Source: Microcella sp. (lineage in GTDB: Bacteria; Actinomycetota; Actinomycetes; Actinomycetales; Microbacteriaceae). From it: a DNA stretch of 59,128 bases. The position numbers and the translations under genes are program-made. How positions within the stretch are numbered: position 1 is the first letter of the stretch; every line of letters starts with the position of its first letter. The stretch is taken from the NCBI RefSeq assembly GCF_030645145.1, contig NZ_JAUSMI010000084.1, positions 1 through 59,128 of the forward strand. The letters run 5' to 3'. Shown here in pieces: positions 1 to 59,128 of this stretch. The notes under the pieces are model-generated. The model saw only the letters and a program-made list of their open reading frames with translations. It did no database searches and was not told where the DNA came from.

Positions 1-47
1 CGCAGAAGCGCTAGGCGTCCCCTCCGCCCCGCCCCGGCCGCGGTCGA

Positions 48-124
48 GCCGGAAAGTCGCACGTGAGCCCGAACGTTCGGGCTCATTCGCGCCGAAGGGG
101 CTCAATCGTGCGACTCCTTACGGC
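48..124. repeat. Intergenic nested palindromic (REP/MITE-like) element
   Basis: AGTCGCACG (55-63) / CGTGCGACT (107-115) inverted arms enclose the perfect 22-bp palindrome TGAGCCCGAACGTTCGGGCTCA (64-85). Confidence 0.75.
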
Positions 125-144
125 GCGGCGCGCGCCCAACGGCG

Positions 145-288
145 GCCGACACGCCTCAGCGTGCAGGCGGGCGGCCGCCGACACGACTCAGCGCGTCGGC
201 GGGCGGCCGCCGATACGACTCAGCGCGTCGGCGGGCGGCGGCCGATACGACTCAGCGCGCAGGCGGGCGGCCGCCGATGCGGCTCACG
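145..288. repeat. 32-bp tandem repeat, about 4.5 copies, overlapping the 3' end of the PfkB kinase gene
   Basis: Units start at 145, 177, 209, 241, 273; consensus GCCGAYACGACTCAGCGCGYMGGCGGGCGGCC. Confidence 0.9.
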
Positions 289-1163
289 GCGATGGCCGCG
301 ACGCGCTGACCCTCGCGCGCGGCGTGAGCGAGGTCGGCTCCGGCGAGGCGCGCGGCGAGGAAGCCGGCCGTGAACGAGTCGCCGGCCCCGGTCGGATCGA
401 CCGTCGGCACGCGCTCGGCGTCGAGCGACGCGACCCTCGCACCCCCCTCGGCGCGGAGCTCGGCGATCGTCACGCCCGCGGCCCCGCACGTGAGCACGAC
501 GGCCGGCGCGAGGTCGAGCAGCGCCTCGGCCACGAGCGCGGGCGGTGCGCCCGCGTCGAGCCCCGCGAGCAGGCGCCCCTCGTCGAGGTTCGGCCGCAGG
601 ACGTCCACGCCCGTGATCGCGGAGCGGAACGCCGCGACGCCGTAGTCGGCGATGAACCCGGTCGAGCTGGGGTCGAGCGAGACGCTCGCGCCGTGCGCGT
701 GAGCGCGGTCGACGAGCTCGCGCAGCGCGCGGGCCGAGAGGGCGTCGACGAGCGAGTACCCGGTCAGATGCAGGATGCCCGCGGTCGCGAGCAGAGCATC
801 CGTCACCTGGGAGGGATCGAGGGTCGCATTCGCGCCCCGATCGGTGAGCATCGAGCGCTGCTGCCCCTCGACGAGGATGACGATCGTTCCGGTCGGCCGA
901 TCGTGATCCTCGTGCAGGTGCGCGTCGACGCCCGCGGCGGCGAGCTCTCGGGCGTGCCGGTCGGCGTCGCCCGCGCCGACGCGGCCCACGAAGTCGACGC
1001 CCGTGCCGAGCCAGCCGAGCCACGCGGCCGTGTTCGCCGCGCTCCCGCCGGGCTGGCGGGTGATGCGCGAGGTCGTGTCGGTGTCGGGCCGGATGGGGCC
1101 GGAGGGCACGACGATGATGTCGTCGATGACGTCGCCCACGAGGAGTGCGCGCGGTCCGGTCAC
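252..1163 (-). CDS. PfkB-family carbohydrate kinase, probable pseudouridine kinase
   Basis: PGGSAANTA and DPTGAGDSF PfkB signatures; immediately downstream of psuG. Confidence 0.85.
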   Translation of the reverse strand: MTGPRALLVGDVIDDIIVVPSGPIRPDTDTTSRITRQPGGSAANTAAWLGWLGTGVDFVGRVGAGDADRHARELAAAGVDAHLHEDHDRPTGTIVILVEGQQRSMLTDRGANATLDPSQVTDALLATAGILHLTGYSLVDALSARALRELVDRAHAHGASVSLDPSSTGFIADYGVAAFRSAITGVDVLRPNLDEGRLLAGLDAGAPPALVAEALLDLAPAVVLTCGAAGVTIAELRAEGGARVASLDAERVPTVDPTGAGDSFTAGFLAARLAGADLAHAAREGQRVAAIAVSRIGGRPPAR

Positions 1164-1180
1164 GGGTGAGTCCCGGCCGC

Positions 1181-2098
1181 TCAGGCCGAATGCCGCGCGG
1201 CCCAGGCCGTCGCGATGCGGCCGGCGACGCGCACGTTGTTGCGCGCGAGGTCAAGGTTGACCTCGAGGCTGCGCCCACCCGAGAGCTCGACGATCGTGCC
1301 GAGGAGGAACGGCGTGACGGCCTTGCCCGTGACGCCCGCGGCGTCGGCGAGCGCGAGGGCCTCGGCAAGCACGCGGTCGTGCTCCTCGGGCTCCCAGGCC
1401 TGATCGGCGGGGACGGGGTTCGCGACGACGATGCCCTGGCGGTGCCCGAGCGCGTCGTGCGCGGCCATGACCGCCGCGACCTGCGTCTCGTCGTCGACCG
1501 ACCAGTCGAGCGTGAAGGCGCTCTCGCGCAGCCAGAAGCTCGGGAACACCGTCGTGCCGAGCCCGATCACGGGCACCGAGTAGGTCTCGAGCCGCTCGAG
1601 CGTCGCGGCGATGTCGAGCACGCTCTTCACTCCCGCCGAGACGACCGTGATGGGCGTGACCGCGAGGGTCGAGAGGTCGGCCGACTCGTCGAAGGTCTCG
1701 CTCGCGCCGCGGTGCACGCCGCCGAGACCGCCCGTGGCGAAGACGCGGATGCCCGCCATCGCCGCGAGGTGCGCGGTCGCCGCGACGGTGGTCGCCCCGC
1801 TCGCGGCGCGGGCCGCGAGGATGGGCAGGTCGCGCACGCTCGCCTTCGCCATCTCGTCGTCGGAGATGCGGCGCACCCCCTCGGCGTCGAGGCCGATGCG
1901 CGCGACGCCGTCGAGCACCGCGATCGTCGCGGGCGTGACGCCCTGGTCGCGGAGGATGCCCTCGAACTCGAGCGCCGCCTCATGGTTGCGGGGGCGCGGC
2001 AGGCCGTGGCTGATGATCGTCGACTCGAGGGCGACGACGGGGCGCCCGGCGGCGAGCGCCGCGGCCACCTCGTCGGAGAGCTGGAAGGGCTGGGTCAC
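1181..2098 (-). CDS. psuG: Pseudouridine-5'-phosphate glycosidase
   Basis: VALESTIISHGLP, ATGGLGGVHRG, GKAVTPFLL motifs. Confidence 0.95.
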   Translation of the reverse strand: MTQPFQLSDEVAAALAAGRPVVALESTIISHGLPRPRNHEAALEFEGILRDQGVTPATIAVLDGVARIGLDAEGVRRISDDEMAKASVRDLPILAARAASGATTVAATAHLAAMAGIRVFATGGLGGVHRGASETFDESADLSTLAVTPITVVSAGVKSVLDIAATLERLETYSVPVIGLGTTVFPSFWLRESAFTLDWSVDDETQVAAVMAAHDALGHRQGIVVANPVPADQAWEPEEHDRVLAEALALADAAGVTGKAVTPFLLGTIVELSGGRSLEVNLDLARNNVRVAGRIATAWAARHSA

Positions 2099-2204
2099 CG
2101 GGTCAGGCTATCGGGCGGCCGCCCGCCCGTCTGCGCGCGACCGTGACGCCGCGTGACGCTCCGACCCGCGGCCGTCGCGCGGGCCGCCTAGCGTGGAGGA
2201 CACG

Positions 2205-4259
2205 ATGAGCTCGAGCGCAGCATCCGCCCCCGTGCCCGCCACCACAGTGCACGACTCCCGGCGCTTCCCTCCCTCCGCCGCGTTCGCCGCGCAGGCCAAC
2301 GTCACGCCCGCCGACCTCGCGGCGCTCCCCGCCGACCCGCTGACCTTCTGGGAGGAGCAGGCGCACCGCCTGCCGTGGGCCCGGCCCTGGGTGTCGGTGC
2401 ACGAGTGGGTGCCGCCGAGCGAGGACGACCCGCTGAGCCCGCGGGCGACCTGGTTCGCCGGTGGTGCGCTCAACGCGAGCGTCGTGTGCGTCGACCAGCA
2501 CGTGGCAGCCGGCCGCGGTGATACCGTCGCCCTGCACTTCGAGGGCGAGCGCGGCGACCGCGAGACCGTCACCTACGCCGAGCTGCAGCGCCGCGTCGCG
2601 CAGGCGGCGCATGCGCTCGAGGCTCTCGGCGTCGAGGCCGGCGACCGCGTCGTCATCTACCTGCCCGTGCTCATCGAGACGGTCGTCGCGGCCCTCGCCG
2701 TCGCGCGCATCGGCGCCGTGCACTCGCTCGTCTTCGGCGGGTTCTCGGCCGAGGCGCTGCGGTTCCGCGTCGCCGACACGGGCGCGAAGGTCGTCATCGC
2801 GAGCGACGGGCAGTTCCGGCGCGGAGCAGCGGTCGGCGTGAAGGGCATCGTCGACGCGGCAGTGGCGGGGCTCGCGCACGTCGAGCACGTCCTCGTCGTC
2901 CGGCGCACCGGCGACGAGACCCCGGGCACGCCCTGGATCGAGGGTCGCGACGTCTGGTGGCACGAGGCGGTGGGTGCTCAGCCCGAGCAGCACGCGGCTC
3001 CCGAGCTCGACGCCGAGCATCCCCTCTTCATCACCTACACGAGCGGCACGACCGGGCGGCCGAAGGGCGTCGTGCACACGACGGGCGGCTACCTCGTGCA
3101 GGCGAGCTGGTCGCACTGGGCGGCCTTCGATGCGAAGCCCTCCGACGTGTACTGGTGCACCGCCGACCTCGCGTGGGTGACGGCGCACACCTACGTGCTT
3201 TACGGTCCACTGTCGAACGGCGCCTCGATCGTGATCGCCGAGGGCTCGCCCGACCACCCGACGCCGACGCGGCACGCCGAGATCATCGAGCGGCTCGGCG
3301 TGACGGTCTACTACACGGCGCCGACGCTCATCCGGACCTTCATGGCGCGCTTCCCCGACGGATTCCCCGCGTCGTTCGACCTGTCGAGCGTGCGGCTGCT
3401 CGGCACGGTCGGCGAGGCGATCAACCCGGAGGCGTGGGTGTGGTTCCACGCGAACGTCGGTGGTGGTCTCGCCCCGATCGTCGACACGTGGTGGCAGTCG
3501 GAGTCCGGGGCCGCGATCGTCTCGACCCTGCCCGGCGTGCACGAGGGCGTGCCGGGCGCTGCCGGCGTCGCGCTGCCGGGTCTCGCCGTGCGCGTCGTCG
3601 ACGAGACGGGGGCGGATGTCGCGCCGGGCGCGAGCGGGTACATCACGATCGAGGGGCGCTGGCCCGCCATGGCGCGCACCGTGTGGGGCGACCACGACCG
3701 GTATCGCGCCGCCTACTGGAGCCGGTTCGACGGCCTCTTCCTCGCGGGCGACGGCGCGACGATCGACGAGCGCGGGTACGTGCGATTGCAGGGTCGCGTC
3801 GACGACGTCATCAACGTCTCGGGGCACCGGCTGTCGACGATCGAGATCGAATCGGCGCTCGTCGCGCACCCCCTCGTCGCGGAGGCGGGCGTCGTGGGCG
3901 TCGCCGATGCCGTGACGGGGCAGGCGGTCGCGGCGTTCGTCGTGCCGGTGACGCGGCCCGGTGCGGAGGGCGGCGACGCGGGGGCCGGCGGCGTGGGCGA
4001 CTCCGATCTCGACGTGGCCGCGTGGCGCGCCGCGGCATCGGATGCCCGTGCCGAGCTCGCGGCGCACATCGCGCGGGTCATCGGCCCGGTCGCCAAGCCC
4101 AAGCACGTGCTGCTCGTGCCCGACCTGCCGAAGACCCGCTCGGGCAAGATCATGCGCCGACTCCTCGGCGACGTGCTCGACGGGCGCGAGCTCGGCGACA
4201 CGACCTCGCTGCAGGACGAGTCGGTCGTCCCGGCGATCGCGGCGATCGCTCGCGGGTAG
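2205..4259 (+). CDS. acs: Acetate--CoA ligase (acyl-CoA synthetase)
   Basis: YTSGTTGRPKG AMP-binding loop, DTWWQSE, PKTRSGKIMRR; GGAGGA RBS before ATG 2205. Confidence 0.9.
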   Translation: MSSSAASAPVPATTVHDSRRFPPSAAFAAQANVTPADLAALPADPLTFWEEQAHRLPWARPWVSVHEWVPPSEDDPLSPRATWFAGGALNASVVCVDQHVAAGRGDTVALHFEGERGDRETVTYAELQRRVAQAAHALEALGVEAGDRVVIYLPVLIETVVAALAVARIGAVHSLVFGGFSAEALRFRVADTGAKVVIASDGQFRRGAAVGVKGIVDAAVAGLAHVEHVLVVRRTGDETPGTPWIEGRDVWWHEAVGAQPEQHAAPELDAEHPLFITYTSGTTGRPKGVVHTTGGYLVQASWSHWAAFDAKPSDVYWCTADLAWVTAHTYVLYGPLSNGASIVIAEGSPDHPTPTRHAEIIERLGVTVYYTAPTLIRTFMARFPDGFPASFDLSSVRLLGTVGEAINPEAWVWFHANVGGGLAPIVDTWWQSESGAAIVSTLPGVHEGVPGAAGVALPGLAVRVVDETGADVAPGASGYITIEGRWPAMARTVWGDHDRYRAAYWSRFDGLFLAGDGATIDERGYVRLQGRVDDVINVSGHRLSTIEIESALVAHPLVAEAGVVGVADAVTGQAVAAFVVPVTRPGAEGGDAGAGGVGDSDLDVAAWRAAASDARAELAAHIARVIGPVAKPKHVLLVPDLPKTRSGKIMRRLLGDVLDGRELGDTTSLQDESVVPAIAAIARG

Positions 4260-4332
4260 GGCGCGGTTCGGAGGCGGCGGGCGCGGGCGCCTCGGCATGT
4301 CCGCAGCCGCTCACCAGTGGCCGGGACCGCAG

Positions 4333-4417
4333 TACCAAATGCAGTCTTGGTAGACCCTGCCCAACGACCTTGCGGGCCGTACAACCCTGACGCGCGGCGT
4401 TCTGACTGCATTTGGTA
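4333..4417. repeat. Fixed-length inverted-repeat element, copy 1
   Basis: Perfect 14-bp arms TACCAAATGCAGTC (4333-4346) / GACTGCATTTGGTA (4404-4417). Confidence 0.85.
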
Positions 4418-4489
4418 ACGGACTGAAGAGAGGGGGTGCGCGGGGCGGGGCGCCGGGGCGCTCGCGCCCCCCGCGACTACGCTCGAGTC

Positions 4490-5020
4490 GTGCCCGAGCC
4501 CCTGCCGATCGACCCGCTCGCCGAGGCGCGTCGGCAGTGGATCGCCCACGGCTGGAGCGACGCCGCCGACGGCATGACCCTCGTCACCTCCGTGATGCGC
4601 GCGCACCAGCTGCTGCTCGCGCGCGTCGAGGGCACGCTCAAGCGCTTCGACCTGTCGTTCGCGCGCTACGAGCTCCTGCAGCTGCTGAGCTTCACGAAGG
4701 ACGGCGTCATCCCGATGGCGAGCGCGACCGCTCGCCTGCAGGTGCACCCGACGAGCATCACGAACACGGTGCAGCGCCTCGAACGCGACGGCCTCATCGC
4801 GCGCGAGCCGCATCCGCGCGACGGGCGGGCATCCATGCTGCTGCTGACGGATGCGGGCCGGGCCGTGGCGGCGCAGGCGACGGCGGCGCTCAACTCCGAG
4901 GTCTTCACCGAGCCGGGGATGCCGCGCGACGACGTCGCGTCGATTGTGCGCGCGCTCGCCCGCTTCCGGGAGAGCGCGGGCGACTTCGTCACCCCGCCGC
5001 CGACGCCCGACCCGCTCTAG
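4490..5020 (+). CDS. MarR family transcriptional regulator
   Basis: wHTH with DGR motif (HPRDGRASML); TACGCT -10 six nt before GTG 4490. Confidence 0.9.
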   Translation: MPEPLPIDPLAEARRQWIAHGWSDAADGMTLVTSVMRAHQLLLARVEGTLKRFDLSFARYELLQLLSFTKDGVIPMASATARLQVHPTSITNTVQRLERDGLIAREPHPRDGRASMLLLTDAGRAVAAQATAALNSEVFTEPGMPRDDVASIVRALARFRESAGDFVTPPPTPDPL

Positions 5021-5073
5021 CCGCCGGCCGCGCCCCGCACGACCCGCTCCGCCCGAGCAGAAGCGACCGCGGC

Positions 5074-5850
5074 CTACCGGTGCTCGAACCGCGCCTCACG
5101 CTTCTCGACGAAGGCGGCCATGCCCTCCTTCTGATCGGCGAGGGCGAAGCCCGCGTAGAAGAGCTGCCGCTCGACGCGGACCCCCTCGGCGAGGGACGAC
5201 TCGAACGCGGCGTTCACTGCGGCCTTCGCGGCCTGGGCGACGGGCTTCGACTTCGACGCGACGGTCTCGGCGAGAGCCATCGCCTCGTCGAGCAGGGAGT
5301 CGGGGGCGACCACGCGCGCGACGAGGCCCGTGCGCTCGGCCTCGTGGGCATCCATCATGCGACCGGTGAGGATGAGCTCCATCGCCTTCGCCTTGCCGAT
5401 CGCCCGGGTGAGGCGTTGCGTACCGCCGATGCCGGGGATGACTCCGAGGTTGATCTCGGGCTGGCCGAACTTGGCCGCCTCGGAGGCGATGATGAGGTCG
5501 CAGAGCATCGCGAGCTCGCAACCGCCGCCGAGGGCGAAGCCGTTGACGGCCGCGATGACCGGAGTGCGGACGGCGGCGAGGGCGTCCCACCCGGCGAAGA
5601 GGCGCTCGCGCGCGACCTGCTCGTAGGTGGCGCTCGCCATCTCCTTGATGTCGGCGCCGGCGGCGAAGGCCCGCCCCGCGCCCGTGATGACGATCGCGCC
5701 GATGCCGGGGTCGGCATCCCACGCCTGCGCCTGGTCGACGACCTCGGTCATGAGCTGCGAGTTGAGCGCGTTGAGCGCGTCGGGCCGGTTGAGCGTGATG
5801 AGGCCGACGCGGCCGCGCTGCTCGGTGAGGATGGTGCTCGTGCCGGTCAT
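5074..5850 (-). CDS. Enoyl-CoA hydratase
   Basis: [34 protein letters not shown] crotonase motifs. Confidence 0.93.
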
Positions 5851-6854
5851 GAGGTCCCTTCGCCGCGCTCGACTGCGACGTCGGTCGTCAGGCTGCGCTC
5901 TCGGATGTCGGTGATGATCGCCGAGAAGTCTCGCATCGCTCCGTCGCCCTCGGCGAAGCGCGCGTAGATCTCGGCGGCGAGCGATCCCGCCTCGGCGTGC
6001 ACGCCCGTCGACGCGATGGCCTGGGCCGCGAGGTCGAGATCCTTCGCCATGAGCGCGCTCGCGAATCCGGGCTGGTAGTCGCGGTTCGCGGGGCTCGCGG
6101 GCACGGGGCCGGGCACGGGGCAGTTGGTCGTGAGCGCCCAGCACTGACCGCTCGCGTTCGCGGCGACCTCGAAGAGCGCGTCGTGCGTGAGCCCGAGCCG
6201 CTCGCCGAGCACGAACGCCTCGCTCACGGCGATCATCGACACCCCGAGGATCATGTTGTTGCACACCTTCGCGGCCTGACCGAGGCCCGGACCGCCGCAG
6301 TGCACGACGCGGCGCCCCATCGCCTCGAGGAGGGGTCGCGCCTCGGCGACGTCGTCGTCGGCGCCGCCGACCATGAACGCGAGCGTCGCGGCCTCGGCGC
6401 CCATGACGCCGCCCGAGACGGGGGCGTCGATGTTCCGGTGGCCGGCCGCGACGGCGAGCTCGTGCGCCTGCCGCGCGTCGTCGACCGCGATCGTCGAGCA
6501 CTCGACGAAGAGCGTGCCGGGGGCGGCCATGGCGAGCAGACCCGCGTCGCCGCTTCCGTCGCCGCTGCCGCTGTACGCGCTGAGGACGTGCCGCCCGACG
6601 GGCAGCATCGTGATGACGACGCGCGCCCCCGCGACGGCCTCGGCCGCCGTCGCCGCGATCGGGACGCCCGCCTCGCGCGCGTGCGCGACGGCCTCGGCCG
6701 ACAGGTCGAACCCGCGCACATCGACGCCCGCGCGGGCGAGGTTCGCCGCCATCGGCGCCCCCATGTGCCCGAGCCCGATGAACGCGACCGGCCCCGCGGC
6801 CGCCGCCCCGCCTACCGTGCGGTCGACCCCGCCGGATGCTCTCTCGCTCGTCAT
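5847..6854 (-). CDS. mmsB: 3-hydroxyisobutyrate dehydrogenase
   Basis: [28 protein letters not shown] motifs. Confidence 0.93.
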
Positions 6855-7951
6855 GATGCCTCCCACTCCCCCGTGCCGAATCTGACCCGCTCGGCCTCGT
6901 CGAGCGGAGCGAATGCCGCCTCGACCGCGGCCGGATCGACCTCGGCGAGCGTCGGCGGGCTCCACCGCGGCGAGCGGTCCTTGTCGATGACCTGCGCGCG
7001 CACGCCCTCGGCGAAGTCCGGCGCCGCGAGCGCGCGCAGCGCGGCCCGGAACTCGAGCGCGAGCGCCTCCTCGAGCGACGCCGCGCGCGCGGAGCGGCGC
7101 AGCGCGGCGAGCGTCACTGCGATCGCGCTGGGCGAGCGGGCTGCGAGGGCATCGGCGGCGGCGTTCGCCGCCTCGTGATCGGATGCCCGCATCCGCCCCA
7201 TGATGGCGCTCGCGTCGTCGCCGGCGTACGCCGCGTCGATCCACGCGCGCTCGTCGAGAAGCGGGGCCGCGCCCGCCGGCTCGGCGAACTCGGCGATCGT
7301 CGCGTCGACCGCGGCCGAGGCGTCGCTCTCGGCCGCCGGGTCGAGCAGCTCGAGCGCGGCGACGAGCTCGCCGAGGCTCCGGCTCGGCACGCGCGCGTCG
7401 GCGAGCCCGACCGCGATGGCGTCGTCGGCGCCGATCATCGTGCCGGTGAGGGCGAGGTGCGTGCCGAGCTCTCCGGGCGCGTGCGACAGCAGCCACGTGC
7501 CGCCGACGTCGGGAATGAAGCCGATGCCGGTCTCGGGCATGCCGATGCGCGAGCGCTCGGTGACGACGCGGTGCGAGCCGTGCGCCGAGATGCCGACGCC
7601 GCCGCCGAGCACGATGCCGTCCATGAGGGCGACGTAGGGCTTCGGGTAGCGGGCGATCGCGGCGTTGAGGCGGTACTCGTCGCTCCAGAAGGCGGCGGCC
7701 GCGGCTCCTCCGCCAGCGCGCGCGTCGGCGTGCAGCGACACGATGTCGCCGCCCGCGCACAGCCCGCGCTCGCCCGCGCCGACGACGGCGACCGCGAGCA
7801 CGTCGTCGCGCGCCGCCCACTCGTCGAGCGCGGCGCGCATCATGACGACCATGCCGCGGGTGAGCGCGTTGAGGGCGCGGGGCCGGTTGAGGGTCAGCAG
7901 CCCGAGCGAGCCGCGCACCTCGACGAGCAGCTCGGGCTCGCCGCCGCTCAC
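6851..7951 (-). CDS. 3-hydroxyisobutyryl-CoA hydrolase (crotonase family)
   Basis: [43 protein letters not shown]. Confidence 0.88.
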
Positions 7952-9126
7952 GAGACCTTCTCGAGCACGCTGCGGCCGATGATGAGCTTCATGATCTCGT
8001 TCGTGCCCTCCAGGATCTGGTGCACGCGGAGGTCGCGCACGACCTTCTCGATACCGTACTCGGCGAGGTAGCCGTAGCCGCCGTGCAGCTGCAGGGCGGC
8101 GTTCGCAGCCGTGAAGGCGACATCGGTCGCGAAGCGCTTCGCCATCGCGCAGTGCGCGGCGACGTCGGGATGCCCGCTGTCGATCGACTGCGCGGCGCTG
8201 CGGAGGAGCAGGCGGGCGGCCTGCAATTCCGTCTCCATGTCGGCGATCGTGAACACGAGCGACTGCTGGCTCGACAGCGGAGCCCCGAACGCGCGCCGGG
8301 TCGAGATGTGGCGCACGGCGCGGTCGAGCGCCCACTGCGCGCCGCCCAGCGAGCACGCGGCGATGTTGAGCCGGCCGCCGTTGAGCGCCTTCATCGCCAT
8401 CGAGAAGCCCTCGCCCTCGGCGCCGAGACGGTCGGCGGCGGGCACGCGCACGCCGTCGAGGATGACGGGGCGGGTGGGCTGCGCGTTCCAGCCCATCTTC
8501 ATCTCGTTGGGCCCGAACGAGAGCCCAGGGGCATCGGCGGGCACGATGAACGCCGTGATCCCGGCAGGCCCCGCCGCACCCGTGCGGGCCATGACGATGT
8601 AGACGTCGGTGCTGCCGGCACCGGAGATGAACTGCTTGACGCCCGTGAGAACGTAGTCGTCGCCGTCGCGCACCGCGCGGGTCGCGAGGGCGGCGGCGTC
8701 GGAGCCGGCGTCGGGCTCGGTGAGGCAGTAGCTGCCGAGGTGCTCCATGCTCGCGAGCCTCGGCACCCAGCGCTCGCGCTGGTCGTCGTCGCCGAAGGTG
8801 TCGATCATCCAGGCGACCATGTTGTGGATGGAGATGTACGCCGCGATCGTGACGTCGCCCTTGGCGAGCTCCTCGAAGATGAGGGCCGCGTCGGCGCGCG
8901 TGAGCTCGGTGCCGCCGACTTCCTCCTTCACGTAGATGCCGCCGAAGCCGAGCTCGCCCGCGGCACGCAGCACGTCGAGCGGGAAGTGCTTCTCGCGATC
9001 CCACTCGATCGCGTGCGGCTCGAGCTCCTGCTGGGCGAAGTCGCGCACCATCTCGACGAGCGCCTGCTGCTCGTCGCTCAGGCCGTGGGCGGGCGCCGCC
9101 ATGGGGGCGTCGTTGAGCAGGGTCAT
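7948..9126 (-). CDS. Acyl-CoA dehydrogenase, isobutyryl-CoA dehydrogenase type
   Basis: YCLTEPDAGSDAA, HGGYGY, ILEGTNEIM; sits in the mmsB cluster. Confidence 0.9.
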   Translation of the reverse strand: MTLLNDAPMAAPAHGLSDEQQALVEMVRDFAQQELEPHAIEWDREKHFPLDVLRAAGELGFGGIYVKEEVGGTELTRADAALIFEELAKGDVTIAAYISIHNMVAWMIDTFGDDDQRERWVPRLASMEHLGSYCLTEPDAGSDAAALATRAVRDGDDYVLTGVKQFISGAGSTDVYIVMARTGAAGPAGITAFIVPADAPGLSFGPNEMKMGWNAQPTRPVILDGVRVPAADRLGAEGEGFSMAMKALNGGRLNIAACSLGGAQWALDRAVRHISTRRAFGAPLSSQQSLVFTIADMETELQAARLLLRSAAQSIDSGHPDVAAHCAMAKRFATDVAFTAANAALQLHGGYGYLAEYGIEKVVRDLRVHQILEGTNEIMKLIIGRSVLEKVS

Positions 9127-10073
9127 CGGGTGACCTTTCCGGTGAGGCTGGCGACGGGTCGCAGGAAGACGGGCCGGGCGAGGAACCACGCGGCGACCAT
9201 GACGACGACCGAGCCGGCGAAGACGCCGAACCCGATCCACGAGTCGTCGTCGCGCGCGGCGTACATGTGGTTGAGATTGCGGAGCGCGCCCGTCGAGAGG
9301 ACGAGAGCGACGTGGACGACGATGAACGCCAGGAAGACGAGCATGACCGGGAAGTGCACCGCGCGCGCCCACTCGATGGGGAAGGCGCGATTGAGGCGAG
9401 GCGCGTTCGCGGGCCACGCCCCGGACATCCGGAGCCCCGTGATGATCGCGAGCGGCGTGACGACGAAGACGATCGCGAAGTAGCTCAGCTGCTGGAGGCT
9501 GTTGTAGTTGACCCAGCCGTTCTCGACCGGCCAGTTGAGCGAGAGGTACTGCAGCAGCGCGGAGGCGGCGTTCGGCACGACCTCCCACGACGTCGGGACG
9601 ATGCGCACCCAGTGCCCGGTCGCGAAGGCGAGCACGAGGAAGACGATGCCGTTGAGCACGAGCAGCGCGTCGAGCGTGAGGTGGAGCCAGAGCTCGAGCG
9701 TGATCTTCTTCGGCGGGTTCTTGGTGCGCAGCGGGCCGGAGTTGTTGCGCGTCCAGTGCCCGGCGGGGCGCTTCGCCGTGCGCACCTGCCACCCGGTGCG
9801 GATGATCAGCAGCAGGAACAGGCTCGACAGGAAGTGCGTCGCGTTGAGCCACACCGGCAGCCCGACCGGGGCGCCCTCGGGCAGCTCGGTCTCGCCGGGG
9901 TAGCGGGCGATGAACTCCTGCACGGCGGGCAGCTCGCGCAGCGCGCGGGCGGCGACGACGAGCAGAACGAGGCCGACGATCGCGACGAGGATGCTCACGA
10001 GCAGCTTCGTCGGCAGCTGCGGCGAGCGGCGCGTGCCGCTCGCCGCCTTCTGGCGGCCCTGGGTCATGCTCAT
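9123..10073 (-). CDS. Membrane cytochrome b/b6-domain protein (probable di-heme)
   Basis: Multiple TM segments with His in ATHF, LWLHL and VHF-x12-H; YNSLQQLSY motif as in PhsC/FdnI-like cytochrome b subunits. Confidence 0.8.
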
Positions 10074-10079
10074 GCTCGC

Positions 10080-11048
10080 CTACCTCCGCGACTCGAGGGC
10101 CGACAGCAGCTGCGGCACGACCTGGAACACGTCGCCCACGATGCCGAAGTCGGCGACCTCGAAGATCGGCGCCGAGGCATCCGTGTTGATCGCGACGATC
10201 GTCTTCGCCGTCTGCATGCCGGCCTTGTGCTGGATCGCGCCGGAGATGCCGAGGGCGATGTAGAGGTCGGGCGCGACGGTCGTGCCGGTCTGGCCGACCT
10301 GCGCCGCGTGCTCGATGTAGCCCGCGTCGACGGCGGCGCGCGAGGCCCCGACCGCGCCGCCGAGGGCGTCGGCGAGCTGCTCGACGAGGGCGAACTTCTC
10401 GGGAGACCCGAGTCCGCGACCGCCGGCGACGACGACCTTCGCGGTGCGCAGCTCGGGGCGGCCGGAGGGGCGCACGGGGGTGGAGGACTCGACCGTCGTG
10501 GCGGCACCCGTGACCTCGACGGCGAGCATCTCGACCACGGGGGCGTCGACCGCGGTGGCGCGCGCGTCGATCGCGCCCTGCCGCACGGTGACGATCGGCA
10601 GCCCGCCCTCGACTGCGGACGTCGTGGAGTAGGCGCCGCCGAAGACCGAGTGGCTCGCGACGACGCGGTCGCCGTCGAGGCGCACGTCGACGGCGTCCCA
10701 CGCGAGAGCCCCGCCGACCCGGACGGCGAGTCGGCCGGCGACGTCGCGGCTGTCGATCGAGTGGGCGACGAGGACGACGCCGGGCTGCTCGCGCTCGATC
10801 GCCGCGGCGAGCGCCGAGACCTGCGGGGTCGCGATGACCGACGCGGCCTCGGCGGCCTCGGCGACCAGGACGCGCGCGGCACCGAGCGAGCCGAGCGCCG
10901 CGGCGAGGCCGGCGGCGTCGGTGCCGGGCGCGACTGTCACGACCGCGACGGTGTCGCCGATCGCGGCGGCGGCTCCGAGGAGACCGGCGGCCGAGTCGGC
11001 GGGAGCGCCGTCGGCGGTGAGCTCGATGTGGACGAGTGCGGTGGTCAT
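10080..11048 (-). CDS. etfA: Electron transfer flavoprotein subunit alpha
   Basis: [29 protein letters not shown]. Confidence 0.95.
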
Positions 11049-11057
11049 GGCGGCCTC

Positions 11058-11837
11058 CTAGACGAGTCGCTGCTCAGCGAGGAACGCTGCGAGCTGCGTG
11101 CCCGCGTCGCCCTCGTCGACGATGGGGTCGGCTCCGGTGCGGCCGGGGCGCTGCTCGCAGGTCAGCACGATGGAGGAGGCGCTCGAGCGCGACCCGGCGA
11201 GCGCGGGCTCGAGGTCGGCGAGCGAGTGGGAGGCGACGGGCTTCTTCTTGGCGCCCATGATGCCCTTGAACGACGGGAACCTCGGCTCGGGCATCCCCTC
11301 GGTGATCGATACGATCGCCGGAAGCGGGGCGCTCACGACGCTCGTCGCGGTCTCCGTAGCGCGCTCGCCGCGCACGCGGCCGCCGTCGATCGCGAGCTCG
11401 CTCACGAAGGTGAGGGCTGGCAGGCCGAGGTGCTCGGCGATCATCGCGGGGATCATGCCGCCGCGCCCGTCGGTCGACTCGTTGCCGGCGATGATGAGGT
11501 CGGCACTCGCGTCGCGCAGCGCGGCGGCGAGCGTCGCGGCGGTCGTCATCGCGTCGGCCCCGGCGAGCGCGTCATCGACGAGGTGGATGCCCGAATCGGC
11601 TCCCATGGAGAGCGCCTTCTTGATCGCGCCCGTCGATTCACTCGGACCCATCGTCAGTGCGACGACCTCGATCGACTTGTCGCGATCCTTGAGCGCGAGG
11701 GCGGCCTCGAGGGCCCGCTCGGTGATCTCGTCCACGACCCGTTCGCTCGCGGAGCGGTCGAGCCGCCCGGTCGTGGGGTCGAGCACGCGCTCCTCCCAGG
11801 TGTCGGGCACGTGCTTGATCAGGACGATGATCCTCAT
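11058..11837 (-). CDS. etfB: Electron transfer flavoprotein subunit beta
   Basis: KHVPDT N-terminus, ALSMGAD, EPRFPSFKGIMGAKKK; GAGGGAG RBS. Confidence 0.95.
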   Translation of the reverse strand: MRIIVLIKHVPDTWEERVLDPTTGRLDRSASERVVDEITERALEAALALKDRDKSIEVVALTMGPSESTGAIKKALSMGADSGIHLVDDALAGADAMTTAATLAAALRDASADLIIAGNESTDGRGGMIPAMIAEHLGLPALTFVSELAIDGGRVRGERATETATSVVSAPLPAIVSITEGMPEPRFPSFKGIMGAKKKPVASHSLADLEPALAGSRSSASSIVLTCEQRPGRTGADPIVDEGDAGTQLAAFLAEQRLV

Positions 11838-11959
11838 GGGAACTCCCTCGTTCTGCGCTCTCGCGAGCGCGGCGCCTTGTGGGCGACGGCCACGATACTC
11901 GGGCGGCAGAGGAAATGCTAGGGGTTCCTTGTATCTGCACACGTGCTCCGCACGCTCGC

Positions 11960-12994
11960 TCAGCAGTTGCGGGCGCCCTGCCGCATCCCCGTCTCGTGGA
12001 AACGGTCAGCGAGCCACTGCGTGCAGTCGGGGGCCCAGCCTGCAATGACGCTCGCGCGCTCGTCATCGACGGGGATGGTCGTCGTCGCCGCCGAGAGGTA
12101 TCCGAAGGTCGTGAGGTGGAGCGCGTCCCACTGCGCGGAGACCGCCCGGAGATCCGGGATGACCCATCGCCCATCCCGCCCCGTCACGCGATACCAGTCG
12201 TGGCGGCGCGACGCCGTGACATCGAGGGGATGCTCGCGGCACAGCTCCGCCCAATCCTCGGCCGAGCCGATCTCGCGCACACGGCCCTCGCCCACGACCT
12301 CCACGAGCGTGGCCGCCATCGGAGCGACGGCGTCCTCGACCAGCGCCATCGCGTCTTCCGGCTCACGCCAGGAGCGCGCGGACTGCGGCAGCGACCACCA
12401 CGTCCCCGACCAGTTCGCCGTCACGTCGTCCGGACGCTCTCGGCGGGCCCTCTCCTCATCGGCTTCCTGCTCGGCATCCCACCGCGCGACCGACGCGGCA
12501 CCGGAGGTCAGAGGAGCGAGCGATAGGTCATCGCCCCAGATCGTCATCCACCCCCGGGATGCCCACGGCGCCGCCCACGAGTGCGCCTCATCGGTCGCGA
12601 CGATCGCGGCTGCTATCGGCCGGAGGGCTGCACGCACCTCGGGGACCGCCGCCAGCTGATCCTCCGCGTCGGGCTCCTGCCAGTAGAGCGCCGAGTCGAC
12701 CGAGGCGATGAGCGCTTCTCGGAGCAGCCCCTCATCGTTGCCGACCTCATCAGCCGCTCGCAGCGCCACCGCCTCGATTGCGCGCGCGACGTCCCACGGC
12801 GCCACCGACCGTTCGGGCGAGCTCGAATCCTTGACGGCCCACCCGAACGTCCAGGACTCAGCGGGCCGGCTCATGCCCATCGAGCTCCAGAGCACGAGCT
12901 GACCGACATCCGAGTCGAGTCCGGCGGCGACCTCGAGGCAGAGCCGTCGGCCTCGAGGCCCGGCCAGCAGAGCATCGACGTCACCGGGCGGCAT
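11960..12994 (-). CDS. Hypothetical protein (Trp-rich)
   Basis: 344-aa ORF with normal protein composition; GATGCT six nt before ATG. Confidence 0.75.
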   Translation of the reverse strand: MPPGDVDALLAGPRGRRLCLEVAAGLDSDVGQLVLWSSMGMSRPAESWTFGWAVKDSSSPERSVAPWDVARAIEAVALRAADEVGNDEGLLREALIASVDSALYWQEPDAEDQLAAVPEVRAALRPIAAAIVATDEAHSWAAPWASRGWMTIWGDDLSLAPLTSGAASVARWDAEQEADEERARRERPDDVTANWSGTWWSLPQSARSWREPEDAMALVEDAVAPMAATLVEVVGEGRVREIGSAEDWAELCREHPLDVTASRRHDWYRVTGRDGRWVIPDLRAVSAQWDALHLTTFGYLSAATTTIPVDDERASVIAGWAPDCTQWLADRFHETGMRQGARNC

Positions 12995-13030
12995 GCGCCG
13001 AGCATCCCACGTTCGATGCCCGAGGAACGA

Positions 13031-13059
13031 GAAAAGCCCCCGCCGAAGCGAGGGCCTTC
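13031..13059 (-). terminator. Intrinsic terminator downstream of tRNA-Arg
   Basis: Minus strand AAGGCCCTCGC-TTCG-GCGGGGGCTTTTC: GC stem, UUCG tetraloop, U tract. Confidence 0.8.
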
Positions 13060-13066
13060 CGATCTG

Positions 13067-13139
13067 CGCGCCCGAAGGGACTCGAACCCCTAACCTTCTG
13101 ATCCGTAGTCAGATGCTCTATCCATTGAGCTACGGGCGC
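13067..13139 (-). tRNA. tRNA-Arg(ACG)
   Basis: GCGCCCG/CGGGCGC acceptor stem, anticodon arm CTGA-CT-ACG-GA-TCAG, GTTCGAG T loop; 73 nt. Confidence 0.97.
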
Positions 13140-13295
13140 ACTGTCACTTTCGCGACTGAGCGAGCATATCAGCGACGCGAGAGGGTCGCGAATCGTGCCG
13201 ACCACCGCCGGCGAGGGCCTCCCGAGCACGTCGATGCCTTGCCGTTGGCCGACGCTCGCGAGCAGACTGGGCCGACCCGAGACGAGGAGCAGGCC

Positions 13296-13892
13296 ATGGT
13301 CGAGGACGACCCGCAGACGACGCACGTCATCAAGCCGCTCACCCTCGAGACCTTCCCCGCCTGGCTCGCCCTCGCCGAGAAGCACAACGGCGTGTGGGGC
13401 GGCTGCTACTGCTCGTACTTCCACGGCGACACCGAGCAGACGGTGAAGAGCGAGTACGACCGCCCGACCTTCAAGCGACGGCTCGTCGAGGAAGGGGTGG
13501 CGCACGCCGCGCTCGTCTTCGACGGCGACGCCGCGATCGCCTGGTGCGAGTACGGAAGCCCGATCGAGCTTCCCGGCATCTACCACCGCAAGCAGTACGA
13601 CGCGGGCGAGACGAGCCCGGCGCCCTGGCGCATCACGTGCTTCTTCGTCGACCGCGACCATCGGCGGTCCGGCGTCGCCCGAGAGGCACTGGATGGCGCG
13701 CTCGCCCTCATCGCGGAGGCAGGAGGCGGCGAGGTGGTCTCGTTCCCGAACCAGCTGGAGCCCGACACCCGCACGTCGTCGTCGTTCCTGCACAACGGGA
13801 CTCGCGCGATGTTCGAGAAGGCGGGCTTCACCTTCGAGCGCCGCATCGGCAAGAGCAAGACAGTCATGCGGACGACGGTCGCGCCGGCATGA
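13296..13892 (+). CDS. GNAT family N-acetyltransferase
   Basis: RRSGVA acetyl-CoA motif A, FEKAGF; GAGGAG RBS. Confidence 0.85.
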   Translation: MVEDDPQTTHVIKPLTLETFPAWLALAEKHNGVWGGCYCSYFHGDTEQTVKSEYDRPTFKRRLVEEGVAHAALVFDGDAAIAWCEYGSPIELPGIYHRKQYDAGETSPAPWRITCFFVDRDHRRSGVAREALDGALALIAEAGGGEVVSFPNQLEPDTRTSSSFLHNGTRAMFEKAGFTFERRIGKSKTVMRTTVAPA

Positions 13893-13996
13893 TCGCGCGG
13901 GACGGGAGAGGTCCGGCGACAGCGGCCCGAGCGTCGGGCGCTCCTCGCAGCCGTCGGCCCCCTAGGCTGGGCGACGCACCGCACGAAGGAGAACGG

Positions 13997-15670
13997 GTGA
14001 CCGCGACCACCGATGCCCCCACGCTCGACGACCGGCCGCTCGTCAGCCCGCGCTACACGGCGCGACTGCTGCAGGGCACGTTCGCCCTCCTGTTCCTGCT
14101 CGCGACGCTCGTCGTCGTGGCCCTCGAGCCGGCGACCGTCACGAACCCCTTCTACGCAGGCGGCGCGGCGCTGGTGCTCGTCGCTACGGCCTTCCCGCTC
14201 CTCCCCGCCTTCCGCAACGTCCGCTACCGCCCGTGGATGATCGCGATGCCCCTCCTCGACTTCGCCGCGATCCTGCTCATCCGGCTCGAGGGCACGGGCG
14301 GGATCACCAACCCCATGGTGATGATCCTCACGATGCCCGCCGTGTGGGTGGGGCTCGTGAAGTCGCGGCGCGCGCTCGCCATGCTCATGCCCGCCGTCCT
14401 CGCCGTCGTCGTCCCCGATGCCTTGCTCGTCGCACGGGGCGCCCTCAGCGAATCGACTGCGGATCGTGCGGTCATGCTCATCGCGACCTTCCCGATCGTG
14501 ATGATGTTCGCGGCCGGAGCCGCCTACGCGATGTCATCGATCCTGGCCGGGCGGCAGATGGAGCTCGCCGACGAGCAGCGCCGCCGGGCGGAGGCGGCAG
14601 CCGATGCCGAGCGGGCTCGGAATCTGCTCCACGCCGTCCTCGACACCATCCCTGTCGGAGTCGTGGTCATGTCGCCGACGGGGGAGCGGATCCTGATGAA
14701 TCGCCGCCTGCGCGAGAGCCCCGAGCTCATGGCTGACGGCGCGGACCCGTGGGACGCGATCCAGGAGGTCCGGGCGCTCATGGTCGATCGCGTCACCCGC
14801 ATCGAGGAGGAGCAGTCCGCCTTCCAGCATGCGGCGCGCGGCGAGACGGTCACCGACCGGCTCGTCTGGGTGGGGCTCCCCGGCCAGCAGCAGCACGCGC
14901 TGTCGGTGTCGACGGGCCCCGTGCACACCGATGCCGGCGAGCACCTCGCGAACGTCCTGGTCGTGAGCGACGTGACGGACTTCATGCACGCGCTCGAGGC
15001 GAAGGACGCGTTCATCGGCACCATCTCGCACGAGCTGCGCACACCCCTGACCACGCTCTCCGGCTTCGTCGAGCTGCTCATCGAACGCGAGCACGAGTTC
15101 CGCGACGACGTGCGCTCCTGGCTGAAGGTGATCGATCGCAACGTCCGCCGCCAGCACATGCTCGTGCGCGACCTGCTCGCGGCCGCCGCGACCCGCAACG
15201 CGCCGATCGTCATCGACCGGCAGCCGAGCGACCTCGCCGCGATCGCTCACGAGGCCGCCCTCGCCGTGCGGAGCGAGGCCGAGCAGAAGGGCGTCGCGGT
15301 CGCCGTCTCCGGCGAGGCGACCGGCAACGTCGACCCGCTCCGCATGGCGCAGGTGGTCGAGAACCTGCTCACCAACGCTGTGCGGTACACGCCGGCGGGC
15401 GGGAGCGTGAGCGTCTCCGTCGGCGGTGACGCCGACCACCTTCACCTCGTCGTGAGCGACACGGGCGTCGGCATCGCGCCGGAGGATCAGGAGCGGCTGT
15501 TCGAGCAGTTCTTCCGCGCGGCCGACGCCCGGGCATCCGCCATTCGGGGCATCGGTCTGGGGCTCGCGATCGTCAAGGCGATCGTCGACGCGCACGGCGG
15601 CGAGGTCGCCCTCGAGAGCGAGCCGGGCCGCGGCACGACCGTGACGGTCCGAATCCCTCAGTCCGCCTGA
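13997..15670 (+). CDS. Membrane sensor histidine kinase (TM-PAS-like-HisKA-HATPase)
   Basis: SHELRTPLT H box, NLLTNAVRY, DTGVGI, GIGLGL; AAGGAG RBS. Confidence 0.92.
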   Translation: MTATTDAPTLDDRPLVSPRYTARLLQGTFALLFLLATLVVVALEPATVTNPFYAGGAALVLVATAFPLLPAFRNVRYRPWMIAMPLLDFAAILLIRLEGTGGITNPMVMILTMPAVWVGLVKSRRALAMLMPAVLAVVVPDALLVARGALSESTADRAVMLIATFPIVMMFAAGAAYAMSSILAGRQMELADEQRRRAEAAADAERARNLLHAVLDTIPVGVVVMSPTGERILMNRRLRESPELMADGADPWDAIQEVRALMVDRVTRIEEEQSAFQHAARGETVTDRLVWVGLPGQQQHALSVSTGPVHTDAGEHLANVLVVSDVTDFMHALEAKDAFIGTISHELRTPLTTLSGFVELLIEREHEFRDDVRSWLKVIDRNVRRQHMLVRDLLAAAATRNAPIVIDRQPSDLAAIAHEAALAVRSEAEQKGVAVAVSGEATGNVDPLRMAQVVENLLTNAVRYTPAGGSVSVSVGGDADHLHLVVSDTGVGIAPEDQERLFEQFFRAADARASAIRGIGLGLAIVKAIVDAHGGEVALESEPGRGTTVTVRIPQSA

Positions 15671-15693
15671 CCCGCAGGCGCGGGGCCGCTCGC

Positions 15694-16029
15694 TCAGTTG
15701 ACCTGGACGGAGTCGGCGGTACGCGCGGAGACCTCCTCCGGAAACGAGAGGACGAGGTGACGCCCGAGTGCTGTGGCGAGCCGGGCGAGGGTGTCGATCC
15801 TGTTCCTCGCTCCGCCGCCCTCCTCGAGTCGGGAGATCACTGACTGGGTCGTCTTCATGCGCGCGGCCAGCTCTCGCTGGCTGAGCCCGGCCGAGGTACG
15901 CAGGTCATAGATCAGTTGCCCGAGCGCGAGATCCTGTTCGACTTCGCCGCGGACTTCGCCGCGGACTTCGTCGCCCACCGCACCCCGCCGCTGCTTCACA
16001 TCTTCCCAACGGGAGTAGTTCGCCATCAT
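15694..16029 (-). CDS. HTH (XRE) antitoxin, HigA-like
   Basis: GLSQRELAARMKTTQSVISRLE HTH; directly downstream of the toxin gene. Confidence 0.88.
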   Translation of the reverse strand: MMANYSRWEDVKQRRGAVGDEVRGEVRGEVEQDLALGQLIYDLRTSAGLSQRELAARMKTTQSVISRLEEGGGARNRIDTLARLATALGRHLVLSFPEEVSARTADSVQVN

Positions 16030-16037
16030 GCCCTCCA

Positions 16038-16367
16038 TCACGGGTACTCGATTGCGCACTGCGCGGCAACGCGCTTCGCGCGAGCAACCTCATGCCGCTC
16101 GTTACCGCGCTGCTTGCGGAAGGTCGTTAGCAGGACGATCCGCCCATCTCTCGTGAACCGGTAGGTGATGCGTCTCGCGGTCTGCCGGAGCGTGAACCGT
16201 AGCTCGAACAGACCATCGCCGAGCGAGCGAGACAACGGCATGCGAGCTGCCGCACCCGAGGTCGCCAGCCTGTCGATGATCACCGCGACCCGGTCCCAGT
16301 CGCGCTGGCCCAGACGGCTGAGCCACGCTTCGATCTCGTCATGCAACTCGACTTCAGTCGCGTTCAT
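16038..16367 (-). CDS. RelE/ParE (HigB/Gp49-like) toxin
   Basis: RSLGDGLFELRF, RITYRF, LLTTFRKQ; toxin-first order. Confidence 0.88.
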   Translation of the reverse strand: MNATEVELHDEIEAWLSRLGQRDWDRVAVIIDRLATSGAAARMPLSRSLGDGLFELRFTLRQTARRITYRFTRDGRIVLLTTFRKQRGNERHEVARAKRVAAQCAIEYP

Positions 16368-16385
16368 GATCGCACTCGCGAAATG

Positions 16386-16401
16386 ATCGCACAAGTGCGA
16401 T
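16386..16401. promoter_or_regulatory. Probable TA autoregulatory operator
   Basis: Perfect inverted repeat ATCGCAC-AA-GTGCGAT 18 bp upstream of the toxin start. Confidence 0.65.
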
Positions 16402-16442
16402 ATGAGGAGTTGTGCTCGCGTGAACCATGCATCCGCGCCCGG

Positions 16443-16964
16443 TCACCCGATGAGGTAGACCATCCCGCGGCCCTCAGCCGCTAGCGACTCGACGAACTCC
16501 TGTGCTCGCTCGAGATAGTGGAGGACGTAGCGGCGTTCCTCCTCGTCGGTCGCGCCGTGCGGGCTACGCCACGTTCGAGCCCAATCGTCGATCCGCTTCT
16601 CGTCCACCTCGCGCAACTGGTCGCGGATGCCGGGCACCTCCTCCGGCAGGATCATCCGCACCCACGGTTCCCAGCCCAGCCCGTGCATGGTCACATTGCC
16701 CTCGAACATCCGGTACGCGAATTCGGATGCGGGCCCCTCGGGGCCCGGTCTCGTGAGGGATTGGAGGGCCGACCACGCCTTGTCGAGGTAGAGCATGTCG
16801 CACGGCGGCGGGACCTGCTCGAACACGGCGACGCTCGATCTCGCGTGCGGCTCCAACCCCCATGCGTCGGCGAGCGGATCGCTGGAAAGGATGCTGTGCG
16901 GATCGTTGATCGCCTGCTGTACAAGCTCGGCATCGAAGGCGTAAGCGTAGTAGCGAATTCCCAT
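16443..16964 (-). CDS. YfbM/DUF1877-like protein
   Basis: LYLDKAW motif and C-terminal GRGMVYLIG pattern. Confidence 0.7.
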   Translation of the reverse strand: MGIRYYAYAFDAELVQQAINDPHSILSSDPLADAWGLEPHARSSVAVFEQVPPPCDMLYLDKAWSALQSLTRPGPEGPASEFAYRMFEGNVTMHGLGWEPWVRMILPEEVPGIRDQLREVDEKRIDDWARTWRSPHGATDEEERRYVLHYLERAQEFVESLAAEGRGMVYLIG

Positions 16965-17142
16965 GCCGCGATCGTGGCGTCGTATTTGCGGCGGGAAAGC
17001 CGCGACCGGCGAACCGAGGACGCGGTGGATGACCCGCGCTCATGTGGAGGAGCCGCCACGCGGCAGAACAACCCAGAAGAGGTCGAGCCCGAGCAGAAGC
17101 GTCACGCCGCAGAAGCGGCGGCGGGACCAGATGACACGGAAG

Positions 17143-17232
17143 CGGAGACGGAGGGATTTGAACCCTCGGTCCCCTAAACGGGGACTCCACCTTAGCAGGG
17201 TGGTGCACTCGGCCGGACTATGCGACGTCTCC
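17143..17232 (-). tRNA. tRNA-Ser(GCT)
   Basis: GGAGACG/CGTCTCC acceptor stem, CCACC-CT-GCT-AA-GGTGG anticodon arm, long variable arm. Confidence 0.96.
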
Positions 17233-17280
17233 TGGCGTGAGCCTCCACCACTATAGCCCGTGCGGGGCGGATGCTCGCGC

Positions 17281-18558
17281 TCAGCCGTTCGCGGCCGAGC
17301 AGCGCCGATCCGCGGCGGTCTGACCGGGCACGTTCTCGAGCACCTCGGGTGTCGGCGCCGCGCTGGGCGATCCGGAGGGGGCCGCCGACGGGTCGGCCGA
17401 TGCGGACTCCGATGGGGCGGGCTCGGCGGTCGCCTCGCCCGATGCGCTCGGGACCGGAGTCGGCGCATTCGGGTCGGCGACCGTCCCGCTCTGCGGCTCA
17501 TCGGGGATGAACCGCTCGTCGTTCTCGATGAGGCGCATGAGCTCGGCCGCCTCCTCCTCGAGGGGCAGCACGCGTCCGGCGAGCGGGCCCTCGAGCGGCA
17601 CCTCGCCGGGGTACTGCACGAAGACGATGTTCTCGATCGGCATGTCGGCGAGCACGCGCGCCATGGCGACCATGGTGTCGAGCGGGCGGAGGCTCGTGGA
17701 GAGCTCCATCGACTCCGTCGTGACCTTCGCCAGGCCGTACAGAGCGGTGAGATCGGTCAGCACGCCGTCGCTCTGCACCGTGCGGATCATCGACGACAGG
17801 TAGACCTGCTGGTTGGAGATGCGTCCGAGGTCGCCGCCGTCGCCCACGCCGTACCGCGTCCGCAGGAACGCGAGCGCCTCGTACCCCTCGACGACGTGCG
17901 TTCCGGCCGTCTCGAGCTCGAGTCCCGTGTACGGGTCGGAGATCGGCGCGTCGATGCAGATCTCGACCCCGCCGATGGCCGACGACATGCGCGCCACTCC
18001 GTCGAACGAGATCGTGCCGGCGTAGGGGATCTCCAGCCCGGTGAGATCTTCGACGGTGTCGACGACGCACGCGAGGCCGCCCTCGCCGTACGCCTCGTTG
18101 ATCTGGACGAGCTCCAGCGGCTCCGACGTCGTGCCATCCTCCGCCTCGCACGCGGGGATGTCGACGAGCAGGTCGCGCGGAATCGAGACCGCGACGGCGG
18201 ACTGCTGGTCCTCCGCGACGTGCACGAGCATGTTGACGTCGTTGAGCGTCGTCTCCCGCTCGTCCGCGTCGGACTGGCCCTCGGCGTTGTCGATGCCGAC
18301 GATGAGGACGTTGAAGCCGCCCTCCCACTCTCCGACGGTGGGAACCTCTCCGCCCAGGTCGACCGATTCGATCCCGCTGTCGAGCTGGTAGGCCGCGATC
18401 GCGGCGACGGATGCTCCGCTCACGAGCACGACCGCCAGTACCCCGGCCACCGCCTTCAGGGCCGTCCGCCACCCCGATGAGCGCTTCAGGCGGCCGTGGC
18501 GCACCTCCGCCGCCTCGGCGCGGAGGCCGGAGCGGTCGCGACGTCTCGACTCGGTCAT
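17281..18558 (-). CDS. LCP (LytR-CpsA-Psr) family protein, paralog 2
   Basis: N-terminal TM, SIPRDL, FLRTRYG, DLGRISNQQ. Confidence 0.9.
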   Translation of the reverse strand: MTESRRRDRSGLRAEAAEVRHGRLKRSSGWRTALKAVAGVLAVVLVSGASVAAIAAYQLDSGIESVDLGGEVPTVGEWEGGFNVLIVGIDNAEGQSDADERETTLNDVNMLVHVAEDQQSAVAVSIPRDLLVDIPACEAEDGTTSEPLELVQINEAYGEGGLACVVDTVEDLTGLEIPYAGTISFDGVARMSSAIGGVEICIDAPISDPYTGLELETAGTHVVEGYEALAFLRTRYGVGDGGDLGRISNQQVYLSSMIRTVQSDGVLTDLTALYGLAKVTTESMELSTSLRPLDTMVAMARVLADMPIENIVFVQYPGEVPLEGPLAGRVLPLEEEAAELMRLIENDERFIPDEPQSGTVADPNAPTPVPSASGEATAEPAPSESASADPSAAPSGSPSAAPTPEVLENVPGQTAADRRCSAANG

Positions 18559-18572
18559 CGTCGCGGCCCGCC

Positions 18573-19859
18573 TCAGTTCGCGACCGAGCAGGTCTGCTGG
18601 GCGGCGGTCTGGCCGAGCACGCCCTCGAGCACCTCGGCCTCGGCGGGCTCCTCGCCGGGGAGCGGGGGAACGGTCGGGGACGCGCTCGGGCCCGGCTCGG
18701 CCGTCGAGGTCTCGCTCGGGGCGGGCTCGGGCGCGGAGGGGGCGCTCGGGTCGAGCGCGGCGCCGTTACCGGTGGAGTCCTCCGCGAGGAGGAACGGCTC
18801 GTCGTTGCGGATCTTCTCGAACAGCTGCTCGGCGAGGTACTCGACCGGCGCGGCCTTGCCCGTGTAGACGCCGCCGAGACCCGTCGTCGCGGGGTACTGC
18901 ACGAACGTGATGCTCTCGGTCGGGATGTCCTTGAGCACGAGAGCCATCGAGACCATCGAGTCGATGCTCGCGAGGCTCGACGACAGCGACATCGCCTTCG
19001 TCGCGACCTGCGCGAGGCCGTAGAGCTTGGTCGGGTCGGTGAGGGTGCCGCCGCTCTGCAGGGTGCGCATGAGGGAGGACATGTAGACCTGCTGGCTGGA
19101 GATGCGGCTGAGGTCGGAGCCGTCGCCGACGCCGTAGCGCGTGCGGAGGAAGGCGAGCGCCGTGTAGCCCTCGACGGTGTGCGTGCCCGCGGTCGGGAGG
19201 TCGAGACCGGTGAAGGGGTCGAAGACGGGCGCGTCGACGCAGACGTCCACTCCTCCGACGGCGGTCGACATCATGGCGACGCCGTCGAACGAGATCGTGC
19301 CGGCGTAGGGGATCTCGAGCCCCGTGAGCGCCTCCGCGGTGAGCACGACGCAGTTGAGGCCGCCGACGCCGAACGCGGTGTTGAACGGCTGCGCGCTCAT
19401 CTCGTACGAGGTGCGGCCGTCGGGCAGCGGGCACTCCGGGATCGGCACGACGAGGTCGCGGGGGATGCTCACGGCGATCGCCGACTGCTGGTCCTCCGCG
19501 ACGTGGACGAGGATGTTGACGTCGTTGAGCGTCGCGCCGTCGCGCTGGTTCTCGTCCTGCTGGCCCTCGGCGTTGTCGACGCCGACGATGAGGACGTTGA
19601 AGCCGCCCTCCCACTCGCCGACCGTCGGCACGGAGCGCGCCTCGCCGTTCGCGCCCGTGAGGATGACCTCGTCGATGTTGGCGTCGAGCTGGTTGAGCGT
19701 GATCGCGGCGACGGAGGCGCCGCTGACGAGGACGACCGCGAGCGCGGAGGAGAAGACCGAGAGCACCGTGCGCCAGCCGGATGACCGGCGCTGGCGCCCG
19801 TGGCGGACGTGCGCGGTCGGCAGCGAGCGGATCGACCGATCGCGCACCTGCTCCGTCAT
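18573..19859 (-). CDS. LCP family protein, paralog 1
   Basis: N-terminal TM, SIPRDL, FLRTRYG, DLSRISSQQ; GAGGGAG RBS. Confidence 0.9.
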   Translation of the reverse strand: MTEQVRDRSIRSLPTAHVRHGRQRRSSGWRTVLSVFSSALAVVLVSGASVAAITLNQLDANIDEVILTGANGEARSVPTVGEWEGGFNVLIVGVDNAEGQQDENQRDGATLNDVNILVHVAEDQQSAIAVSIPRDLVVPIPECPLPDGRTSYEMSAQPFNTAFGVGGLNCVVLTAEALTGLEIPYAGTISFDGVAMMSTAVGGVDVCVDAPVFDPFTGLDLPTAGTHTVEGYTALAFLRTRYGVGDGSDLSRISSQQVYMSSLMRTLQSGGTLTDPTKLYGLAQVATKAMSLSSSLASIDSMVSMALVLKDIPTESITFVQYPATTGLGGVYTGKAAPVEYLAEQLFEKIRNDEPFLLAEDSTGNGAALDPSAPSAPEPAPSETSTAEPGPSASPTVPPLPGEEPAEAEVLEGVLGQTAAQQTCSVAN

Positions 19860-19896
19860 TCGCACTCCCTCTGGCACGGCGAGGACGCCGTCGCGG

Positions 19897-19981
19897 CGGA
19901 GGGCGTGGGATTCGAACCCACGAGACATTCCTGCCCACTGGTTTTCAAGACCAGCTCCATCGGCCGCTCGGACAGCCCTCC
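19897..19981 (-). tRNA. tRNA-Ser(TGA)
   Basis: GGAGGGC/GCCCTCC acceptor stem, CTGGT-CT-TGA-AA-ACCAG anticodon arm, GTTCGAAT. Confidence 0.96.
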
Positions 19982-20016
19982 TTGGACACCAAACCACGAT
20001 TCTAGACCGAGGAGGG

Positions 20017-20907
20017 CTAAGAATCGGCTGGTTCGCCTGCTCCCGAACGAGGGGCCCCCGCGGCGCGCAGCCCGGCGAGCGCGAGCGCGAGGCCGTCGGC
20101 GGTGTCGCGCTCGGTCACCTCGGATGCCGCCTCGACGACCTCGGGCGGCGCCTGCCCCATGGCGACGCCGCGGCCGCCGAGACCCGTCGCCCACGCGAGC
20201 ATCTCGATGTCATTGCGGCCGTCGCCCACGGTCATGACGCGCTCCCCGGGGATGCCGAGGGCATCCCGGACCCGCTCGAGGGCCGTCGACTTGTTGACGC
20301 CGTCGGGCGCGATGTCGAGCCACGCCGTCCAGCCCACGTTGTAGCTGACCTGGTGGAGGCCCATGAGCTCGACCACGGCGAGGAACTCCGACATCGCGTG
20401 CCCGGGAGAGATGACGACGACGCGCGTCGCGGGCTCGGCGCACAGCTCCTCGAAGGGCACCTCGTGGCTGATCGCGCCGAGCGCGCCGTCCGGGAACCAG
20501 CCGGTGTACCGGTAGACGCCCGTCTCGTCCTCGACGGCGTAGTTCGCCTTGGTCAGATGCGGACGGATGCGCGTGAGGACATCCGTCGCATCGAACGTCT
20601 CGACGTGGTGGCGCCGGTACCCCGTCGGGGCCTCCGGGTCGCGCCGCAGCGTGATCGCCCCGTTCGAGCACACGACGTAGTGCGGGGCGATGTCGAGGCG
20701 CTCGAGCACGGGGAGCGTCATCGCGACCGAGCGGCCCGTCGCGAGCATGACCTCGTGACCGGCGTCGCGGACGCGGTGCACCTCGCGCAGCACGGCGTCC
20801 GACAGCGTGCCGTCCTCGTGCAGGACGGTGCCGTCGATGTCGAGTGCGACGAGCCAGCGGTCGCCGGCGGGGATGCTCGGCATCGGGTCGCTCGTCGCCG
20901 CGCTCAC
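20017..20907 (-). CDS. Cof-type HAD hydrolase
   Basis: DIDGT, ATGR, GDGRND motifs; GTGA overlap with the serS stop. Confidence 0.92.
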
Positions 20908-22169
20908 GCGGTCGACTCCAGCACGGCGAGGCCGCCGAGGTACGGCTGCAGGGCCTCGGGCACCGCGACCGAGCCGTCGGCGCGCTGGTGGGTCTCGAGG
21001 ATGGCGACGATCCAGCGCGTCGTCGCGAGCGTGCCGTTGAGCGTCGCGACGGGGGCCGTCTTGCCGTCCTCCCCGCGGAAGCGCGTGTCGAGGCGCCGGG
21101 CCTGGAAGGTCGTGCAGTTGCTCGTGCTCGTGAGCTCGCGGTACGCGCCCTGCGTCGGCACCCACGCCTCGACGTCGAACTTGCGCGCGGCGCTCGTGCC
21201 GAGATCGCCGGCCGCGGTGTCGATGACGCGATAAGCGAGGCCCAGCGCCTGGAGCATCCCCTCTTGGAGGGCGAGGAGCCGCTCGTGCTCGACCTCCGCC
21301 TGGGCGGGGTCGATGTAGGTGAACATCTCGAGCTTCTGGAACTGGTGCACGCGGATGATGCCGCGGGTGTCGCGGCCGTAGCTGCCGGCCTCGCGGCGGT
21401 AGCAGGTCGACCAGCCCGCGTAGCGCAGCGGCCCGTTCGCGACGTCGATGATCTCGCCCGCGTGGTAGCCGGCGAGGGCGACCTCGCTCGTGCCCGTGAG
21501 GTAGAGGTCGTCGTCTGGCAGGTGGTAGATCTCGTCGGCGTGCGCGCCGAGGAAGCCCGTGCCGCTCATGATCTCGGACTTCACGAGGGTCGGGGTGATG
21601 AGCGGGGTGAACCCGGCCTCGAGCGCGCGGTCGAGGGCCATGTTCATGAGGGCGATCTCGAGGCGCGCGCCGACGCCCTTGAGGAAGTAGAAGCGCGAGC
21701 CCGAGACCTTGACGCCGCGGGGCATGTCGATCGCGTCGAGCAGCTCGCCGAGCGCGAGGTGGTCGCGGGGCTCGAAGTCGAAGGCGGGCCTCTCGCCGAC
21801 CTCGCGGAGGGTGACGAAGTCGTCCTCGCCGCCCTCGGGGACGCCGTCGAGCACGACGTTGGGGATCGAGCCGGCGATGCGCGTGAACGCCTCGTCGGCC
21901 TCGGTCGCCGCGAGCTGCGCGGCCTTGACCCGCGCCGAGAGCTCCTGAGCGGCGGCGACGAGCGCGGCCTTCTCCTCCTTCGGAGCCTGCGCGACGCGCT
22001 TGCCGTGCGCGTTCTGCTCGGCGCGGAGGGCCTCGAACGCGGTGATCGCCTCACGTCGAGCGCGATCGGCCGCGACGGCCTCGTCGACGAGCTCGACCGA
22101 CGATCGCCTCGCCCGCTGGGAGGCCGAGACGACGTCGGGGTTCTCACGCAGCAGCTGGGGGTCGATCAC
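20904..22169 (-). CDS. serS: Serine--tRNA ligase
   Basis: [30 protein letters not shown]. Confidence 0.98.
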
Positions 22170-22242
22170 TCCCCTAGTCTGTCACGCGCTCGCAGGGCGA
22201 CCCCCTCCGCTCGCAGCCCTCCGATGCTCTAGCCTGACGACC

Positions 22243-23379
22243 ATGAGCACCCCTCGCACCGATTCCGCGCGCCCTCGCGCCGCGGTCGTCTACAACCCGA
22301 TCAAGATCGATGAGGATGCTCTGCGCGAGGCGGTCGCCGCCGCCGAGTCCGAGCACGGCTGGGCCGAGTCGCTCTGGATCGAGACGACCGTCGAGGACCC
22401 GGGTGCGGGGCAGGCGCGCACCGCGGTCGACGAGGGCGTCGACGTCGTGCTCGCCGCGGGAGGCGACGGCACCGTCCGCGCCGTGGCCGAGGGCCTGCGC
22501 GGCACGGGCACGCCCGTCGCCCTGCTGCCCGCCGGCACCGGCAACCTGCTCGCGCGCAACCTCGACCTCGCGCTCAACGACGTCCCCGGCTCGGTGCAGA
22601 CGGCCTTCACAGGCTCCGACCGCGCGATCGACGTCGGCGTCGCCGACATCGTCGACGCCGACGGCGGGTCCTCGACGCACGTCTTCGTGGTCATGGTCGG
22701 CGTCGGTCTCGACGCCAAGATGATCGCCGCGACGAACCCCGAGCTGAAGAAGAAGGTCGGCTGGCTCGCCTACGTCGAGGCCGTCGCGCGCATCTTCAAG
22801 GACGTCAACGCGCTGCGCGTGACGTACTCGCTCGACGGCGCCTCGAGCCGGTCGACGACCGTCAGCACCCTCCTCATCGGCAACTGCGGCATCCTGCCGG
22901 GCAACGTGCCGATCCTCCCCGACGCCAAGGTCGACGATGGCCTCATCGACATCGTCGCGATGCGCCCGAAGAACCTCTTCGGGTGGATCCGCATCGGCAC
23001 CACCGTGATCTGGGAGAACGGCGTGCTGCGCAAGACGCGCTTCGGCCGCCGCCTCATCGCCGCGGACAAGCGCGTGCGCCCGCTCCGCTACTACCAGGGC
23101 CGCCGCAGCGACCTGCGCTTCCGCGGGCCGGAGGAGTTCGAGATCGACGGCGAGGAGATGGGGAGCATCGTCCAGCTCGCCGTGCACGTCGACCCCGCCT
23201 CGCTCATCGTCCGCGTGCCGCGCGACGCCGACGTGCACTCGGTCAAGCCGGATGAGGCGGCCGAGGCCGAGGCGAAGGAGATCGAGGTCGAGCGCCAGGG
23301 CCGCGTCGCGGCTGCCGACATCGGCGAGCCGCAGCGTTCGGGCTCGGGGGTCCCGGCGACGCTCGGCGAGGACGACTAG
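22243..23379 (+). CDS. Diacylglycerol/lipid kinase family protein
   Basis: YNP, GGDGT, PAGTGNLLA, EIDGE. Confidence 0.92.
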   Translation: MSTPRTDSARPRAAVVYNPIKIDEDALREAVAAAESEHGWAESLWIETTVEDPGAGQARTAVDEGVDVVLAAGGDGTVRAVAEGLRGTGTPVALLPAGTGNLLARNLDLALNDVPGSVQTAFTGSDRAIDVGVADIVDADGGSSTHVFVVMVGVGLDAKMIAATNPELKKKVGWLAYVEAVARIFKDVNALRVTYSLDGASSRSTTVSTLLIGNCGILPGNVPILPDAKVDDGLIDIVAMRPKNLFGWIRIGTTVIWENGVLRKTRFGRRLIAADKRVRPLRYYQGRRSDLRFRGPEEFEIDGEEMGSIVQLAVHVDPASLIVRVPRDADVHSVKPDEAAEAEAKEIEVERQGRVAAADIGEPQRSGSGVPATLGEDD

Positions 23380-24326
23380 GCCGGCGGCTCGCCGTTCACG
23401 ATCCCGCGCAGCCAGTCGCGGGCATCCGTGAAGACCTCGTCGCCGTACTGCGAGACGACCTCGATCTGCTGCTGGTCCGCGCGCGGATACGAGCCGAGGA
23501 ACATGACGTTCGGGCTGAACCGCTTGAGGCCGAGCAGGGCGTCGGCGACGCGCTCGTCGCGCACGTGCCCGTCGAGGTCAATGACGAAGCGGTAGCGGCC
23601 GAGGGCGTCGCCGATCGGCCGCGACTCGATGAGGCTCATGTTCACGCCGCGCGTGGCGAACTGCTCGAGCATCTCGAGCAGCCGGCCCGGCGCGTTGTCG
23701 GGCAGCTCGACGATGACGCTCGTCTTGTCGGCCCCCGTGCGCTCCGGCAGGCCGAGCGTGCGGCTGACGAGCACGAACCGCGTCACGGCGTTCGGATTGT
23801 CGCCGATGCTCTCGGCGAGCACCTCGAGGTCGTGGTGGTCGGTGATGCCGGGGGGCGCGACGGCCGCCTCGGCGAGCGCCGACTCGAGCAGTCCCGCGGC
23901 CGCGGCGACGTTCGACGCCGCGGGGATGTGCCCGTGGCTGGGGATGGCCGATTCGAGGAAGCGGCGGCACTGCGCGTAGGCGACCGGGTGCGCGGAGACG
24001 ACCCGGACATCCTCGATGCGGGTGCCCGGTCGGGCGACCAGCACGAAGTTCACGGGCACGAGGAACTCGCCGATGATGCGCAGGCCCGGGATGGTCGCGA
24101 GGGCGTCCTGGGTGGCGCTCACCCCGCCCTCGACCGAGTTCTCGATCGCGATCATGGCCGCGACGCTGCGCCCGGTCATGACGTCGTCGAGCGCCTCGCC
24201 GACGTTCGCGACGCCGCGCCACACGGCGCCCTCGGCCTCGGGCACCTGCCGCAGGGCCTCCCACGTGAACGTGCCGACGGGGCCCAGGTAGCTGTAGGCG
24301 GGCGGGCTGTCGGGGGCGGCGCTCAT
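23376..24326 (-). CDS. pheA: Prephenate dehydratase
   Basis: YLGPVGTF, ENSVEG, TRF, IESRP (ACT). Confidence 0.96.
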   Translation of the reverse strand: MSAAPDSPPAYSYLGPVGTFTWEALRQVPEAEGAVWRGVANVGEALDDVMTGRSVAAMIAIENSVEGGVSATQDALATIPGLRIIGEFLVPVNFVLVARPGTRIEDVRVVSAHPVAYAQCRRFLESAIPSHGHIPAASNVAAAAGLLESALAEAAVAPPGITDHHDLEVLAESIGDNPNAVTRFVLVSRTLGLPERTGADKTSVIVELPDNAPGRLLEMLEQFATRGVNMSLIESRPIGDALGRYRFVIDLDGHVRDERVADALLGLKRFSPNVMFLGSYPRADQQQIEVVSQYGDEVFTDARDWLRGIVNGEPPA

Positions 24327-24374
24327 GCTCCGCAGTCTACGGGCGGGGTCGCGGGCGGCCGCGCGGCCGTGGGG

Positions 24375-25034
24375 TCAGTCGACGAGGCGGATGCCCAGGG
24401 CGGCGGCGACCCTGCCCCGCAGCGCGAAGAGCTGATCGCTCGAGAGCGTCGCGCCGCGCAGACTCGCGATGTCGTCGACGTCATCGAGCTCGGCTTCCGA
24501 CAGGTCGACGTGGGCGAGGGTCGCGTCGCGGATCGACAGGGTGCGGATGCTCGACCCCGGCATCGCGAGGCGCGAGATCGTCGCGCCCGAGACGTCGAGC
24601 TCGTCGATCGTGCAGTCGACGAGGGCGACGTCGGTGAGCGCGGCCCCTCGAAGGTTCGCGAAGCCGATGCGGCAGCGCTCGAACCGCACCACGTCGAGGT
24701 CCGACTCGACGGCCGCGAGCGACCCCAGGCGCGAGTCGGAGATCACGACCGTGCGCCAGCGGCTGCGTGCCGCGTCGAGCACGGGCGCATCCAGTCGCTC
24801 GATCGTCGACTCGGAGATCACGGCCGACCGGAGCGATGCGCCCTCCGCTCGCACCTCCTGGAGGGCGACCTCCGAGAGGTGGATGCCCGTGAGGTCGCGG
24901 TCGGCAAGATCGACGCCCGAGATGCGCACGCCCGCGAGGTCGGCGCGGGCGACGAGCGCGTCGCCGTCAACGGTCTCGAGGTCGTCGAGCCGGAGGTCGG
25001 GGTCGAGCGGTGGGCGCAGGTCGTCGCGGGCCAT
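24375..25034 (-). CDS. Pentapeptide repeat protein
   Basis: A(D/N)LxG-type repeats (ADLAG, ANLRG, ASLRG). Confidence 0.85.
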   Translation of the reverse strand: MARDDLRPPLDPDLRLDDLETVDGDALVARADLAGVRISGVDLADRDLTGIHLSEVALQEVRAEGASLRSAVISESTIERLDAPVLDAARSRWRTVVISDSRLGSLAAVESDLDVVRFERCRIGFANLRGAALTDVALVDCTIDELDVSGATISRLAMPGSSIRTLSIRDATLAHVDLSEAELDDVDDIASLRGATLSSDQLFALRGRVAAALGIRLVD

Positions 25035-25131
25035 CCGGCGAGGCTACCCGCGCGCAGCCACGACCGCCGGCGACTGCGAGGAGCCCGCGAGACCCTGTGC
25101 CCCGTGCCGCCCCCGGTGGTTGGATGGGCGC

Positions 25132-26742
25132 ATGACCCGCGCCGGAACACCCGCCCAGTCCTCCGACCTCGTCGACGTCGACGCGCTGCTCGCCGCGTAC
25201 CACGACCGCGTCCCGGAACTCGACGACCCGGCCCAGCGCGTGGTCTTCGGCACGAGCGGCCACCGCGGCTCGAGCCTCGACGGCGCGTTCACCGACACCC
25301 ACATCGCCGCGATCACGCAGGCGATCGTCGAGTACCGCGCGACGCAGGGCACGACGGGGCCGATCTTCGTCGGCGCCGACACGCACGCGCTGTCGATCCC
25401 CGCGCAGCGCACGGCGCTCGAGGTGCTCACCGCGAACGGGGTCGCGGCGTTCGTCGACGCGAACGACGGCTACGTGCCGACCCCGGCGCTCAGCCACGCG
25501 ATCATCACCCACAACCGCAGCGGCCTCGCCGACGCCGACGGCATCGTCATCACGCCGAGCCACAACCCGCCCCGCGACGGCGGCTTCAAGTACAACCCGC
25601 CGCACGGCGGCCCGGCCGACTCCGATGCGACGAACTGGATCGCGGATCGCGCGAACGACATCATCGCCAACGGCTCGCGCGACGTGAAGCGCGGTGCCGC
25701 GATCGAGACGCACGCCTACGACTACCGGTTGCACTACGTCTCGGACCTCGCGTACATCCTCGACATCGATCGCATTCGCGAGGCCGGCCTGCACATCGGC
25801 GCCGACCCGCTCGGCGGGGCGAGCGTCGAGTACTGGCAGTTCATCGCCGAGCACTACGGACTCGACCTGACGGTCGTGAACCCCTTCGTCGACCCGGCCT
25901 GGAGTTTCATGACGCTGGACTGGGACGAGAGGATCCGGATGGACCCGTCGAGCCCGAGCGCAATGGCGAGCGTGCTCGCGCACCAGCACGACTACGCGGT
26001 GCTCACGGGCAACGACGCCGACGCCGACCGCCACGGCATCGTCACGCCCGACGGCGGGCTCATGAACCCGAACCACTACCTGGCCGTCGCGATCGAGTAC
26101 CTCTACACGCACCGGCCCGAGTGGCGCGCCGACGCCGCGATCGGCAAGACGCTCGTGTCGAGCTCGATGATCGACCGCGTCGCCGAGGGCCTCGGTCGTC
26201 GCCTGCACGAGGTGCCGGTCGGCTTCAAGTGGTTCGTGCCGGGCCTCATCGACGGCTCGGTCGCGTTCGGCGGCGAGGAGAGCGCGGGTGCGAGCTTCGT
26301 GCGCCGCGACGGCAGCGTCTGGACGACCGACAAGGACGGCATCCTGCTCGCGCTGCTCGCGAGCGAGATCACCGCCGTCACTGGGTCGACCCCCTCCCAG
26401 CTGTACACGGGGCTCACCGAGAAGTACGGCGCTCCCGCCTACCAGCGCGTGGATGCCGCGGCCACGAAGGAGCAGAAGGCGAAGCTCTCGAAGCTGTCGG
26501 GCGACGCGATCGCGGCCGACGAGCTGGCCGGCGAGCCCATCACGGCCCGCCTGTCGGAGGCGCCGGGCAACGGCGCCGCGATCGGCGGCGTGAAGGTCGT
26601 GACCGAGAACGCGTGGTTCGCAGCCCGCCCGAGCGGCACGGAGGACGTGTACAAGATCTACGCCGAGTCGTTCCGCGGCGAGGACCACTTGCGGCAGGTG
26701 CAGAGCGAGGCGAAGGCGATCGTCGATGCCGCCCTCCGCTGA
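25132..26742 (+). CDS. pgm: Phosphoglucomutase (alpha-D-glucose-1,6-bisphosphate dependent)
   Basis: FGTSGHRG, TPSHNP, DADADR, GEESAG, RPSGTE. Confidence 0.96.
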   Translation: MTRAGTPAQSSDLVDVDALLAAYHDRVPELDDPAQRVVFGTSGHRGSSLDGAFTDTHIAAITQAIVEYRATQGTTGPIFVGADTHALSIPAQRTALEVLTANGVAAFVDANDGYVPTPALSHAIITHNRSGLADADGIVITPSHNPPRDGGFKYNPPHGGPADSDATNWIADRANDIIANGSRDVKRGAAIETHAYDYRLHYVSDLAYILDIDRIREAGLHIGADPLGGASVEYWQFIAEHYGLDLTVVNPFVDPAWSFMTLDWDERIRMDPSSPSAMASVLAHQHDYAVLTGNDADADRHGIVTPDGGLMNPNHYLAVAIEYLYTHRPEWRADAAIGKTLVSSSMIDRVAEGLGRRLHEVPVGFKWFVPGLIDGSVAFGGEESAGASFVRRDGSVWTTDKDGILLALLASEITAVTGSTPSQLYTGLTEKYGAPAYQRVDAAATKEQKAKLSKLSGDAIAADELAGEPITARLSEAPGNGAAIGGVKVVTENAWFAARPSGTEDVYKIYAESFRGEDHLRQVQSEAKAIVDAALR

Positions 26743-27979
26743 GCCGGCGGGCGCCGGTCTCGAGCGCGCCGAGACCGCCGGGCCGCCGCCGCTCGACCCC
26801 GCGCTCGCGGCCGAGCGCGCGCGGCTCTTCGCGCAGTGGGATGCGCTGACCCCGGACGAGCTGTCCGCGCGCGGCGGACTCAAGTGGACGATGCACCCCG
26901 GCACGGTCGGCGCGTGGGTCGCCGAGTCGGATCTCGGAACGGCCCCGGCCGTGGCATCCGCCCTGCACGCCGCGATCGACGCGGGTCAGCTCGGCTACCT
27001 GCCGCCCGCGATCGGTCGCGAGATGTCGCGCGAGACGGCGAAGCTGCTGCGCGAGCGCTTCGACTGGGCCGTGCCGTCGAGCCGGGTGCACCCGATCGCC
27101 GACGTGATCCGCGGCCTCGAGCTCACGATCGAGCACTACTCGCGCGCGGGCTCGGCGGTCGTCGTGCCGACGCCGGCGTACATGCCCTTCCTGACGGTGC
27201 CGGTCGCGATGGGTCGCGAGGTGATCGAGGTGCCGCTCGCCTCGCACGCCGGCCGCCAGACGCTCGACCTCGTCGCGATCGAGGAGGCGCTCGTGGACGG
27301 CGCGGGCGTGGTCGTGCTGTGCAACCCGCTCAACCCGGGCGGGCGCGTGTTCGAGCGCACCGAGCTCGAGGCGCTCAGCGAGGTCGTCGAACGGCACGGG
27401 GCGACGGTGTTCGCCGACGAGGTCCATGCACCGATCGTCTTCGACGGCGCGCGCCATGTGCCGTACGCGAGCATCTCGGAGGTCGCCGCCGGGCACGCCA
27501 TCACGGCCGTCTCGGCGTCGAAGGCGTGGAACCTGCCGGGCCTCAAGACCGCGCAGCTGATCACCTCGAGCGACGCCGCCGAGAAGACGTGGGAGGCCCT
27601 GGGCCCGCTCGCGAGCCACGGCGCGAGCACCCTCGGCGTCATCGCCAATACGGTCGCCTACCGCGACGGCCGCGACTGGCTCGACCACACCGTCGCCTAC
27701 TACGACCGCAATCGACGCGTGCTCGGCGAGCGCCTCGCCGAGCTGCTGCCGGACGTCGACTACCGGATGCCCGAGGGCACCTACATCGCGTGGCTCGACG
27801 TGCGCGCGCTCGGGCTCGGCGACGACCCGGCGACGCGGTTGCGCGACCGCGCGGGCATCGCGCTCACCGACGGGCGCGCGTGCGGAGAGGTCGGCGCGGG
27901 CCATGTGCGCATGATCCTCGCGACGCCGACCCCGATCGTCGAGCTCATCGTCGAGCGCATCGCCGCCGAGGTGCGCTGA
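26726..27979 (+). CDS. MalY/PatB family PLP-dependent C-S lyase
   Basis: WVAE, CNPLNP, DEVH, SASKAWNLPG. Confidence 0.88.
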   Translation: MPPSAEPAGAGLERAETAGPPPLDPALAAERARLFAQWDALTPDELSARGGLKWTMHPGTVGAWVAESDLGTAPAVASALHAAIDAGQLGYLPPAIGREMSRETAKLLRERFDWAVPSSRVHPIADVIRGLELTIEHYSRAGSAVVVPTPAYMPFLTVPVAMGREVIEVPLASHAGRQTLDLVAIEEALVDGAGVVVLCNPLNPGGRVFERTELEALSEVVERHGATVFADEVHAPIVFDGARHVPYASISEVAAGHAITAVSASKAWNLPGLKTAQLITSSDAAEKTWEALGPLASHGASTLGVIANTVAYRDGRDWLDHTVAYYDRNRRVLGERLAELLPDVDYRMPEGTYIAWLDVRALGLGDDPATRLRDRAGIALTDGRACGEVGAGHVRMILATPTPIVELIVERIAAEVR

Positions 27980-27994
27980 GGGGAGAGTCTCGGC

Positions 27995-28462
27995 TCACGA
28001 GCCTTCGGGAAGGTACGGCTCCAGCCACTCCAGGGTTCCGTTCCTGACCGGCACCGGCACCGAGTCCTGCTCGCCGCCGACGCTGAGGGTGAGCTCGATC
28101 CGAGATCCGGGCCGATCGTCGGCGGTGTCGAACACGACGGCGTTCTCCTGGAAGGCGAACTGCTGGCCGGGAGCGAGAGTGACATCGGTGGAGTCGTCGG
28201 CGTCGGCGATCGTGACGTCCACCGGCTCCTCCGAGGAGTGGAGCAGCACGCCCATGAGTCGCGCCGGCTGACCGTCGCCGCTCGTGACGACGAGCATGTT
28301 GCCGAACGAGACCGAACCGACCTCGGCGTTGGTGCCGAGGTTGACCGCCTCGAGCTCCTCGAGCCGTTCAGAGGTGTCGGAAGCGCAGCCGGTGAGCCCT
28401 GCGAGGGCGACAAGCGACGTGGTGGCGACGAGCAGGGGACGATGGTTCTGTCGAGTGGCCAT
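27995..28462 (-). CDS. Putative lipoprotein
   Basis: Signal peptide with LTGC lipobox; leaderless TAGCGT -10. Confidence 0.75.
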   Translation of the reverse strand: MATRQNHRPLLVATTSLVALAGLTGCASDTSERLEELEAVNLGTNAEVGSVSFGNMLVVTSGDGQPARLMGVLLHSSEEPVDVTIADADDSTDVTLAPGQQFAFQENAVVFDTADDRPGSRIELTLSVGGEQDSVPVPVRNGTLEWLEPYLPEGS

Positions 28463-28526
28463 CGGTTCACGCTAGCCGCGGGTCCAGGCCGATCTCGAGG
28501 GGTGCCGAGCGACTGTGACCTCGCTC

Positions 28527-29336
28527 TCAGCCGGCGTAGTCGGGCGCCGGCGGCAGCCCGAAGAACTCCTCGAGGGTGCGAATGCCCGTCGCGTGCAGCT
28601 CCGCCGCGAGCTCGGGCCCCACGTATCGGAAGTGCCACGGCTCGAACTCGTAGCCCGTGACGGGCGTCGCGCGCTCGGGGTAGCGCAGGTGATAGCCGAA
28701 GCGCCAGGCGTTCGCAGCGAGCCACTGCCCCTGCGGTGTCTGCGCGAAGCACTGGTCGAGCGTGCAGTTCGCGGGCACGGCGCTGAAGTCGATCGAGAGC
28801 CCGGTCTGGTGCTCGCTGTGACCGGGGCGGGCGCTCGTGAGGTCGGCGGCCTGCTGCCCCAGCTGCGCGACCCATCCCGCGTAGACGCGCTGCTGGCTCC
28901 CGTAGCTGCGGTACGAGCTCTGCGCCGTGAGCGCGATGCCCTCAGCCGCCGCCGCGGCGACGAGCTGCTCGGCCGCCGTCGCGGCCTCGTCGCGCAGGAC
29001 GGGCTCGTACACGAACGGGATCGCCGCCGTGCGCAGGTCGCCGGGCGCGAAGTCGAGCGGCTGCAGCGGGCGCAGCTTGTTCGCGACGACCCACAGCGAG
29101 GCCGGGTCGTCGATCGAGCGGGCAGCGCGATCGAAGGTCGGGGCCGGCTCGGGTTCGGGAGTCGGCGTCGGGGTGCCCGTCGCCGTCGGCGACTGCACCG
29201 GGGCGGGGATGCCCGTGGCCGTCTCCGACGGCTCGTCCGCCCTCGGATCGTCACCCTGCGCGCACCCGCTCAGCGCGACCGCGAGGACGAGCAGCACGAC
29301 CCCCTCACGGGCGCGGATCAATGGGCGGCGCGACAT
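28527..29336 (-). CDS. M15B (VanY-like) D-Ala-D-Ala carboxypeptidase lipoprotein
   Basis: LSGC lipobox, SYRS, SEHQTGLSID, EPWH. Confidence 0.92.
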   Translation of the reverse strand: MSRRPLIRAREGVVLLVLAVALSGCAQGDDPRADEPSETATGIPAPVQSPTATGTPTPTPEPEPAPTFDRAARSIDDPASLWVVANKLRPLQPLDFAPGDLRTAAIPFVYEPVLRDEAATAAEQLVAAAAAEGIALTAQSSYRSYGSQQRVYAGWVAQLGQQAADLTSARPGHSEHQTGLSIDFSAVPANCTLDQCFAQTPQGQWLAANAWRFGYHLRYPERATPVTGYEFEPWHFRYVGPELAAELHATGIRTLEEFFGLPPAPDYAG

Positions 29337-29431
29337 GCGCCCGAGTGTAACCGCGGGAGCGACACGCCGACCGACCGCCTTGGGGCATCCGCTCTCTGAC
29401 CGGGGATTTCACACGCATCCCAGAATCGTTG

Positions 29432-29461
29432 TTGACATCTCTGCAACGCGCGGCCTACGGT
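29432..29461 (+). promoter_or_regulatory. Sigma70-type promoter of the ceb operon
   Basis: TTGACA (29432-37), 18 bp, TACGGT (29456-61). Confidence 0.7.
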
Positions 29462-29470
29462 GGCCGCAAT

Positions 29471-29512
29471 CATGAGAGCGCTCTCATGTTCTGCATGTGA
29501 GAGCGCTCTCAC
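29471..29512. promoter_or_regulatory. Two LacI (CebR/CelR-type) operators
   Basis: Perfect palindromes CATGAGAGCGCTCTCATG (29471-88) and GTGAGAGCGCTCTCAC (29497-512); resemble the CebR box TGGGAGCGCTCCCA. Confidence 0.88.
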
Positions 29513-29539
29513 CCCCGCCCCACCCCCACGCACAAAGGA

Positions 29540-30838
29540 GTGACCGTGAAGATTTCACGACGCCGCAGCACCGCAGCCGCCGCCCTCGCCGGCGCGACCG
29601 CCCTGACCCTCATTGCCACCGGCTGCGCGAGCACCGGCGACGCCGACCCCGCCGGCAGCGGGAGCGACGGTGAGATCACCCTCACCCTCGCGACGTTCAA
29701 CGACTTCGGGTACACCGACGAGCTGCTCCAGCAGTACGAGGACGAGAACCCCGGCGTCACGATCGTGCACAACAAGGCCGCGACGTCGAACGACGCCCGC
29801 GACAACTTCTTCACCAAGCTCGGCGCCGGCTCCGGCCTCGCCGACGTCGAGGCCGTCGAGATCGACTGGTTCGCTGAGATGATGCAGTACTCCGACCTGC
29901 TCACCGACCTCTCGAGCGACGACGTCGCCGACCGCTGGGTCGACTGGAAGACCGACGCCGCCACCGACGCCGACGGCCGCCTCGTCGCGTACGGCACGGA
30001 CATCGGCCCCGAGGCCGTCTGCTACCGCAGCGACCTCTTCGAGGCCGCGGGCCTCCCGACCGACCGCGCCGAGGTCGCCGAGCTTCTCAACGGCGACTGG
30101 GACCGCTACTTCGAGGTCGGTCAGGAGTACGTCGACGCGACCGGAGCCGCCTGGTTCGACTCGGCCGGCGCCACCTACCAGGGCATGATCAACCAGGTCG
30201 AGTTCGCCTACGAGCAGGAGGACGGGACGGTCATCGCGACCGAGAACGACGAGGTCAAGGGCATCTACGAGCAGGTCCTCGAGGCCAGTGCCACGCAGTC
30301 GGCCCACCTCGGCCAGTGGAGCGACGACTGGTTCGCCGGTCTCGCCAACGGCGCCTTCGCGACGATGCTCTGCCCGGGCTGGATGCTCGGCGTCATCTCG
30401 GGCAACGCTCCCGACGTCACGGGCTGGGACGTCGCGAACGTCTTCCCCGGCGGCGGCGGCAACTGGGGCGGCTCGTACCTGACCGTCCCCGCCCAGGGCG
30501 AGAACACCGAGGCCGCGGCGAAGTTCGCCGCCTGGCTCACCGCTCCCGAGCAGCAGCTCTCGGCCTTCGAGGCCGCCGGCACGTTCCCGAGCCAGGTCGA
30601 GGCCTACGAGAGCGACACGCTGCTCTCGGCGACCAACCCGTACTTCAACGACGCCCCCGTCGGCGAGATCCTCATCGAGCGCTCGCAGGCGATCGACGTC
30701 GCTCCCTTCAAGAGCGTGAAGTACTTCCCCATCAACGACGCCATGCAGAAGGCGCTCACCCGCGTCGACTCGGACAAGACCCACACGATCGAGTCGTCGT
30801 GGGAGCAGTTCGTCGCTGACGTCAACTCGCTCGGCTAG
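29540..30838 (+). CDS. Sugar ABC transporter substrate-binding lipoprotein (CebE-like, cellobiose/cellodextrin)
   Basis: ATGC lipobox, GTDIGPEAVCYRSDLF, GNWGGS; context. Confidence 0.88.
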   Translation: MTVKISRRRSTAAAALAGATALTLIATGCASTGDADPAGSGSDGEITLTLATFNDFGYTDELLQQYEDENPGVTIVHNKAATSNDARDNFFTKLGAGSGLADVEAVEIDWFAEMMQYSDLLTDLSSDDVADRWVDWKTDAATDADGRLVAYGTDIGPEAVCYRSDLFEAAGLPTDRAEVAELLNGDWDRYFEVGQEYVDATGAAWFDSAGATYQGMINQVEFAYEQEDGTVIATENDEVKGIYEQVLEASATQSAHLGQWSDDWFAGLANGAFATMLCPGWMLGVISGNAPDVTGWDVANVFPGGGGNWGGSYLTVPAQGENTEAAAKFAAWLTAPEQQLSAFEAAGTFPSQVEAYESDTLLSATNPYFNDAPVGEILIERSQAIDVAPFKSVKYFPINDAMQKALTRVDSDKTHTIESSWEQFVADVNSLG

Positions 30839-30859
30839 GCCCTAGGCCGACCCAGCACC

Positions 30860-30894
30860 GGGGCCGCGCGGCGACGACCGCGCCGCGCGGCCCC
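30860..30894 (+). terminator. Intercistronic stem-loop after the binding-protein gene
   Basis: 14-bp perfect stem GGGGCCGCGCGGCG/CGCCGCGCGGCCCC with 7-nt loop. Confidence 0.65.
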
Positions 30895-30960
30895 ACCCTC
30901 CGATCCACCCCCCTGGATCACCCCCTCGATCCACCCCTCGATCCGCCCCCGGGAGCCCCC

Positions 30961-32007
30961 ATGACGACGACCGCCCCGCGCCCCACGCGGCCGGCCCTGA
31001 GCCCGCCGCCCGTCGCGCCCCGCCGCGAGCGCTCGCCCCGGCGCATCGCCTTCTCGCACACGCTCTCGCGGTGGGACTTCAAGCTCTCGCCGTACCTCTA
31101 CATCTCGCCGTTCTTCATCCTCTTCGCCATCGTCGGCCTCTTTCCGCTGCTCTACACCGCGTGGGTCTCCGTCCACGAGTGGAACCTCATCGGCGGCCAG
31201 GGCGACTTCGTCGGCCTCGAGAACTTCGCCTTCGTGCTGCAGCAGCCGCCGTTCTGGGTCGCGCTGCGCAACACCTTCTCGATCTTCATCATCTCGGCCG
31301 TGCCGCAGGTCATCGCCGCCCTGCTGATCGCCGCCGTGCTCGACCGCAACCTGCGCGGCAAGACCTTCTGGCGCATGGGCGTGCTGCTGCCCTACGTCGT
31401 GGCACCCGTCGCGGTCGCGCTGATCTTCAGCAACATGTTCGGCGACCAGTACGGCCTCATCAACAACATGCTCGGCCGCATCGGGCTCGACCCGATCGGC
31501 TGGCACTCCGAGATCCTGCCGAGCCACCTCGCGATCGCGACGATGGTGAACTTCCGCTGGACGGGCTACACGGCCCTCATCCTCCTCGCCGCCATGCAGG
31601 CCATCCCGCGCGACTACTACGAGGCCGCGATGCTCGACGGCGCCGGCCTCGTGCGCCAGTTCTTCTCCATCACGATCCCGCAGCTGCGTCCGACCCTCAT
31701 CTTCGTGATCGTCACCTCGACGATCGGCGGGCTCCAGATCTTCGATGAGCCGCGCATGTACGACCAGTTCGGCCAGGGCGGGGCATCCGGTCAGTGGATG
31801 ACCATCACGATCTACCTCTACAACCTCGGCTGGGGCCAGCTGAACTTCGGCCGCGCCGCGGCCGTCGCCTGGCTGCTGTTCCTGATCATCGTGATCGTCG
31901 GGCTCATCAACCTCGCCATCACGCGGAGCATCGCCAGCGGCGACAGCCCCGAGAAGGTCCTCGCCCGCGCGCAGCGTCGCGCCGCCCGGAAGGAGCTCGC
32001 CCGATGA
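30961..32007 (+). CDS. Sugar ABC permease (CebF-like)
   Basis: EAAMLDGA EAA loop, multiple TMs. Confidence 0.92.
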   Translation: MTTTAPRPTRPALSPPPVAPRRERSPRRIAFSHTLSRWDFKLSPYLYISPFFILFAIVGLFPLLYTAWVSVHEWNLIGGQGDFVGLENFAFVLQQPPFWVALRNTFSIFIISAVPQVIAALLIAAVLDRNLRGKTFWRMGVLLPYVVAPVAVALIFSNMFGDQYGLINNMLGRIGLDPIGWHSEILPSHLAIATMVNFRWTGYTALILLAAMQAIPRDYYEAAMLDGAGLVRQFFSITIPQLRPTLIFVIVTSTIGGLQIFDEPRMYDQFGQGGASGQWMTITIYLYNLGWGQLNFGRAAAVAWLLFLIIVIVGLINLAITRSIASGDSPEKVLARAQRRAARKELAR

Positions 32008-32957
32008 GCGCCCCCGCCCTCCCCCTCGCCCCGGTCCCCGACAACGGCCCGGATGCCCCGCTCGGGTCGTCCCCGGCCGAGCGCGCCGCGGCGCGCACCG
32101 CGGGCCGCCGTCCGCGCCGACGCCGCCTCGAGAACGGGCAGCGCCCCGGCTGGATGGCCTACGGGTTCCTCCTCGCCGTCATGCTCGGCTCGATCTTCCC
32201 GCTCTACTGGTCGTTCCTGATCGGCTCGGGCGACGCCTCGACGATCACGCGACAGGACATCGTGTGGTGGCCGGGCGGGAACTTCCTCGCCAACGCCGCC
32301 GCCGTCATCGAGAACGACAGCGTCAACTTCTGGAAGGCGATCACCAACTCGATCATCGTCTCGACGGTCGTCGCCGCCTCGGTCGTCTGGTTCTCGACGC
32401 TCGCCGGCTTCGCGTTCGCCAAGCTCCGGTTCCGCGGCAGGAACGGCCTGCTCATCTTCGTCATCGCGACGATGGCCGTGCCGACCCAGCTCGGCGTCGT
32501 GCCTCTCTTCATCGCGATGAGCCAGCTGCAGCTCGCGGGCACGCTGAGCGCGGTCATCCTGCCGGCGATCGTGAGCGCGTTCGGCGTGTTCTGGATGACG
32601 CAGTACCTCAGCCAGGCGCTGCCCTACGAGCTCATCGAGGCCGCGCGCGTCGACGGCGCGAGCATGATCCGCACCTTCTGGTCGGTCGCCCTGCCCGCCG
32701 CGCGCCCCGCCGCGGCCATGCTCGGCCTGTTCGTCTTCATCGCGACCTGGACCAACTTCTTCTGGCCGTTCATCGTCCTCGACCGGCAGAGCCCCACACT
32801 GCCCGTCGCGCTCTCGCTGCTGCAGAGCAACTACTTCGTCGACTACTCGGTGGTGATGGCCGGCGTGATCCTGTCGACCATCCCGCTGCTGATTCTGTTC
32901 ATCGTCGCCGGCCGCCAGCTGGTCAGCGGCATCATGCAAGGAGCTGTCAAGGGATGA
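32004..32957 (+). CDS. Sugar ABC permease (CebG-like)
   Basis: EAARVDGA EAA loop; ATGA overlap. Confidence 0.92.
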   Translation: MSAPALPLAPVPDNGPDAPLGSSPAERAAARTAGRRPRRRRLENGQRPGWMAYGFLLAVMLGSIFPLYWSFLIGSGDASTITRQDIVWWPGGNFLANAAAVIENDSVNFWKAITNSIIVSTVVAASVVWFSTLAGFAFAKLRFRGRNGLLIFVIATMAVPTQLGVVPLFIAMSQLQLAGTLSAVILPAIVSAFGVFWMTQYLSQALPYELIEAARVDGASMIRTFWSVALPAARPAAAMLGLFVFIATWTNFFWPFIVLDRQSPTLPVALSLLQSNYFVDYSVVMAGVILSTIPLLILFIVAGRQLVSGIMQGAVKG

Positions 32958-34423
32958 CCCTCTCGACTCCGGCGTCCGCTGTGGCGCCTCACCCCGGCGT
33001 GCGCGCCTTCCCCGCCGACTTCCGTTTCGGGGTCGCCACGGCCGCCTTCCAGATCGAGGGGTCCACCCACGTCGACGGTCGCACCGACTCCATCTGGGAC
33101 GCGTTCGCGCGCGTGCCGGGTGCCGTGGTGAACGGAGACAACGGCGAGCCGGCGTGCGATCACTACCGCCGCTCGAGCGACGACGTCGCGATGATGCGCG
33201 AGCTGGGCATCCAGACCTATCGATTCTCGACCTCGTGGGCGCGCGTCCAGCCCGACGGCCGCGTCGCGAACCCCGCGGGGCTCGACTTTTACTCCCGCCT
33301 CGTGGACGACCTGCTCGAGGCGGGCATCCAGCCCTGGCTGACCCTGTACCACTGGGATCTCCCGCAGGCGATCGAGGAGGCCGGCGGCTGGCCCGCTCGC
33401 GACACCGCGCATCGCTTCGTCGAGTACGCAGGTCTCGTGCACGACGTGCTCGGCGACCGCATCCAGGCCTGGACGACGCTCAACGAGCCGTGGTGCAGCG
33501 CCTTCCTCGGCTACCTCGGCGGCGAGCACGCCCCCGGCCGTCAGGACCCTCAGGCCTCGATCGACGCCGCGCACCACCTGCTGCTCGGCCACGGCCTCGC
33601 GGTGCAGGAGCTCCGCCGTCGCGACCCCGAGCTGCAGCTCGGCATCACGCTCAACCTCACCGTCGCCGACCCCGTCGACCCGACCGACGCGGGCGACCTC
33701 GACGCCGTGCGGCGCATCGACGGCCAGCACAACCGCTGGTTCCTCGACCCGATCTTCCGCGGCGCGTACCCGGCCGACATCGTCGACGACCTCGCGGGGA
33801 TCGGCGTCACGGTCCCGGTGCACGAGCGCGACCTCGCGGCTATCGCGGCGCCCATCGACGCGCTCGGCGTGAACTACTACCACGGCGACGCCGTGAGCGC
33901 GCATCCGTTCACGGGCACGCCGCTCGCGCCGGCCGCGCCCTCCGAGCGCCCCAAGCGCTCGCCCTTCCCCGTCGACCAGGGCGTGAACTGGCACCCGCGC
34001 GGACTGCCCGTGACGGCGATGCAGTGGGAGGTCCAGCCCGAGGGCCTGACCCGCCTGCTCGTGCGCGTCGACGAGGAGTACGCGACCCCCGCCGGGACCG
34101 CCCTCTACGTCACGGAGAACGGCGCCGCGTACGACGACGTCGTCGAGCCCGACGGCTCGGTCGACGACGTCGAGCGCGCCTCCTACCTCGAGCAGCATCT
34201 CTCGGCGATGCTCGACGCGATCGACGCCGGCGTCGACGTGCGCGGCTACTTCTACTGGTCGCTCATGGACAACTACGAGTGGGCGTGGGGCTACGACAAG
34301 CGCTTCGGCCTCGTGCGCGTCGACTACGACACGCAGGGGCGGACGGTGAAGACGAGCGGCCGCCTCTACCAGCGCATCATCGAGGAGCGCGGGGTGCGCC
34401 AGCACGACGCCGCCCCTCAATAG
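32954..34423 (+). CDS. GH1 beta-glucosidase (BglC-like)
   Basis: ATAAFQIEG, TLNEP (acid/base), VTENG (nucleophile). Confidence 0.95.
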   Translation: MTLSTPASAVAPHPGVRAFPADFRFGVATAAFQIEGSTHVDGRTDSIWDAFARVPGAVVNGDNGEPACDHYRRSSDDVAMMRELGIQTYRFSTSWARVQPDGRVANPAGLDFYSRLVDDLLEAGIQPWLTLYHWDLPQAIEEAGGWPARDTAHRFVEYAGLVHDVLGDRIQAWTTLNEPWCSAFLGYLGGEHAPGRQDPQASIDAAHHLLLGHGLAVQELRRRDPELQLGITLNLTVADPVDPTDAGDLDAVRRIDGQHNRWFLDPIFRGAYPADIVDDLAGIGVTVPVHERDLAAIAAPIDALGVNYYHGDAVSAHPFTGTPLAPAAPSERPKRSPFPVDQGVNWHPRGLPVTAMQWEVQPEGLTRLLVRVDEEYATPAGTALYVTENGAAYDDVVEPDGSVDDVERASYLEQHLSAMLDAIDAGVDVRGYFYWSLMDNYEWAWGYDKRFGLVRVDYDTQGRTVKTSGRLYQRIIEERGVRQHDAAPQ

Positions 34424-34433
34424 ACTGCGGAGC

Positions 34434-35456
34434 ATGACGATCGAGGCGGGTCAGGCGCGCACCGCGCCGACCCTCGAGATGGTGGCCGCCGCGGCCGGCG
34501 TCTCGCGCGCGACGGTGTCGCGCGTCGTGAACGCCTCGCCGAAGGTGAGCCCGGATGCCGTGGAGGCCGTGCAGGCCGCCATCCTCCGACTCGGCTACAC
34601 CCCCAATCGCGCCGCGAGGTCGCTCGCGAACCGCCGATCCATGGTCATCGCGCTCGTCGTGCCGGAGGACACCACGCGCCTGTTCGGCGACCCGTACTTC
34701 GCCGCGATCGTGAAGGGAATCACCGACGAGCTCGACGCCTCCGACTACGTGCTCAACCTGCACCTCGCTCGCTCGGAGTCGGCGGAGAAGACCCTGACCT
34801 ACCTCACGGGCGGGAACGTCGACGGCGCGCTCGTGGTCTCGCACCACAGCGGCGACGAGTTCCTCTCCACTCTCGGCCGGCACCTGCCCGTCGTGTTCGG
34901 CGGCCGCCCGATCGACCCCGAGTCCGTCGACAGCCTCTACATCGACATCGACAACGTCGCCGCCGCCTACGACGGTACGCGCTACCTCGTCGATGCCGGC
35001 TGCACGCGCATCGCGACGATCACCGGTCCGGGCGACATGCCCGCCGGCATCGACCGCCTCGAGGGGTTCCGTCGCGCGCTCGCCGAGGCGGGGATGCCCG
35101 CCGACCTGGTCGCGGACGGCGACTTCACGATGACGGGCGGCGCGCGGGCGGCGCGCGAGCTGCTCGATCGGGGCGAGCCGTTCGACGGCCTCTTCGTCGC
35201 GAGCGACCTCATGGCGGTCGGAGCGGTCACCGCGCTGCGCGAGCGCGGCCTGCGCGTGCCCGACGACGTCAAGGTCATGGGCTTCGACGACAGCCCCGCC
35301 GCCCTCACGGGCGAGGTCGCCCTCACGACCGTGCGCCAGCCCTCGGAGGAGCAGGGCCGACTGCTCGCCCGCACCCTCCTGCAGCTGCTGCGCGGGGAGG
35401 ACCCGCCGCGTCGCGTCATCATGCCGACCGACATCGTCGTGCGGCAGAGCGCCTGA
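34434..35456 (+). CDS. LacI family regulator (CebR-like)
   Basis: TLEMVAAAAGVSRATVSRV HTH, YTPNRAARSL. Confidence 0.93.
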   Translation: MTIEAGQARTAPTLEMVAAAAGVSRATVSRVVNASPKVSPDAVEAVQAAILRLGYTPNRAARSLANRRSMVIALVVPEDTTRLFGDPYFAAIVKGITDELDASDYVLNLHLARSESAEKTLTYLTGGNVDGALVVSHHSGDEFLSTLGRHLPVVFGGRPIDPESVDSLYIDIDNVAAAYDGTRYLVDAGCTRIATITGPGDMPAGIDRLEGFRRALAEAGMPADLVADGDFTMTGGARAARELLDRGEPFDGLFVASDLMAVGAVTALRERGLRVPDDVKVMGFDDSPAALTGEVALTTVRQPSEEQGRLLARTLLQLLRGEDPPRRVIMPTDIVVRQSA

Positions 35457-35543
35457 ACGCACCGCCAGTCCGGGTCGCGCCGGCCTGAGCGCGCCCTGCA
35501 CGCTCCCCGGCTCCGCCGACCGAGCCTCGGTAGGGTGCCGGGC

Positions 35544-35831
35544 ATGAGTCTCACCGTCACGCACGAGCCCGACGCCGACCGCTACGTGGTGCACGACGCC
35601 GCGGGCGAGCTCCAGGGGTTCATCGTCTACGATTCCTCCCCCGGTCAGCTGCGGCTGATCCACGCCGAGGTGCCGCCGTTCCTGCGCAGCAAGGGCGTCG
35701 GCGGCGACATGGTGCAGGCGATCCTCGACCACCTGCGCGCCGAGAGCACCGACCGCATCGTGCCGTCGTGCCCCTTCGTGGTGATGTGGATGCGCCGCCA
35801 CCCCGAGTACGCGGACCTCACGACCCGCTGA
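35544..35831 (+). CDS. Small GNAT family acetyltransferase
   Basis: HAEVPPFLRSKGVG and PSCPFV motifs. Confidence 0.85.
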   Translation: MSLTVTHEPDADRYVVHDAAGELQGFIVYDSSPGQLRLIHAEVPPFLRSKGVGGDMVQAILDHLRAESTDRIVPSCPFVVMWMRRHPEYADLTTR

Positions 35832-35855
35832 CGGTCGCCCTGCGCCCACCCAGCC

Positions 35856-35923
35856 GAGATTGAGTCCATTCGTCGCAGTTGAGGTCGAATGTTCGGGCTC
35901 AGCTGCAACGAACGCACTCACTC
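35856..35923. repeat. Intergenic long imperfect palindrome related to the element at 48-124
   Basis: Core TGAGGTCGAATGTTCGGGCTCA (35880-901) matches 64-85 at 19/22; flanked by TTCGTCGCAGT/GCTGCAACGAA arms. Confidence 0.7.
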
Positions 35924-35963
35924 GTCCGTGGGACTGCCGCGCGGGCCGCGCGCGCTCGGCGGG

Positions 35964-36272
35964 CTAGCGGTCGGCGGGGACGTCGATGCGGAGGCGACCC
36001 GCGTATCCGGGAGCGTCGGCGGGAGCATCCACGATGCCCAGAGGTCCGTCGCCGGGAACGGGGGCGGGGGCGGGAAGGATGGTCTGTCGATCGAGCTCGA
36101 CCTGCGCCTCGTGACGGGTCGGGTGGAAGACCTCGTCGCCGATGCCGAGCACCCCGGGGCCTCCGCCGCCGCGGCGCGACTTGTCGCTCAGGTCGATCCA
36201 TCCGCGGGCGTGGGCGAGAATGGCCACGGCGACCGCCGCGCCCACGAGAAGGACCCACCCCCATACCGGCAC
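35964..36272 (-). CDS. Small membrane-anchored hypothetical protein
   Basis: N-terminal hydrophobic segment, DEVFHP motif; TATCCT seven nt before GTG. Confidence 0.7.
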   Translation of the reverse strand: MPVWGWVLLVGAAVAVAILAHARGWIDLSDKSRRGGGGPGVLGIGDEVFHPTRHEAQVELDRQTILPAPAPVPGDGPLGIVDAPADAPGYAGRLRIDVPADR

Positions 36273-36352
36273 GAGGGTCAGGATACCCGGATGCCATGGG
36301 AGGCTGTGTGACCGCGCGGTGAACGCGGAGGCTCCACCGGAGCGACGGACAG

Positions 36353-37762
36353 TCAGCGAGCCGTCGACTCGGACCGTCGCGCGGAATGATCGTGCGCCCA
36401 CAGCGCGATGGCGAGATCCGTGCGGTCTCCGTCCGCGAGCGGGTCCCGGCCCACGACGTCCCGCACGCGGGCCAGCCGATGTCGCACGGTGTTGACGTGG
36501 AGGAACTGCCTCGCGGCGGTCGCCGCGATGGACCCGCCCTGCTCGATGAACACCCGGAGCGTGTCCAGGAGGTCCGGCCCCCCTCTGACCTCCTCCCCCA
36601 GCAGGGGACGGACCAGTTGGGCGATGAACGGCTGCAGGCGGGACCGCGGCTGCTGCTCGAGGAGGGCGGCGAGGGTCGCGAGAGTCTCCGGTCCCGCGAT
36701 GCTCCCGCGTCGCCGAGCGAGCATCAGCGTCGCCCGCGCCTCCGCGATGCCGTGCGCCAGCTCGGTCAGACCGACGGGACTCGAATAGCCGAAGACGAGC
36801 TGCAGGCGGTCGGAGATGTCGCGCGCCTGGCCATCGTCCTGGGTGACCACGAGCACGTCCCGAGCGGTCTCGGCGACGACCGCTCCCGAGTGCTGACGTG
36901 CGACGAGCGCCCCCGTGCCTTCGGGCCATGCTGAGACCACGAGCCGCTCGGAGTCGAGGCCCGCGGGATCGAGATCGGGCATCAGGGCGGCAGGGTGCGC
37001 CAGCCCCTCGACGACCAGGGACATGAGCTGCCCGACTCGGCGCCGCGCACTCGACTCCTGAGCGAGTTCCGCCCGTCGCGCGATGTGGAGGACGCGCGCG
37101 AACCGCTCGAGCAGAGCTCGATCGGGCGGCGAGCCCTCGCCGGACCAGCGCAGCAGCTCGGCATCGTCCAGCTCCACCTCGACCAGCGACGCGGACTCTC
37201 GATGTCGACCTTCCGCGGAGTCCGCGCTGCTGTCGGACCGGTGCGCGATGTCGATGCGACCCCCGAGCTCATCGGCGATGAGGGCGAGCATGTCGGAGGC
37301 CCCTGCGCCCGTGCGCAGCAGCTCCAACGCCCCGGCGAGGGGATCAGCCGATCGAGACGACTGCATGCGCGTCTCGACGAGAGCGTCGCTGATGGCTCGA
37401 AACGGAACGCCGTGCGCCATGACCAGCAGGGCGACGCCCCATCGACGGCAGGCGCGCTCCAACGCTGCTGGGACCTCCGTGTGCACCTCCCCCAAGCCGA
37501 GGCACACCCCCACGCAGCCTGCGTCGCGCACCGCCTGCACGAAGCGGGCGGCCTCTCGGGGGTCCACGAGGGCGGCGCCGACAGTGCAGATCAGCTCGTC
37601 CTCGCGGATGTGCGGTCTCGGGTCGACGACCTCCGTCACATGGATCCAGGAGATCGGGCGCTCGAGCGCCTCCTGTCTCGCCTCGATCACCGTGAGTCCG
37701 AATCGCGGATCCGCGGCGAGGTCGCCGATCGTAGCGTTCTGCGCGACCGCCGAATCGATCAT
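36353..37762 (-). CDS. PucR family transcriptional regulator
   Basis: N-terminal WIHVTE purine-catabolism domain, C-terminal LHVNTVRHRL HTH. Confidence 0.92.
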   Translation of the reverse strand: MIDSAVAQNATIGDLAADPRFGLTVIEARQEALERPISWIHVTEVVDPRPHIREDELICTVGAALVDPREAARFVQAVRDAGCVGVCLGLGEVHTEVPAALERACRRWGVALLVMAHGVPFRAISDALVETRMQSSRSADPLAGALELLRTGAGASDMLALIADELGGRIDIAHRSDSSADSAEGRHRESASLVEVELDDAELLRWSGEGSPPDRALLERFARVLHIARRAELAQESSARRRVGQLMSLVVEGLAHPAALMPDLDPAGLDSERLVVSAWPEGTGALVARQHSGAVVAETARDVLVVTQDDGQARDISDRLQLVFGYSSPVGLTELAHGIAEARATLMLARRRGSIAGPETLATLAALLEQQPRSRLQPFIAQLVRPLLGEEVRGGPDLLDTLRVFIEQGGSIAATAARQFLHVNTVRHRLARVRDVVGRDPLADGDRTDLAIALWAHDHSARRSESTAR

Positions 37763-37879
37763 TGTTGTACGATACTCCAATTCAGGTGCCGATTCAGAGC
37801 CGTGCGTCCAATCTGCGGGCGGACACGTTGTACGCAAGCACTCTCAGGAAAATAATGGGCGCAGCCAAAGGAGGCCCGC

Positions 37880-39352
37880 ATGACCCACGCGACCACTGCT
37901 TCGCCCGCTGCGAGCGGCACCACCCTGCGTCGGGAGTTCACGCTCCTGTCATCGTTCGCATTCGCGTTCGCGTTCATCTCCCCGATCGTCGCTCTGTACG
38001 GCATCTTCGGACTCGCGCTCACCACCGCCGGGCCGAGCTTCTGGTGGGGGTTCCTGCTCGTCTTCGCCGGGCAGCTGCTCGTCGCCCTCGTCTTCGCGAT
38101 GCTCGTCTCGCGCTGGCCGCTGGAGGGCTCCATCTATCAGTGGACCTCACGCCTCACCGGACCCACCGCAGGCTGGTTCGCCGGGTGGGCCTACTTCTGG
38201 ACCCTCGTCATCGCGATGGCGACCGTGGCCCTCGGGGCCGCCGGCTTCCTCGCCAACATCTTCGGCCTGGAGGAGCCGACCGCGGTGGATCGGGCCTGGA
38301 TCGCCTTCGGCGTCCTGGTGTTCGGCACGATCGTCAACCTCGCCGGACAGACCGTGCTGAAGGTCTTCATGCTCGCCAGCATCGTCGCCGAGGTCGTCGG
38401 CTCGATCGGGCTGGGCATCTGGCTGCTCGCCTTCCACCGCGTCAACGACCTCTCCGTGCTGTTCTCGGGCGGTGACGGCGTCGGCGGCGGGTCGAGCGAC
38501 TACCTCGCGATTTCCGGACCGTTCCTCATCGCGCTGGCGTTCATCGGCTTCTCCTTCGTCGGGTTCGAGAGCGCGGGCTCGATCGCCGAGGAGGTCACCG
38601 AGCCCCGCAAGAACCTGCCCAAGGCGATCCTGATCTCGATCTCGTTCATCGCGATCGTCGTGATGTTCTCGAGCCTCGCGATCATCCTCGCCATCCCCGA
38701 CCTCGAGGCGGTTCGCAATGGCGAGGTCGGCGACCCGGTGTACGAGACCCTGACCGCTCAGCTCGGCGCCGGCATCGCCGTGCCGATCGAGATCCTGTTC
38801 GTGATCGGTTTCGTCGCGAGCTTCCTCGCGCTGCAGACCTCCGCTTCGCGCATGCTGTGGGCGAAGGCGCGCGACGGCGCCCTGCCCGGCGCCACGGTGC
38901 TCGCCCGCCTGAGCGCCCAGCGGCGCCAGCCGACCATGGCTCTGCTCGTCACGACCGTCATCGGCACCCTTCTGTTCCTGCTCAGCAACGTCGCGAGCGA
39001 CCTCTACACGCTCATGGTCAACTTCACGGCCGGTGGCTTCTACCTGTCCTTCCTGTTCCCCCTCATCGGCTTCGTGGTCGTTGTCACGCGCAAGACCTGG
39101 CGAGCCGGTCCGTTCAGCCTTGGCGGCGCCACGGCCCTCGTCGCGTGGGTTGCCGTCATCTGGGCCAGCCTGCAGCTGGTCAACATCGCCTGGCCGCGCG
39201 CGGTCTACGAGCAGGCCTACCTCGACTGGTCGATCATCATCGGCACCGTCGTCATCGGCGTCGTCGGGGTCGCGGTGTGGGCGAGCGTGCGCTCGCGCAT
39301 CCCCTCGGTCACCGGCGTCGAGTACGAGGACGACGAGACGCGCACCCCGTGA
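37880..39352 (+). CDS. APC family amino acid/amine permease
   Basis: About 12 TMs, GSIYQW, GFESAGSIAEE; AAGGAGG RBS. Confidence 0.92.
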   Translation: MTHATTASPAASGTTLRREFTLLSSFAFAFAFISPIVALYGIFGLALTTAGPSFWWGFLLVFAGQLLVALVFAMLVSRWPLEGSIYQWTSRLTGPTAGWFAGWAYFWTLVIAMATVALGAAGFLANIFGLEEPTAVDRAWIAFGVLVFGTIVNLAGQTVLKVFMLASIVAEVVGSIGLGIWLLAFHRVNDLSVLFSGGDGVGGGSSDYLAISGPFLIALAFIGFSFVGFESAGSIAEEVTEPRKNLPKAILISISFIAIVVMFSSLAIILAIPDLEAVRNGEVGDPVYETLTAQLGAGIAVPIEILFVIGFVASFLALQTSASRMLWAKARDGALPGATVLARLSAQRRQPTMALLVTTVIGTLLFLLSNVASDLYTLMVNFTAGGFYLSFLFPLIGFVVVVTRKTWRAGPFSLGGATALVAWVAVIWASLQLVNIAWPRAVYEQAYLDWSIIIGTVVIGVVGVAVWASVRSRIPSVTGVEYEDDETRTP

Positions 39353-40080
39353 GCGAAGGGGGCGGGGCGACGGTCGATGCTTCGGCCCAGCGCATCGCGG
39401 TGGTCACCGGCACGGCCAGCGGCATCGGCCGCTCGATCGCGGCAGAGCTGCGCGGCGGCGGCTGGCAGGTGGCTGGCATCGACCTGCGCGAGTCGGCGGG
39501 GTGCGATCTCAGCCTCGTCGCGGACGTCACCGACGCCGCAGCCATCGCGGACGCGGTCGAGCGCGTCGAGCAGCGCCTCGGGCCCGTCGGTGGAGTCGTT
39601 TCGGCAGCCGGCTACTACGAGGCCACCCCGTTCGGCGATGTCACGGAAGAGCAGTGGCGCCGCATGCTGAGGGTCCACCTCGGCGGCTTCCTTCACCTCA
39701 CCCGGGCGGTGCTGCCCGGAATGCTCGCTCGCGGATCGGGGTCGATCGTGGCGATCACCAGCGAGCTCGCCGTCGGAGGCGGCGGCCCAGGCGATGCCCA
39801 CTACTCGGCAGCGAAGGGCGCTCTGCAGGGGATGATGCGCAGTCTCGCCGTCGAGGTGGCGCCCAGAGGCGTTCGAGTCAATGCCGTCGCCCCCGGACCC
39901 ACCGACACCCCGCTGCTGGCGGCCGATTCGCCCTGGCGGGCACCGGACTACCTGCTCACTCTGCCAGTGGGCCGTCTCACCCGACCCGAGGAGGTCGCGC
40001 TGTGCGCCGCCTACCTGCTCGACGCCGGCACGTTCTGCGTCGGCGAGACTCTCAACCCCAACTCGGGAGCGGTGATCTGA
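39349..40080 (+). CDS. SDR family oxidoreductase
   Basis: TGTASGIG, YSAAK, VNAVAPG. Confidence 0.9.
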   Translation: MSEGGGATVDASAQRIAVVTGTASGIGRSIAAELRGGGWQVAGIDLRESAGCDLSLVADVTDAAAIADAVERVEQRLGPVGGVVSAAGYYEATPFGDVTEEQWRRMLRVHLGGFLHLTRAVLPGMLARGSGSIVAITSELAVGGGGPGDAHYSAAKGALQGMMRSLAVEVAPRGVRVNAVAPGPTDTPLLAADSPWRAPDYLLTLPVGRLTRPEEVALCAAYLLDAGTFCVGETLNPNSGAVI

Positions 40081-40847
40081 TGACGACGCGCATCCTCGAC
40101 GGAGCCGTCGCTCTCGTCACCGGGGCCGCCCAGGGGATGGGGGCCGCGCATGCCCGCCACCTCGCCGCCTCAGGTGCCCGCGTCGCCATCAACGACCGCG
40201 TGGAGAGCGCCGAACTCGTCGCGCTCGCGGACGAGCTGGGCGGCCTCGCCGTACCCGGCGACGTGTCCCAGCGCGCGGGCGTCGACGCGATCGTCGCCGC
40301 CGTCACCGAGTGGGCGGGCGCCCCCGATGTGCTCGTCGCGAACCACGCCTACATGACGATGTCGCCGCTTCTCGACGCCGACCTCGACGACTGGTGGCGA
40401 ATCATCGACACGAACCTCGGCGGCACCTTCGCGCTCATCCAGGCAGTTCTTCCGGGCATGCGCGCGAGGGGCCGCGGACGCGTCGTGGTCGTCGCGAGCG
40501 AGTGGGGGGTGACGGGATGGCCGGAAGCCACCGCGTACTGCGCCTCGAAGGCCGGACTGATCTCGCTCGTGAAGACCCTCGGTCGCGAGCTCGCCCCTGA
40601 GGGGATCATCGTCAACGCGCTCGCCCCCGGGGTGACCCGCACGCCGCAGCTCGCCGTCGATGCGCGCGCGGCGGGCGTCGACCTCGCCGAGATGATCAGC
40701 TCCTACGCCCGGGAGATCCCGCTCGGACGCGTCGGCGAGGTCGATGAGCTGGCCAGGGCCGTGGTGTTCCTCAGCGACTTCCGCCAGGGTGCGATGGTCG
40801 GCCAGGTGCTCCAGGCCAACGGCGGGTCGACACGCGCCCGCGCGTGA
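40080..40847 (+). CDS. SDR family oxidoreductase
   Basis: [20 protein letters not shown]. Confidence 0.9.
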
Positions 40848-40909
40848 CCCGCGCCGAGCATCCATCGCCCCGCCCCGCCCCGCCCCGACCTCGAGGAGGA
40901 ATGTCGCAC

Positions 40910-41887
40910 ATGACCACGAATTCCGCACCGCGCCCCGCGGGCGCTCCCATCGGCCCGGTCGACGGCCAGATCTCGCCCCGCTACGCCGGATTCAGCACGT
41001 TCGCCCGACTGCCGCGCATCGATGATGTGAGCGGCTGGGACGTCGCGGTGGTCGGCGTGCCCTTCGACGCGGGGGTGACCTTCCGATCGGGTGCGCGGTT
41101 CGGCCCGTCGTCCATCCGAGAGGCTTCGCGCCTCCTCCGACCGTACAATCCGGCTCTCGAGTCGATGCCGTTCGCCGATGCGCAAGTCGTCGATGCGGGC
41201 GACATCGACGCGAACCCGTTCGATATCGTGGCGGCGCTCGACCAGATGCAGGCGGGGTTCAGCCGATTGATGAGCGACGGGAGACCCGTGATGACCCTCG
41301 GGGGGGACCACACGATCGCCCTGCCCGCCCTGCGCGCCATCGCCGCCGAACACGGACCGGTCGGTCTCGTCCATTTCGACGCGCACCTCGACACGTGGGA
41401 CACGTACTTCTCGGCGCCGTACACCCACGGCACACCGTTCCGACGCGCGTCGCAGGAGGGGCTGCTGCGCAAGGACCGCTCGGCGCACGTCGGAATCCGT
41501 GGCTCGCTGTACAGCAGGAAGGACCTGATCGACGACGAGGAGCTCGGCTTCACGATCGTGCACTGCCGCGACTTCGACCGCATCGGTGCGGAGGGCATCG
41601 TCGACAGAATCCTCGACCGGATCGGGGATGCCCCGCTCTACGTCTCGATCGACATCGACGTCCTCGACCCCGGCTTCGCTCCCGGCACCGGCACCCCGGA
41701 GGCGGGAGGGATGACCAGCCGCGAGCTGCTCGAGGTGCTTCGCGGGCTTCACGGGACGCCGATCGTCTCGGCCGACATCGTCGAGGTGAGCCCTCCGTAC
41801 GATCATGCCGACATCACCGCCGTCGCCGCCGCGAATCTCGCCTACGAGCTCGTGACGATCATGTCGTCGCAGCAGGCCGCCCGATGA
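40910..41887 (+). CDS. Agmatinase/guanidinobutyrase-family ureohydrolase
   Basis: [24 protein letters not shown] metal-binding motifs intact. Confidence 0.92.
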
Positions 41888-42732
41888 GCGGCGGGCTCTG
41901 GCCCGAGGGAGTCCGCTCCGCGGCCTCGTTCACCTTCGACGTGGACGCGGAGTCGGCGGTGCTGTGGGGCGCGCCGGAGAACGCGGGGCGCATGAGCGTG
42001 ATGAGCCATCAGGCGTACGGTCCACTGATCGGCGTTCCGCGCATTCTGTCACTGCTCGCCGACAACGGCATCACTGCGACGTTCTTCATCCCCGGATACA
42101 CCGCCGAGCGCTACCCCGAGGTCGTCCGCGACATCGTCGCCGCCGGTCACGAGGTCGGTCATCACGGCTATCTGCATGAGCAGCCATCCGCGCTGACCCG
42201 CGACGAGCAAATCGTCGCTCTCGAGCGCGGGATAGACGTCCTGTCGGAGATCGCAGACGTCCGACCGGTCGGCTATCGCGCGCCGATGTGGGACCTGTCG
42301 TGGGAGATGCCCGAGCTGCTCCTCGAACGCGGATTCCTGTACGACTCGAGCCTCATGGACGCCGATCTGCCCTACGAGCTCGCGATCTCCGACTCGACGT
42401 CATCCCTCGTGGAGATACCCATCCACTGGGCGCTCGATGACTGGGAGCAGTACTGCTATCTTCCGGAGATCAGCGGCACCGGGTACATCGCGACGCCCGA
42501 ACAGGCTCGCGCGCTCTGGGAGGCCGAGTTCGCCGGGCTCCACGACGTCGGAGGATGTTGGGTCCTCACCAATCACCCCTTCCTCTCCGGACGACCAGGG
42601 CGCGCCGCGTCCCTCGGCCGATTGATGGCGGATATCGTCGCGACCCCCGGCGTGTGGGTGGCACCACTGCGCGACATCGCCGGACACGTCAGAGCCCAAG
42701 GACTCGCGCCTCGAGCGATACGTCCGATCTGA
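41884..42732 (+). CDS. CE4 polysaccharide deacetylase-fold hydrolase (PuuE/HpPgdA-like)
   Basis: [24 protein letters not shown]. Confidence 0.88.
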
Positions 42733-42773
42733 CCCTCCCCTCACCGGGAGCCCGTCGGGGACGACTCGCCCGC

Positions 42774-43823
42774 TCAGGGCACGCGGTGGAGCCACTCCTC
42801 GGTCGAGAACTTCTCCGCCACGAGAGCGTCGATGCGCTCCATCTCCTCCGGCGTGATGGCGCTCTCGGTGAGGCCGTTGCGGGCGCGGAAGGTCGCGACG
42901 AGGCGGTCGATGATCTCCTCGCGCGGCAGTCCCGTCTGGCTGCGCAGCGGGTCGACGCGCTTGTTCGCGCTCTTCACGCCCTTGTCGCTGAGCTTCTCGC
43001 GGCCGATGCGCAGCACCTCGACCATGCGGTCGCCGTCCATGTCGTAGCTCATCGTCACGTGGTGCAGAACGGCGCCCGAGCCGAGGCGCTTCTGCGCGGC
43101 GCCGCCGATCTTGCCCTTCGTGCTCGTGATGTCGTTGAGCGGCTGGTAGCTCGCCTCGATGCCGAGCCCCTTCAGGCCCTCGATGACCCACTCGTCGAGG
43201 AAGGCGTACGACTCGGCGAAGCTCATGCCCTGCACGAGCGCGACGGGCGCGTAGAGCGAGTAGGTGATGACGCTCCCGGCCTCCATGAACATCGCGCCAC
43301 CGCCCGAGATGCGCCGGACGACCTCGAAGCCGTAGCGGTGCGCGTTGTCCATGTCGACCTCGTTCTTCACCGACTGGAAGGAGCCGATGACGACGGCGGG
43401 GCGCTCCCACTCCCAGATGCGGAGGGTCGGGCCGCGGCGGCCGTCGCCGACCTCCTCGGCGAGCACCTGGTCGGCCGCCATCTGCTGCTGCGGGGTGAGC
43501 GGCGGGCCGACGACGAGGCTCCACTCGTAGTCGGTGAAGGCGGTCGCCTCGGCGAGCGCGCGGCGGATCGTCGTCGCGACGGCATCGGCGCTGAATCCGA
43601 GTAGCACGGCGCCGGGAGGGAGGGCCGCGGAGATCGCGCGCGCGAAGGCGGCGTGATCGGCGTCGGCGGGCATCCCGATCACGGCCGCCTCGATGGCGGG
43701 GATGGCCTCGTCGGGCTCGACGAAGAAGTCGCCCGCGAGGCGGAACTCCGTGATCAGGCCGCAGTCGACCTCGAGATCGACGACGACGAGCTTGCCTCCG
43801 GGGACCTTGTACTCACCATGCAT
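42774..43823 (-). CDS. Lipoate--protein ligase A family
   Basis: RRISGGGAM, KIGGAAQ. Confidence 0.9.
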   Translation of the reverse strand: MHGEYKVPGGKLVVVDLEVDCGLITEFRLAGDFFVEPDEAIPAIEAAVIGMPADADHAAFARAISAALPPGAVLLGFSADAVATTIRRALAEATAFTDYEWSLVVGPPLTPQQQMAADQVLAEEVGDGRRGPTLRIWEWERPAVVIGSFQSVKNEVDMDNAHRYGFEVVRRISGGGAMFMEAGSVITYSLYAPVALVQGMSFAESYAFLDEWVIEGLKGLGIEASYQPLNDITSTKGKIGGAAQKRLGSGAVLHHVTMSYDMDGDRMVEVLRIGREKLSDKGVKSANKRVDPLRSQTGLPREEIIDRLVATFRARNGLTESAITPEEMERIDALVAEKFSTEEWLHRVP

Positions 43824-43832
43824 GGGGCCAGC

Positions 43833-44723
43833 CTAGGCACCCGTCGCGACCGGGCGCTGGGCGTCGGCGGCGTACTGCGACCACGAGCCCGGGAAGAGCC
43901 GGCCGCGGCCGAGACCCGCGTGCTCGAGGACGAGCAGCTCGTGGCACGCCGTGACGCCCGAGCCGCAGTAGGCGATGACGTCGGAGCCCGGGGTCGCGCC
44001 GCCGGGGGCGAGACCGACCGACGCGAAGCGGGCCCGCAGCTCGTCGAGGTCGCGCAGGCGGCCGTCGCCGCCGATGTGATCGCGCACCGAGAGGTTGCGG
44101 GCGCCCGGGATGTGGCCCGCACGGGCATCCACCGGCTCGGTCTCGCCGGCGAAGCGGTCGGCGGTGCGCGCGTCGAGCACGACGGCGCTGCCGTCGGCGG
44201 CGCGGGCCTGCGTCTCGTCGATCGAGGCGAGGGCGGATGCTGGCCACGAGCGGGCGGTGAAGGTCGCGTCGGCGCGCGGCGCCGCTCGACGCCCGGCGAC
44301 AGTCGCGCCGGCTCCGAGCTCGCCCGGCCAGCCCGTGATGCCTCCGTCGAGGACGGCGGCGTCCTCGCCGAGTGCGCGCAGCATCCACACGAGGCGCGCC
44401 GCGATGACGCCGCCCGCATCGTCGTAGGCGACGACGGTCGTGCCGTCGCCGATGCCGGCCTCGCTCATGCCGCGGGCGAAGCGCTCGGGGTCGGGGAGGG
44501 GGTGCCGTCCCTCCGCGGCGCTCGGCGGACCCGCGAGCCACTCGTCGAGGTCGACGAACACTGCACCGGCGATGTGGCCGGCGTGGAAGGCGTCGCGGCC
44601 CGAGCGGCCGTCGAGGTACCAGCGCACGTCGGCGATGACGAGACGGCGCTCGTCACGCCCGGCCTCGGCGATGAGGCCCTCGAGCTCGGCGGCGGAGACG
44701 AAGGGAGGCAGAGTCGTCGGCAT
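43833..44723 (-). CDS. Two-domain rhodanese/sulfurtransferase (SseA-like)
   Basis: GHIAGA, GHIPGA, YCGSGVTA, GSWSQY. Confidence 0.92.
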   Translation of the reverse strand: MPTTLPPFVSAAELEGLIAEAGRDERRLVIADVRWYLDGRSGRDAFHAGHIAGAVFVDLDEWLAGPPSAAEGRHPLPDPERFARGMSEAGIGDGTTVVAYDDAGGVIAARLVWMLRALGEDAAVLDGGITGWPGELGAGATVAGRRAAPRADATFTARSWPASALASIDETQARAADGSAVVLDARTADRFAGETEPVDARAGHIPGARNLSVRDHIGGDGRLRDLDELRARFASVGLAPGGATPGSDVIAYCGSGVTACHELLVLEHAGLGRGRLFPGSWSQYAADAQRPVATGA

Positions 44724-44768
44724 CGGTCCAGGCTACTCAGCGGGCGGGCGTCGGCGTAGGGTGCGGGG

Positions 44769-45131
44769 ATGGACCCCGTCGCGCACGACCTCGACCGCCT
44801 CGCCGACCACCTGCTCGAGCAGGCGCTCTCCGCGCCCGACAAGCGCGCGACGCTCAAGCTGGATCTCGGTCAGTCGACGCTGCGGCACCTCGCGATGGCC
44901 TTCGACACGGGCGGCGGTCTGCCCGAGCACGGCAACCCGGGCGAGGCGACGCTGCGCGTGCTGCGCGGACGGGTGCGGCTGTCGTGGGCGAGCGAGAAGG
45001 GCGATCACGCGATCGAGGCGCAGCCCGGGATGCTCGTGCGCATCCCCGACGGGACGCACCGGGTCGAGGCGCTCGAGCCGAGCGTCATGCTCCTCACCGC
45101 GGTGTCGCTCCCGGGCGGGCATGCGCACTAG
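44769..45131 (+). CDS. Cupin-domain protein
   Basis: LPEH..GEATL.VL.G and H.V.A cupin motifs. Confidence 0.8.
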   Translation: MDPVAHDLDRLADHLLEQALSAPDKRATLKLDLGQSTLRHLAMAFDTGGGLPEHGNPGEATLRVLRGRVRLSWASEKGDHAIEAQPGMLVRIPDGTHRVEALEPSVMLLTAVSLPGGHAH

Positions 45132-46000
45132 TCGGTCGGGGACAGCCGATCGTCGAGCCACTCGATGAGGTCGCGCCGGACATCCGCCTGATTGAGCTCG
45201 TTGAAGACCTCGTGGCGGGCCTCCGGGTAGACGGCGAGCTCGACGTCGGTGAGGCCGCCGCGGCGCGCGTACTCCTCGACGAGCTTCACGGCGCCGGGCT
45301 CGCCGCCGAGCGGGTCGTCGTCGCCGACCATGACGAGCAGGGGGATGTCGCGGCCGAGGCGCTTCGGGCGGCCGTAGAGCCGCAGCCCGTCGCGCACGCC
45401 GAAGAGCTTGAGGATCTTCGCGTCGAACGTGAGCGGGTCGGCGCGGAAGAGCTGGTGCACCTCGGGGTCGCGGCTCAGCCACTCGACGCCCGTGTCGCCG
45501 AGGTGGGCGTGCTTGGCGTTGAGGTCTCCGGAGTTCATGTAGCCGGGCATCCGGTAGCTCGTGCCCGTGAGGACGGCCGCGTCGTAGTCGGCGGCGTGGT
45601 CGTTGAGGATGATCTGCGCCATGAGCGAGCCCCACGAGTGCCCGAGGAGCACGAGCGGCAGCTCGGGGTGATCGGTGCGGATGATCGCGCTGAGGTCGCG
45701 GAGATCCTGGATCGTCGCGCGCAGTCCGCCGGGGCCGAGCTTGCCCATCTTCGAGGAGTCGCCGTCGGTCATCTCGACGCCCGTCATGCCGTGGCCGCGG
45801 TGGTCGTCGGCGTAGACGGCGTAGCCGGCGTTGACGAGCCCCTGCGCGAGGACCTCGTAGCGCAGCGCGTGCTCGCCGACGCCGTGCGCGAGCTGCACGA
45901 CGGCCTTCGGCCGACCGGGCGCCCAGACGTAGTAGTGGATCGTGACGCCCTGGGCGTCGACGAACGTGCGGTGCTCGCGCTCGGCGATGAACTTCACCAT
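45128..46000 (-). CDS. Alpha/beta hydrolase (lysophospholipase-like)
   Basis: HGVGEH, DHRGHG, GHSWG nucleophile elbow, RHEVFNE. Confidence 0.92.
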   Translation of the reverse strand: MVKFIAEREHRTFVDAQGVTIHYYVWAPGRPKAVVQLAHGVGEHALRYEVLAQGLVNAGYAVYADDHRGHGMTGVEMTDGDSSKMGKLGPGGLRATIQDLRDLSAIIRTDHPELPLVLLGHSWGSLMAQIILNDHAADYDAAVLTGTSYRMPGYMNSGDLNAKHAHLGDTGVEWLSRDPEVHQLFRADPLTFDAKILKLFGVRDGLRLYGRPKRLGRDIPLLVMVGDDDPLGGEPGAVKLVEEYARRGGLTDVELAVYPEARHEVFNELNQADVRRDLIEWLDDRLSPTD

Positions 46001-46115
46001 GGTCGGGCCTCCCTGCGTTCATCGTAGGGGCGGCGGGGGCGCCGCGGCAGGGGTGCGCGGGCGCGGCGGCGCCGGGGGCGCGTCGGACGCTGAGGGAATG
46101 CTCGACGGCACCAAG

Positions 46116-46147
46116 TCGTTAGCCAGGGTAATGACCTACGCTAACGA
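46116..46147. promoter_or_regulatory. Probable MarR operator region
   Basis: TCGTTAGC (46116-23) with inverted copies GGTAATGA and GCTAACGA (46140-47) at the marR start. Confidence 0.55.
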
Positions 46148-46151
46148 TGAC

Positions 46152-46574
46152 ATGACGACTGCGAGCGACCCCGACGAAGAGCTGCGCGTGCTCATCCAGA
46201 AGGTGGCGCGGCGCATCCGTGCCGAGCGCGGCGGCGACGGCATCACCGACACGCAGCTCGGGGTGCTGTGGCAGCTCGAGACGCACGGGCGCACCTCCCC
46301 CGGCGTGCTCGCCGAGCGCGAGCGCGTCAGCCCGCCCTCGATGAACCGCACCCTCAACGCGCTCGAGGCCGCCGGCGTCGTGCGCCGAGAGCCCAGCGAG
46401 ACGGATGCGCGCCAGGTCTGGGTGAGCCTCACTCCGGCGGGCGACGACCTCATCGCCGAGACCCGACGACTGCGCACCGCCTGGTTCCACCGCCAGCTGG
46501 ACGCGCTCGAGCCCGACGAGCGCGCGGCGCTCGAGGCCGTGCGCCCCGTGCTGCGGAAGCTCGCCGACTCGTGA
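46152..46574 (+). CDS. MarR family regulator
   Basis: wHTH with TDARQ motif; alternative start at 46131. Confidence 0.88.
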   Translation: MTTASDPDEELRVLIQKVARRIRAERGGDGITDTQLGVLWQLETHGRTSPGVLAERERVSPPSMNRTLNALEAAGVVRREPSETDARQVWVSLTPAGDDLIAETRRLRTAWFHRQLDALEPDERAALEAVRPVLRKLADS

Positions 46575-47896
46575 GGACGATGTTCCGCAGCCTCGGGCTC
46601 CTGAACTACCGGATCTGGTTCGTCGGGGCGATGGTGTCGAACATCGGCGCGTGGATGAACCGGACCGCGCAGGACTGGCTCATCCTCACCGACCTCACGA
46701 ACGAGGACGCCGCCGCCGTCGGCGTCGCGATGGCGCTGCAGTTCGGCCCCGCGCTCGTCATCGGCCCGTACGCGGGCATCATCGCCGACCGGTTCGCGGG
46801 TCGGAAGCTGCTCGCGGCCACGCAGGCGCTGCAGGGTCTGCTCGCGCTCGGCCTCGGCCTCATCGTCATCCTCGACATCGCCGAGCTCTGGATGGTCTAC
46901 CTCTTCGCCCTCGGCCTCGGCATCGCCACCGCGCTCGACGCGCCCGTGCGCCAGACCTTCGTCGGGGAGCTCGTCGGGCCGACGCAGCTGCCCAACGCGG
47001 TCGCGCTCAACTCGGCGTCCTTCAACGTCGCGCGCCTCATCGGGCCGGCCGTCGCGGGTCTTCTCGTCGCCACGATCGGCGCCGGCTGGGTCATCGCGAT
47101 CAACGGCATGACCTACGCCGCGACGCTGCTCGCGCTCGCGATGCTGCGCGGCGACCAGCTGCACCGCCTCAAGAAGGAGAAGAAGGGGCGCGGGCAGCTC
47201 AAGGCGGGCATCCAGTACGTGCGCCGCCGCGGCGACCTCGTCGTCGTGTTCACGATGGTCTTCCTCGTCGGCACGTTCGGCTTCAACTTCGGCATCTTCA
47301 CCGCGACGATGGCCCGGGTCGAGTTCGGCCGAGGCGCCACCGAGTTCGGGCTCCTGTCGAGCATCCTCGCCATCGGATCGGTGACCGGCGCCCTCATGTC
47401 CGCCCGGCGCGAACGGCCGCGACTGCGGGTCATCGCGCTGTCGGCGCTCGGGTTCTCGTTCAGCACCGCCGCGGCCTCGCTCATGCCGACCTTCGAGAGC
47501 TTCGCCGCCGCGCTCGTGCTCGTCGGGTTCACCTCGCTCACGATGATCACCTCCTCGAACGCGTACGTGCAGACGACGACGCGGCCCGCGATCCGCGGGC
47601 GGGTGACGGCGCTGTACCTCACGATCTTCATGGGGGGTACGCCGCTCGGCGCCCCGCTGCTCGGCTTCATCGCCAACGAGGCGGGGCCGCGCTGGGCGCT
47701 CGTCGTCGCCGCGATCTCGGGCCTCGCGGCGGCCGCCGTCGCCGGGCTGTGGATGCGCTCGACCCGCAACCTGCGGCTCGGGCGCGACGGCGGACCGTGG
47801 TGGCGCGTGCGCGTGCGGTACGACGGGGACGACTACGACCTCGACACGGCGACGCGCGAGATCGCGATCGTGGAGGCGTCGGCGCGCAAGGGGTGA
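46571..47896 (+). CDS. MFS transporter
   Basis: GIIADRFAGRK motif A, about 12 TMs; GTGA overlap with marR. Confidence 0.92.
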   Translation: MRTMFRSLGLLNYRIWFVGAMVSNIGAWMNRTAQDWLILTDLTNEDAAAVGVAMALQFGPALVIGPYAGIIADRFAGRKLLAATQALQGLLALGLGLIVILDIAELWMVYLFALGLGIATALDAPVRQTFVGELVGPTQLPNAVALNSASFNVARLIGPAVAGLLVATIGAGWVIAINGMTYAATLLALAMLRGDQLHRLKKEKKGRGQLKAGIQYVRRRGDLVVVFTMVFLVGTFGFNFGIFTATMARVEFGRGATEFGLLSSILAIGSVTGALMSARRERPRLRVIALSALGFSFSTAAASLMPTFESFAAALVLVGFTSLTMITSSNAYVQTTTRPAIRGRVTALYLTIFMGGTPLGAPLLGFIANEAGPRWALVVAAISGLAAAAVAGLWMRSTRNLRLGRDGGPWWRVRVRYDGDDYDLDTATREIAIVEASARKG

Positions 47897-47983
47897 TCCG
47901 GGCGTGGCCGCGCGGTCGGGCCCGCACGGGCGCGGGACCTTCGGCCGGTGCCGGCCGGGGGGAACGAGTGGGAGGATCGGGGC

Positions 47984-48223
47984 ATGGTGTCGAAGCTTCC
48001 GAACCCGTGGACGGGTCAGCCCGGGTTCTGGGCCGCGGTCAACCGGTTCTTCTACCCGATCGCCGGGCCCGCCGCGGTCGGCATCGGCCGCCCGGAGGAA
48101 CCGTACGTCGCCCCGGCCGACCCGACGTGCCCGCTCTGCGGAGCCCTCATGGCCGATCACGTCATCGAGCGCGGCGTCGGCACCACCGCGACGCGGCTGC
48201 ACTGCCCGCCCGCCGCGGTCTGA
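47984..48223 (+). CDS. Small hypothetical protein with CxxC...H...C motif
   Basis: CPLC-x6-H...HCP; normal codon pattern. Confidence 0.7.
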   Translation: MVSKLPNPWTGQPGFWAAVNRFFYPIAGPAAVGIGRPEEPYVAPADPTCPLCGALMADHVIERGVGTTATRLHCPPAAV

Positions 48224-48283
48224 GCGGGGTCGCAGGCCGCGCGTGCGTCCTGACGAGCCCGATGACTCAAATCCCGTGCGATG

Positions 48284-48364
48284 CCGAATGCAGGCACCCC
48301 CGTAGCGGATCCGCGAGGGCCCGTGGGCGGCAGGCCGTGCTGGGCTGCTTCTGCGTGCATTTGG
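48284..48364. repeat. Fixed-length inverted-repeat element, copy 2
   Basis: CCGAATGCA (48284-92), 63 bp, TGCATTTGG (48356-64). Confidence 0.75.
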
Positions 48365-48378
48365 CAGCGGATCGTCGA

Positions 48379-48490
48379 GGGTGCTGAGCGGGACGGGTGC
48401 TGAGCGATGCGCGATGCGGGACGGGTGCCGAGCGATGCGCGATGCGCGATACGGGACGGGTGCCGAGCGATGCGCGATGCGCGATGCGCG
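48379..48490. repeat. Nested tandem repeat (VNTR)
   Basis: Three GGGACGGGTGCYGA units (48390, 48418, 48453) followed by 2, 3 and 3 GCGATRC heptamers. Confidence 0.9.
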
Positions 48491-48576
48491 AACCAAATGC
48501 AGTCTCGCGTGGCCTGTACCGTTCGAACTCCGGCCGCCCGGGCCCGCATCGGGCCGTCTGTGACTGCATTCGGTTC
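48490..48576. repeat. Fixed-length inverted-repeat element, copy 3
   Basis: GAACCAAATGCAGTC (48490-504) / GACTGCATTCGGTTC (48562-76). Confidence 0.85.
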
Positions 48577-48617
48577 TCGCGCGACGTGCTGGGGCGGGCG
48601 TGGGCCAGGCCGCGGAG

Positions 48618-49580
48618 CTAGTCGAGGGCGACGAGGATCTCGCGCGTCGCCTGCTGCACCGCGGCGTGCAGCGAGCGGAGGGCGGATGCGCGGCGCGCCC
48701 GGGCGCGATCCGCGTCGGCGGGCGCGGTGCCGAGCTCGGCGGCCGCGCTCGCGCTCGCCTCGACGAGAAGGCTGAGCTCGGCCGCGGCCCGGCGGCTCGC
48801 GGCGAGACCTGCAGCGCCTCCGTCGACGCCGATCGCGCGGAGGCTGCGCTCGGCATGGACGAGCCCGTGCGCGACCGAGCGCGGGAAGCGCTCGTCGAGG
48901 GCGAGGAGCTCGATCGCGGCCGCGGCGGTGGGAGCGCCGCGGTGGGCGCGCACGTGCGCCTCGTGGGCTCCGGCGCTGCGGAGCACGAACATCCACCCGG
49001 GGCCGGATTCGGGGTCGTCGGCATGGGCGGCGAGGAGGCGGGCCGTCGCGGCGGCGCGCTCGAGGCGGCGGCCGAGGGCGATGAGCTCGAAGGCGCCGTC
49101 GCGAGCGACCGCGGACTCGATGATCCCGACGGCGAGCGCCGAGCGCTCGCGCACCCAGGCGAGGAAATCGGGGACGCGCGGCTCGACGACCTTCCGCGGC
49201 AGGCGGGCGCGCGTCGCGACGAGCATGTCGGAGAGCTCGGCGGGCAGCGACTCCCTCGCGAGCCGGGCGGCGTCGCGGGCCTCGACGAGCGCGTGCGCGA
49301 TCGACGCGGGGTGGGAGCGGTCGGCGGTGAGCAGGTCGATCGCGGCGCCGCGGCCGAGTCGGGCATCCGCCGCATCGTCGGCCCCGCACGCGCGGAGGAC
49401 GAGTCGCGCGTCGGCCGCGTCGGGAAGGGGGTGATCGCGCGCGAGGAGGAGGTGAGCCTCGACGATGCGGGCGGTCGCGTCGGCCCGCTCGATGCCGCGG
49501 CCCAGGGCGAGGAGGTGCGCGGGCGCGCTCGCGGAGACTCCCGCAGCGCCCCGCACGAGGGGCTCGCCGATGCCCGCCAT
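48618..49580 (-). CDS. Alpha-E domain (DUF403) protein, divergent
   Basis: Two repeats with GRGIERAD and GRRLERAA ER motifs, FPRSV. Confidence 0.78.
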   Translation of the reverse strand: MAGIGEPLVRGAAGVSASAPAHLLALGRGIERADATARIVEAHLLLARDHPLPDAADARLVLRACGADDAADARLGRGAAIDLLTADRSHPASIAHALVEARDAARLARESLPAELSDMLVATRARLPRKVVEPRVPDFLAWVRERSALAVGIIESAVARDGAFELIALGRRLERAAATARLLAAHADDPESGPGWMFVLRSAGAHEAHVRAHRGAPTAAAAIELLALDERFPRSVAHGLVHAERSLRAIGVDGGAAGLAASRRAAAELSLLVEASASAAAELGTAPADADRARARRASALRSLHAAVQQATREILVALD

Positions 49581-49634
49581 GCCGGGGAGCCTAAGCGGGG
49601 CGTGTTGCGCGAGTGTTTCCGGCGGGTGACGGGT

Positions 49635-50639
49635 CTAGAGCCAGCGGCGGGCGCGGAAGATCGCGAAGAGCCCGACGCTCGTCGCGAGCATCGCGGCGAG
49701 CGCCGCCGGGTAGCCCCACGGCTCGTCGAGCTCGGGCATGAACGTGAAGTTCATGCCGTAGATCGTGCCGACGAGCGTCGGTGCGAAGAGGATGGCCGCC
49801 CACGAGGAGATCTTGCGCACCTCATTGCTCTGCACGAGCGAGGCCTCCCCGAGCGCCCGCATCTCGGCGTTCTGCCGCTGCGTCACGAGAGTGGAGTTCA
49901 CCTGCAGGGCGTTCTGCAGCACGGCCCGGAAGGTGTCGACGCGCTCTCCGACGCGCAGTGCATGGTCGAGCACGTCGGCGAAGGAGTCGCGGAGTCGGCC
50001 GTCGGGGGCTCCGACCGAGAGGGTGCGGATGATTCCCGGCAGCGGCTGCACCGCGCGCTGCAGCTCGATGACCTGGCGCGAGAGCTCGTAGATGCGGCGG
50101 CTGACGGCGTCGTCGCCGGCGAAGAGCTCGTCCTCGATCTCGTCGATGTCGTTCTCGAGCCCAGCCATGACCGGCGCGTATTCGTCGACGACCTCGTCGA
50201 GGATGGCGTAGAGGACGGCGCGCGGGCCGAGCGCGAGCAGCTCGGGGGCGCCCTCGAGGCGGCGGCGCACGGCCGCGAGGTCGGGTGACTCGGCGTGCCG
50301 CACGGTGATGACGGCGTCGGTCGAGACGAAGACGTGCAGCTCGCCGAGCTCGACGCGCTCGACCTCGTCGACGTAGCGGGCGGGCTTGAGCACGATGAAG
50401 TCGCCGCCGGAGTGCCGGTCGAGCTTGGAGCGCTGGTGCCCGTGATGCGCGTCCTCGACCGAGGTGGCGTTGAGCTCGAACTCGTCGGCGACGCCCGCGA
50501 GCTCGTCGGGGGTGGGCCGGTACATGCCGATCCAGGCCATGCCGCCGCGCTCGCGCGTCAGGTCGGCGACGACGTCGAGCGCGGGAGGATCGTCGGTGCG
50601 GGCGCCGTCGACGTAGACGGCCGTGTCGATCACGGGCAT
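49635..50639 (-). CDS. corA: CorA family Mg2+/Co2+ transporter
   Basis: YGMNF and MPEL signatures, two C-terminal TMs. Confidence 0.93.
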   Translation of the reverse strand: MPVIDTAVYVDGARTDDPPALDVVADLTRERGGMAWIGMYRPTPDELAGVADEFELNATSVEDAHHGHQRSKLDRHSGGDFIVLKPARYVDEVERVELGELHVFVSTDAVITVRHAESPDLAAVRRRLEGAPELLALGPRAVLYAILDEVVDEYAPVMAGLENDIDEIEDELFAGDDAVSRRIYELSRQVIELQRAVQPLPGIIRTLSVGAPDGRLRDSFADVLDHALRVGERVDTFRAVLQNALQVNSTLVTQRQNAEMRALGEASLVQSNEVRKISSWAAILFAPTLVGTIYGMNFTFMPELDEPWGYPAALAAMLATSVGLFAIFRARRWL

Positions 50640-50668
50640 GAGCCCTCCTTCGCGTCGCCGCCGACTCT

Positions 50669-50680
50669 AGTGTCTGACAA
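50669..50680. promoter_or_regulatory. Candidate GntR operator (autoregulatory)
   Basis: AGTGTCTGACAA just upstream of the TAGGCT -10 of gntR; matches the site at 55202-55213. Confidence 0.6.
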
Positions 50681-50723
50681 TGCTGTTAGGCTCCCCGCGC
50701 GCAGATGACGGAGGCCATCGAAG

Positions 50724-51458
50724 GTGTCCGTCGAGAGGAGGGCCGTGGACGAGTCGCTGTCCGTGACGACACTGCCCCACGCCGTCTACGAGGCGATGCG
50801 CGAGAGCATCCTCGCGCAGCGCGAGCCTCCGGGCGCCACGGTGACCGAGAAGGCTGTGGCCGACCGCTTCGGCGTCGCTCGGCCGACCGCGAAGGCGGCT
50901 CTCGAGCGACTCGTCGCGGAAGGGCTCCTGCGGCGGAGCACGCACAAGACCGCGCGCGTGCCGCAGCTCGACCGCGACGATATCGTCGACCTCTACGCCA
51001 ATCGTGCCGTGATCGAGGAGGCCGCTCTGCGCCTGCTCGCCGCCAGTGCATCCGCCCCCGCCGACGCCATCGATGCGCAGCGGGTCATCGTGTCGGCAGC
51101 AGCGAGCGACGCCGAGGGAGCCGACACCGGCTCGCTCGCCCGCGCCGACATCGCCTTCCACCGCGCGCTCGTCGAGGCGCAGCCCTCCCCGCGCCTCGCG
51201 CGTCTCCACGCGCTCCTGATGGGCGAGATCGAGCTGTGCATCGGGCAGGTCCTCGCTCATCGACTCCTCGCGCTCGACGACGTCATCGCCCAGCACCAGG
51301 GCATCCTCGACGCCGTCGCGCAGGGCGATGCCGAGCGTGCGGGCCACCTGACTCGCGCGCACATCGAGGGGGCGCGCGACCGTCTGCTCGGCTACTTCGA
51401 CGCGCAGCGCGACGCCCCGCCCGCCGCACGCGGTGGCGAACGGGGCGTCGACGGCTAG
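50724..51458 (+). CDS. GntR family regulator (FCD domain)
   Basis: FGVARPTAKAALERL HTH, DIAFH, QHQGILDAV. Confidence 0.9.
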   Translation: MSVERRAVDESLSVTTLPHAVYEAMRESILAQREPPGATVTEKAVADRFGVARPTAKAALERLVAEGLLRRSTHKTARVPQLDRDDIVDLYANRAVIEEAALRLLAASASAPADAIDAQRVIVSAAASDAEGADTGSLARADIAFHRALVEAQPSPRLARLHALLMGEIELCIGQVLAHRLLALDDVIAQHQGILDAVAQGDAERAGHLTRAHIEGARDRLLGYFDAQRDAPPAARGGERGVDG

Positions 51459-52216
51459 AACTGGATGCCGCGGGTCAGGGCTCCGTCGATGAGGAGGTTC
51501 GCGCCGCTGATGCGGCTCGCACGCGGGCTCGAGAGGAACACGACGCCGGCCGCGATCTCCTCCGCCGTTCCCATGCGGCCGGTGGGGTTCAGCCCCATGG
51601 CGAACGAGAACAGGTCGGGGTTGCCGCCCTCGATGCTCTGCCAGACACCGCCGGGAAAGTAGGTGTTGCCCGGCGACACGGTGTTGGCGCGGATGCCCTT
51701 CTCGGCGACCTGGAGGGCGACGCCGGCCATGTAGCCGATGATCGCCGTCTTGATCGTGCCGTAGGGCCCTGAGGCGAAGTCCGCCTCGCGGCCGGACACG
51801 CTCGAGATCGCGACCGCCGACTTCACATCGCTCGCCTCGAGGTGCGGCAGGGCGGCCTTCACGAGGTTCACGGTTCCCATGAGGTCGACGCGGAACGACG
51901 CCTCCCAGTTCTCGTCGGTGTCGGGGATGGCGAGGGCGCTGACGTTGGCGACGACCATGTCGATGCCTCCGAACTCGTTCGCCGTCGAGGCGACCCAGGC
52001 GCGGACGCCCTCCGCATCCCCGACGTCGAGCACGGTCCCGATGGCTTTGACGCCCATCGCCTCGATCGCGGCCTGCGTGCTCTCCACCTCCGCGGCGTCC
52101 CTCGCGCAGAAGGCGACGTCGGCCCCCTCCGCCGCGAACCCCTCCACGATGGCGCGGCCGATCCCCTTGGTGCCTCCCGTGACGAGGGCGGTCTTGCCGG
52201 TGATTCCCAGATCCAT
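51455..52216 (-). CDS. SDR family oxidoreductase
   Basis: TGGTKGIG, YGTIK, ANTVSPG. Confidence 0.92.
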   Translation of the reverse strand: MDLGITGKTALVTGGTKGIGRAIVEGFAAEGADVAFCARDAAEVESTQAAIEAMGVKAIGTVLDVGDAEGVRAWVASTANEFGGIDMVVANVSALAIPDTDENWEASFRVDLMGTVNLVKAALPHLEASDVKSAVAISSVSGREADFASGPYGTIKTAIIGYMAGVALQVAEKGIRANTVSPGNTYFPGGVWQSIEGGNPDLFSFAMGLNPTGRMGTAEEIAAGVVFLSSPRASRISGANLLIDGALTRGIQF

Positions 52217-52240
52217 GTCGTTCTCCTTCGGTTCGGTCGG

Positions 52241-52810
52241 TCAGGCGCGCAGTGGTGCGCCGACGGGCAGGACGGCCTTCGCGTACATCTCGTTGATGAG
52301 GAACGCGAATGCGAGGTAGATGGCGAGTGCGCCGGTGATGACTCCTTCGATCCCGCCGAACAGGCTGATGGCGGCGTTACCCGTGAGCGCGCCGATGCCG
52401 AGGGAGCCGAGCAGGACCGCGGTGAGCGCGAGAATGATCGTGAGCATCCGCGGGGCGACCGCCGAGGCGAACACGAGGCCGATCGTGAAGACCATCCAGA
52501 GGAGCAGGTACCACCCGATCGCGACGGACGACACCGTCCACCATCCGTTGATGGCGCCGATGTTGAGGAAGGCGAACGACAGCCAGAGGAACGAGTACCC
52601 GCCGAAGGCGGTCACACCGAACGTGTCGCCGAGTCGGAAGGCCATGACGGCGACGATCGTCTGAGCGATGCCGCCGAAGAAGACGCCCATGATGAGCACC
52701 ATCCCGTCGACGGCGTACAGGCCGCTGTTGGCGAGGCTCAGGAGCACGGTCGAGACGCCGTAGCCCAGGAGCCCGAGGACGGCCGGGTTGGCGGCCTTCT
52801 GTTCGTTCAT
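52241..52810 (-). CDS. GPR1/FUN34/YaaH (SatP-like) carboxylate channel
   Basis: ANPAVLGL N-terminal signature, six TMs; GGAG RBS. Confidence 0.9.
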   Translation of the reverse strand: MNEQKAANPAVLGLLGYGVSTVLLSLANSGLYAVDGMVLIMGVFFGGIAQTIVAVMAFRLGDTFGVTAFGGYSFLWLSFAFLNIGAINGWWTVSSVAIGWYLLLWMVFTIGLVFASAVAPRMLTIILALTAVLLGSLGIGALTGNAAISLFGGIEGVITGALAIYLAFAFLINEMYAKAVLPVGAPLRA

Positions 52811-52877
52811 GCGATTCTCCACTTCATTGTGGGTAGGGGTGGATGGAATGGTGCTCCGCCGCGGTGCGCGGCCATCG

Positions 52878-53879
52878 CTAGCGCAGCTGTCGAGCCGCCT
52901 GGCGAAGTTCGTGGTGGATGCCGTCGTAGGCGACGCCGCCGGGCATGAGCGACTTCGCGACCTTGACGACGACGCTGTAGTTGGCGTCGACGGCGTTGGC
53001 GATCGGCGCGAGCGAGGTCTGCGTGAGGAGCTGGTAGGCATCCATCGCGTGGAGCCCGAACATCTCGGTGAACCACGTGACCATGTCCAGCTGGGCGATG
53101 CGCCACGAGTCCTCCATCGGACGGGAGGAGCCGACGACCATCCAGTAGTCGTCGTTCTCGAGCCGCGGCCAGAGCGGCGCGGAGCCCTTGATGAGCTCGA
53201 CGATGATGACCGAGTTCATGGCTCCCTCGACGGCGGTGCCGCACGCCTCCCCCTCCCCCTGGCGGTAGTGGCCGTCGCCGATGGAGAACAGGGCGCCCTC
53301 GACGTTCACGCCGAGGTAGGCGGTCGTGCCGATCTTCATCTCAGGGGTGTCCATGTTCCCGCCGAAGCGCTCCGGCACGAGGCTCGTCCGCACCTCGCTC
53401 GCACCGGGCGCGAGTCCGACCGTCCCGAGCATCGGTTCGAGCGGCAGGGACACCTCGAAGTCGCCGAACCGGGCCTGGAAGCCCACGGTCTGGCGAGCCG
53501 TGTCGACCTCGTAGATCCAGGTGGCTTCGGGAAGGGCATCCTGCAGCAGGGCAGTGCGATCGGTGCCCGTGAGCCCTCCGAAGAACGGGATCGTCGACGA
53601 CGCCCCGAAGCTGCGGGCGGGGGTGAGATCGACGATGTGGAGGGCGAGGGTGTCGCCCGGTTCGGCGCCGTCGACGTAGAAGGGCCCCGTCTGCGGGTTC
53701 ACGTACCGGATGTCGATGTGCTGACTGGGCAGGTGGTCGACGGAGGTGAGGGCGAAGTTGAAGGCGTCCTCCGACCAGAGGCGCATCGCGGTGCCGGGCT
53801 TGATGCGCATCGCCGGCTCGGCGCCGCCGAAGGTGTAGACGTACTGCGAACGCTCCGGGGTGAACGCGATCTCGCGCAT
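52878..53879 (-). CDS. Acetamidase/formamidase family protein
   Basis: NPQTGPF, GGNMD, GDGHYRQGEGE. Confidence 0.92.
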   Translation of the reverse strand: MREIAFTPERSQYVYTFGGAEPAMRIKPGTAMRLWSEDAFNFALTSVDHLPSQHIDIRYVNPQTGPFYVDGAEPGDTLALHIVDLTPARSFGASSTIPFFGGLTGTDRTALLQDALPEATWIYEVDTARQTVGFQARFGDFEVSLPLEPMLGTVGLAPGASEVRTSLVPERFGGNMDTPEMKIGTTAYLGVNVEGALFSIGDGHYRQGEGEACGTAVEGAMNSVIIVELIKGSAPLWPRLENDDYWMVVGSSRPMEDSWRIAQLDMVTWFTEMFGLHAMDAYQLLTQTSLAPIANAVDANYSVVVKVAKSLMPGGVAYDGIHHELRQAARQLR

Positions 53880-53896
53880 GAGGGCGGTCCTTCCGA

Positions 53897-55144
53897 TCAG
53901 TCGATGTGGGAGGAGGTACGGGGGGAGGTGCGGGGGTTGAGCAGCGTGACGTGCTGCGGGCCGAGCTCGTCGAGGCTCGTCACGCCCAGCAGTCGCATGG
54001 TGCGCGTGATCTGATCCGAGAGGATGCTCAGCGCGCGCTCGACGCCCTCCTGGCCGCCCGCCATGAGCCCGTAGAGGTAGGCGCGGCCGATGAGGGTGCT
54101 GCGTGCGCCGAGCGCGACCGCCGCGACGACGTCGGCGCCCGACATGATGCCCGTGTCGACGAGGATCTCGAGGTCGGAGCCGACCTCCTTCGCGACGGCC
54201 GGCAGCAGCTGGAGGGGCACGGGAGCACGGTCGAGCTGGCGGCCGCCGTGGTTCGAGAGCACGATGCCGTCGACGCCGAGGGCCGCGAGGGCGACGGCGT
54301 CGTCGAGCGACTGGACGCCCTTGACGACGAGCTTCCCGCTCCACATCTCGCGGATCCAGCGCAGGTCGTCGAAGGTGACGCTCGGGTCGAACATCGTGTC
54401 GATGAGCTCGGCGACGGTGCCGTCCCACTCCGACAGGCTCGCGAACGCGAGCGGCTCGGTCGTGAGGAAGTCGATCCACCAGGCCGGCCGCGGGATGGCG
54501 TTGACGATCGTTCCCAGGGTGAGCGCGGGCGGGATCGACATGCCGTTGCGCTTGTCGCGCAGTCGCGCCCCGGCGACGGGCACATCGACGGTCACGAGCA
54601 GGGTGTCGTAGCCGGCCTGCGCGGCGCGCTCGACGAGCGTCATCGATCGCTCGCGGTCGCGCCACAGGTACAGCTGGAACCAGGCGCGGCCGTCGGGGAT
54701 CGCCTCGCGCACCGCCTCGATCGATGCCGTGCCCATCGTCGACAAGCTGAAGGGGATGCCGAATGCGTCGGCGGCGCGGGCGCCGGCGATCTCGCCCTCG
54801 GTCTGCATCATCCGGGTGAAGCCGGTCGGGGCGATCGCGAGCGGGAGCGCGCTCGGTCCGCCGAGCACGGTGCGCTCGGTGCTGACCTCGGAGACGTCGC
54901 GGAGGATCGATGGGTGGAACTCGATGTCGAGGTACGCCTGGCGAGCTCGAGCGAGCGAGATCTCGGCCTCGGCCGCGCCGTCCGTGTAATCGAACGGCGC
55001 TTTCGGCGTGCGGCGCTTGGCGATGATCCGGAGGTCCTCGATCGTCAGGGCCCCGTTGAGCCGGCGGCGGCGTCCGTTGAGCTCGGGCCGCCGGAAGCGC
55101 ATCAGAGGAGCGAGCTCTCGGGGGTTGGGCCACTGGCGCCGCAC
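53897..55144 (-). CDS. FMN-dependent alpha-hydroxy acid dehydrogenase (L-lactate dehydrogenase-like)
   Basis: [20 protein letters not shown]. Confidence 0.93.
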
Positions 55145-55201
55145 TGCGCACCGCCTTTCGCTGTCGGGGGGTGATCAGCACAGTACGTTGAGTCGGTACA
55201 T

Positions 55202-55213
55202 TTGTCTAACACT
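55202..55213. promoter_or_regulatory. Candidate GntR operator upstream of the hydroxy-acid/amidase operon
   Basis: Minus strand AGTGTTAGACAA versus AGTGTCTGACAA at 50669. Confidence 0.6.
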
Positions 55214-55273
55214 TTTTGCGAGCGTGCCGATTCTCGGCAGCGGCGGACACCCCGCGCGACCTCGGCGGGGGTC

Positions 55274-56242
55274 TCAGCCGCGGGCGGCGAGCAGCTGCGC
55301 CTCGAGGCGCTCGACGTCGTCGCGGTGGCAGAGCTCGGTGGCCTCCGTCATCGCGGTCGCGGTGCCCGCGGCGATCCCGGCCCGGAAGGCGGCGTCGAGG
55401 TCGCGGCCCTGCGCGAGGCGCAGGACGAGCGCGGCGAGGAACGAGTCGCCCGCGCCGACGGTCGAATGCACCTCGACGGGCGGGACCTCCAGTCGCGTGA
55501 CGCTCTCGGCCGTGACGAGCACGGCACCATCGCCTCCGAGCGTCAGCGCGACGACCTCGGCGGCGCCGCGGGCCACGAGCTCGCGGGCGGCCTCCACGCG
55601 CGACTCGAGGTCGGGCAGCGCGCGGCCGACGAGCTCGCCGAGCTCGCGCCCCGACGGCTTCACGAGGTGCACGCCCTCGCGGAGGGCGGCGGCGAGCGCG
55701 GGGCCCGAGGCATCCACGATGCAGCGCGCCCCGATCGCCTTCGCGGCCCGCGCGACGCGCGCGTAGAAGTCATCGGGCATGCCGGGCGAGAGGGATCCGC
55801 TCGCGACGACGTAGCCGCCGGGCGTCATCGCGCGCTGCGTCGCGGTGAGGCACTCGATCCACTCGTCGGTCGTCAGGTGCGGGCCCTGCAGCACGAAGCG
55901 GAACTGGCGGCCGGTCGAGAGCTCGTCGACCGTGACGTTCTCGCGCGTTGACCCGTCGATGGGGATCGCGCGACCGATGATGCCGTCGGCCTCGAGCAGC
56001 TGCCGGTAGGCCCGGCCCGTCGGCCCGCCGACGGCGTAGATCGCGATCGACTGCCCGCCGAGGCGATGGATGACGCGGCTCACGTTCACGCCGCCGCCGC
56101 CCGCGTCGGTCCGGCTCGGCCCGCAGCGCAGCTTGTGCTCGGGCTCGACGCGCTCGGTGGACGTCGAGACGTCGAGCGCGGGGTTCACGGTGAGCGTCAC
56201 GACGGGCGCCGGCTGCGCGGGGTGGACGACGGGCTCGGTCAT
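55274..56242 (-). CDS. 1-phosphofructokinase family hexose kinase (PfkB)
   Basis: TVNPALD, GGGGVNVSR, STVGAGDSF. Confidence 0.92.
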   Translation of the reverse strand: MTEPVVHPAQPAPVVTLTVNPALDVSTSTERVEPEHKLRCGPSRTDAGGGGVNVSRVIHRLGGQSIAIYAVGGPTGRAYRQLLEADGIIGRAIPIDGSTRENVTVDELSTGRQFRFVLQGPHLTTDEWIECLTATQRAMTPGGYVVASGSLSPGMPDDFYARVARAAKAIGARCIVDASGPALAAALREGVHLVKPSGRELGELVGRALPDLESRVEAARELVARGAAEVVALTLGGDGAVLVTAESVTRLEVPPVEVHSTVGAGDSFLAALVLRLAQGRDLDAAFRAGIAAGTATAMTEATELCHRDDVERLEAQLLAARG

Positions 56243-56252
56243 GCCGCAGAGC

Positions 56253-56768
56253 CTAGGCCTCGGCGGCGGCCTGCAGGAGGGAGACCTCGTCGCGGCGCTT
56301 CTGCCGGCGGTGGTTGAGCACCTCGATGAGCACGAGCACGCCGACGAGCAGCCCGGTGAACAACGCGGCCTCGAGCGGACTCCGCATCGCGAGCTCGGCG
56401 ATCGCCTCGTAGGTGGCGACGCCGACGACGCCCCAGATGAGCGCCCAGGCGAGACCGCCGACCGCGAGGGCGGGGAGGTACGCGAGGAGAGGCATCCGCA
56501 GCACGCCCGCGGCGAGGTTGGCGAGCGTCTGGAAGCCGACCGTCAGGAAGGACGCAGCGACGACGGGCGCGCCCCAGCGCTCGACGATGCGCTCTGCGCG
56601 GCGGAAGCGCGGCGTCTCGAGCCGCGCCTTGAGCCGCGTGCGGCCGGCGCCGCCGCGCACCCCGCGACCGAGCGCGTAGGTCGCCCCGCCGCGCAGCAGC
56701 ACGACGACGTAGAAGAGACCGACGGCGAGTGGGAGCGGCAGGCCGAACGCGGTGTCGAACGGCTCCAT
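56253..56768 (-). CDS. DedA/VTT family membrane protein
   Basis: YALGR, RWG..., NLAAGVLRMP pattern. Confidence 0.82.
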   Translation of the reverse strand: MEPFDTAFGLPLPLAVGLFYVVVLLRGGATYALGRGVRGGAGRTRLKARLETPRFRRAERIVERWGAPVVAASFLTVGFQTLANLAAGVLRMPLLAYLPALAVGGLAWALIWGVVGVATYEAIAELAMRSPLEAALFTGLLVGVLVLIEVLNHRRQKRRDEVSLLQAAAEA

Positions 56769-56859
56769 GGCCTCAGCCTATTGAGCGGTGTTCGCGGATG
56801 CCCGGGGCGAAGGTCCCGGATTCCGCGGGCGCTCCGGGCGGCCGCCTCCCGGTCGCGCC

Positions 56860-58419
56860 TCATCGCCCGACCCGGACCATGCTCCACGACGCGGCGGGCA
56901 GGGTGAGGTGGACGCCGTCGCCCTCGGCGCGCGCCGTGGGGTTCGGGCGCGGGGGCGCGGCGTCGCCGTGGCCCGCGGTCGCATCCTCGACGGAGTCCCC
57001 CGCGCTCATCGTGACCGCCTCGAGCACGCGCAGCCCGCCGAGCCCGCGGCCGAGCTCGCCGCGCAGGTCGATCGTCGTCTCGACGGCGCCCTCGGGGAGC
57101 CGGTTGACGAGGAGGACGACCACTCCCCCGGTCTCCCCGCGCACCGCGGCGGCGCTGATCGCGGGCACCTCGCCGTGCAGCGAGGTGACCGAGACCGGCC
57201 CGTCGACGGTCGTCGCGAGGCTCGTCCCGCGCGCGTGCCGCGACGTGAGGCTGAAGGGGTGGAAGGTCGTCCGGCGCCGGGCGGGCCCATCGGCGGGCGC
57301 CGCGATCGGCGCGATGACGTTGACGACCTGCGCGAGGCACGCCGTCGTGACGCGGTCGGCGCGGCCGAGCATCGTGATGAGCAGGTCGCCGACGACGACG
57401 GCATCGGCGGTCGTGTACTCGTCCTCGCTCAGCGCGGGAGCCTCGGGCCAGTCGTCCCCCGTCGGCAGAGTCGCGGCCATGCGCGACTGGTACCAGACGT
57501 TCCACTCGTCGACCGAGATCGCGAGGGTCTTCGCGCTTCCGCGCTCGTCGCGCACGGCATCCGCGTGCTCGATGACGGCGCCGAGGTAGGCGTCCATGAC
57601 CGCGCCCGAGGCGAGGAAGGACGCGAGGTCGTCGCCCGTCGGCTCGGCGTAGAAGTGGGCCGAGATGACGTCGACGTCGTCGTAGGCGTGGCGGAGCACG
57701 GTGCGCTCCCACTCGCCGAAGGTCGGCATGAGGGGCCCCGATGAGCCGCACGCGACGAGCTCGAGGTCGGGCTCGATCATGCGCATGGCCTTCGCCGTGC
57801 GCGCCGCGAGGCTGCCGTACTCGTCGGCGGTGAGCTGGCCGAGCTGCCACGGGCCGTCGAGCTCGTTCCCGAGGCACCACATGCGCACGTCGAACGGCTC
57901 CTCGCGCCCGTTGCGGCGGCGCTGCTCGGCGCGCTCGGTGCCGTGCGGGATGCGCGCGTACTCGAGCAGATCGGTCGCCTCGAGCACGCCCCGGGTTCCG
58001 AGATTCGTCGCGAGCATGAGCTCGCCGTCGACCCGCTCGACCCAGTCGGCGAACTCGTGCAGCCCGACGGCGTTCGTCTCGGTGCTGTGCCACGCGAGGT
58101 TGAGGCGGCGCGGTCGCGACGCGCGCGGGCCCACGCCGTCCTCCCACCGGTAGCCGGAGACGAAGTTGCCGCCCGGGTAGCGGAAGACGGTCATGCCGAG
58201 CTCGCGGACGAGCTCGATGACGTCGGCGCGGAAGCCGTCGGCGTCGGCCGCGGGGTGGGCCGGGTCGTAGAGGCCGCCGTAGACGCCGCGGCCCATGTGC
58301 TCGACGAAGCCGCCGAACAGGCGCCGGTTCACGGGGCCGATCGGGTTCGCGCCGTCGACGGTGATCGTCGCGGTCGCGGGGTCGGTCGCGGTCGCGGGGT
58401 CAGTCGCGGGGTCGGTCAC
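56860..58419 (-). CDS. GH51 alpha-L-arabinofuranosidase
   Basis: FVEHMGR, RYPGGNF, CLGNE, DEWNVW. Confidence 0.93.
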   Translation of the reverse strand: MTDPATDPATATDPATATITVDGANPIGPVNRRLFGGFVEHMGRGVYGGLYDPAHPAADADGFRADVIELVRELGMTVFRYPGGNFVSGYRWEDGVGPRASRPRRLNLAWHSTETNAVGLHEFADWVERVDGELMLATNLGTRGVLEATDLLEYARIPHGTERAEQRRRNGREEPFDVRMWCLGNELDGPWQLGQLTADEYGSLAARTAKAMRMIEPDLELVACGSSGPLMPTFGEWERTVLRHAYDDVDVISAHFYAEPTGDDLASFLASGAVMDAYLGAVIEHADAVRDERGSAKTLAISVDEWNVWYQSRMAATLPTGDDWPEAPALSEDEYTTADAVVVGDLLITMLGRADRVTTACLAQVVNVIAPIAAPADGPARRRTTFHPFSLTSRHARGTSLATTVDGPVSVTSLHGEVPAISAAAVRGETGGVVVLLVNRLPEGAVETTIDLRGELGRGLGGLRVLEAVTMSAGDSVEDATAGHGDAAPPRPNPTARAEGDGVHLTLPAASWSMVRVGR

Positions 58420-59128
58420 GCCCAGTCCCGGCGCGCGGCCTCCGTCGCGTAGGCGGCGCGCACGTGCGGGGCGGCGGGATGCTCGACCGCGGCATGCACC
58501 GTGAGCGGCCACTCGGGCAGCGCGCCGACGAGCAGCCCCGCCGCCTGCCGCGCGGCCCCGCGGGCGACGTACTCCCCCGGCTCGGGCACGACGACGGGGA
58601 GGCCGAGCACCTCGGAGGCTATGCCGGGCACCGCGCGCGAGCGCGCGGCGCCCCCGACGAGCAGCAGGCGCCGCGGTCGCAGGCCCTGGCGCACGATGGC
58701 GTCGAGGCCGTCGGCGAGGCCGCAGAGCATCCCCTCGATCGCGGCGCGCGCGAGGTTCTCGCGCGTCGTCGAGGCGAGCGTCATGCCGCCGAGCGAGGCG
58801 GTCGCGTCGGGGAGGTTGGGGGTGCGCTCGCCCTCGAAGTAGGGCAGCAGCACGAGCCCGCCCGCGCCGGGCGACGCCGCGAGCGCGAGGTCGGCGAGCC
58901 CGTCGTGGTCGACGCCGAGGAGGGTCGCGGTGGTGTCGAGCACGCGCGCGGCGTTGAGGGTCGCGACGAGCGGCAGGAACGCGCCGTCGGCGGACGCGAA
59001 GCCCGCGACCGTCCCGCTCGCGTCGCGCACGGGCTCGGGCGTGACGGCGAAGACCGTGCCGCTCGTGCCGAGCGAGATGACGACGTCGCCGGCCGACGCG
59101 CCGAGCCCGAGGGCCGCGGCGGCGTTGT
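58416..59128 (-). CDS. xylB: Xylulokinase (FGGY), 5' part outside the window
   Basis: [28 protein letters not shown]. Confidence 0.85.
   Translation of the reverse strand, partial: NAAAALGLGASAGDVVISLGTSGTVFAVTPEPVRDASGTVAGFASADGAFLPLVATLNAARVLDTTATLLGVDHDGLADLALAASPGAGGLVLLPYFEGERTPNLPDATASLGGMTLASTTRENLARAAIEGMLCGLADGLDAIVRQGLRPRRLLLVGGAARSRAVPGIASEVLGLPVVVPEPGEYVARGAARQAAGLLVGALPEWPLTVHAAVEHPAAPHVRAAYATEAARRDWA

Follow-up and report, generated by a model that had tools for sequence, protein, structure and literature searches.

Inverted-arm repeats of helically phased length bracket an AbiEi–DUF559 nuclease-like gene in Microcella and its relatives and change in step with it

The window analyzed here is the whole stretch of 59,128 nt from contig NZ_JAUSMI010000084.1 of Microcella sp. 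(GCF_030645145.1), an assembly of 2.41 Mb in 176 contigs with 71.7% G+C that is labeled G000 below; related genomes are numbered in the same way. Three intergenic copies of an element with two inverted arms lie in it (Table 1). The original prediction, made from the letters of the window, described three copies of 81 bp with a 63-bp spacer between the arms, and these coordinates were confirmed. The motif CCRAATGCA has six exact matches in the window, all of them paired at 63 bp; over 100 shuffles, the count averaged 0.31 and never exceeded two. Arms of 14–15 bp had also been described. This is true of copy 1, with perfect arms of 14 bp, and of copy 3, with 15 bp and one mismatch, but the arms of copy 2 pair over 10 bp with one G.T and are longer only if mismatches are allowed. 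Contigs from two of four public runs contain copy 1 without any difference, and it is therefore no assembly artefact. The linker between copies 2 and 3 (48365-48492) consists of short GCGATGC / GCGGGACGGGTG repeats and is missing in relatives.

Table 1. Elements and genes in the window, with the partner gene located on another contig
Feature	Position	Strand	Remarks
Acetyl-CoA synthetase-like gene, upstream of copy 1	2193..4259	+	PF00501, PF13193, PF16177; context only
Copy 1	4333..4417	.	arms 4333-4346 and 4404-4417; 81 bp in register (4335-4415); between acs and marR
Copy 1 register arm	4335-4346		12 bp, CCAAATGCAGTC
MarR-family regulator gene, downstream of copy 1	4490..5020	+	PF12802; start codon approximate; context only
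Small conserved ORF, ends before copy 2	47984..48223	+	without Pfam match; context only
394-bp gap, convergent genes on either side	48224..48617	.	contains copies 2 and 3, ragged flanks, GCGATGC-rich linker
Copy 2	48283..48365	.	81 bp in register (48284-48364); left arm of GCAGGCAC type, as in G041
Copy 3	48490..48576	.	81 bp in register (48493-48573); GCAGTC-type arms
Alpha-E domain gene, ends after copy 3	48618..49580	-	context only
Partner gene	G000:C146:2007-2861 (L001 1477-2331)	-	product P0001, 284 aa; outside the window

Further copies, which the original prediction had proposed to count by spacer length, were found when the whole assembly was searched. The exact left arm occurs seven times, always paired at 62 or 63 bp, and the relaxed core A[AG]TGCA gives ten copies, five with a 62-bp and five with a 63-bp spacer; relaxed-core pairs at other distances (0-199 bp) number six and are scattered. 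An invariant ruler of 63 bp is thus not maintained, since G000 has both lengths and identical arms stand one or two turns further apart at other loci. The interiors had been called unrelated. In G000 they are indeed near random (19.8 of 56 positions matching against 18.5 in shuffles, best pair 27, 10 copies), but this is no rule for the family, since copies in G015, G099, and G171 have common interiors (for G015, 30.8 against 19.1 shuffled, 17 copies). Of 151 genomes in the family, 14 have one related arm type, with 1-36 copies each. A pattern scan of metagenomes returned at least 117 stretches; among the 80 matches listed, the lengths were scattered and most stretches fitted the pattern on a single strand, and we regard them as largely due to chance and made no use of them.

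The prediction also held that a protein partner would be encoded elsewhere, and it named DUF559/Vsr-like nucleases among the families to check. Such a gene lies on contig C146, directly flanked by two of the ten copies, and is the only PF04480 (DUF559) match at E<=0.01 in G000. The Pfam families of its product, P0001, are DUF559 (residues 201-277), MTES_1575, and AbiEi_4 (residues 6-47, below cut-off). Likeness to AbiEi is also indicated by PADLOC (AbiEi, E 4e-9) and Foldseek (E 2e-6). The AlphaFold2 model built from a 63-sequence alignment (pLDDT 94) resembles both the AbiEi antitoxin 6Y8Q and the homing endonuclease I-Bth0305I (3R3P), the latter through a C-terminal catalytic fold that is matched by profile at E 9e-6 and by Foldseek with a TM of 0.75 of the target. 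From this model, P0001 is predicted to join a winged-helix module of AbiEi type to a nuclease domain of Vsr/EDxHD type. Residues D214, E224, H231, and D240 are invariant in the 63-sequence alignment and kept in 104 of 106 homologs from the genus. A fold computed from the single sequence reached a pLDDT of 38 and was discarded. The gene is free-standing and intergenic, not within an intron or intein, and its neighbors on C146 are a PF01841 (transglutaminase-like) gene and a PF04073 (tRNA-editing) gene; no adjacent AbiEii nucleotidyltransferase toxin gene was found when the neighbors of this locus were scanned. All 43 genomes of the genus that were searched have at least one match to the partner gene. 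In two close relatives, the ortholog is split over two frames (G007:C53:7779-8629 and G041:C1:173800-174569).

Bracketing by such elements is a common feature of these genes. With a test that scores four arms and counts a score of >=40 as bracketed, 83 of the 107 scorable homologs in the genus were bracketed, compared with 4 of 400 ordinary genes of G000 (maximum score 43). The homologs comprise 110 of about 140 listed matches (30 taken as loci and 80 further near-full-length matches), three of which have short flanks. The catalytic residues are kept in all 23 tested among the 24 unbracketed homologs. A second full-length close paralog in G000, on contig C102, is bracketed by a different element family (family B). 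In distant Actinomycetota, the same layout with unrelated arms was seen at 19 of 40 scorable loci, a count obtained in wider windows and without a matched control. One genome, G121, has 14 copies yet no close cassette gene (best E 1e-18, with no arms beside its three matches). We are highly confident that the DUF559-type protein is the partner of the elements.

The original prediction that spacing is selected has held up, in the form of a helically phased ladder of lengths with a period of about 11 bp. When the 144 elements of 72 loci were aligned in one register (consensus CACAATTCAGGA), their arm-to-arm lengths fell at 69-70 (40 elements), 79-82 (53), 89-93 (41), 102-103 (8), and 114 bp (2), and the best period over the 72 loci was 10.9 bp (R 0.92). 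Eleven of the 83 bracketed loci, with a register score of <4, were left out of the lengths; three of these, at 60/61 bp, agree with the ladder, and the register is unsure for several of 74-79 bp and 96-98 bp. A test against a uniform null (0/5000) overstates the case, as neighboring lengths and related genomes are non-independent, and because kin are not independent the support for the ladder comes down to some five or six classes of length. Around a single gene, identical arms can span lengths that differ by one or two turns (80/103, 91/114, and 92/102 bp). Core lengths in single genomes are 76-77, 85-87, 97, 100, and 109 bp for family B of G000, 75 (5 copies) and 86-87 bp (29) in G171, and 73-75 (6), 86 (5), and 96 bp (1) in G133. 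Since lengths step by whole turns within loci and within genomes, the spacer is no rigid ruler, yet both arms are kept on one face of the helix. Looping of duplex DNA between the arms is therefore probable. In Paramecium, the lengths of internal eliminated sequences (IES), together with helical-twist experiments, led to the same reading of such a periodicity (PMC3464196).

The arms follow the protein. In a quick tree, searched without bootstrap and read without row L321 (a wrong-frame artefact), the proteins group almost wholly by chromosomal site, of which there are about seven in the genus; arm sequence follows protein clade, and specificity differs almost species by species. At the site beside the tRNA-editing gene, for example, the arm is CCAAATGCAGTC in G000, CGCAACTCAGGA in G004, ACAAATGCAGGA in G015, and ACAAATTCAGGC in G043, and dispersed copies bear the arm of the resident gene's elements. 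The clearest case is the pair G015 and G043, in which the flanks of elements are mostly 80-95% identical. Ten of the 12 copies in G043 have a same-site copy in G015, and all 20 arms carry the changes G6>T and A11>C; the search patterns left position 11 free in both genomes and position 6 free in that for G043. Because these ten sites are common to both genomes and 20 of 20 arms have changed alike, in agreement with the gene that each genome carries, the arms were changed in place. One G043 copy retains the old arms. The same-site interior was the closest among the 19 G015 copies in six of the ten pairs (best 47/52) and not the closest in four, where the element may have been replaced. Over pairs of proteins, which are not independent, winged-helix identity was 0.85 where the arm core was the same and 0.68 where it differed, and nuclease-domain identity was 0.78 and 0.77. 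At the site of copy 1, G004 has an element with its own arms. The same-site interiors of G000 and G004 gave p values of 0.03-0.8 against shuffles and are too diverged to separate conversion from replacement; element-bearing and ordinary gaps between these two genomes number 5 and 63, a comparison that we did not use as a rate test.

Elements also come and go. The gap that holds copies 2 and 3 is only 6-7 bp long in G004 and G041, and the site of copy 1 is empty in G041 and G042, with orthologous gaps of 65 bp and 47 bp. Other sites have an element in relatives and are empty in G000, and some of these junctions resemble deletions between short repeats. In X2, a joint that bypasses the cassette has a side of only 30 bases and was left out of account. 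Comparison of filled and empty sites, suggested at the outset, revealed no target-site duplication in pairs inspected by eye, including the gap with copies 2 and 3. Of 18 mapped element places in G015/G043, three are syntenic in G000, and none of these has an element there. Copying is most evident in G171, where nine fetched copies on five contigs match the copy downstream of the nuclease gene at 73-79 of 86 positions and have ragged flanks of 20-45 bp in common; further copies look alike by eye. This near-identity, with its ragged shared flanks, implies that whole elements were copied with flanks and without sharp ends. Finally, arms are found on host coding DNA. In G121 and G201 (L466/L467), tlyA (TIGR00478) contains a complete in-frame element and remains colinear, interior included, with orthologs that lack one. 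In G133 (L521), from another genus, an element with the arm type of that genome stands at the same tlyA codon position; its core of 96 bp exceeds the others by two turns. The position has been used independently in the two genera. Such in-frame elements were present in 3 of 22 tlyA orthologs read, from two genera and with two arm types. Since they are colinear with element-free orthologs, arms can form on DNA that is already present, for which no transposon model accounts. In G004 (L422) and G000, the final codons of a cysteine desulfurase gene also hold one arm.

We give a probability of about one half to the following reading. Repeats of fixed length with inverted arms bracket a resident AbiEi–DUF559 nuclease gene and change in step with it; the protein likely binds both arms on looped duplex DNA and likely nicks it, and repair would rewrite the arms in place and occasionally copy or delete elements. 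The winged helix would read an arm of 12-17 bp, and two subunits, if the protein dimerizes as its analogs suggest, would meet across a loop of about 5-8 turns. Binding to inverted repeats, with bending of the DNA, is described for AbiEi (PMC7319586), and I-Bth0305I is a dimer with a footprint of about 60 bp (PMC3239194). A nick at the arms would start short-patch conversion or recombination, conversion would spread the arm version best bound by the current enzyme, and whole elements would occasionally be copied or deleted. Interiors are constrained in length but not in sequence. Whether the enzyme itself drives the rewriting and copying is, in our estimation, evenly balanced. The copies of G121 that lack a close cassette gene, the split orthologs of G007 and G041, and the 24 unbracketed homologs speak against this reading.

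The main rival grants binding only, and we judge it unlikely though far from negligible. The protein would be an AbiEi-type looping repressor or insulator, the elements would be operators re-tuned by mutation and host selection, and the nuclease would have another job or substrate. AbiEi autoregulates via inverted repeats (PMC7319586), and helical phasing is typical of repressor loops (PMC3464196). At 18 of 72 loci, the upstream copy is operator-like and ends about 95 bp ahead of where the gene is projected to start. Two AbiEi-only homologs in G000 that have no nuclease domain each stand beside their own dispersed family of short palindromes (6 and 11 copies), so dispersal and upkeep may not need the nuclease in cis. 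There is also no clear signal of hypermutation. The excess divergence of cassettes was strong at the site beside the tRNA-editing gene, with four-fold identity of 0.40 vs 0.80 and 0.63 vs 0.95. It was modest in the pooled data, where four-fold mismatch was 0.26 for cassette genes, 0.25 for interiors, and 0.19 for neighbors and was higher in 15 of 18 pairs; lower GC3 (0.81 vs 0.93) could account for this excess, and support for local hypermutation is modest. Its spread into host genes was rejected, with four-fold identity at 0.80-0.90 at all distances, and mapping of a cut site by divergence gave no peak and a flat profile outside the arms. However, crude gene calls place most copies close to stop codons, in many cases where two genes converge, and not ahead of promoters, and specificity shifts almost with each species. 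Selection would have to fix two or three identical changes in each of 20 arms and to replace amino acids in tlyA. The near-identical dispersed duplicates in G171 require a copying step, and the catalytic residues are retained almost throughout.

A homing cassette is improbable. Here, the enzyme would cut solo elements as empty alleles, element–gene–element would move in, and solos would be targets or scars. The nuclease domain is related to a homing endonuclease, and the G000 solo at C63:19172 is a full cassette in six other genomes (both flanks) and in two more (one flank). Cassette DNA has diverged beyond its neighbors with sharp edges. Against this, the grouping of the quick protein tree by about seven chromosomal sites means that the gene rarely moves, and full-length matches were absent from 50,697 phage records and numbered four among 72,556 plasmid records. 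A homing cassette would also leave unexplained both the arms that change in place at solos and the tlyA copies.

A single-stranded hairpin, either a REPIN/attC-like DNA substrate or a structured RNA at gene 3' ends, fares poorly and merits little credence. Five copies when folded had z-scores of -1.9 to -4.5, and REPINs likewise have preferred lengths and non-identical spacers (PMC3337134), but the folding signal follows from the arms themselves, and a loop closed by a stem gives no reason for steps of 11 nt. The copy-specific compensated flanks of the original prediction turned out weak and inconsistent. Complementarity of this kind reached p<0.05 in 4 of 12 permutation tests and not in the other eight, with outer-flank compensation at p=0.01 in G000 and p=0.03 in G043; interiors are not consistently self-complementary, being mostly at or below the null. 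Read by eye, the gene-sense strand has mismatches of two kinds, G.T and A.C. Rfam gave no meaningful match in eight loci (one at E 0.17), and the partner is not an HUH enzyme. The REP/attC-like single-stranded substrate that had been put forward is thus disfavored, as the ladder and the mostly null covariation tests favor duplex DNA. The claim that the elements are neither terminators nor ordinary MITEs fared better: a promoter and terminator scan around the cassette brought up nothing, with 0 terminator-like sites, no target duplication was seen by eye at filled and empty sites, and the shared flanks were ragged. A classical MITE mobilized in trans by a DDE transposase, with old and decayed interiors, has its terminal inverted repeats, its filled and empty sites, the G171 burst, and the helix-dependent lengths of small transposons (cited in PMC3464196) to recommend it, but it is very improbable given the lack of target duplication at the pairs inspected by eye, common sequence that runs raggedly past the arms, arms that change in place, an interior that is host coding sequence in tlyA, and a bracketed gene that is not a DDE transposase.

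REPIN–RAYT is among the closest known systems. There as here, the enzyme gene is resident and single-copy, has its cognate repeats on either side, and is passed on at fixed loci; non-autonomous doublets of inverted sites are dispersed, with lengths that are preferred and spacers that are not identical; and several enzyme/repeat pairs share a genome, mostly in extragenic positions (PMC3337134; 10.1101/2021.07.10.451892). Repeats duplicate within the genome in both, here as the dispersed G171 copies and lineage-specific sites, for which the enzyme is a candidate copying agent, and resident RAYTs, like the partner protein, group by chromosomal site (10.1101/2021.07.10.451892). However, RAYT is an HUH/Y1 tyrosine transposase, and the partner here has an AbiEi winged helix and a Vsr-like nuclease. 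The arms (CCAAATGCAGTC, CACAATTCAGGA) lack the palindromic form of REP sequences, and the spacers, unlike those stated for REPINs (PMC3337134), are not hairpins; the 11-bp ladder, the in-place arm change, and the arms on host coding DNA are further differences. With the type IV antitoxins AbiEi and Rv2827c (PDB 6Y8Q, 1ZEL), P0001 shares an N-terminal winged helix and an AbiEi-like second domain, and AbiEi operators are likewise an inverted-repeat pair upstream of the gene's own start, with binding putative in our case (PMC7319586). P0001 differs in its fusion to a nuclease and in the lack of an adjacent AbiEii toxin gene at C146, and its arms are far apart, compared with 3-13 bp in AbiEi operators, with a second copy downstream and many elsewhere (PMC7319586). 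I-Bth0305I shares the Vsr-like catalytic fold and the conserved D, E, and H. Its specificity lies in a central 14-bp pseudopalindrome (PMC3239194), whereas here it seems to lie in the distal arms, and the partner gene is free-standing and stays put, with a site length that varies by whole turns. Paramecium IES and PiggyMac offer an analogy only: an evolved periodicity of about 10-11 bp, short elements with free interiors, and looping with a domesticated nuclease, but in eukaryotic programmed excision by a DDE enzyme (PMC3464196). Myt-1 and Myt-8 of M. tuberculosis are short dispersed inverted-repeat families of an actinobacterium, for which the available text names no partner gene or spacing rule (PMC2267715); likened by description only, they may, at a guess, be of the same class.

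A published description of a repeat paired with an AbiEi–DUF559 gene was not found in aimed full-text searches of a literature with few subscription papers. The available part of a REP survey (PMC3733652) makes no mention of Actinobacteria or DUF, and that of a stem-loop survey (PMC2267715) does not describe the pairing while listing unassigned mycobacterial families. The elements work like REPIN–RAYT with an unrelated enzyme and belong neither with MITEs nor with AbiE operons or intron homing endonucleases; the mechanism is possibly new. The common actinobacterial family annotated as "DUF559 / AbiEi antitoxin domain" protein gains a candidate substrate and role, and the short inverted repeats of these genomes gain a candidate partner. 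This looks like an independent origin of the REPIN–RAYT way of life with different chemistry, and it gives a second case in which to test why such repeat populations are kept in bacteria. The pair G015 and G043 is a natural experiment in which a protein and about 20 putative binding arms shift specificity together over a short evolutionary distance, and many natural protein/arm pairs could give a recognition code for a putative two-site, loop-dependent nuclease. A broader view, doubtful at present, is that AbiEi–DUF559 proteins are site-writing enzymes: a dimer would loop phased arms, overwrite arms genome-wide by nick-directed short-patch conversion so that they suit its current specificity, even in coding genes, and seed new copies, a molecular drive distinct from transposition, homing, and REPIN replication and probably widespread in Actinomycetota.

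Several further observations concern the repeats themselves. An inner motif, CGGCGTGTCG / CGACACGCCG, stands at fixed positions within elements of several arm types (L280-L293 in G015, L399-L410 in G043, and G000:C63:19172), and a 10-mer of it has 36 copies in G000. It includes GACAC, which we take to be the WhiA-binding motif, and may be a site for a host factor. The nuclease-less AbiEi-like genes of G000, of about 165 aa (G000:C94:15936-16398(+) and G000:C156:6524-6986(-)), each lie just downstream of their own fixed-length palindrome, the types being GAGGAGTGAC-N13 (11 copies) and TTCCAGAACTACGGA (6 copies). The same genome has fixed-length inverted families for which no partner was found, of ATCGGTCA type (12 copies of 51-52 bp), CGATAAGTGC type (5 copies of 49 bp, often adjoining the TTCCAGAA type), and CCCGAA type (4 copies of 39 bp), and two more distant AbiEi–DUF559-like genes (G000:C43:24218-24950(+) and G000:C25:16214-16976(-)) have none of the listed repeat families nearby. 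Near-identical repeats with a central CTAG-containing core, in 5-7 copies each, are mostly at or near contig ends of G000 (e.g., C4, C58, C59, C68, C85, C94, C111, C123, C135, C138, and C142) and are probably the ends of multicopy insertion sequences. In G004 (C2:532715-604571), seven matches to one arm type lie within about 45 kb of a cassette gene, a cluster that suggests local spread.
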